From Phoronis australis (taxonomy: Eukaryota > Animalia > Phoronida), in assembly GCA_002633005.1 (NCBI GenBank), contig NMRA01000139.1:62001-126000 (forward strand): 64,000 bases of DNA, given 5' to 3'. Within the stretch, counting starts at the first letter, position 1. Each line of letters begins with the position of its first letter. Shown piece after piece: positions 1 through 64,000 of this stretch. The notes under the pieces were generated by a model. It saw nothing but the letters and a program-made list of their open reading frames with translations, did not search any database and was not told where the DNA came from. The translations under genes were made by a program, and so were the position numbers.

Positions 1-192
1 GGGAAATTCGTAACCCCCTAGACGTCACTTCCGGAGTAGTGCACGACTAACTGATAAAATTACGGGGAACCGTAATTATAACTGAAGCATATGTCTCAGA
101 TAATCAATAGGCGTTTATAATAGTTGTATTGGCAATACTAGGTTCACACTTAGAGCAGTTCGAGTATGTCTCCCCAACTTCCCAATGGCATC

Positions 193-489
193 TTATACGT
201 TTGCAAAGCCTGGACAACGAATGACGTAACTAAAGGCTTGCGAGCATATTTCAGTTTTTGGGAAGGTCTCATTCGGAGAAACACGCGTTCTCAATCTTAT
301 GTGTTCTGGAAATTGTTTTAGGTTCATGAAAAGGTAGCCAAAGGGTTCTTTTTTGGCATCGACAAACGCGTCCTGTTTGAATCTGCTATTCCCAGGATAC
401 ATTGGCTTAGCCAGGGGCGGAATTTGTGTTTTATCCGGGATGGTTTTAGAGAGTACTGGGTAATGCGCGTTTAAGATAATGGTGGTCAT
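193..489 (-). mobile_element. Polinton/Maverick (adintovirus-like) packaging ATPase C-terminal fragment, degenerate
   Basis: Translation ILNAHYPVLSKTIPDKTQIPPLAKPMYPGNSRFKQDAFVDAKKEPFGYLFMNLKQ...IRLRTRVSPNE resembles the recalled Polinton ATPase C-terminal consensus (SLNAHYxVLFKNPRDKxQIxxLARQMYPG...DATxxPYGYLxxDLK...RLRT). No Walker A region seen upstream. Confidence 0.7.
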
Positions 490-2039
490 CTCCTTGCTTT
501 TTAGAGTTTTCTAAGTTTGAACGTTCCGGCGTCGCAATTTATGTCAATGTGAAAAAGTAAAACACACACAATTTGGTTGACAGAACTTTGTGACCTCCAC
601 TCAAATTTTCCTTAAGAACAGTAGCCAACACCACACGAAACACTTCTAGAAGCAAGGGCGCACCCAGGAGGCTCACGGGGCTAGAACAAGCCCCCCCAAT
701 TTGGGGAATTGGGAAAAAAGGTCCGCTTCAGCAAAACCAAAAGTCCGAGTTTTCGATACAAAAGTTCAAAAAGTCTACAGGAATTCTGCTCGGATGCACA
801 ATTCGTAGGTCTGAACCTAGTGGCCCGTTTTTTGTTTTTTTTTTTTTTAGTCCTCATTCATTTTTGTTAGTAAGAGGTGCGCATACCGAACAATTCGAGC
901 CCCTCAACATTTTAGGTTGGGTGCGTGTGCGCATGAGAAGGTAAAACTTAAATGGCCGCCAAGACACTTGCATTTATTGAAGCTCAAAATATGCATATGT
1001 GCACCTCAAATTGTAAGCATTCTGAAAATGCTTCACGGCACATTTACTAGTATAATAATTCCAAGTACTGTATATAAAACGGGTGCTTGGAGTAAAGTCC
1101 CCTATAAACTTTCATTCTTCTGTTGAGGGGGCGCAACACAAAAGGAGCTCGCCACCAGGATAGTCTCTTCTCATCGTTCATCCGTGATAGGCTCTTACTT
1201 TTAAGACATTTTTTTTTTTAAGAAGGCCGCGATTGCCATCAATACACTCTTTTGCTCTTTTGTCACGTTAGCGCTTTCATAATTGACAGAAGTGCAGTAG
1301 CTCACGCGGCAACCCCTGTCACCAGTTAGATCGGCGATACGTCCTTCGCTAGCCACAAGGAACATCGATATCTCCGACAATTCCATTAGTACAACGTCAG
1401 TTACAAGTCCGTGGTTGTCATCTGTGTCACGAGATTCCCACTTTTTATTTGTTAAAGAACTTTCGGGTTCGGTTTCTGCTGCATTTGTATCATACCCTGG
1501 GTCACCAGTACCATAATTGTAAATATGAATTCAGATTTTACCAATAATTTGACGTCACACACGCAATATGCATTAGTGAACTCAAGAGTTTTAATTTGAC
1601 CCCATTTTTAGGACAATGGCAAATTTTTCTAGTAACAGAGTCCGTGCATCCGTAGGACGCTTTTAATTTTAGATACAACTGTGTTTGGAAAATAAAATGT
1701 GCTTTTGACTCAAATGTTACTGAATGCAAACACCAGCATATGAACAAGATTATGCATTCCGTTTCATGTTGACACCAAAACCTACACATTCTTAGGAAAT
1801 CAAAACATTTTGCTGTTATGTGTACACCCTTAGGCAATGATTGTGCCAAACTAAGTTCAAATTTGATCTATGTCGTTATGGCATTTTTTACGTAATATCT
1901 TTTTGCGAAATGCAACATTACCATCCGTTTAGAGCATAGAAAGAATATCATCAATCGAGACGCTACACTAAAATTTCGTAAAGTCCTGCACGTGTTTTTA
2001 CTGGCAATTCAAAGCCGTGAAATAAATTCAGTACCGTTC

Positions 2040-3530
2040 AACTGTGGCGACAATTTTCTGGGTGTACCACCAGAAGTTTATTCTGATATTACATAATAAG
2101 TTTTGTTTATTTTGAACACATTTGATTACGTTTTGAAACAGCAGTACTTGGGAATCAGTTTTGACTTGAATGGTTTTCTGGAAAATGTTTTTCATGAATT
2201 TTGTTTGAAGTGAAAAGCAGATGTGTTATGCCAGTGGTGGGACAGTGCACGAAAGAGTACGGGAAACTTCTGAATGAAAAGAAAAGGTAGATCATGTATC
2301 GACCATGTTTTTTATTGACGTCTATAACTCCAAAATAGGAAAATGAAAACGTTCCCACATTTGTAACATTTGTTGATATGAAGAAGGCATTTGACCGTGT
2401 AGATAGGGATTCATTACGTTATAAACTTCTATTAAATAATATTGATGGTCATATCTATAACGCCATAAAAGCTATTTATTCCGATCCTGTAGCTCGTGTT
2501 CAGATCTCTAGAAATTGTTCCACCGACTGGTTCCCTACAAGTTTTGGTGTACGCCAAGGTGATACGCTATCTCCGACTCTATTTAGTCTTTTCATTAATG
2601 ACTTTGCTGATGAACTGAATCGGTTTAACCGTGGTTACCGTATCTCTATAGGAAATAATGTAATTAGCTCCTTGTTGTATGCAGACGACATTGCCTTACC
2701 CTCGTCACGTGAACATGACATGCAGGCCATGTTGGATCTTTTGCACACTTTGTGTAAACAATGGAGGATGTGACTGAATTTGAGTAAAACTGAAGTTATG
2801 CAATTTCGAAAGCCCCGGGTGACGAAGACCAACTTTGTCTTCAATTATACGAATAACCCGCTCACTATTATAAGTCAGTATAAATGTTCAGGTGTCGTTT
2901 TTGATTAAAATTTGCAATTCAAATAAGCTGCTGCCGCGCTAGTAGCATCTGGTGGTGCTATGGTCTCTACATTCAACTGCATGCGTGATGTTGTGTTCAG
3001 GACATTCACCACATTATATGATACGTGTGTTACTCCGATACTTGATTATTGCGCTGGTGTTTGGGGGACAGCGCTTGTTTCCTTAGTGTGATTCAATCCA
3101 AAATCAGGCCATTCGATACTTTCTTGGGCTCACAAATTTACTCAAATCGCCGCAATGAATGGAGATACTGAGGGGGTGGATACCTAGTATAGTTCGCCGG
3201 AAATTGTGTATATTACGGCTCCGGGATAGACTTCTTTGCATGTCTGATAATCGTCTCACAAAGCAAGTATTTTACTGGGACCTCACGTACAGAAATGGCA
3301 ATTGGTCCGAAAGTGTTTTTCAAATTTTTACTGAGGTTGGTCAGATTGAAGCATTACATCAAAGGTCAGCTTGTGATCTGGAAAATGCCAAAATGAAACT
3401 GGTGGATCTTCCGGAGTCTGAATGGAAGGATGAAATTTTTAGCAAACCCAAGCTTAGAGCTTATAAATTTTTAAAACTAGTTATCAAACAGAAATTTTCA
3501 TATATAAGATTATTTTTCGTTCTGTGTTAG
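2040..3530 (+). mobile_element. non-LTR retrotransposon (LINE) reverse transcriptase remnant with stops and frameshifts
   Basis: ORF 2378-2773 has RT motifs (F-V-D)MKKAFDRVDR, GVRQGDTLSPTLFSLFIND and LLYADD. ORF 3159-3530 has a typical post-RT region (RLTKQVF...KPKLRAY). Interrupted by stops. The 5' boundary is approximate. Confidence 0.9.
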
Positions 3531-4245
3531 TTTTGATTAGTTTTAGGTTGATCAACGTATTCCGAAACACAATCTTAAAATTTGATAAGCCCGTTTGCAA
3601 ACGTATTATTTAATCCGTGAAACCCAGTAACCTGAGCATCGTTTATTGGAATATGAATAAACGTCGAGATCACTGGCAAACAGTCTTCTCAACTATGTAC
3701 AAATGCAAGCTATTCGTCCAGCACTGAAACTGCTGCCTAAGTGCAAACAATCGTTAAAAACGTCTACAAGGATCTCATCCATTGTTTTTGTGAAGTAGCA
3801 GGTTAGGGTAGCTATGTTCCCTAACGTCTCACGCCCATTTTCACGAAAGAAGTCGCTCTAGTCGGTTGGCGACTAGTCTTAAAAATAAGCAGAGACCGTA
3901 GAGAGGGAGACGTTTCACCTAGCGAAATCCTATTGTTAGCGTCTTTGAGATAATACACGCATTGTTGGCTTACGTAGTAAATGTCTCACGCCCTCTCGTA
4001 AAGGCTAAACGCGAGACTATCACGTGGTCTAAACTGTTAGCGCTGTCTGGTGTTGACTTTCAAATTTAGCAGACGACACAGAACTTTTTCGATCCAGTTC
4101 GACTATGAGTAGTTTTGAGTGTGGTTGCCATATTCACCAACAAGTCGCAGATTCGCGTAAACTGCATTCAACATTTACGGCTCTTGACGGCGTAGTCTAA
4201 AACCTCACGCCCAGTTCGAGACGCGCCACGTTTCAACTTCAAGTC

Positions 4246-7200
4246 ATGTCGGACACTACAACAACGCCGCCCATCAGCATGGATAAGAATATATCAAAAC
4301 AGATGTGTAAGCTGCTGTCGTTAGGTAAGTTTGTAGTAAAAGTCGGGGCCGGGATAAGACCTTATCTGATCCAAATCGCCGTCTTTTCTAACACTGATAT
4401 TTTGAAAACTGCATCGGTGCAGTTCGGACACCGGGCCCGCGTATGTGGCCGCGGGAGAGGTGCACAAATGCGTATGCATGTTTGCAAACTGTTGAGATCC
4501 TTCAGTTACTAACCAGCCAAAAAGCAGTTGCGTCCTGGTAACAGGAGTACTCAACAACTTTTTGACGGGGGAGCAGTTCAAATGGAAAATTAGCCGCTTA
4601 ACGACCAGTCCGGCGTGTACGGGACCAATGGCAATATCTTCCATAGAGTACATCAACCAAGCCGTTTTGAGGCCTCTGGAATGCACCAAATGACACTTGC
4701 CAAAATTCTCAACGTTTTCTAGCGGAGCCCCCGACCTCCAGAAGAGAGTACCCCTCCTGTACCCTTCACATTGCCGCAGACTTTGTCGACCATTTGACTT
4801 GCAATTAAGTTGAAAGCTGATCCTTCGATTTCAAAATGCATACATCCCCAGTCAAGCCAATTTACTAATGCGTTTTCTAGAAATACGTTGCTTTCCAAAA
4901 TTGGTTTTTGTCTCCTGATATAGAGTACAGCTTAACTGATATTTACACTAGACAACAAATTATGTTCTCCCACACAAATTCTTGTTACCTCCTTATGTTA
5001 AAACCTTTAAATATTGCTATAGTCATAGAAGTGTTGACAAAAAAATTGAAAGAGATGAACTTAGTAAGTGATGACAAGTGTGCATCTTGTGGAACTGTTG
5101 ACTCAGAGACATTTAACCATGTGTTTGTGTTATGTGGTTCTGTGAAAACTTTGTAGTGTGAAATTCAGAATCTTTCAATTTACGTAACTGCACAACACGG
5201 TTTAATCTTAAATAAAATGTTATTTTGGCAACATATTTTGGATGTAATTTTAAAGATATCAATCATATTAACTATTTGCCAGTATTTCATCCATAAATGT
5301 TCTAGAGACCAGATTATTCCTAGATATTCACAATTTCAATGTTTCTTATATAATTATTGTAAAGTAAAAAACCCCGTAAAACTGCCTTTTGGGAAACCCT
5401 CAATACTCATTTAGATTAGACCAACCGTGAAGTTCTATTATTTAGATACGTGCGTATGTGTGTGTGCGCCTGTGTTTCATTTGCATATATCTCATTGTTG
5501 TACATCTTAGTGTATTTAGAAATAAAATGTTAATATGAAAAAAAGTTACGAATGAATATGGAAATTGCCCTTGCAAAATAATAAAAGTTTGAACTTCACA
5601 TTAATTTGTTTGCTTGGGACTTTTTCAGAATATAATGTGGAAAAGCCTGACTTGCTACCTTTTATCGCCATGCTGAACATAATCCACCAAGAGTACGCAG
5701 TGACTAAGCCAGAAGTGTTCCATTTGCTAATAGCTGTACTCCACGATTTCAACCCTTATTTAGGCAAAGAACACAGGCAGAGGGTAATATTGTCATTATC
5801 TTAGCTACCATATTCTTAAGGCACTTTTTGAAACCTGAAGTAAAATCAAGTTTTCAAAAGCTTTTTATAGGTTGAAAACGTCAAACTTAAAGCAAACAGG
5901 TACAAAGTGTTTCTGTACTTGTTTGGCATTCTGAAAGCTGGAAAACCCATAGCTTGGGTATGAAATTGAAACTCTGAACGTGTTCATCAAGTTTTCCAAC
6001 TATACGTGTCCATGTTCAAACTAATAAATTGTTTTTGAAACTGAACATTCATTTGATTGCATGTTCATATGAACTATTGACAATAACGGACTAATTCTTG
6101 CCCTCTTGTCTCTCTTTTCCAGACCATTAAATACATTGAACTCCTCCTTGAAAGTCAGCCTGTGCTATGCGAGTACCTCACTTCCATTCTGCCCGAGCAC
6201 ACAGTCCACAACACACTGTCGGGCATGTTTGGTACTCTTCCCATTTACAAGATCTCACCACAAGTTAAAATGCAGTCATCAAGGTAAAACTCACCAAAGA
6301 AATAACAATTTTCACTTAATATCCTTCTAGCAGAATTTATTTACAAAAGAATTGAAAACTGAAATTTTCTCAACAAAAACATTTAGTGAAATATGACAGA
6401 ATTCATGTCAATAAATTTCCACCTAGAGTTAATTTCTGTGCTCTAGGTCCTGTCTGGGTAATCAGCATCACATTTTTGGTGTTAAGAGTGGGAGACAAAA
6501 TTCATCTATGTATGGCTGTTCATAGGCAAGAATGTGTTTGTTGTTTGCACCAAAAAGTGCAAATGGTGTCCTTTAGGCCCCGTCACACCAAACTTGTTCT
6601 CAGAACCTCCGAAAACCTTATGTTGTGGAAACAGCATATAAATAAAGCAAAAGGTTCAATAATCAAACGGAATGCTTTTTAAGAAGATTATGCTACTTGC
6701 TCCCCACCACCATATAATTTGATACCTATGGGTGTTACACCGCTATTTGCAGACCAACTGATTGTCTGGATATGACGTGTTCCCAAACTGATGGTCTGCC
6801 CATCAGTCATCATAGTCCAGTGTTACCTTCAGCTGGAACCATGGCCAACAATCACTCATATCCACCTTGTTTACCTGGAATGTCACAAGGTTACAAGGTT
6901 GTGACCCCTGTTTACTGCTCACCATGGTTCACAGTTTCCTCAGCAACATCTGGTGGAACAATAGCTCAGTCAACAGGTAAAACTTTCATATGACTTTTTG
7001 TTAGGCATTGTGTAAAGATTTGCCAAACATGTGGTTTGCAAATAGTTTCGAGTCCTAAGAGATTTTGTGTTTATTTTTTCTTGGTTTCTTACCTATTTGA
7101 TGAATTATCAAGTTGAAATGAATCACTAGAATCTGCATACACTAGTAAAATAGCAATTATTTTTGTAGAATGTGCTAATTGAACTGAAAACTGTTTGTAA

Positions 7201-10200
7201 AACTCACTTTGTTTTAACTGAGAAATTCTTGACTGGAGCAAGTTGAGCCTCTTTTTTGTGAAAGAGAAATTTCTGACAAAGTCTTTTGGGATATGCACTT
7301 CATAATTTCACTGCTATCACAAAAATGCAATTTGTGTTGGAACCGATCAGGTCCAAAGGAGTGTACTTGTCCCACGACTGGGCTGGTGTGGCCCAACCCC
7401 TTCAACCCACAACTATCCATATTTAAATGCAAGAAGTGGCTTGTAGTTTGACCAACGCTCTATTCTTGCAGTATCATGTCATGATTAGCATTTTCAGCCT
7501 CATGAATTAATATGTGACTAGTGTGTTTGTGCTCACACGTGCCTGTATTCCCATTAAATTTGGACACTACACTGAAGTCTTGATATAGTAAAACTTACCA
7601 CGAGCAACATTTCGTAACAATAAAAAACTTACGGAGAACTGCGAGTTCACAAATGAGCAAACGTGACGCCTACTTTAAATCCTGAAACAGTTCCTTCCAA
7701 GGTTAAAAGAAATGCCGCGTGGCTTCTAGGGTCCACTGCAGATATCAGCAAATATTGTATCATAAAGAAGCACGTTGTTCAAAAAAATATACAAAAAGTT
7801 TTTATGGAAACAAAGCATTTTGCAATAAATATCAAGAACAATGTGAAGCATTGTTATGCGTCCACCATGTTCATGGCATGGAGTGCATGTGCAAACTTAA
7901 GAATAATTATTTTTAACACTCCTGCTTAATGAGTCCACTCCAATTTAACTCAAAATTGTCTGTAGGAGACCCAAAGCAAGTCGGCAGAGCTCTCAATTGG
8001 CACACATCTGCAGGCATAAGCAATCATAAAAATTCCTACTGGTGGGGACACAGTGGTGATTGGATTCATCCGAAAATTTGTTTGTGCTATCCCATCCATA
8101 ATAGGAACAATAAGTTTCACAAACATGTCAACGTGTTTTTTAGATACAGCAGTTAAGAAATTGAAGTTTTGCTTCCTAATCTCTCTGACGAAAACTTCCT
8201 ATTATTTTGAACTCACAGTGACATACACTCTACGTGATTTTTGACAAGTGGAACCAGTGCTCCATCTTGCTTTTTGTGCTAGATATGGCCAATTTCTGAA
8301 CATACTTCAGGGTCAAACTAGCCCCGGTCTCCCCTCCTCCAGTATTTGAGAATTTCAAAAATAAGTTTGCATTCAGTTACAAGATGTTATATTGAGCCAC
8401 AGATTTATGATTTTTAAAGCTGCATTTTAAACTGTTTAGCTGACTGAAAAAAGAAAATCGAATTACACCTTTTACCCGTAAAATTGGTTTAATAATATTC
8501 CTTGCTGTGATAGGATTCAATTTCCATTATCAATAAGAGCATGGAATCCATCATGAACTCAGGAAACTGGAGGACGTAAACAAGTGTAAACAAATAAAAA
8601 CCCTAGTAATTCCAAATATAAACCAATCGTTATTTGATAGTGAAATAAACAAATAATAAAAACTATGTCTTGTTTCATGAGGGTAACAGTGAAATATTAC
8701 CATACTCATTAACATAAAAATAGTTATGCAAAATGAGACTTTGGAGAGATTGATGGTAGCTGGTTCTCTGACGGTTTCCGGTGCACTGGAGGACCCGGGG
8801 TTGTTTACATCATTATGCAGATCCACAATTTAAAGGGACTATGCATCTTTAACAACAGCTTATTTTGCTGATATTAGCCTGTATATTTTAGGCCAGAGAA
8901 TGTTCCCTAGTGTACGAATGACGACAGCATTTTGCTCACCGGTGTCGTCAGAACACAGTTATGGCAATGCGGGTCAGCGAAAGGTAAGCCTTGATAAAAT
9001 CATTCATCACTTTGCCTGCTACTATAATGTGTATTAAATTGAACAACGCGATGTCAGCAAAATTATTTTAAAGTTGTCTGCCGTGCATTTAAATTAAGAC
9101 GTTACTGTTTTGTGATTTGAACTATTTGGAATGAAAGCATTGTGTCACTTGGATTCGTTATACAGGTGTCTGCCTTCAGTTTATATGATTCACTATCAGC
9201 TGAGACAACCACACACCCTAGCTTGGACCGATTCAAGAACTCTTCCAGTTTCCCTTACACTCAACAGGTAATGTTCCAGTGTTCTTAATAATGGAAATCT
9301 ATATATTCAGAGCATCAAACGTTATTTGTAGGCCTACTCAGTGTTAAATGTTGTAACTGAATTAACACTCTAGAGACAAGACTACTCATTTACTGGATGA
9401 GAGAATGTATTTCTGTGTTTCAGTATCGCCTCCTCCTTTTGTAAAGGACATACAACAACTTATACCACAATATTAGCCTCGAATGGCAGATACAACCGTG
9501 TAATTACCCATAAAGTTATCTCACTAGTGAAATAGTGAGATAACATTTTGGCGGGAAACCGAGGCCGGATTCGAACCCGGGCCTCAAGAGTTTCGAGTCG
9601 CCGACTTTACCACTACACCACTCAGCAGCTGACGTCATCGAACGTGAAAATAGAATACTTAAACGAGCACACGCAACAATCGCATGTTCAGCAAAGGACA
9701 TTGCACTGACATTTATACGCTATGAAAAATAAGATGCATAATTTCCATAAAAACAATATTTTAATTCAGTGAAATTTTTCTCTCGAGTTCTCCCACTTGT
9801 AAATCACCGATCTCCAATTTGAATGCGGGTATCGTGTCGTCGGGATCCTTTGACTTGAGCATTATAGTCAGTTACCAGTGGTAACTTACTTTAGCAGACG
9901 ATATTTTCCCGGTCGAAGCTTAGCGTGATAAAATGTGTAGTAAGCTATAATAGTTGCTAAACCTTAATTTATAGATTCACTTTATTTCTATTTTGTTTAA
10001 ATTTTCAATTGCTTTTGAGTATAAGCATTATTTGACAAAAATAGCTCAGCTTTTCTTTCAGGCCTCTGACATAGAAAGTTGTTACAAAGCCGAGGCGGTA
10101 AAGGTAGATCGATTCATTGCAATGTTTCTCGTTCAGTATGTGGTATAAATAGATTATTACATGTTCTCAGTCGTTATCCCCCTTAATTAGAACCCGCGTG

Positions 10201-11280
10201 GATTGTGTATTATTATCACCCTCGGGCGATAATTTTCCAAAATCCACTCGGGCTCTAGAAAACGGGGGATAATGACTTCGCCATGTAATAATCTATATTT
10301 ATCATCTCAATAAGCACGGAAATGAACAGTGCACCCGTCAGATTAAAAACTTAACATACATATCAAATTTCCTGCAGTAGAAACTGAGAGGGTTTCACTC
10401 AATATTCGTCATTGCCCAGCTGATACTCGGTTAGACAACAATTCACCTGAAGTAGTTCTTTTACTAGTTGCCTCACACTTCCATATCTCCTAAAGTCTTG
10501 TAAAACATCTTGTCCATAATACCCTTAATACAACATGAAAATGTTGTTTTCTAGATTGTACTTCCTGGAGTAAAAGGCCAAAGCTTGTATTTCAATTCAT
10601 CTTCTGCTATCTTGCCAAGTGCAACAATGGTCAATACTATTGGTAGAAGCGACAATAATAAGCCATCTCAAGAATGCCTCAATGAGAAAGTACAGAAAAT
10701 CACCGGCTCCAACCAATTACCAGAAGCTGCCAAGAATGCCTTTGAAAGCAAGGACTGTGCAAACAACGAAATTCGAAACATTTACAGCAGGCTGTTTGGA
10801 ACGTCAGTCAACATGCCAAGCCCAGTTTCAAGAAATGAGAATTCAAAGATACCAAACGTTTACCCATTTGGAAGACTGACACCAACAAATCTCAGTGTGT
10901 CTTGTCCTACTATTTCCATTGAAAATGAAATTGGACCCAATTCTCATTTAAGAAATCATTTCAATATTTCAAGGTATGGAGTAAACAGCACCAAAAATGC
11001 TTATCCCTCCAGTGAGGCCTTTGACTCAAATAATGTCGAAGGTCCATCCACAGCCAGTGAAAGTCAGAAGCCCAAACGATCTTCTGATAGCATGGATGTT
11101 CTTGCACACAGCTTAAATTTGAAAGTGGCAAAAAGGGATACTTACAATTTGTCTGATTCCCGAGAGTCGGGAGATTCTGATAAGACTATGGCACACACCT
11201 TGCCAGGTGAGCGACAGCAGTCTACAATCACATGGTCGACCAAGAAAGATAAGCATAGACGGAAGAAAAAGAGACATTAA
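4246..11280 (+). CDS. uncharacterised ~525-aa protein with one N-terminal PAH (paired amphipathic helix)-like domain, low-complexity tail and C-terminal basic NLS
   Basis: Phase-consistent GT-AG exons: 4246-4324, 5629-5783, 6123-6283, 6753-6976, 8892-8983, 9166-9267, 10062-10097 (or -10103), 10555-11280. The spliced product is open throughout and ends KKDKHRRKKKRH*. AATAAA at 11377-11382. The PAH call comes from manual alignment to Sin3 PAH1. Confidence 0.75.
4860..5545 (+). mobile_element. LINE 3' end remnant (zf-RVT-like CCHC region) with poly(A) tail, in intron 1 of the PAH gene
   Basis: LKEMNLVSDDKCASCGTVDSETFNHVFVLC fits the C-x2-C...H...C motif at the end of L1/Tx1-type ORF2. AATAAA at 5521 is followed by an A-run at ~5538-5544. 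Confidence 0.65.
9550..9628 (-). mobile_element. tRNA-derived SINE head or tRNA pseudogene
   Basis: The minus strand reads GCTGAGTGGTGTAGTGGTAAAGTCGGCGACTCGAAACTCTTGAGGCCCGGGTTCGAATCCGGCCTCGGT, with an A box (TGGTGTAGTGG) and a B box (GGTTCGAATCC). The anticodon and T stems are poorly paired. Confidence 0.6.
10148..10298. repeat. ~150-bp imperfect palindrome (foldback/MITE)
   Basis: Nested complementary pairs: TAGATTATTACATG / CATGTAATAATCTA, TTATCCCCC / GGGGGATAA, TAGAACCCGCGTGGATT / AATCCACTCGGGCTCTA, around a centre ATTATCACCCTCGGGCGATAAT. Confidence 0.75.
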
Positions 11281-11905
11281 TTCAAGGATGAAATGTGAAA
11301 TTTATTTTTAGTTGTTGAAATTACTGCATTTCAGTTGCAATCTTTAAAAGATGTTCAATTTGTTGTTTTAGCTGAAAATAAAATGTTGCCTTCTTGAACA
11401 CACTGATTTACATTGTTGAAACACAAGGCTACAAAATGTGCAAATTTGATAGCAACATTGATCAATTACAACAGCCTTTTTGTCTTTCATGACAAATTTA
11501 TTTACACAAAACATTTGGCATTGTTGCCTTTAAGTGATTTTTCATTCATACACTTATTTGCACATAGCCGAGTCATTTAAAACCGCAAAGTTCTCAGTGA
11601 TAATGAAAATACTACACAGGCTACATCGCATCTCTCTGCATAAGTTGTCGCATTACCTGTTTCGGCTTACATACCCGTTCAAGTGCATACTTGCTCATAA
11701 GATGTCCTCGGATACGCCATCGTTTTGATGATGGTCCCTAAGGGGAATCCACTACATCAAATAAAAATGTAAAGACTGATCCTCAACAGGTCTTCCACTT
11801 TTCAATCTTTGCCGTCTTATAATCCACCTTTACCAACGTTTGTCGCAAACAAACAAGACTCACTTGCACATAAGTTACATTGTAAATCTTCAAAATAATG
11901 TACTT

Positions 11906-25568
<13,663 letters not shown>

Positions 25569-26626
25569 GGTCTAACTGATCACTTAGGGTGGTGCTTACA
25601 TCTGAAATGAACAAAGAATGTCACTTAAGGTCATGTAGAACCCAAGAAGAATATCCAAACTTTGCAAACTTTGGAACACCATATCTCGGAAACAGGCTCA
25701 TATGAAACTTTCAGCTGCTATGCTTTATGCATAGTTCTCCAATACTTTGACAGGAATTGTGCTTGTATTGTTCCACTTGTGAAGGCGCGGCTATCAAAAA
25801 ATAGGATTTTATATGATTTTTGAGAAAAAACCCTAAGTTGCATGCAATAACCTAAAAACTGTTACAGCATTTTTGAGACTGACTACATGTCAAACATTTA
25901 CATCAATCAAAATTCGATAGTGTTGGTGGTAATGTTGTTTTGCTGTGAATGTACCTTCGTTTTCTGCTAAATTTCATTAAGAAGACATGGTCATGTGACC
26001 CTATTAATGACAGATTGGCATTTAGCTAAACATCTACAAAGCTATAGGATTTCTGAAAACAGAAATTTTGTAGAATTGGATTTTTGATGTTATACCAATC
26101 TGTCACTAATTAGGTCACATCGCTTTTTTAGGAACATTTAGCAAAAAAAAGAAAAGGAACATTCACATATGATGCCATACCACCTGCCACACGCAGCATT
26201 AAAAATGGCCAGATTTTGGGAACTGAAATAGGGACTGATCGAAGAAAAAGTTTCATAACGGTATTTGTTCGAGTTGGAAGGACTTAAACACATCGACAAC
26301 CTCCTAAGGTGTTCCTCTATGCGCAAAAGGTATTTATAACAACGTGACTTTGATGGTTTAGTCGGTGCGAGGCATAATTCGCCGAAAAGCTTCCGGCGTA
26401 CAGAGCGCCTATAGCCTCTGCATCGCCTCTGGTTCGGGCCAACAGAGGCGATGGTCATTGCCTACACCGTCTCCTGACCGGTTCCAATCCAAGTTCAAGT
26501 TACAGTCGCCCTATCGCCACACGCTGACTGAGAGAAGTTCAGAACAAATCGACCTCTCATGAAAGGCAGTTATTATCCCCTGTGAACGAAACAGCCACTC
26601 AAATACATTTGTTCCACAAAACTTAC

Positions 26627-26957
26627 CTCAGACAGAAAGGGTGCAAGCTAAAAACAAAAAGGTTTCGACAGGATCTCGATGTGTCGTGTAACCGGAAGTT
26701 GTCAGGTTATGGGTGTAATTGGGCAATAGAAAAACATGGAAACGTGGAAAGTTGTCACCAGAATTAATTTTATGAAGCGATGCGTTTTTCTCGTGTGTCT
26801 TAAATGAACAGTTACACAAGTGCATAATGTCTTTTTTCTGTTTTATTAATTAGCTAATATTTGCAGCATCCGTAACTCATTATCTTTGCACACTTCGCAC
26901 TCGTGTTTCGCTGATTAAAGTTTGGTTTTCTTTCTGCTATCTGTACAGTATTTGATG
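26627..26957. promoter_or_regulatory. putative bidirectional promoter and first non-coding exons of SLC30A5 (-) and IPO11 (+)
   Basis: Divergent consensus donors: GAG|GTAAGT on minus at 26627/26626 and ATG|GTAAGT on plus at 26957/26958. ETS motif CCGGAAGT at 26692-26699. CpG is locally elevated nearby. Both genes have a splice acceptor just upstream of their ATG (25601 and 37610), which requires upstream UTR exons. Confidence 0.6.
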
Positions 26958-27817
26958 GTAAGTATTAATTTGACTAGTGTCAGAAGCTTTGAACACGCAC
27001 AAATGCCAGTCGCAGTTTTGGGGAACAGGCGGGCCCTGTGTTACCAGTTACTGTCACCGGCTGTGTCGGACTCGGGTTCACCTGAGTCTTGAGAAGACTT
27101 GGTGAGAATCCTGAGATGACCTAACGACGTCCTAAGCTTAGCCTAAGCCTTAGGCTAAGACTAAGTTCTAACAACCAATTACACTTGGTTTCCATCATTA
27201 TTTAGTTGAGTTTAGACAACTTGTTATCTTTGCTATCACAACACGTATTCTTGTAACTGTAGGGGTCCCTACGGCTACACTGACACTGTAGCCTACAGTA
27301 ATAAATCATTTGTCATTTAGTAGTTCAGCTCATGAGCCCTGGTGGGCACTAGTCGAATATGATGGACCCTAACTTATTCTAAATAAGTCCACTAAATGTG
27401 GTCTGCATGTATGATTTTGGAATGGTTTCATGCCTCAGACATCTGGCTATCCGCACATACCCTTGTCATGGTCCATTACTCTGTTTTAAAACTACGCACT
27501 TCCGAAGTTGGTCCACTTTAGCCACACGGATTATTGAATCGGCAGCCATTTCATGGAACTCACTATACCTACCACCATCTATCAGTGATCTGCTGCAACA
27601 CGAGCTGATTCCTTTTGCATCAGTTAATGGTCATTGGGTAACTGTCGTCAACTATTAACTTCATCGTTATTATTCATCATTATGTCTGCTCTCGTCATCA
27701 CCGTCATCATCACTCTTACCATCGTATCTGTCATCGTCATGTGTGGTCATCATCAGTGTCCAAGTGACTTGTACTGAAGTCTCGTTTGTCAAATGAGTGA
27801 ACATTACGTGCGTACGA

Positions 27818-28098
27818 TAATTCTTGTTAGAGGCATAAAGTTATTATTTAGAAGCGCAAGTAATTATTTGCAGCATACAATAAGTGCTAACGTCGTAAAG
27901 TAATTATTTGCGGGGTAAAGTAACTTTTAACTTCGTAAAATAGTTGTTTGCGGCGTTAAGTAATTATTTGCGTTGTAAAGTAACTTTTAAAGGCGTGCAA
28001 TTATATGCGGCTTCAAAAACTTTTTAAGGTGTTAAGAAATTATTTGCGGCGTAAAGTAACACCTCTCACTAATTACTTTACGTCTCTAACAAGAATTA
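27818..28098. repeat. MITE-like element with TIRs enclosing ~20-bp tandem units
   Basis: TAATTCTTGTTAGAG ... CTCTAACAAGAATTA ends, with internal repeats of AAAGTAATTATTTGCGGCG / AAAGTAACTTTTAA. Confidence 0.65.
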
Positions 28099-28204
28099 AC
28101 TTTCCTAGGCTCACGGTAGACTTTTAAAGGTATTAGCCAAAATGGCTAAAGCATAGATCTGAAAACTTTTAGCCATTTTCAAAAATTATTAGCCAAACAC
28201 TTTC

Positions 28205-28485
28205 TCGCTATCCTCGGGTTACGGCAGGGATATGCCGGCCACATGAGCATGATGTTAACCTAAAAAAATGGATAGGTGTAAGGTGTTCGCCCCCTATCCT
28301 CGGGTTACGGAGTGGGTACACCGGCTACACGGGCATTTCATTGATGTTGACCCAAAAAATTGGGCAGTGGTTGCCCCTGTCTCCTCGTTACGTATTTCAT
28401 TGGTTTTGACTTAAAAAAATTGGGTAGGGATTTTCCGCTATCCCCGGGTTATGGCGGGGATACGCCAGCCTCGTGGGCATTTTGA
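28205..28485. repeat. degenerate ~70-80-bp tandem repeat (3-4 units)
   Basis: Recurrent CTATCCTCGGGTTACGG...GCCGGCCAC...GATGTTGACC..AAAAAATTGGG. Confidence 0.7.
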
Positions 28486-30399
28486 TGAGCAAAACATTTA
28501 GGTCCAAAATAATTAACATAACTTGTGGCTTCCAAAATAAAGCTAAATCATGTTGACAAGTGAATATAAAATTTACAGTTGAGCATTTCGTTGCGGTAAA
28601 CGAATGATTTCAGGGGAAGTGACGGACATGAAATGGAACATTCGTTTGCTATTTTTAGGACTGGGAATTGAAGTAAGAGTGTCGTTTGTGGCGAGACTTG
28701 ATTTGAGCTGACTGTGAGTCGACATGCGAGTAGTGTACCGCTGACAGGCTCAAGGCCGAAACCAATGAGAACTAGGATTCCTCTTTAAATCATACAAATG
28801 ATAGTATATTTTTTCGATCTGTAAACAACAAATTACAAAACATTATAAACTAATTAATCTAAATAACAATTACTTGTCAAACGCTATCTATAATTCCGAT
28901 ATAAACGTTAATTACTGTAATAAGATTCCTAGCTTATTATTTTGGTAAATCTAGACACATTACTGATCTAACTTCCATGATAACTGCATCATATTCAAAC
29001 ATACTTATATTCAAACATACTTGTATTAAACTATTTAAACTTTCGTTATTTTTTATTCACGCTATTTTTCATAATAGTCAAACATATTTCTGAGTTTTCT
29101 ATTTGACAATAATTCTAAATAAACCTTATTTTACTTAAAAATTACAATACGAATGATAGTAAATAACTACTTACTTCTGTGGAGGAATCAAAGTCCTGCT
29201 ACATCGGTTTTAACTTCATAAACTGCTTCACTACTTCTTAACCCTTTTACATCTCCGTTCTGAACTGCTGTAAAATGCCTCCTAATTCAGAATTTATATG
29301 ATTCTAACCCTATGACTAATAGAGTCACTTTTCATGATTTTACTTGCCCTTACCAAATTTGTCACCGAATTCTCTTGTCAATGAATAGCTGTACTACGAA
29401 CATTGCCATATTTAAAGGTTATTTCTTGGAATATATCCAATTATACATAGAACTCACTACAACTGCTGCACGGAACTATATGAGTAACACTATTACATAA
29501 TAAGCCATGTTTCCTAGAGTCATCAACCCACACACTGCACTCATCCCATCAGCTGTAGTCACATGCCCGATTCTAACGTAAACATAAACACAACAAGTAG
29601 GTTTCCTGAAATTAAGTTTTATTGTCAAATTGTAAAAGCATTCGCCAAGTTGGCGAATGGACTTTGCTCTACCATTGCCAGTGCCGCTCAGAATTCACCA
29701 ATGGCGAGCGGCTAGCGCCAGCCTAGCTTTTGCATTTGGCCAATGAGAGATGTTGGCAAAAAAATTCTTTTCCATTTCAGGGAAAGTCATTGCAGTTATT
29801 CTGCATTTGCCTCTTCACCCTGTTCATAACCCAAACCCCAGTTGCCATTAAATTTGTGTTTGCCCCCTTGTGTTGAAAACTTGTGGGTATGCCAATGGCA
29901 GTGATTGTTATAGATTTGAGGTCTGATCAGCTCCGCATGCAGATCACATGCACCCAAGTTGAATTTGTCACAGACTGATGGGGATGGGCCTGTTCAGTGT
30001 ATATGCGCGTGTCTTAAAAAGGGAAAATGTTCCTTTTGGAATACTTTTCAATTAGTTAGTTCATCTCAAATTGAAAACACTTATCAACACTCAACATTAT
30101 ACCTTTAGTAACAGTTACGTCAATCTGACGCTGCTCACTTGCTCCTTAGTTTTACTCAAGTGCATCAAACACGGGTGCAGCGGTTTAAATGCGTGCGTAT
30201 ACGGTATAGATTTTACGTAAATTAAGTCATAACTGATACGATGAGAAACTGAAGTTCTCAAGGGTACCATATGAAACCATGGCCAAAGCACGGAGACGGT
30301 AAGACAAAGGGTATGCCTACAGCGACTACTGATACATTGTAACCATTTGTTACAATTTGGCATTGTCACACTTATCTTGGCAATTTGAATTAGTGTCAC

Positions 30400-31318
30400 A
30401 TGCTTTCACTTATCGTGATGTCGTTGGACGATGTCTTCGCATGGACTCAAATTGTGCTTCAACGATCGCTCTTAGGCACCATCAGGTTATTCGTCGCCAG
30501 CCTCCCATCTGCAATCAGTGCTTTCTTGCCGTGTCGGGGATTAAATGGACCGGGGGAATCCATCTGTAGGGGCCCAAGCCACAAATCAATGAAGGCATCA
30601 GTTTGAGATGGCTCCCAGTGGTTCGGTTCCCATTTAAAGTTATACCAGCTGGTGCATCTGCTGGACATGGTCGTATTCCTTCTCAGTCCGCTTTGGGGCG
30701 GAGATGCTCGATATAGACAGAACAATGATGATGCAGTGGAATGGTTTTTTCTGTGATGTCTGTAGTAACCACCTGGTCGCGAATCCAAAGCAGGTCGGCG
30801 ATCCTGGCATCGTAATACAAATCGACGAGTCTTTGATGGCGCACAGAAAGAATAACACCGGCCACCCTGTACCCGTGCGGTGAGTGTTTGGGGGCTGTTG
30901 CCCAGTCCAGGGTTTCGAATTTTTGGAATTTGTTCCCGATCGATCTGCACAGACACTGCTTCCAATCATACAGCCTTGCATAAAACCAGGGTCTATTGTG
31001 CTCTCAGACACATGAGCGGCCTACAGTGGCATAGTGAACCTTCCAGTGAATCTTCCATATCAGCATCAGACCATTAATCACAATCAGAACTACGTTGATC
31101 CGATCACAGGTACCCACACCAATCACGTGGAGTGCTTTTGGAAGAACGCGAAATGCGGGTTCAAGGCGATGTGTGGGGCAAATGACGACAAACCAGAAGA
31201 ATATCTGGACGAATTTATGTGGAGGCAGCGCTATGGAAGAACAGCCAATGGCGCCTTCAACAACGTCTGTTGCACATATTTCAGTGACCACAGTACCAGA
31301 CGCCTTGAGCGGCACTGA
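30400..31318 (+). pseudogene. Merlin / ISXO2-like (IS1595 family) DDE transposase pseudogene in IPO11 intron 1
   Basis: The plus strand reads GIVIQIDESLMAHRKNNTG...VFGG...EFVPDRSAQTLLPIIQPCIKPGSIVLSD...YQHQTINHNQNYVDPITGTHTNHVECFWKNAK...YLDEFMWR. These are hallmark IS1595/Merlin motifs, with in-frame TGA codons at conserved Trp positions. Confidence 0.9.
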
Positions 31319-31429
31319 GTGATACCCCCCAGCGGCCCTTTTAAGGACCACCCACATTTCCCCAATTGGACAATGACATAATCAATACATAAACCAAGAA
31401 ATGATCATGACGGTAACTTAGACCAACCC

Positions 31430-31730
31430 TGACAACGACAGTGACGTATATCAGTAACAACAATGGTTACCATAGCGGGAATGATGATGTTGGAGGCGCT
31501 GAAGACTGTAACGATGGCAGCAGTCATAATGAAGCTGACGGTGACGTCGGCTCTGACAGAAGGAAAACTGACGACCTGGCAGTGATGGGCATAAGAGACG
31601 ACGGTGATTGTGATGATGATGGTTGCTGTAACAGTGACGACAATAGCGGCCGCAAGGATGGCGACGCTGAGAACGACAACGGCTATGTCGATGATGACAG
31701 TGGTGACGACAGCACCAAGATATGACAACC
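31430..31730. repeat. GAC/GAT-rich low-complexity trinucleotide region
   Basis: Degenerate (GAC/GAT/GGC)n giving Asp-rich and Val/Thr-rich spurious ORFs on both strands. Confidence 0.7.
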
Positions 31731-32546
31731 CGAAAAAGTCAACTAACGAAAAAGGAACAGCGGGTGTTTTAGCATATCGCCGATAGATGGCTGTAGGTAT
31801 AGTAACTTCCCTGAACTGGCTGCCGATTTGAAAATCCGCTTGGCTAAAGTGGACCAGCTTCAGAATAGCGTAGTTTTAAACCAGAGTAATTTAGGGTCAT
31901 GAATTGGATATGTGCGGATAGCCAGATGTCTGAGGAATGCAACAATACCAAAATCATTCGTGGATTTATTTAGGATAAGTTAGGGTTCATTTTAACAGAG
32001 TAGCGTCATCTTGGTATATATGGAAGTTTTAGAACATAACTGTACTCTGTATATAAAGAAGGGAGTGGAATGAATGCATTTTTGCGGTTAAGAGGTTCCC
32101 CGTCTGTGCTGCCTGCTCTCGGCATGGTTGACAGAGGAGTGGCTTTCTTACAACCTTCTGTACATTTCCGTTTGACTTTGTCTTGCAAGCACATTGAGGG
32201 TGGCGCTTCCGGTGAATCGTATGAGCCTGTTTGTCGCTAAATAGCAATTGCCTATTAGCTGAATGGTTAGCACGCTATTGCACTTCTTTTCGCCTCTAGA
32301 CTGTAACACTGATGCTCACAGATTTTTACCAGATGACGTGATATAAAATTGGTAGATACCTGAATGCCTGCCAATGAGCTACATGAATGTACATAAGTTC
32401 AAATTAAGTTCATCTCCTGGTGAAAAATGATGCGGGTGAAAACTTAAATTGTAGAGTAAATATCGAATAGTAAAACATTGAATCTCTAAGCTTCAATGTT
32501 ATTGAGATACATGTGACCTAAAATCCTCCACTTGCAGCCCTGTTAA

Positions 32547-35500
32547 GAGCAATTCCATATAAAAACCAGATGGTGGGCTATATATGCAAAATCGCCAATT
32601 TTTTTGAAACTTAGCACATCAGCTGGCCTTGTCATAAGAAACCTGAGCCTGAATTTTTGAGAGTTTCCGAGTTTTTTTAAACCCTTTTTACGACCACTTT
32701 GTACTTTTCCGAAAAATAGCAAAAAATAGTACTTGGAAGTAGGTAACTTTTTGTCAGCAACAACACATCATCGCTTCACGCTATAGAAAAAAATAACTAT
32801 ATAGCAGAAAGAAGAAAGAATAAAGTACAAGAAAAACTAGTTCGGATGGATTTTTTGATTTTTTATGTCCTCCCATTTTAGCCTACAAAAATATCATTTT
32901 CACTGCTTATTATTAAGGCCATTTTTACGCATTTTTATCACTCTCCCAAATCTATATCGGATTCTTTTGGAACATGAGTTAACTTCCATCTGTTACTGCT
33001 GTCTTTGTTCAGCCCAACGCAAGAATAAAAAATCTTGTCTCTTTCATAGTTTTTGTGCAGTCAGTTTTTTACATAACTCACTTACACACTTTTCTGCCAA
33101 TCTGTGACTGTCAGTTTGATTAAAAGACTCTAGGAGGCGCTACTCGATTGTGCAATTATCTATCGACCAAAATGCCAAATAGAACAAATATCATTCGTTT
33201 TGGTACATTAGTGACGAAGGAGATCATGGGAAGCTGTATGAGAGATTTTTTCTTCGCGGATTTTCAGTTTTGCTGGTGCAAAAATAAAAATTTGTTATAG
33301 GATTACAGAAATCAAAAAAGTCAATTTTAATGTACTTATGAGTTAATAATACAACCCCATCACCATCTCATACTTCAGAGAAGCAGGTTTTATTCTTATT
33401 AAGGGTGCCCATTACCCATTGCTTGGCCAGTTTTCAAACACCGTAACTGACTAAGAATCCCACGCACTGCCTGCAGTGCATGCTGGTCCATTTTCAGACC
33501 TCCTGGACAAATCCCTGTATATGCGCATGAAAAAGTCCTCTAAAACTATTAGCAAAGTTCATACTAAAACTAATCAAGATCTTCCAGATCACACTTGAAA
33601 AGAGGACGGTGGATACGAGCAGAAGTGTCGTGTTATTGGACATACAAAGTGTCACGCAATGCTTCTTGTACTACACAAAAGCGACCGAGCATGGTGGCAG
33701 TGCGCCAGTGGAATTTGCAATTTCAGAAAAATAACAGGTACGGATATTTACGATTGAAAACATAATAGTTTCAGTGATATCCAAGAAACCGGCTTTCCAA
33801 ACCAGTATTTAAGCAATTGGGTGTTGTTGCGACTTACCAGCTAAAAGTTTCACAATATGTAAATTCCGTTCATGCGGCGGACTCAAAAGCACAGTTTCTT
33901 GTAGGTATGCTAGGTTTAGTGTATGATGCATTTCTACACAACACTTCAAAAAACTGTATTTTGTTTGAAGAAAACAAGAGCTACTGAAACACAAAGTCTT
34001 TTTATTTTGCTCAGTACACATGTCTAAGATAGACGTTTCTCAAAACTAGATAATCACTCCTTTAAAAATCTCAGTAGTTTCAAGAGAATCAATCATGTAA
34101 AAAGTATGCTTTACCAGTCTCAAACTGAACATAAAACAAAAAACGCTAGTAAAAAGTGACAGAAGATTTCAATGTTGACCATCAGTGGCTTGGATTATTT
34201 TCCCCAAACGGCCACCACTCAAATCTCTCCCCCATGGAAGCCCCTAACTCGCGTCATATTCCATTTTTTCCAATTTCGCCCAGGGTGGGCCCCAGCTACG
34301 ATAATGATGACCACAACAATATCGTAAGAATAGACAACAACTAAAACATGTTCATAATTTCCTCGGTTTATGATGATAACTCATTCATGACTTCAAGCTC
34401 CAACTCATTCATTGAGGCAAACTCGTGGGCAGCAGCAGCAGCAGCATCAGCATCTTCAATATTCTGAATATTTCCGATTCGAAACGCGACAACCATACGG
34501 GAAAAAATCCAGCAATCTGCTACTCCGACAGCCACTCTTCAGAGGAAAAAACTTTTCTTTGCTTATTCCTGGCTTCTCGCATCATCTTTTCACAGCCTCA
34601 GCTGGCTGTTGTTTTCTGCCTGACTGTTCACCTTCAGAAAATATATCACTGGGTTAAATCTTTACCTTCTCAGAGAAGCGGACCGCTTTTCTAGTACTTT
34701 TCAGGGCCCTATCCTGCGGCGACTTGATCAATAACGTAAACGGGGGACAACTCAGGTGATGATACAGCTGTGGTAGTGGATGAAATCTCGGATTGTCTTG
34801 AAATGTGGTCGAACTGAGTCTCGTTCTGGAGAGATGATGAATGAGCACCAACATCCAAGTGCTCACTTAGCTCAGCATCTGTAGGAAAAGATTTCGAGCA
34901 CCCATAGTGTGTGCATGTGAACTTCGTATGACGTTCACGGGATACCAGCCCCGACTCAACCCTTGGAGTTGTAAAACACTCGAGTGTTGCAAGGTCAAGA
35001 CTTTTCAGAGGCAACAGTTTACATGACTTGTTGATGACAAGTTTTCCCTCCCCTACTCTATGGGCCTTCCATGCTCGAATGCCATCTGCGGAATACCCAA
35101 AGTTTGTCAGCAAACTTATCCCTGGGATACTGTGCTTGGGAAGGACCTTTGGGGCATTCACACTACATCTAACAGCCTTTGACACCTCCTCTAGACTCTA
35201 GTGCATGTTTCAGGTCGACTGGTTTTTGAACGTTGTTGCCTTCATTGACGATGTACTTGGCATGGGACTTCAAGGGTGCGATTTTCCTGTCACAGATGTC
35301 TTTTCCCTTCTGACTTTCACTGAAGTCGTAGCGCAGAATGGAGATGCCGGTGTTACCAGTTATGTAGAACAAATGAATCAGAAGGGCGGCTGAATGGTAA
35401 CAATTGGCATTGTCGGAGCGTAGGAAAGCTTCCGTTATTTGTGGATCCCTAGCTTTCACCTGCCTTAGCACATCTAGCGTTAAACAGCACACAGTGAAAA

Positions 35501-37287
35501 AGTCTTGCTTGCAGGCATCTAGAGTATGGATGTAGTATGTACCTGAAATACAATAATTATGTAACTCAAATAAGTGAGCTAGTTTAAAGAACTACCTTAT
35601 TATATCTTTATTACCACCTAAACCGCAATCACACCACTCAACTTCAAACATGTTTCGTCTCAACACCGTTATTATATCAGTAGCTCCTTCAAAACAGTTC
35701 TAGGGAGGGGGAAAATTTCCCCTTCACAAAGATATGAAAATCATCCATAAGTACAAAATGGCTTCAGTTAAAATGAAGGCTTGTGTGCAAAATCTACTAA
35801 GAGAAAAATAATGCATCACTGTCAAGCTTTTGTTGGGAAATGACAAGAAAAAGACTAGATATTAAGTGCACACTCCCTGTATCTTGTACTGTTACAGTAA
35901 ATCAATATACTAAAAAGAGGTAAAGGCAACAACATTGTTCATCACTAGCTTTCTGTTTAATATTAGGCACATCTGAGAATTACTTTGTAAAACCTTGAAT
36001 ACTAATTGAGGATTTATTTTTACCTGATGGCTTTCACCTTTCTTTGTGATACAAGCCGCCACGTGCCGTGAGATTCTTTTTACCAAACCAGTCGGACTGT
36101 GCTTCACGGAAACTGATGGGTATGAACTTCATTGCAAAATCCATTACAACCAAAACCTGGTGTGGCGTGAGAGATGACATCAGATCCTGTTTTGCTTGTT
36201 CCTGGTTTATCCCTCTGACAATGTTCTGTGTGTTCGTGATAACAGCACATCAATTTTTGTCTAAAACCAAGTTCAAACTCATGTCGATTTGTAAAATATA
36301 TAACGGGATAACGGCGCATTTCCATTGGTTTGCCAGTCCAACCTCCTATCTCCAGCTCTGGCAAGAATCAGCTGTAATTCCGATATACTTTCAAACTTCT
36401 GTAGCACTTTGCACGACCTCAGATGACTTCTGACGTCTTTTACACAGCTAATGAAGGCCACATTTACTCCGCAATCACACGTATGTAACGGAAATTGACC
36501 AAATGTACAAGAAGAAAATTCCTCCATATTCTTTGCAGTGACAAGATGTACATGTAATCTCGAACCCTAAAGTGCTATTGCTAAAGTTAAACAGAGAATG
36601 GAGTAATTTAGAAAATTGGGGTCTCAAAAATGAAATTTAATTTTTTGTGATATTGCATTGTTGATATTAGATCATATATTTTAGGTGATATCTCTAAACT
36701 AAAAGAGTAGCCTCAACTCTCTTGTCAGTCAGAGTAAGGCCACATCACAAAAAATGCCCAAATTCGAGGGCCATGTTTAGAACTAATTATGTAAGAGACA
36801 AGTTTTTTTAAAAGCAATTATCAAAGTTCAATCTTAGAAGTGTCTACAAAGAGAATTTCAACTTCAAATATATTCCGATATAGCAGGCAGGTTAAGCAAC
36901 ATCTTGCCACTTGTGACTGGCCTGAAAAGTGGTCTCGGAGTTTTCTCCCCTGCTGGAAACTTAATTGTACCTATGAGTTGCAAATTTCATTTTCTTACTA
37001 ACATTACATGAGTCTTTATGACCATCAATGTCAAATTTTGTCACCAGTTTTCCAAGTCTGATTTTTTGCCGTTCAAAAAATGCAGTTTTACTGACATGAA
37101 AAAATGCAAAATATGACTTTATAGCCAAATAGGTCATATCTCGGTAACCAAAGGTCATTGAGTGCAAATATTACAGCAGTGTACTTTGGGCCAGCATCCC
37201 AACACATGCACAAAGTATTAGTTCTGTATGAATTTTTGAGTATATAGTGATTTTTCATTTTCATATGGTTTTTATATGGAATCATTC
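32547..37287 (-). mobile_element. Sola3-like DNA transposon (4.7 kb) with TTAA TSD and an intron-containing, decayed transposase
   Basis: Left end TTAA|GAGCAATTCCATATAAAAACCAGATG; right end (reverse complement) TTAA|GAATGATTCCATATAAAAACCATATG. Minus-strand transposase motifs VMDFAMKFIP..FREAQSDWFGK, LRSDNANCYH and FSESQKGKDICDRKIAPLK, plus a C2H2 finger CTHYGCSKSFPTDAELSEH. Frameshifted. Confidence 0.8.
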
Positions 37288-37627
37288 TTAAATATTTGGA
37301 TTTGGCTTACTAACTCGGCCTTGGCACAATACTGTGTAATAGTCACTAACAGGGCTCTTGCATTTGGGAACCAGTTTTCTCTACCGAATAACGGCATCAA
37401 ACTGGTTCTCAAAATCCATGAACCATTGTCTATTGTCCAATTTGTTTTGTAGACTTTCAAGTTGTGTTAAAACTGTAGTAGTTGTGATTGAGTTCAACCT
37501 AATCAAAATGACATTATTTTCCACTTAAAAAGTCATTAGTATATAAATTAACTCTATTGGGTAATGCTGGTTTTGTATAAGCACTTGTTCTACTCTTCCT
37601 TTTCTCTAGGTTGGTTAACCAATAGGC

Positions 37628-40600
37628 ATGGATTTGTCATCTGCTGGAGCCATTGTACTGGAGACCCTGGGGCGTGCCTGCAGTCAGGATGCCAATATAT
37701 TGAAGCCAGCCGAGGCACAGCTAAAAGAGTGGGACGCCCAGCCTGGCTTTTACACCATTCTCCTGGTAAACGAGGCCAATATATCGACGCACCATTAAAG
37801 CACATAGTTCTAATGTCATACACCTTTCTGCAGAGACGTATTTGTGTTTATCTTATAATGCTACTCGTCTCCTTTGATGATATACGAAAATACCTCGGAG
37901 AACTGTTTTGTCAAAGGTGTTAGATAAACTATCATAGGCATGTATGACTGAACACAAAGCTCTGTTTTTATAAGAATTAAACATTTCAACCAATAACATA
38001 AGATTCACTGCAGTCCAAACTGCAGTCCATGTTGAAGGCGGTCTTCATAAATTAATTTTGCCATCTGTTAGTTATTCCTTCAGACCAGGCTTGTCAGGTC
38101 AGCTTGACTCAGCTGGTCATTTTACGCACCGAGCGTGGTCTCGAGGAATGACTGTCGGCCTGTCCTGAACCCATGGATTGGGTCTTCTGTGAGAAACAGG
38201 CACGTGGAGATCAGTTTCATTATTGTAAGTGGTCTGAAATAAAATGAAAAGTTTTTGTGTTTTTTTTTTTGACTGAATACGACTGTATAGCACGTCTAAG
38301 CTTTTCCTTCTGTTTACCTGACACTGCTTGTGTTTCCAGTCGGTTTTCTCTGACCACAGCATCGAAGTGAACGTTCGTTGGCTGGCAGTGTTGTATTTCA
38401 AGAATGGAATTGAGAGATACTGGCGTAAAACGGCTCCGAGGTAAATGGATCTTTCTGGTTTTTTTCTAGTTATAGATCATTCCAAGGGCTGTTGAAAATG
38501 TGTCATTTTTTTTTCACTAGGTCTTACTGTTTTCGAATTATTCAAGACTGTCCGAGGACTGGTCTCCTATTAACTGAGTTTTTGCACCGTATCTTTGGCA
38601 TCCCTTGACGGACCTCCCTGAAATTTGGTACGTGGATAGAGCTTTTCAAGCGCTATCCATTTCGTGCTATGGCTTAACATTCTCGCGATATTCGAGATTT
38701 ACTGCTCAGATGACTGTTCATTTGTTGACTAGTTAATTATAGCTGGACTTTGTTAGCCTATCATATTTGTGCTAGAGATTGCATTTTCCGTCTGGTGGAT
38801 ATGAAATTTACTTACAATATATATTTAGTCAATAGCCTGTGGACTTTGTTCTGGACGAAATCGGACACAAGATGGCGTTGTGGTAGCTATTTTTCAAATT
38901 ATGTTTGCGGAGCTTCAGCTCCGTGATCCTTTAACCGAACTGTTTCAAATTTGGTATGTAAATAGATCTCCTTACGGGCTTTCTAATTCGTTGTTGCTGT
39001 AATAAGCATTGGGTGATGCTTGTTGATGTTCTTGGTTTCATCGTAAATTTTTATTCGATTTCACCAAGTGTCGCTCCTCAGAGCGCTTCCATTTTCGTTG
39101 TTTGTGCAAATGCAAATATCACGAGTGTGTCTTAAAGACGTCTCAGCACTTTTGATGACAACCTGTGTTTGTGGGACTAAGATGGCAGTGTTTACATGTT
39201 CCTGCAACCTGATTGGTAGGAATTACTATCTCGATTGACATGTCGGAACTGTCCATTCCTGTTTATGGTGGAAGCAATTGCTGTCATGACAGGCAAATTG
39301 TTGAAATCATCTTGTTATAGTTGATCAGCCTATTTCACATTTTTCATTTTTAGGTCGTAATTAGGTTTTAGAAATATTTCAATTGTTAGCTGGCTGTCGC
39401 TCAAAAACATAAGCCTTACTTTTCATGATTTCATTAATTTGATATTTAATTGATTAGTAATTGTGCTGGTTGACTGTTCTGTAGAGCAATTTCTGAAGAA
39501 GAGAAGACAGCGATTAAACAAAAGCTGATTTCGAGTTTCAATGAACCTGTTAATCAGGTAAGCTCCTATGCCTTCTGAACACCTTTTCACAATTACTCAC
39601 TGTAACAGATTTCCAAAGTAACTCACAGTTGTGTTTAGTAGATGTTTATTTTTACGACTTAAACAACGCAGGTTACTCATCATATGGAATGTAGGTTTGC
39701 ACTTGCTCTCATTATTTTCCGTGACAATTTGTAAAACATGCAATGGCAATAAAACATACAATGGTTTTGACTTCTTCTGGAGATCTTTACACTTGGTACT
39801 AGACCAAGTCGATACTTGTAGAAACAATGCACACCTGTCCAGCCAATAGAATTGATCGCAGTGAGCAATAGTTCTTTGGTTCTTCAGTGTGACAACTCTC
39901 TAATGCCCTATATTCATGGCTGAGTAATCATTGGGTAATCTCACTTAAGCTTACCATTCCAGGTGGCTGTCCAGATTGCGGTGCTGATCAGTAAGATCGC
40001 ACGTGTTGACTGTCCTAAGCATTGGGAGGAACTTGTGCCAACGCTCCTAGAGGGACTCAAGTGTCCCGACGAACTCGTCCAACAGAGGGTGTTGCTCACG
40101 TTCCATCACGTGACCAGGACACTGGCGTCAAAGCGACTACCACTTGACAGGAAATATTTTTGTGAGGTAAATGTTTTCTGTTCGCAGATGGAAAATAGTT
40201 ATGTAAGCTAATGAAGCTGTTTTATGCTGTTTTATGTTAGTCTCAGTACTTCATTGCTGAGCTTGCAGAATATGGCTGCATGATCCGTTCTGTATCCAAA
40301 TAATTAAGCCGACGGCCATGTCAGTATTGACTATGCACTCTGCTTTGGGTTGGCTGAAACTGGATTTGATAGGGGATTATTTAGTAATGCACCAGTGTAA
40401 CCATGACAAGACAACAAAGTATGTTTGTGGCAGAATGCCTCTAGTAAATCAGATTTGCAATAAACACCCAAGGTCTAAGACTAGTTTGTCCACTCTGGTA
40501 CTGGGCTATGGAACTATCTTGAGTCAGATGTCTGTCAGAGTTAATCTATTGGTATCGATAAACACAGGTGCCTGGGTTATCTTAATTTTAGTTTTTCTTG

Positions 40601-43600
40601 TACCATTCTGTTACAAAAGTCCAATATTTTCTTCGTTATCAGGACCTCTTTGAGAGAATACTATTGTTTTGTGAATTAATTATATTGTGACAATGTCTAG
40701 TAATACTGTAATCCATATTCGAAATGAGGAATTCAATGATTCAAACATTATGTTCCAAAGCCATTTCAGAAAAATTAGAATTAATTACGGTGGTCGTGTT
40801 TGCAAAATGCATGATCGCGTTAATATGTTCATGAGGACAATCACTCTTCGGACAAACATTGATCCCATGCATCTATTTTGCAAACTGGTTACCGATTTTG
40901 TTCTTGATTATATTTTTTGCAATGACTGATCTTGGCACTTGGCCAATACACCGTTATGAATGATCACAATTATGTTGTTGACATCATGCTACTTAAAGTA
41001 CTGTACGCATGTATGTACACTGGAAATTAGGTCAACATATTAGACAACTGCAGGGCTTGGAATTTTCCGCGGAAACGCGGATTTCCGCTTTTTTCAAACG
41101 TTCTGTCCGCGTATTTTATTATATTTCCGCGTTTCCGCGTAAAAAATCGGATTTGACATAAAATTTCCGCGGCAAACTTTCTTTCTTACCGCCGCGTTGC
41201 CGACGACTTTCACCTCGAAAAGCGGAAGTTGCTCTTTATGTTTCGGAGGCACGTACATTGTCAACATTGCCGGGGCACCTGGGATAGGAGGCACAGAACA
41301 GTTCTCACAGGGGTTTGCCTGTCAGAACACACGTCAATGCACTCTTCACCCTTTCTTCACTTAGTCAAAAACTACATGCAAATAAGGAAATGTTTGGAGT
41401 CATTTCACATCACAAGCCCTACAGATGAGCACAGAAACTTTATTCTCTCTTGTATTTTTGACCCATTCACTCCCAGTGGAAACCAAGCTGAACTAAGAAA
41501 AATGAGGGCAAAAAAATGCAAAATCGGCACTTTTCACCCCAAAATCACCACTTTCCTGCCGATGCTCGACTAAAGCCAACATTAGATTCCGAAAGCAAAT
41601 TTCCTGCCGATTCCAAAAATGTGGTCCAAAAGTACTGTCAACCAACTAGTTTTTTGCAAATCTGGCTTGTTTGAGGGCTACCTGAAATCGCGGCCAATTT
41701 CTCAGTTGCTACACAGCAATGCACAACTGCAACAGGGCGCCACCATCTTGAAGAAGAGTGCAGCTACAGCCAAGAAACTGGCCTTTTTTCATTCCCAGCA
41801 TGTTCACAAATACAACAAAAAAAACATTCACTTGGCCTACACACAATACCTAACTAAAAAATGCCCCCAAGCCTGGCCTAGCCCTAGATTTTAACATTTT
41901 GGGAGTGCAAATTGACCGTGGCCACAACCTAACTATTCAGTGCCACCATAGCGTGGTGGATTTCCTCAATTGCGGCTCGTGTGATTGTAAACTGCGGCGA
42001 CAAATACTATAACTCTGCAGCCAAAAATGTTTGGAGGCGTGAGTGGCGGACGAGCTAAGACAGACGCACGCTTTCGGAGGTGGTACCGTTTATTTTTTAT
42101 TTTTTTTTATAGTCCTCTCTCGATTTTTGTCGGCAAAAGGTTCACACCGGCTTTTTCAAGGCTACCTGCGTGCATGTTTCGGGCCGTAAAAATTTCTGCG
42201 TTTTTCGCCATTTGTCATTCAAAGCCCTGCAACTGTGATAGCATCAAAGCATTGCGGTATGAGACAACAGCTGTTATGGCTCGTCATGGCCCGTAATTGT
42301 GAGCCAGAATTAAGTGGAAAAGATTTTGCAGGCAGAATTGACCTTCATGACACGGAAGCACTATTTTGTCTGTTTTCTTTTAGCGTATACTTTATGTATC
42401 GTAGTATCATATTGTGTCAAATATTGGAGATATTGTTTCATTGCCCGAAGAGGATGAAAAAATATTGTTTGAAGGCATTGAACAGGGTTTAGGAGGGATG
42501 ATACAATTCCTTCTCCTTGTCTTTAGTATTTCCTGAAGTGTTCCTGCTTTCTGTTCCAGTTGACGTCTAACACATTTGCGTTCATTCTCTCACTGTGGAC
42601 CGGTCACTCGGACAGTGTATTCCAAGCTGTCCGCACTGGGGATGTAAAGAGGATTCAACTTGCCATGGAATACAGTCTACTGTCTCTTAAAGGTGATTGA
42701 GATGGTACACCACTCAAGTCAGGGTAGACAACCTTCCATTCTCGTGGCTTGCTCAGGCGTAATCGCTAACAGCATTCTTTTCTGAAAAATATGATTTTTC
42801 AAGAGCTAGATTTGTTGTTTTTGTGCACATGAACATATTTTCTCATGAGCCCCAACTATTTTCACTAAACTGACAGGAAGCAAGACTTGTTGCTTGGTAC
42901 AAGGTATAGGTATGTCTCATGTCTATTGAGAACAAATATGTGATTCGTTTGAAAAGAAATGTGTTTGCAAGAACAGAATTGCGGTACGTGAGAAAAGAAG
43001 AAAAGCTCATGAGAAAGAATGCTGTTGAAGATGCTTGCATGGTGCGTGAGGGCGTATCAGCTTGAGTTAGTTAAGTTTGCTGTTCAAGGAGGTTGCTACA
43101 TGTTCAGTCTCATGAACTATTCAATGTATTATGTACAGCAAGTGTCTTGAAATTGATAAGCAACACACCATTATGATGTGACTGAAGTAAGCTAGCAAAT
43201 ATTTGAAAAAAGATTTTTGTTGAAACGTTTACCCTGAATTTGGTTTTTGGGAGTCCCTTTACTACTGTTCTCGGCCGTGGAGTAAATTTGAGGTTAATAA
43301 TTTATGAAAATTCCACAGAAAGGAAACATTGAGGCTAAATTTTAAATAGGGTTCAATTTAAATTTAATTTCATGAAAGTTTGGCTGTTTTCTATTTCTAT
43401 TTCCTTCTTATCTTTATTCTTAATTTTAGTTCTTGGCATTTGCCGTTACAGATAGTGCACTGACATTCTGATGGCTGTTATTCATGTTCTATTTTTTTTT
43501 GTAAGTTTTACTCGGTGTAATTGTATTTAATAAATTATTATTTTTTGATCAGAATTGACTGTCCTCTCATTGAAATTACATAATTATGAAACTTTTGGTT

Positions 43601-46600
43601 AATTTCCTCTTGATTTGCAGTTTCCTTCACAATTTGACCATAACTTGAACAAAGCTAAAAAAAATTTCGGCAACAGATTTGATAACTTGTTGTTGAAACT
43701 AGTGTTATTGCATATTGTTCAGTAATTATGGAAAAAGGTAGCATCCCTCTGGCTTAAATGAAGTATGTCTAGTTATGTAGTCAAAACTGTTGTGTTGTTT
43801 GTGGTTTGATCTAAATAAGCATTTGGGAAATGATTTAATTTAACAATTTTGTATCAGTTTATTTAGCAGTTTCATCTTGGCCTTCATCTTATGTATGGCT
43901 TGTTGATTTCTGTCACTTTAGTCCTGAGAAAGATGATTGTGTTTGGTTTCCAAGACCTACATACGTCTACAGAGGCCGCATCATTTCTCAACACGATTTT
44001 CCAAAGAATTACAGAATTTTTAGAAATAAGTAAGTATGCTCTGATATCAAAATCTGTAGATTGGAAGTGAATATTTTCAGTAATTGTTAAGTTAGAAACA
44101 CTATTGTGATAAGGGGTCTGTTTTATGAAAAGTGACTTAACACTTAAGTCAGAAATTTGGTTTTGTGTTATTTCAGAAAAATAATTAAATCTCAGATTTG
44201 TGGGCTCTGTACTCTAATTTCTGGAGGCTCACTTGACCTACTGGCTCAGCAAGTTGCCTTGACCTGACTGGTCAGTTTACGCAATAACCATGGTCATCTT
44301 GTGCAATGACCAACTGGCAGTTCCTTCATAGCTCAAACATCACTTCACGACACCACTGAATTCAATGTGTTTAGTTCGCATTTAACAACTTGGACCTCAG
44401 TTAGAGACCCTGGTTTTCCGTTTCACTTTAAACATTTTGGAGCTCAGTTAGAGACCCTGGTTTTCTGTTTTCGAAAATGGGAAATCCGTTTTAGCAAACA
44501 TAAAATTTTTGTTTTTCGGTTTAAATTTGTAAATTAGCAAATTCGGCTTTTCTGTTTTAAAGTGATAAATAACATGAAAATGGTTTCAATTGGTAATTGT
44601 CTTAACGTTTCCCATAAATTAAGCTGCCGCTCCATTTAGCGATAACCTGCTGCATGCCGTGTTTATTATTTATTAAAACCGAGAAAATAGCTGCCACCTT
44701 CCGAAAGAATGAGCAATAACTTGAGTTAGAGTATTCAGTGTTGGGAAAAAACAACCAAAAATGTGAGAATTATGGTATCTGCTGAAATATGTAAAATTCC
44801 TTTCGAAATTTCTAATTCCATGAAACAAATCAGATTATGTCAATGAATTCCATCTGTTTCTCATTATCAAGGAAAATCAGGGTCTCTCATGGTTTCTAAA
44901 TTGTATTTCTCTGTGTTAGAAAATGTAAAACCAAGGTTTCTACCGTTACATAGTTGGCTGAAGGAAGACTAGAGACAGCGTGTCACATGGCATGGCTTCA
45001 TTAGACTTTTATCAACTGTTTCATGGTAATGTTTCAGAGTCCAGTCTTCAACAGGATTACAGAGCTCTGGAAATGAGAGAGAAGATTCTGATATTACTCA
45101 TCAAAGTGGTATGTATTGCTGGCACACGAATTTTGCATTTCATTTCGATCAAAATTTTCAGAATTAGTGTTGTGTGAGCCCATGCCGGGTTGCTTGAAAC
45201 AGTCCCAAATGGGAACTCCACTAAGTTCCCTAAATCTTTTGTGTATTTGTTTCGTTCTAGACTAACAAATTTAGCATTTTTCTGTCATTTTAATGTGAAT
45301 CATTTTCTAATAATATATTACTAAAAACTGAACCCCTAATTCACTTAAAGTAATTAGGGACTTAGTCCTTAAATTAGGGGTGTTGCATGAAAAGTTCCTT
45401 GCTTATTTTCAATATTATTGAGAATTTAACGTAGACTGCAATCTGGATTTGTATCAAAGCTAAACATTGACTTAGTAATGAGACTCGGTGAGCATAAGAA
45501 AGGACAATCAGTGTTTTCACAAGTTCTCAAATACGCAGTAAATTTAGAGAACTTAGTTGAGTCCCTATTAGGGACTGCTTCATGCAGCCGGCCACTGGTA
45601 TCCAAATATCTTTATTGCTGCTATACTTCTGGTAAAATCTTCATTTGGGTTTTGAATGAGTTCTAAGAGTTCAATAATATGATAAAGTGCCAATTGTGTG
45701 TGGCAAAAATCTCATTTGACTCTAAAATTGAGAAACGTTATTTTGATGCCGTGGCGTTTTGCACATTTGATAAGTTTTCGCAGGATACTACATTCAGGTT
45801 TATATTCTGCAGCTAATAGAAACTCAAGAGATGCATCCCGATTCCTACGTACCGTTCCTCAGTACTTCCCTAGATATCTGCGTGAGGTACAACTTCACCG
45901 AGGATGGCAAAGGTGGGTTATGATATGTTGGTGTGCATGGAAATGAACTTTATGTTTTGTTGTTAATAAGGTTATAATGGTGCCTTGAGGAGCATGGAAC
46001 TGACTGAGTTCAGGGCACTGTGTAAGCGTCAGCAGGAATTGTATGTTTACAAGACATTGCTAATGTAAAGTGGCTATAAACAGATGTTCTCTCCAAGAAG
46101 TAAACATCTAAATTCGATCTTTTAATACTATAAAACTGGTCTGAACTTGTGCCTTCCCCAGATGAGACTTTATTTCTGGGTTTGTAAAAAACTGACTGTT
46201 CGTTATTCGTTGAGAACATGCTTGGTCAGTAAAACGACATGCCGTGACTATGCCAACTTGTAGAGCCTGGTCTCAAGCAAAAATGAATTGCAAGTAATTT
46301 CGAACCCCTGAAATTGCCTCCAGTTTGACCAAGGAAAAATTTGATACCAATTTCGTAATGTTAAGTGGCTTAAACGAGAAGTTGATTTTTGTTATGGAAG
46401 CCTGGTTTGTTGCCACTCTAAGGGTTGCAGTGTTTAACCTCTGTGGTGTACTGTGGCTTAACGAAATTAACAGAGTTTTTAGTAAGTCTCTTCCAATGTA
46501 ACGTGATTTATTTCTAGTTAATGTGGAAACCATTTTGAATAATTAAGATGTAGTTCTGCCTTCCTCTTACTTTCTGACTCGTAGAATTCCATTTTAAGCA

Positions 46601-49600
46601 CCTTCTCTATTTTTCTAATTTTCCATAACAACGCAACACATTACAATGATCAGTAAATCTCTCTACTTATGTGCAAGCATTCAGAAAGTAATTCTGTCTC
46701 TGTGGCTCCTTCTTTAGTGCACATATTCACAATGGCTGCACTTGACTGGCTAAGACATCTGATTGGTTCCGGCTTTCAAACCAATCGGATGTCTTAGACG
46801 GTTGAGCTGGTCAAGTCATTCAAGTGCAACCATAGAATACAAGTTCTGTTCCCTTGATTGTATGGTTGATTTGGTATAAAGCATTGAAAACTGTAATTGG
46901 TCAACTTTATTTCAAAGTGAAAAGTTATAGTTAAATTTGTATCATGGGAAATCTGTCTTCATTTCAGGCAAAGTTTTTGAACGGTTCACAGTGGGATGCT
47001 TCAACCTGATCAAGAACATCTTGAGAAGTGAAAACTACAGGCCAGCCAAAGTGTTAGAAGGTAGTGTCTTGGTGTGGCGTCAGGGGATCAGATTTTGAAA
47101 GTTGTTGAAATGAATAGCCAAAGTGACTAAACCAATATATCGTGATGTTGTTAAAGACATGGGCAATGGTAGTTTGTATTCCATACTTCATGAACCTGTT
47201 TGGTAATTGACCTATCGCCAGGATTTTGAGTGACGGCTTAACTGACCATTTAGAACACAGCATTATTGACTCACCTTCGTTTCCAAGCCGCCTTTTTACC
47301 TGACACAACACGTTGCCGGGTAAAACTTATTGTTTGTTAGTCGACATTATGCAAGGGAGTGAGCTTACGATAGGTCAATTATTCTGCACACACTGCTGGT
47401 AAATTGAAGTGCAAGATTCGCTGACCTCGTTACCTATGGTTCGTTTCACGTCCAGCACCAGAAACTCTTAATAAGGTATTATTGGGCTGTGCTCTGCTTA
47501 TCTGCTCTGGGCAACTGGTTTCCGCTACGATGAATAAAATAAAGTGCTCACAGCAACTTTTCCAACATAATCGTGCTCAAAAATGTTCAAAATCAAAAGT
47601 TTTTTAAGTCTCAGGTGTGGTCTCACATTATTTTTTCCCATGAATTCAGAAAACATGTCCGAAATGATCTCCAATTTCAAAATTTAAAGTTGTTCCATTT
47701 TAATTAAGACAGCTAGGTTATACAATAGGTTTTATGATGGTCAGTCAGCAGGATACACAAACTCAGTTACAGAGTTAGTGTATTCACGTATTGCGTGAAT
47801 CTTGACCATTCTCTTTGTAAAGTGCAGTGCTTTTTAGTTTGCGCTCACCCTGCTTTCTAGCCTTATGTGTCTTTATTCTCTCCCCAGAAACAACCAGTCC
47901 TGTCACCCTAGAGGCAAGCAAAATCAAGATGGCGTTCTTCACACACAGCAATATGTCAGAAATTTGCCAGCGACTGGTGAAGAGTTATCTGCCTCTCACA
48001 CCCGAAGACCTGGAATGCTGGGATAGTGATCCAGAAGACTTTGGTTTGTATAGCCATTTTGTAGGCTGATGATAATAGTGTCAGAAATAGTAGTGTTATT
48101 TGTCTGTTATTCTCTGATTAATCTTATAGGATGTAAGTTGTGTTATTCGAAATTAGTGAGGCTAATACACAACTGTTAGAGTTAAAATTTTGTAAATTTC
48201 CAATTTTGCTCGTAGAGCCTGAAATGTGTTCCTCGGTATAAAGTTATTATTTGCAATGCTTAAAGCATTAGAATTGTGAAAATCTTCGCAATGAACTAAT
48301 AGGAATTTCCATGGCCTAATGAGGCAGTGTGTGTACTAGATGGATGTTCATGGAATTTTGCAGACGTGTTTATATAATGGATGGGACAGCATGAGCAAAT
48401 TTTCAGATGTTTTCAACTGCTGCTGTGCTCCCTAAGTTTTTTGCATTAACCTTGATGGATTTTCATGAAATTTGGCACGAAGGAGCTGACGACACCTTCC
48501 CATAATCATCACCTTCAATTTTCAGTTGCTGATGAAGGTGGAGATTCCTGGAAGTTTAGTCTAAGGGTAAGGCAACATTTTCAAACTCTATTTGTGTACC
48601 AAATAACCAGTATCTATTGCAGGCTACACTGATTATCTTTTTTAATGAATATTCAGTAACCCGATACAAGGTGTGCTTTATATTTTCTAATGAATATTCA
48701 GTGTCAGATACAGGCTGTGCTTCACATTTTTCTAATAAGTGTTAAGTATCGGATAGGGGCTGTGCTTCATATTTTGTAGTGAATATTTGGTATCTGATAG
48801 AGTCTGTGCTTCATATTTTCTAATGAATATTCATTATCAGTTACAGACTGCTTCATATTATCTCGTGAATATTCAGTACCAGATACAGACTTGCTTCAGA
48901 TTTTCTAACGGATGTTCAATGTCGTATAGAGACTGCTGCATTTGCCAACACAACAAAGTGAACAGGATCAAGTTTGCATGTGACCATTGAATACATTGTC
49001 ATTCAGATCAGTGATGACCGTCATCTCATGACTTTCCTTACTCATCCGAGAGAGTTGTTAACAAAGTGACCTTTCTCTGAGAGACATTTTCGCGGATCTG
49101 AGATCTGAAACGGCTTAGAAACCCTGATTCTTTTGAAAATGGAATGTGTTTTAACTGAGTCTGAACATAATCAAAGGTCCATTATCTGATATAGATGGAG
49201 TTTAGAAGGAGCGTCTCAAATTAAAAGTGGTGTTCTTTACTGAGTTCCAGCACATATATTTTTGATAAACTATTCGGTGCTTTCCAGCCTGCCACAGAGG
49301 TGCTATTCCTGACACTGTTCAAAGAGTTCCGCCTGTCCCTAGTCCCGGTATTGCTCAACATGGTGAGAGAAGCAGAGAAATTGGTGGACACACAGACAGA
49401 TCTGACCACTTTGTTGTACAAGGATGCAGGTATGACATGCGCATGACTACTTTATGAATTTTGTTATTTTTTCTCTTTATTGTCTTTCTGCGTCGCAGAC
49501 CACAGTGCTCGGTTGTATGAAACAGTCCCAAATAGGGATTCAACTGGGTTCCGGTAATCTACTGCATATTTGTGGGCCTTTGAAAATACCGATTGTCCTG

Positions 49601-52600
49601 TCTTATGCTGTTTGAGTCTCATTACTAAGTCAATTTTTGGCTTAAATTGATAAAAATGAAGACTGAAATCTCAATATTATTGAAATAAAAGGGATCTATT
49701 CATGCAACTTTCCTAACATAAGGACTTCGTCCCTAATTGTTTTGACTGAATTAAGAGCTCAGTTTTTAGTTATATTAGAAAATGCCATTAGTCAAAGAAG
49801 AGCTCACACTGAAGATAAAACGGTAGAAAAAATATTTATTTACATCTGTGCCTAAAGAATGAAACAAATACAAAAAAGATTTACAGTGAATTTGGTTGAG
49901 TCCCTATTTGTGACCGTTTCGTGCAACTGGGCACAGGCCTTCATTTCATGAAACTATTTTAGTCTTAACGTAGACTGAGACAACAATGCTGTCATTCCAT
50001 CGCATGCCACGTTGTGCTTATTGAAAAATGCTGTTAACGTCGTGTCAACAATCATACTTGAGACTTGAACTTTCATGAAACGGAACCCTGGTGATACTTT
50101 AGTCTGGTTTATGACATGCCTGTCTAGTCATGTGATTAGAAATTTTAACAAGTAAACGCTTTTCATAATATCTAAAGAAGTCTTGTGGACAGTTCTGTTA
50201 CAGTGCTCCCCACAGCAGGAAATTCAAACTTGACAGTTTAAAACCGTTGATTTGGAACGGTGTGTGGTTAAACCATTGTTCTAGTTTAATGTGGTTTCCC
50301 ACATTATTCTTTTCCAGTCTACAATGCCGTTGGACTTTCCTCTTTTGACCTCTACGATGACATCGATTTCGACCAATGGTTCACCAATACGCTTCTCTCA
50401 GAACTACAGAATTCAAACTCGGAGTACGTAGACGACGGGTGCTTTTTTCTGAGCATGCATTTTTGTTGTGTGTACCAGATTTGAGTTGAGATATTAGTCT
50501 TGAGTCACTGTCAGCTGTTCTGTCTGCCGGGTTCTGTATCCGACCATGTCACCTCATTTTTATATATAACTTCAGCACTTTTTCAGGATCCAGTGTTTGT
50601 TTTGTGTATTAAAATGCACCTTGGTAAAATCATTATAAGATTACTGAAAGCAAAGATACCTGCAGACGAGGGCTTTTTTGCGACAGTTGTACAGATATTT
50701 GAGTTCGCTGGAACCTTTTAACTTGACACTGGTTGTGAGGTTTCAATCAAGAAAAATGTCAAGATAACTAACTTCTTCAAAAATGTAGTTTCCTTGAGGG
50801 TAGCTTAATTGACAATCTCTTTTCGTTGTGTTTAGTTATAGGTTGATCCGCCGCCGTGTCATCTGGTTGATTGGTCAGTGGGTAGGTGTAAAGCTGTCCA
50901 TCGGATTGAGGCCGGCTCTGTATGAGGCACTGCTCCCCCTGTTGGGGCATGGTGAGGACCTTGTGGTGAGGATTGAGGCTGCCAACACTCTCAAAACTGA
51001 TATCCTTTACATGGTCTTTGCTATGCTCATTCAGTTACCTAATGCATTTTTATTACAGTGGAATCTTGAGCAACACGGCTTGTAAACAATGTGCTTTATC
51101 ATCTGTTGTGTAAAATGACGTATGTTTTGTTAAACACGACGTTCCATTTGTTTTTAATGACCTTAGGTACAAGTTTGTATGTATGCATTTTTGTTTCTAC
51201 CCTGGGTAATTGCTGTATTCTACCATGTAAGTGCCCATGGGCGATAAGTTTTTCACAGTACAGAAAGTTGGGACAGGCGTTAAATAAGGCGTGGGTGTTT
51301 ATACATGTTCATGCAGACGTCCTCTAATCCAGTGTCCGCCCACGTGAGCTGTCTAGGTTTTTATACCACTTGCCTTCCTGTCATGGTTTTCAACTTATGT
51401 TGAAAATGCAAAATTTCAGAAACATTTAACACTATTTAGATGGGAATTACTGATAAAATTTGCAGGATTTTGTGCATTTTTAAAGAATATTTATTTCAAG
51501 ATTCAGGGGTGGGTGTGAAAATGAGCACACCTGTGCACTGAACAAACTTCACTCAAAAGTTCAGGGTGTGCATTTACTTGGCGGAATAAAGTAATCCTTC
51601 AAAGGCATTCTACATGCACCAAATATATTAGTTTCCAAAACACTTTGGATATTTTTGTCAAATTTTGTGTTGCTTGAAGTTTCCGTGCATGAGATATGTT
51701 CCTTAACTGTAGTTCACCTGTGGACGACTTTGAATTCAACACAGAACAGTTTGAGCCTTACCTGGAGACCAGTTTTAAGTTGTTGTTCCAGCTGCTTACA
51801 GAAGTGTCATCATGTGAGTCCAAGGTTGGTACAAACTGCGGGTGGAAAAACCCGTTCACTTTTCCCATCATGCAGCAGTTGAGTTGTTGATCTAGTGATG
51901 TCATATCCTGTAACGAGATGTCTGTAGGACTCTTGTGCCTCCAGATGTACTCGGTACTTCCAGTTAATTGGCCTTTTTATGGATAGTGCGTGACATCATA
52001 TACACAAAGGATTGTGAGATATCCCTCTTCCAAATCTGTCCCATCAGTAGAAATAGATACATGATCTGCTGACATCTTTTCATGAAACAGTTACAGTTCA
52101 GTTTATTGTAGATACAAGAAAACAAGTGGTATCTACCCAATATCAACTGCCAGGCTGAGCTTACAGAGCAGGAAAGTCACACTTCCTTGACTCTAGATTG
52201 CTTTCTTGCATCCTGCTTTTGATTGTGCGCACGCCGTTTTCTCTTGTCGTAAAAAGGTCGATCGCCTCATTCAGAGTGATTGGTGACCCATTCCAAGCTG
52301 TTTTGCTAGATTGAACTTCATTGTGTCACTGTTTTATGCATTTCATGCGTGACGTGGTCGGAGATTGTAAGAGATTTTACTGCATTTCTTCATATTCTAA
52401 GCAGTCGCCGTTTGATCAAGGCAAGTTGGGGTGTTCTTGTGGCTCATTCAAAACATCCAGTGTCGCGAAAGGTGCTTGTATGAGAGAAATTGTGTTCACG
52501 ACAGACACATAGTTGTTTCATCATCGTTTCTTGATTTTGAATTTTACTGGAGTATCATCTTCCATTTGCCACATGTTTTTGTTTTACCCAATAGATGCTT

Positions 52601-55600
52601 GTGCTCAATGTCATGTCATTTGTGATTGAGCGTTCCGGTGCCAACATCCGTCCTCACGCTTCTAACCTACTACAGTACCTCCCCCTATTGTGGCAGGAGT
52701 CGGAGGAACACAACATGCTTAGGTGTGCTATACTCACCACGCTCACACATCTGGTGCAGGTAGGTCAAAGGTCATCATAATCAGCTAGGTCATTATCGTG
52801 TTTTTCAGACCCCTATGTCATTTTTTTGAAGATCGTAAATACAGACGAATTGTAACGGTCAGAAATTTTTTTTTGTTTTTAAGATTGTGTAGCATTCAGT
52901 TGCAGTTTAAATCATGTATCTGTGGTCTGGTGAAAACTTCTTTCCTACCAGCAACCTTAACATTTCCATTGACTAATCAAATCTGAGATGAGTAGATTTA
53001 TTTATATACAGATTGTTCATCCACATAAAATTTTTTACTGATCAAGAATCTCAGTGTGTGTTTGAAGCAAGGCGCTCTATTCATCTGTAGGTTATTTAAA
53101 ATGACTGATGGTGCTCAATTTAGTTTAAAACAAAAATAGGAAGTTAAGTTACCTAAAAGTTGTTATATCTTGATTGTTTTGCTCACAGAAAGGTTTGGAA
53201 AAGGTCATTAGTATCGATAAGTGAATTACCTGATATTAAAATACTGTTCTGTGCAGTGGGGAAAATTGCCTTCTTGCGTCTTCCAAGTCACTGAAATAAA
53301 ATTCACGAGTGTGAACATAATTGTTCTTCGCTTATTTTGTACATTGCCAGCATTGTCATTCCATTCTACTAAGTTTTCAAAGGCTATTTACCTTGGTGCG
53401 AATGATGGAAACTTTGCAAAGTGTTGTTTTAATATGACAGCTACACGGGTTAAACCAAGTTATGAGGACAATATATTTTCTTAATTGTCATCTTTGTGTG
53501 GAAATTTGGATGAAGTAAGATTTCACAATTCCGCCATTTTTGGCCTTGAATAGGTGAAGAGTTGTTGTGTATAAAAGTGTGCAAAACTGAGTAGATTGTG
53601 CACATCAGATTTGGTTATGTGTTTCTGACAAGCATAATTTCATTTGATACCTGCCCTGCCATTTTGACTATCATGGTTTTAATGCTGCTTTCTGTGAACT
53701 TTAACCCAGGGTCTGGGTGAGATCAGCCTGACCATGTACGAGTTCTTGCTGCCGGTCATCCAACTGTCGACAGACATAAACCAACAAGCACATGTCTATC
53801 TACTGGAAGATGGCTTGGAATTATGGGACGTCACTCTTTGTAACACACCACGGCTGACGCCAGAGTTGCTGCGACTGTTCATTAACCTACCCCCTCTGTT
53901 GGGTGAGTCCATTTCTTGTCTATCAGTTGTGTAGTCACCCTGGGGCTGTCTTACTCTCTAATTAGTGTAGTCTAGAGTCTGGCAGTATTCACATGTCAGT
54001 TTTCATCAGCTGTCACTTCTAATTTGTTGCCATTTTGAATAGCTAAATCAAATATTGCTGTAAATTTAAATTGATATGTTCCAAACAAATTAAGATTTAT
54101 GGAAAAAATCTCGGTCTGAAAACTGAATATACACCTTTCATTTTTGGATGATCTTCATATGTGATGGCAGTTGTCTGACATTAAGCTGATTTATGTTTTA
54201 GAATATGGCACGGAGAATCTTCAGGTGTGTCTGAAGGTAATAGAGTCTTACGTTGTACTGGGGCAGAAACAGTTCATGGAGGTAAGCTGAAGTTCACAGA
54301 TGTGTCTGACACAATGTATTGGAAAGTGTTGTGATAATCTGTGTAATGACTCACTACCTGCGCACGTTCTTATCTCGTGTTAGTACTTGGGAGATTCTGG
54401 AAAGGAATAAAGCTGAACATTCGGTGATAGCTGTTCAGTCATTTCCAGGGCTGTCCAGTTTGCTAGACATGTATGCTGCAAAAGCTAACCATTCTGTCGA
54501 AAACCAACTTTGGACTTAAGCCACTTGCTGATTTAAAATCATCTTCGTCCTCGCTCAGCTCAGATACAATTTCTAGGCCCCTTTTTTATTGTTTCAAGTT
54601 AGGCCCATTAAGTTCCTTGCCACAGCAGTTTAGTTTCGATTGCCAAGATAGTATGGCCGACCAGGGAATTCCAGGTAACCTATGGTAACCAATTTCAATT
54701 CAGACAACGGAACATGATGTTGAATACATCTCGGAAGATTGGTGATATTTTTAATACCAGGTCATGGCTTATTACGGCTTGTAGGTCTCGAGCTTGAGTG
54801 ATTGGTCAATAGATGTCACCTTATTGTACATGCCCCTGTTCACCTTGGTACTTGTGAAGCTACACTTGTAGTGTCTTTCCTTTCGCAATGTTGCAGGAGT
54901 ATTCGTCAATTCTCGTACCGTCGTTGTGCAGCGTTTTAACTGATCTGAAGACAGAGGGAGTCATCATGGTTCTAAAGGTGAGAGTTTGTAATTTTTTCGA
55001 GAAGTTTGAAGTGTGTCTGTCATTATCATTTTTGGTTTAATACATAGTTCTGTATACTCAGATCAATGCAGCTCTTTGCTATTCAATATTTATTGGACAA
55101 ACTCCAAATGTGGACTTAGCAGAGTCACGCTGTATCATGTGGCGCCCATCACGCCTGTCTGTTACCAGTGAACAAGCTTGGAGTTGGTTCTCAAAGCTGC
55201 ACACAAAAGGTGTCTGATTTCTTTCAAATAATAGTCTTGTGCATCAGAGTGATAGCCCTTTACTGACTCTAGTCTTGGTAAGTGTCAACAACGTGTCTGT
55301 AGAAGTCGCGTACACGATTGTGATGTCAATCGTTTGTACGCAATGGCAATCACGACTTCTGTTTCCAAATTTGAAGGCACGCTTTCACCGTTCTGAAAGT
55401 AAACTGGATGACATTACTTTGGTGGACGATATCGGAATGGAGATCTTTTAAAGTTAATTTTTTGCTAAGTTGAGGCTGGCATTGATGTGAGTGTGGGTAT
55501 TTACTGGAATTTTTGAAGAATATGAGTTTGACCTAAAATCCGTTTTTGCCATTTTTCACGACTATACAGTAAACATCTCAAAACGTTGCTGGACGTAATG

Positions 55601-58600
55601 CTGGAAGTAATGCTGAAAGCGCGACATTTGTTTAGGCATCTCTGGGTAAAGTTAAAAATATCCTAAGTATTAATACATGTTTCTACAGAAATCAGCACTA
55701 AAAATTTAATGTGCTTTTATTCACAAAACACATAATTACAGATTTCAGGTAAAGCAGAAACTGCACGTGTTCTCGTTCTCCAAGGTTACATGTACAGGCT
55801 GCTGTGACCTGAAATGAACTCAGTCTTTTGATGTTCACCATTTCTCTCCATCCTCCTATCTCAGTGGCAGTGGTGTTTGTATTCTCTTTGTTGCATTCAC
55901 AGGTCTTCCTTGTCTTTCCTTCCAGGTTGTTGACCTGATCTTCAAAGTGTTTCCTGTCGAGGGTCCTCAGGTGTTTAGGCCTCTTTTACCAACCATATAT
56001 ATGGCATGCCTTACTGGGGAGGTAAGTAAAGGACATGTAACACTCTCATTGCCAACCATATTTCAAGCATGCTTTACTTGTGAGATAAATGATTAACTGA
56101 TAAGTCTCCTTTTGCCAACCATACATCCTGTGTTTATGAGACACGATCTGGAAATAATCTGACATCTTTTAGTCTTGATGAAATGTAGGTTACTGGGCTA
56201 AATTTTTATGTTTGTTGCTGTGAGGCTAGGGTTATGACCTAAGTGTTCTATAACTTTCCAAGAATGCTGTTTCAGTAGTCCTGGTGGAGGACATCACAAA
56301 CAATCTTGTTATTCCAGGAGCAGACCTATGTGCAGTCTGTCTACATGTGTCTCCTGTCCAGAATCATTGTTCAGAACAACCGGCTGTTCTGGGTTTTTCT
56401 TGATGAGTACGCCAGAAGCAACCAGAGAGATGTGAGTTGCATGCTTTTGGTATGAGAGCTGAACAAATGACGAGACGTACCATCAAATGATGACATAGGT
56501 TTCTTCTGTGAATCGTATGGTTTTGTTATTTTGTCATAATTTCGTTGTAATGCCAATGTTTGACTAAACACCCACCATGTATTTTCTTGGAAACGCGCAT
56601 GTTTCGATACCAGTAATTCACTTTTTGCACAGAAGTAGTTAACATTCTTTCACATTTTTATAAGGCTGATTACTTTACTACAGATAATGGAAAATTTACT
56701 GAAAGTAGTGTGATGACACCCACATAGTACAAGTCACGCTAGCAATTGGCTAAGATTTATGTAAAAATTGACCAAATAGATTTTCACTTGTCAGCCACAA
56801 GGTGTGCTAAATAAGTGAAGAATTGCCGCATAAGTGGCAATGGTGGGCTATAACGTGTCGGTATTTTGAGTACCAGTTTGATGCCCATTATTGAGTGGAG
56901 AAAACTGGTTCTCAAAATTCAGGCGTGTAATATCCGACCATTACCATATAAGTTGTTCCTCAATCTACACAATTGGACTTGTGCAGTGACCATGCCTTTA
57001 TTAACGCCAATCCATGGAGGATTTCAGTGTCTAAGATGTATGCGTTTTGAGTGCCTTTTTCTTTGTTCTTTTTTATTAAGAAAAACAACCACGATTTTAG
57101 ATCGACTTGACATGTTTCGGTGTCATTTATTCAAACACCATCATCAGGAGAGAGAATATAGTGGCCACCTAGCTAGGCCCATCAACAACTAATGCAGCAC
57201 AGATACAGTCTGTTCTGTTTTCCAACGATGTATTATTTGGAACTTGCAGATGAAGTGTCTGAGTGATACGTAAACGCTACTACCTGAGTGTTAACCCAGT
57301 CAGTCATGTGGGTAAATGATTCATTATTGTGGTTGCAAAAACATATTTTTCTTACAGAGCAATCAGTTGCTAGACGACATGTTGCATGTGACCTTTGATA
57401 AGCTAGACTGCATAGCACAGCAAGAATGGCGGAAAATGGTTGCCATGGCAATGGCTACATTCATCCCAAATAGCAACGGGTGAGTGATAATTTTCGCTGT
57501 GTGTCGTGGTGGAGGAGTGGCAGTGTGCCCAGAGCCGTGAATTAATGAACGCTCGCGCGTTGATGACTGAAAATTTTATTGTACTGTGGGCCAATAGCCT
57601 TGAAGTTAACAATAAAGTCTAGCAATAGTTGTGACTGGCAGTAGGTCTGGTTGCAGTATCTGACGGAACATTTTCAGGATTTAGAAGTGAGGAAGTTGTA
57701 TGATCCTATAGCACTGGAATTACATTATTAAACAATTTTTATTAAAAAGTCATTTAAAGTGTACACCCAGATTGGATGCAGTTTTCTAAAAAAATCATTG
57801 GTTGTGTATGCATATACATTATATAATTATGTAATTATATGTACGTGTACATGTATTATATAATTTATGTATATTTGTATAGATGTCATGACAATTGGTT
57901 CAAGCAAAAATTCTGACCCTTCTTAAACTCAACAGAGCTTGCTTGTGAATGTAAAGGTGCGGCACCTACTTAAATGTATTGAATATTCATGGAAAGAGGA
58001 AGACTGGTGATTTTGCTGATTGAATTTTATTTTTCATCATGCTGTATGTTCTAGATACTTAATTTGTGGATATCATCAACACTGGCTGAATTAAAAAAGA
58101 AAGTGCAATTGTTCTGATAACTTGCAATTCATTAGAAATGTGCAGGTCACACAGTTGGGCCCCTAACACGAAACACCAGAACTCGCAAGAGCTCTCATAT
58201 CCGTCAACAGGTTATTTGTGACAACATTCAAGTTTGCCTGTACCTTTAAAAAAAATAATAATAATTGCAGGCGGTCTGATACACGTTGTGCCAGACGTGC
58301 GCAGGCCTCTCATGTGGGCCCATTGCACTGATCACCTGGAAATATTTTTATGCTTTATTAATATATCGTTAAAACTGAGCTGAGGAGCTAGAAACCTGGC
58401 TCAAGGGTTTAGCAGTGTGACCTGGTGGGACTCGAACTCACGACCTCAAGTAAAGAAAGCGGGGAACTTATCAACCAGGCCACACTGTACCTTTTAAGAT
58501 GATGGACACTTTTCCACATGTTGCCATGCACTATATGTTGTAGACATGCTATGGTGCCATGCAGTAGCTTGCTTCATAGCCTATGAAAAGCTGGGCAAGA

Positions 58601-61066
58601 CTGAGGTATTTCAATATTCAGTATCATTCTCGGGACATACTGGGTAACCCCTATGCCCCATGGTGTGTCCGTGTCGGGCTACGTCACAGGGACCTGTTAG
58701 AAATTTGATGGCTGAATGAAACTACTTTTGAATTTCTGCAGTAATGCTTTGTTCACTCTCCCAGAGAAACAACAAGAGTCTCTGTAAGCCCAGTACCCAG
58801 TTGTTTTTGCTTTTGTCTCTGTTATGCCTCGTTTTTGTCTATTTCAGCGTGGTGGTGCAGAACTTTGGTGAGATAATCAACGTCTGTGTCCAAGTACTCC
58901 ATGATGTTATGAACAAGGACCATGCATCGGAGCAGTATACAGAGTAAGGCTGCCATTTGTAGCTGATGCCTAGTTGACATTTATGTATGTAAGCTTGTGC
59001 CGTTTATTCCTCAGATTCGGGCAGATATAGTGAGCAGCTCCCTACGTTACTATTTATTTTTGTTACTGTCGTCGTAGATTTTTTTCTTTGAGTTGGTTCG
59101 TGAGTTGCGTGATTACAAGCGAAAGACTCACAACTGTGAAAGCGTACCTGTGTCTTTGTTTATTGTTGCTGGTGTTAGTAATTTTATGTTGCCTTCTGAA
59201 ATACATGACGATATCTCACGATGTTCTTGCGTTGTTGAGTGATTCTTGCCTCTGTGGAGCACACGCCAGTTCACGTCATTTATATTGCAGCTCATTGGTT
59301 TTTGTGGTGGATCAGGCCGATTGTGATGAAGAGGTTGACACAGAGCACGAGAAGAGGAAGAGACAGGTATTGTGGGATAGCATTGCAGTGGAGCTTAATG
59401 TCATACCCTCAACGTAAACTGTGATAATAAGTGGGATGTTCTGTTTAATGGTTTCAGACTTGGTGGCGATCGTAACCACTCTGACTAGCTGACGGTGCTA
59501 AGTAGAGAGTGAGGGTAAGATGGTTCAACAGGAAACAACTGGTCTTTACTACCAGCAGCTAGTCTAGTAGTGAGTTGAAGATGAATGAGGTTGGGTTTTA
59601 GATAGAAAAGCAAAGGTACATTTATTTATGAGAATCAATTTTTGCTGATTTTTACTTAGAGCATCAAGAAGTGTGACAATAAGTCATGACGTCGTTTGGG
59701 TATTTTTCATGAGTTTAATGAGACGCAATTCCTTTTTCGATAATTTGTGGCAATAACTGGGACATTCTGTTATCAGGTATGACACTAAAAAGGCTTCATC
59801 GAACTAATTATGGTGATCATGTCGCAACTGGTTGATGACAAAACCAGTTGAATAAAGTACTCAAAAATTGACTTGGGTGGCCCTAGTAATACCACTTGTC
59901 GGCATAAATGCTTGCCTCCAGGTTGTCATGTGGGACCTGCGTCTTCCAAAGCCACCCATGCTGGTAAACAGCTATTCATTTTCAGTTTGTTCAGTTAACA
60001 TAAAGAGATAGGCCTACTTCACGAGCACCACCTGGTGGATAACAGGTCTCCCACTAGAAATGTACTACTTAGTGGATAACAAGCTCCTCTCTAGAAATGT
60101 AATTGTTTTGTCAATAAACAGTCTCTATTGTTTAATTTGTGCCGGTGGTTGCCCGTTTCATGCTGGTCAGTAGGATTAGATTAGTCAAACAATGGCAGAT
60201 GTCATCATCTGAATGAAGTCACAGAGTACCCTGCAGTGTTAATTGGATGATGAACCAAGCCTTGAATGGAGGGACCAGTTTAATTGGTGGCAGGGATCAA
60301 AGGTCAAACTCCTTTGACAGCTCCATACTTTGTGTTAGTTGAAAGCAATTTTTACGTTTCTCATCAACCAGGTTCTTATTTGCGTTTTAAAGTTTTATCA
60401 CAGTCATTCTTGTATAAATGCGTAATAGTTTACATTTCTCATCAAACTTCTGTGCTTATCATGCACACATGCGGTTGGTACTCCTTAAATGGTGTTCTAA
60501 TTGTCTGCTCCCGTGTAAAAACCTAAAAGTGTTTTTTTATGGATATAATTAGCTCATACGTCCATGAAGTATCGCTGTATTTACCCAGTTTCAGTCATTG
60601 GTCATATAAAGACCGTCAATCACAAGCTCCGCCCCCTTACACAAGGTCAACAACAAACAATAAGTTTTATCCAGCAACGTTTTGTTTGTCGGGTAAAATG
60701 GCAGCTTGGAAACGAAGGTGTGTCAAGAATGCAATGTTCTGATTGGTAAGTTAAGCCGTCACTCAAAATCCTGGTGATAGGTCAATGATCAGGTTGAGAC
60801 CAATTTTATAGTGCTCAGTGCTCTAAATCATAATTGCATGGAACGCAGGTTTATAACTGCAGCTGTAAGCTAATGTTTTACTCTAAATCTTATCTCTTCT
60901 CCCCCAGCTCACTTACCAAGACCCTGTACACTCCACCTCGTTGAGAGACTTTGTCGTGGGCCAACTGGGGGAGCTGGGTCGGCAGTGTGGCATGGAGACT
61001 CTACATCAACGCATGCAGTCCGTCGACATGGATGTCTCGTCGCAGCTGCAGTGGTTTCTGAGGTGA
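37628..61066 (+). CDS. IPO11: importin-11, 972 aa, 25 coding exons
   Basis: Exons: 37628-37765, 38340-38440, 39485-39557, 39963-40166, 42560-42692, 43922-44029, 45038-45108, 45813-45912, 46968-47060, 47888-48043, 48526-48566, 49288-49429, 50318-50423, 50836-50999, 51718-51824, 52595-52759, 53710-53902, 54202-54281, 54897-54977, 55926-56021, 56318-56431, 57358-57479, 58848-58943, 59291-59366, 60908-61066; total 2919 nt in frame. The N-terminus MDLSSAGAIVLETLGRACSQDANILKPAEAQLKEWDAQPGFY and motifs RWLAVLYFKNGIERYWRK, WQESEEHNMLRCAIL and HVYLLEDGLELW match importin-11. Confidence 0.96.
41051..42229. mobile_element. non-autonomous hAT-like element, 1179 bp, with 6-bp TSD
   Basis: TIRs CAGGGCTTGGAAT / ATTCAAAGCCCTG; perfect flanking direct repeat CAACTG; same family as 13027-13526. 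Confidence 0.88.
45185..45593. mobile_element. MITE (~410 bp), with a second copy in opposite orientation at ~49508-49933
   Basis: Ends GCCGGGTTGCTTGAAACAGTCCCAAATGGGAACTC / GAGTCCCTATTAGGGACTGCTTCATGCAGCCGGC. The internal sequence matches the reverse complement of 49720-49933. Confidence 0.7.
48640..48910. repeat. ~43-bp tandem repeat, ~6 degenerate units
   Basis: Unit approximately TTTTCTAATGAATATTCAGTGTCAGATACAGGCTGTGCTTCATA. Confidence 0.8.
49002..49109 (+). ncRNA. intronic box C/D guide RNA (snoRNA/scaRNA), predicted to target U12 snRNA
   Basis: Perfect 8-bp terminal stem TTCAGATC (49002-49009) / GATCTGAA (49102-49109); C box GTGATGA (49011-49017); D' box CCGA (49046-49049); D box CTGA (49098-49101). 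The guide TTTCCTTACTCAT (49033-49045) is complementary to U12 AUGAGUAAGGAAA. It lies on the same strand as the IPO11 host intron (48567-49287). Confidence 0.8.
49508..49933. mobile_element. MITE, sister copy of 45185-45593
   Basis: CTCGGTTGTATGAAACAGTCCCAAATAGGGA ... GTCCCTATTTGTGACCGTTTCGTGCAACTGGG. Confidence 0.65.
51000..51717 (+). other. U12-type AT-AC intron of IPO11
   Basis: 5' splice site ATATCCTTTAC at 51000; perfect branch site TTCCTTAAC at 51699-51707; terminal AC at 51716-51717. Splicing gives in-frame TLKTAVDDFEF. Confidence 0.97.
57105..57152 (-). ncRNA. minimal type I hammerhead ribozyme (Penelope-associated type), partly degenerate
   Basis: Minus strand: CTGATGA-T-GGTGT(ttgaataaatg)ACACC-GAAAC-ATGTC. 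Core boxes are intact, stem II is 5 bp, stem III is the palindrome ACATGT, and the cleavage triplet is GTC. Stem I is weak. Confidence 0.65.
58150..58490 (-). mobile_element. tRNA-derived SINE
   Basis: Minus-strand head CAGTGTGGCCTGGTTGATAAG...GAGGTCGTGAGTTCGAGTCCCACCAGGTCAC with A/B boxes, followed by a non-tRNA body. The 3' boundary is approximate. Confidence 0.55.
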
Positions 61067-63734
61067 CCGTTGGAAGCACGTGGGTGCTGGTCACTCTGTG
61101 ACTCTTCCCTCATTTTCGGTGTAGCAGAACATGAGTAGTTCTGTTGGAGCTACACATGAGCAGCCATGCAGAAATTTGTTGATGTGTGCAAAACCAGTGT
61201 TTTTAAAAGTCTTATCAAAGACCTGGAGTTATACTGCAGTTAAAGAAAAAATCGTGACGAGAATTTGTTTGCTGTTGGTGATTTTGGCAAAAACTGGCTG
61301 CAAGATAATCCTGTGTGAAGACTTAGGATTATTTGAGTTGGAGAGGACTGAGTAATAAGTTTTTAAGAATATTTTCTCCAAACTATCGCCAATTTTAGAG
61401 AAAATGAGACTTTTACTGTTTTACACGTGAATTTTCATTAGTTGAATGATGGCAGGTTCTCTGCTTACATCGAATGGTGCCCTAGTAATTATCTTAGACT
61501 AGTTCAACGTCCTCATCACTGCTTCGTATTTTGTCAAAAAAATGAATGTGGTCACGGTGCCCAGGCGCAGCCTAACTACAAGCTGATCAAAGGCATTGTG
61601 TTTGGCCATCTGGTCAGTCACCATAACAACGCTGTACTGGAGAATGGTGGGTCTTGTTGTGAATGTATCACTGTTATTCCTCGCCCGTTTAGTTCGCAAT
61701 ATGGCCGACAAGTGAAATTCTATTTTGCCAAATTTCTCCACAAAAATGAAGATTAAGAAAATCTTAATATATTAAACACCTCAACAGAAGTTTGAAAATT
61801 TGTGTTCACTCGTCTGTGTTTTCATGACTTTCGTTTATCTAAATCATGTTGCATACCAATAGACAGCTCAGTCATTCCCCTTTCCAACAATACCACATTT
61901 TGTTAATAAATTGTTGATATGCTCAGTAACTTTGCTGCCAAAGAGGGCTTGGTCTCAAAGTGAATGGTTCACAAATTTCCCTGTTTTTTTTTCCAAGCAC
62001 CTGTGATGTGCTGGTGAGGCTCAGTAGTATGCAAATTGTGTTTGACGAGATTTGTTCGAATTAAGTGGAGAGTTACCATACTGTCTGTTGTGCTGGTGAC
62101 TGGTTTTTTGAACATTTTTGGGCCTCGGTATTTCGCAATGTATTCAGAGACTTTTACTGATGATATGTAGGTTATCACGTTTGAAGTATGATCTAGCTGT
62201 GTGTCTCTACGCGGTTATGGAGCACCAGACAATTCTTTTCTGAAGCCGAATATCACTTGGTAACTGTACAGACTAGCATGGCTGCCATTGACAAAGACAT
62301 TGCTGAAAAAGACAAGACTGCAAAAAGGAAATGTTCAAGCATATTATTCTGTAATTATATTATGTTCTAGTATTTTCCTATGCAAAAATGTAAGAATCAA
62401 TGGTTATTGCAGAAATTGAATTTTAGGTGCATCAGGTTAACGTAAGTACCTAGTCATGAAATTTACTAGAAAACTGAACTGGTCTCAGTTTTATTTGGCA
62501 ATTTGAACACAGTGGCCATTTTGTAGAAATATCTGCAAAATTATTTAATGAATTGCCTGTAAGAAGTCTACGTTTTGGATGTCATTGTAGCTCTAGTTTG
62601 GTGGTGATGCTGTCTTGAAGACCTAATGGCTATGCATGGTGAATTAGGTCAGGTCATAGACATTAACTTCAAACTGGCATAAATCAATTTTGTTGTTAGT
62701 GAATCTTCTTGTTAAACAATCAGTGAACTCGGTCTGTCCTTGGTGTCTTCTACAGTGAGGAGGGCTGACTCTGTGTTAATAAACAAAGTAAGGGTTGGAC
62801 ACCAACACATGAGGAATATAGTGTTTTTAAAGATAGTACATGGAATATATTTTTGTACTGTTACTAGTTTGGCGGAAGGTTCTGTCTGTTTGCAAAATTG
62901 TAGAAATTCTACAAATTTTGTTCATCACTCATTTCAAGGAGTTGTTCCCCCCTAAGTTCAGGTTTCTGGGTTCAGCCTGGGTCGCATAATTGTTGATTGT
63001 GACAGACAAAATGTGCTTACACATTTTTTGATATTATTTATCATACATCTTTGCAAAATAAGATAAAATGAACTAACTCAGCTGGAACAAAAAATTTTGA
63101 ATCGCTTGTCTGAAGACTTAAGACAGAAATTTAGGACTTGCATTCGCCCTTCACAATTTCTGAAGAAAGATTTAGTACAGTAATTACGAGCACATTACGG
63201 TGTAGAGATATTTAGAAATTATCTCAGTGGCAAGCAGTTTTTTGATTATTCTTAGGGAGTGAACATTTGCTCAAGTGAGTTTTACTTAGTTTTCACAAAG
63301 TGTGTGAAGAGCGAAACCAAGTTTTTTCTTAAATCTAAAGTCACTTATTGTGAAACAGGTCCTTGGAGTGATTGATAAATAGTCCTTGTACATATGCTGT
63401 TGAAAACTTCCCATTGCTTTGAGAATCGTGTTGACTAACAAAGCAGTATCAATAACTGTTCATAATTTTCATTGCCTAATGCTTTTAAATCAGCCTTAAC
63501 ATTGACTCTACATCTTGGTAACATCCAAAAGGTGTCACTTTTAGCAGGTTTGATTTATTGCAGATGTCCTAGAAGTCATTAGTTGTGTTAAATTGGGTCA
63601 TTTTTGCTTGTTTGTTGGATTCAATTTCCTCGAAATGGTCGATGTGTTGGTATTGCTTGGAAGTGCTATTTTGTATTTATACTGTAAGTGATGTCCAATA
63701 AGGCATTCTGTTACACCATTGTTTTATGCAATTG

Positions 63735-63740
63735 AATAAA
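63735..63740 (+). terminator. candidate IPO11 polyadenylation signal (alternative AATAAA near 61905)
   Basis: AATAAA followed by a T-rich downstream element, after ~2.7 kb of AT-rich non-coding sequence following the stop codon. Confidence 0.45.
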
Positions 63741-64000
63741 TTATATATTTTCATTTTTATTTTATGGGGCAAAAATCTCAAACATTTAAAGGGATATTAT
63801 AGGCAAGAAAAGTGATTTTCTGAGGTCAGCCCCCAGGCGGAATCAACCTGCAACCCGTGGGGTCGCTGCCCAAAGCTCTGATGGCAAAGTTAAGCCCCAC
63901 TGGGTGACCGACTATATTTTAAGCATTATTAACAGGTAAAGTCACTGGTCTCCATTCAGTAAGTGTCTGGTAGATAACAACGAGAATCTTCGATTTGTAG

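Follow-up and report, generated by a model that had tools for sequence, protein, structure and literature searches.

A candidate stand-alone box C/D RNA in an importin-11 intron, predicted to guide 2'-O-methylation of U12 snRNA at G18

Known guides and the G18 site of U12 snRNA

The closest described system is SCARNA21, a C/D-H/ACA hybrid shown by northern blot in Kishore 2013 (PMC4053766). In Jorjani 2016 (PMC4914119), the D' guide of the long SCARNA21 is predicted for the U12 G next to a pseudouridine and is conserved in 17 eutherians. The position is written there as U12-17, and since the same text numbers psi19 as 18 and Gm22 as 21, it corresponds to G18. A Xenopus table (PMC6984369 supplement) lists SCARNA21 for U12-G18 and U19 in both human and frog. 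No experimental test of the predicted SCARNA21-G18 guidance was found in the literature examined. The sequence-only reading of the locus described here had known of no guide assigned to Gm18; as SCARNA21 is already predicted for this site (Jorjani 2016; the Xenopus table), a claim to the first Gm18 guide fails. Because the predicted vertebrate guide for Gm18 is fused with a guide for psi19, it is difficult to study either of these adjacent modifications apart from the other.

Gm18 is a mapped modification of human U12 in a 2021 review (PMC7960923), in agreement with the sequence-only reading, which named it as a vertebrate methylation, and through this review the mapping goes back to Deryusheva 2012. 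In the review, the guide column of the table is blank for Gm18 and its function is called unknown. GUAAGGA occupies U12 nt 18-24, and the first 30 nt of U12 are almost identical in a set of 17 species that spans vertebrates, plants, fungi and worms (PMC3201867). SCARNA17, which the sequence-only reading named for Gm22, is indeed the box C/D guide for that site of U12. Searches by titles and abstract openings, with most subscription papers outside their reach, revealed no invertebrate or stand-alone U12 guide, and a search for IPO11, snoRNA and U12 together, incomplete for subscription papers, found none. U12 is mentioned in the main text of neither PMC3884663 nor PMC8522698.

Architecture of the RNA and its pairing with U12

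The window (the whole 64,000-nt stretch of Phoronis australis DNA analysed here) contains a 108-nt box C/D guide RNA candidate, measured from stem to stem, in an intron of the importin-11 gene (table 1). A C box of the form RUGAUGA and a D box CUGA stand in kink-turn register and are closed by a terminal stem; the 8-bp stem, the C (GTGATGA), D (CTGA) and D' (CCGA) boxes and the kink-turn geometry proposed by the sequence-only reading are all in place. The D' and probable C' boxes (CCGA and CTGAGAG) are both degenerate, and stand in register across a 5-bp stem. The window contains a single C/D scaffold with a stem of at least 8 bp, while 60 shuffles gave 0.05 on average. The guide 13-mer has an expected count of 0.004 per window, and the rough chance of a perfect 13-mer to any snRNA in a guide slot is 2e-4. 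The folding energy of the RNA is ordinary (z of -0.64 and -1.15), and unremarkable global folding is normal for C/D RNAs.

Table 1. Features of the candidate guide RNA and its host gene (window coordinates)
Feature	Position	Strand	Remarks
Importin-11 (IPO11) host gene, coding span	about 37628..61063	+	
41-nt importin-11 exon 5' of host intron	48526..48566	+	
Host intron, 721 nt, GT-AG	48567..49287	+	Junction reads: 17, from 3 runs; distance of D box to 3' splice site: 186 nt
Candidate box C/D guide RNA	49002..49109	+	Predicted mature form ~49006-49104 by a trimming rule from PMC4914119
Terminal stem, 5' arm	49002..49009	+	8 bp
C box GTGATGA	49011..49017	+	3-nt kink-turn bulge, canonical register, registered stem = 8
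5-bp hairpin 5' of guide	49020..49032	+	Final three letters GAC also in metagenome RNAs
D' antisense element, 13-mer	49033..49045	+	13/13 Watson-Crick vs human U12 nt 14-26; C49041 = D+5, opposite G18
D' box CCGA	49046..49049	+	CTGA or TTGA in metagenome RNAs
Internal stem-loop, D' to C'	49050..49075	+	5-bp stem 49050-54/49071-75
Probable C' box CTGAGAG, degenerate	49077..49083	+	Assigned by geometry: kink-turn register with D', 3-nt bulge
D-side element, 14 nt	49084..49097	+	Not shared with metagenome RNAs
D box CTGA	49098..49101	+	By sequence
Terminal stem, 3' arm	49102..49109	+	Exact reverse complement of 49002-49009
U12-type AT-AC intron	51000..51717	+	ATATCCTT donor; TTCCTTAAC branch site 51699-51707; spliced AT..AC

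An antisense element of a C/D guide comprises 10-21 nt that end at D or D', and its fifth nucleotide marks the target. The 13-nt element at D' has this form, and each of its positions, D+1 to D+13, is paired to human U12, which served as the reference; an antisense probe to human U12 contains the identical 13-mer (PMC8336889). Combining this 13-mer with the location of GUAAGGA in U12, the D+5 rule (PMC8522698) places C49041 opposite G18. The perfect pairing claimed for U12 nt 14-26, GUAAGGA included, thus holds for human U12, as does the D+5 assignment to G18 by human numbering. The second guide named by the sequence-only reading, at the D box, is the 14-nt element that the probable C' box fixes in register; it had been left without a recognisable target, and exact-string searches still gave none. 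Such strings miss a match that contains a wobble pair, a marked base or a line break; with them no human snoRNA was found to carry the element and no fitting site was found in the part of the human and Xenopus rRNA text compared.

The comparison with Rfam proposed earlier gave no match for the guide RNA, at gathering score or at E<=1, and SCARNA21 (RF00602) has no match in the window. Over 36000-62500, Rfam at E<=1 gave no snoRNA and no H/ACA partner for psi19; the three weak matches there are to two miRNA families and one bacterial sRNA. No second copy of the RNA was found in the window with a model built from four RNAs. Regarding Cajal body signals, positions 49054-59 fit by eye four of the five core letters of the fly C/D CAB motif cgaGUUAnUg (PMC4041459), a weak likeness that does not recur in the metagenome RNAs described below, and a GU-repeat stem is absent. 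A Cajal body signal is not evident in the sequence of this RNA.

The importin-11 intron and the same guide in metagenome RNAs

The introns were defined by three raw RNA runs that carry the window's species label (about 18-19% of each). Junction reads place the guide RNA on the sense strand of the spliced intron 48567-49287. They also confirm the AT-AC intron that the sequence-only reading placed three introns downstream in IPO11: intron 51000-51717, the third after the host intron, has five spliced reads in two of the three runs. At several sites in the exons the RNA reads and the window disagree, so the reads come from other individuals or populations. The contigs of RNA run X4 match only repeats in the window, or nothing. 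Identity of the importin-11 exons to the fish and shark proteins compared is 51-56%, whereas those are 81-89% identical to one another, which indicates that the DNA does not come from a jawed vertebrate. An annelid and a nemertean protein are among the best by summed score, with values too similar to single out a phylum.

Mature guide RNA reads are absent from the three raw runs (about 18-19% of each), which have almost no intron coverage. In one of the three, a single sense-strand read pair falls within the guide RNA and extends from ~49047 to ~49250; as it starts in the middle of the RNA and runs past its 3' end, it fits pre-mRNA or a precursor. The remaining non-repeat intron bins are empty, so that an RNA of 100 nt would scarcely be represented in such libraries, which are a poor test of its expression.

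The surrounding DNA has several features of its own. The part of the host intron directly 5' of the guide RNA is taken up by a 44-nt tandem repeat of about six copies with 73-77% matches (48638-48941), and the following intron contains a multi-copy element at 49500-49960, where many reads fit partly. Two more repeat-derived pieces come from a reverse transcriptase (2339-2770) and from an IS1595-like transposase (31016-31315). In the IPO11 intron after the AT-AC exon, a sequence like a U12-type branch site, TTCCTTGAC, is followed by AG (52184-52196); the donor of that intron is not U12-type, and the site may be a chance match or a cryptic 3' site. Near 23201 on the reverse strand there is a U12-type GT donor, GTATCCTT, in an apparent neighbouring cation-efflux (zinc transporter-like) gene, a call that rests on a weak PF01545 match at 16193-16600. 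This donor would possibly mark a second minor-intron gene beside IPO11.

A scan of metagenome contigs with a pattern of C box, guide and loose D' returned 52 loci, of which four (L014, L025, L042 and L052) are complete stand-alone C/D RNAs of 72-73 nt. They represent three distinct sequences, L025 and L042 being the same. The guide 13-mer is invariant in all four, an invariance partly built in, as the pattern fixed 12 of its 13 letters. Features that the pattern did not ask for are nevertheless present in them: a purine before the C box, T at D+1, a D' box CTGA or TTGA, a C' box RTGATA, a D box and a stem. The metagenome RNAs are 84-91% identical to one another over the RNA, compared with 52-71% in the 100-nt flanks. 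With the window RNA included, all 27 stem cells are paired and three of the seven pairs are changed on both sides, although the alignment holds four sequences, the structure was drawn from the same sequences and 20 of 500 shuffles reach this value. Beyond boxes and guide, the window RNA is 51-59% identical to the metagenome RNAs, with 47-60% in the flanks; identity outside boxes and guide is thus no better than in the flanks, which speaks against common descent of the window and metagenome RNAs. The D-side elements also differ between them. The letters GAC directly 5' of the 13-mer are common to the window RNA and all three distinct metagenome RNAs.

The metagenome RNAs share their strand with SNORD81/SNORD26-like and SNORD41-like RNAs (Rfam E 0.0007-0.007, below gathering), and no importin-11 exons were found near them, up to 3 kb per side. 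Their setting resembles a host gene with several snoRNAs, in DNA that seems to be eukaryotic and probably comes from an animal. Rfam found no SCARNA21 among the 26 of 52 metagenome loci tested, and the full guide pattern has no match in viral contigs. A search for U12 genes gave no match in viral contigs and three in prokaryote genomes, in bacterial records without an Rfam match; a search for eukaryotic 28S gave four matches in viral contigs, none of them rRNA by Rfam.

The other 48 loci behave as chance matches and were set aside. In two of them (L010, L031) a D box and stem accompany a TAGA D' and a C box that no purine precedes, which agrees with the chance rate of 0.013 per hit. Another, L024, lacks a D box, although GAC, 12 letters of the guide and a terminal inverted repeat are present, and its score of 19 bits is like that of random matches; its positions 1470-1590, with a C box, GAC with 12 guide letters and TCGA, could be a decayed relative or a chance match. 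Further elements were seen in the contigs of the complete RNAs. A 136-nt block that is 83% identical between L025 1425-1559 and L014 2649-2783 (reverse strand) shows by eye two hairpins, an H box and a 3' ACA; it has no Rfam match at E<=0.5 and is likely an unannotated H/ACA RNA of the same host. On the reverse strand of L052 (~709-879) lies a 151-nt C/D-like RNA with a 7-bp stem and a GU-rich interior, possibly a C/D scaRNA, for which Rfam gave no match. By eye, the D-side element of the metagenome RNAs fits 9 nt of 28S beside Cm4426, at an unmarked A.

Interpretation and comparison with known systems

The sequence at 49002-49109 has the appearance of a real, previously unannotated C/D guide predicted for U12 G18. 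The explanation we favour, with a probability of about 0.75, is that the major spliceosome removes the GT-AG intron, that trimming leaves an RNA of about 99 nt and that its D' guide directs methylation of U12 at G18. We infer the steps from splicing to methylation from general C/D biology. The spliced intron would be debranched, and exonucleases would trim it to an RNA of roughly 99 nt shielded by the C/D core proteins. The guide would then open stem-loop I of U12, and fibrillarin would 2'-O-methylate G18, most likely in the nucleoplasm or Cajal body. Points against this explanation are the degenerate D' (CCGA) and C' boxes and the distance of the D box from the 3' splice site (186 nt). Importin-11, a broadly expressed multi-intron gene, is likely to be simply the current host.

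A different target is an improbable but serious alternative: the guide together with GAC could pair with 28S rRNA, mainly or additionally, and act on G2829 (human row), just before psi2830. GAC, which all the RNAs have in common, extends the pairing to the human/frog 28S row in the stretch after Um2824, whereas the adjoining base mismatches human U12 nt 27. The duplex energies are -18.5 to -20.5 kcal/mol for 28S and -17.4 to -17.6 kcal/mol for U12, a comparison biased by the use of a U12 fragment of only 14 nt, and the metagenome copies sit among rRNA-guiding snoRNAs. Pairing with U12 is perfect, however, while the duplex with 28S in the D+5 register contains one mismatch (D+3) and three G-U pairs (D+1, D+4, D+11), and the letters D+1 to D+4 that match U12 are kept in all four RNAs (three of these letters were fixed by the scan pattern). 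In addition, the metagenome RNAs require a bulge for GAC to pair with 28S, and G2829 is unmarked in the human and Xenopus alignment (PMC6984369 supplement). Less probable again is the reading that a real U12-G18 guide has its working gene elsewhere in the genome and that the copy which moved into this intron is silent or decaying. The guide does move, as its host differs between lineages, and the CCGA in place of CUGA at D', the degenerate C', the D-side element unlike that of the other RNAs and the lack of mature reads would suit such a copy. Nevertheless, the C box, D box, kink-turn register, 8-bp stem and 13-nt guide are each intact; the RNA is in sense orientation within an intron that is spliced, and the window has no second copy.

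Two further readings are the least credible. According to the sequence-only reading, the placement in IPO11 could be functional, coupling a guide that modifies U12 to a gene that depends on the minor spliceosome in a feedback loop. IPO11 does carry a real, spliced AT-AC intron three introns downstream, and G18 falls within the branch-site pairing region of U12. The intron of the guide itself is GT-AG, so that its release requires no minor spliceosome, and an identical guide is found among other snoRNAs, where about 3 kb on either side is free of importin-11 exons, while vertebrate SCARNA21 resides in CHD3. With a GT-AG intron around the guide and a host that varies, the proposed link is unsupported; with the function of Gm18 also stated as unknown in PMC7960923, we regard it as very unlikely. 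A chance arrangement of intron motifs is less likely than any of the above. It would agree with the lack of an Rfam match, the ordinary folding energy and the missing mature reads, but it has to face a scaffold expected 0.05 times per window, a guide with a chance of about 2e-4 and the identical guide in conserved C/D RNAs elsewhere, and it is largely refuted.

On the favoured explanation, the activity itself has already been predicted, and what appears to be new is its stand-alone form, with no H/ACA insert, outside vertebrates and in at least two host settings. No new mechanism is involved. Gm18 is the first base of the U12 stretch that pairs with minor-intron branch sites, and a stand-alone guide of 72-100 nt would serve as a simple reagent for Gm18 alone. 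More tentatively, U12 Gm18 may be ancient in animals and served by a dedicated, mobile box C/D guide that stands alone, with SCARNA21 derived from the insertion of a psi19 H/ACA domain into the C/D shell, and GAC may make the RNA a dual U12/28S guide. If this were true, the modification would be older than vertebrates, and the locus would present a case for the origin of hybrid C/D-H/ACA scaRNAs.

Among known systems, the single-domain invertebrate box C/D guides of snRNAs, Drosophila mgU2-25, mgU2-28, mgU2-48 and others (PMC3884663), are similar in form to the window RNA. Those Drosophila scaRNAs target major snRNAs, unlike the window RNA, which matches the fly CAB box weakly. SCARNA17 (mgU12-22/U4-8) is, like the window RNA, a box C/D guide for U12, and its target Gm22 is four nucleotides from G18, but it is a 421-nt tandem C/D RNA described as independently transcribed. 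The strongest likeness is to SCARNA21/ACA68, which is also intron-encoded and has a C/D shell with a terminal stem and a 5' guide beside D' predicted for U12 G18. The order of C box, U12-G18 guide and D' given in Jorjani 2016 is the same in the window RNA. The likeness of the two shells is one of layout and predicted target, and one RNA is vertebrate and the other not. SCARNA21 carries a 138-nt H/ACA domain between D' and C', whereas the window RNA has only 48 nt from D' to D and therefore, having no such insert, has no psi19 guide. The sizes differ accordingly (about 259 nt for SCARNA21 and about 100 nt here), as do the hosts (a CHD3 intron in human and importin-11 here). By the tests run on its sequence, namely the absence of the H/ACA domain and of a match to RF00602, together with the different host, the window RNA is outside the SCARNA21 family. 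It would nonetheless fill the role that the C/D shell of vertebrate SCARNA21 is predicted to have, while lacking the H/ACA insert responsible for psi19.
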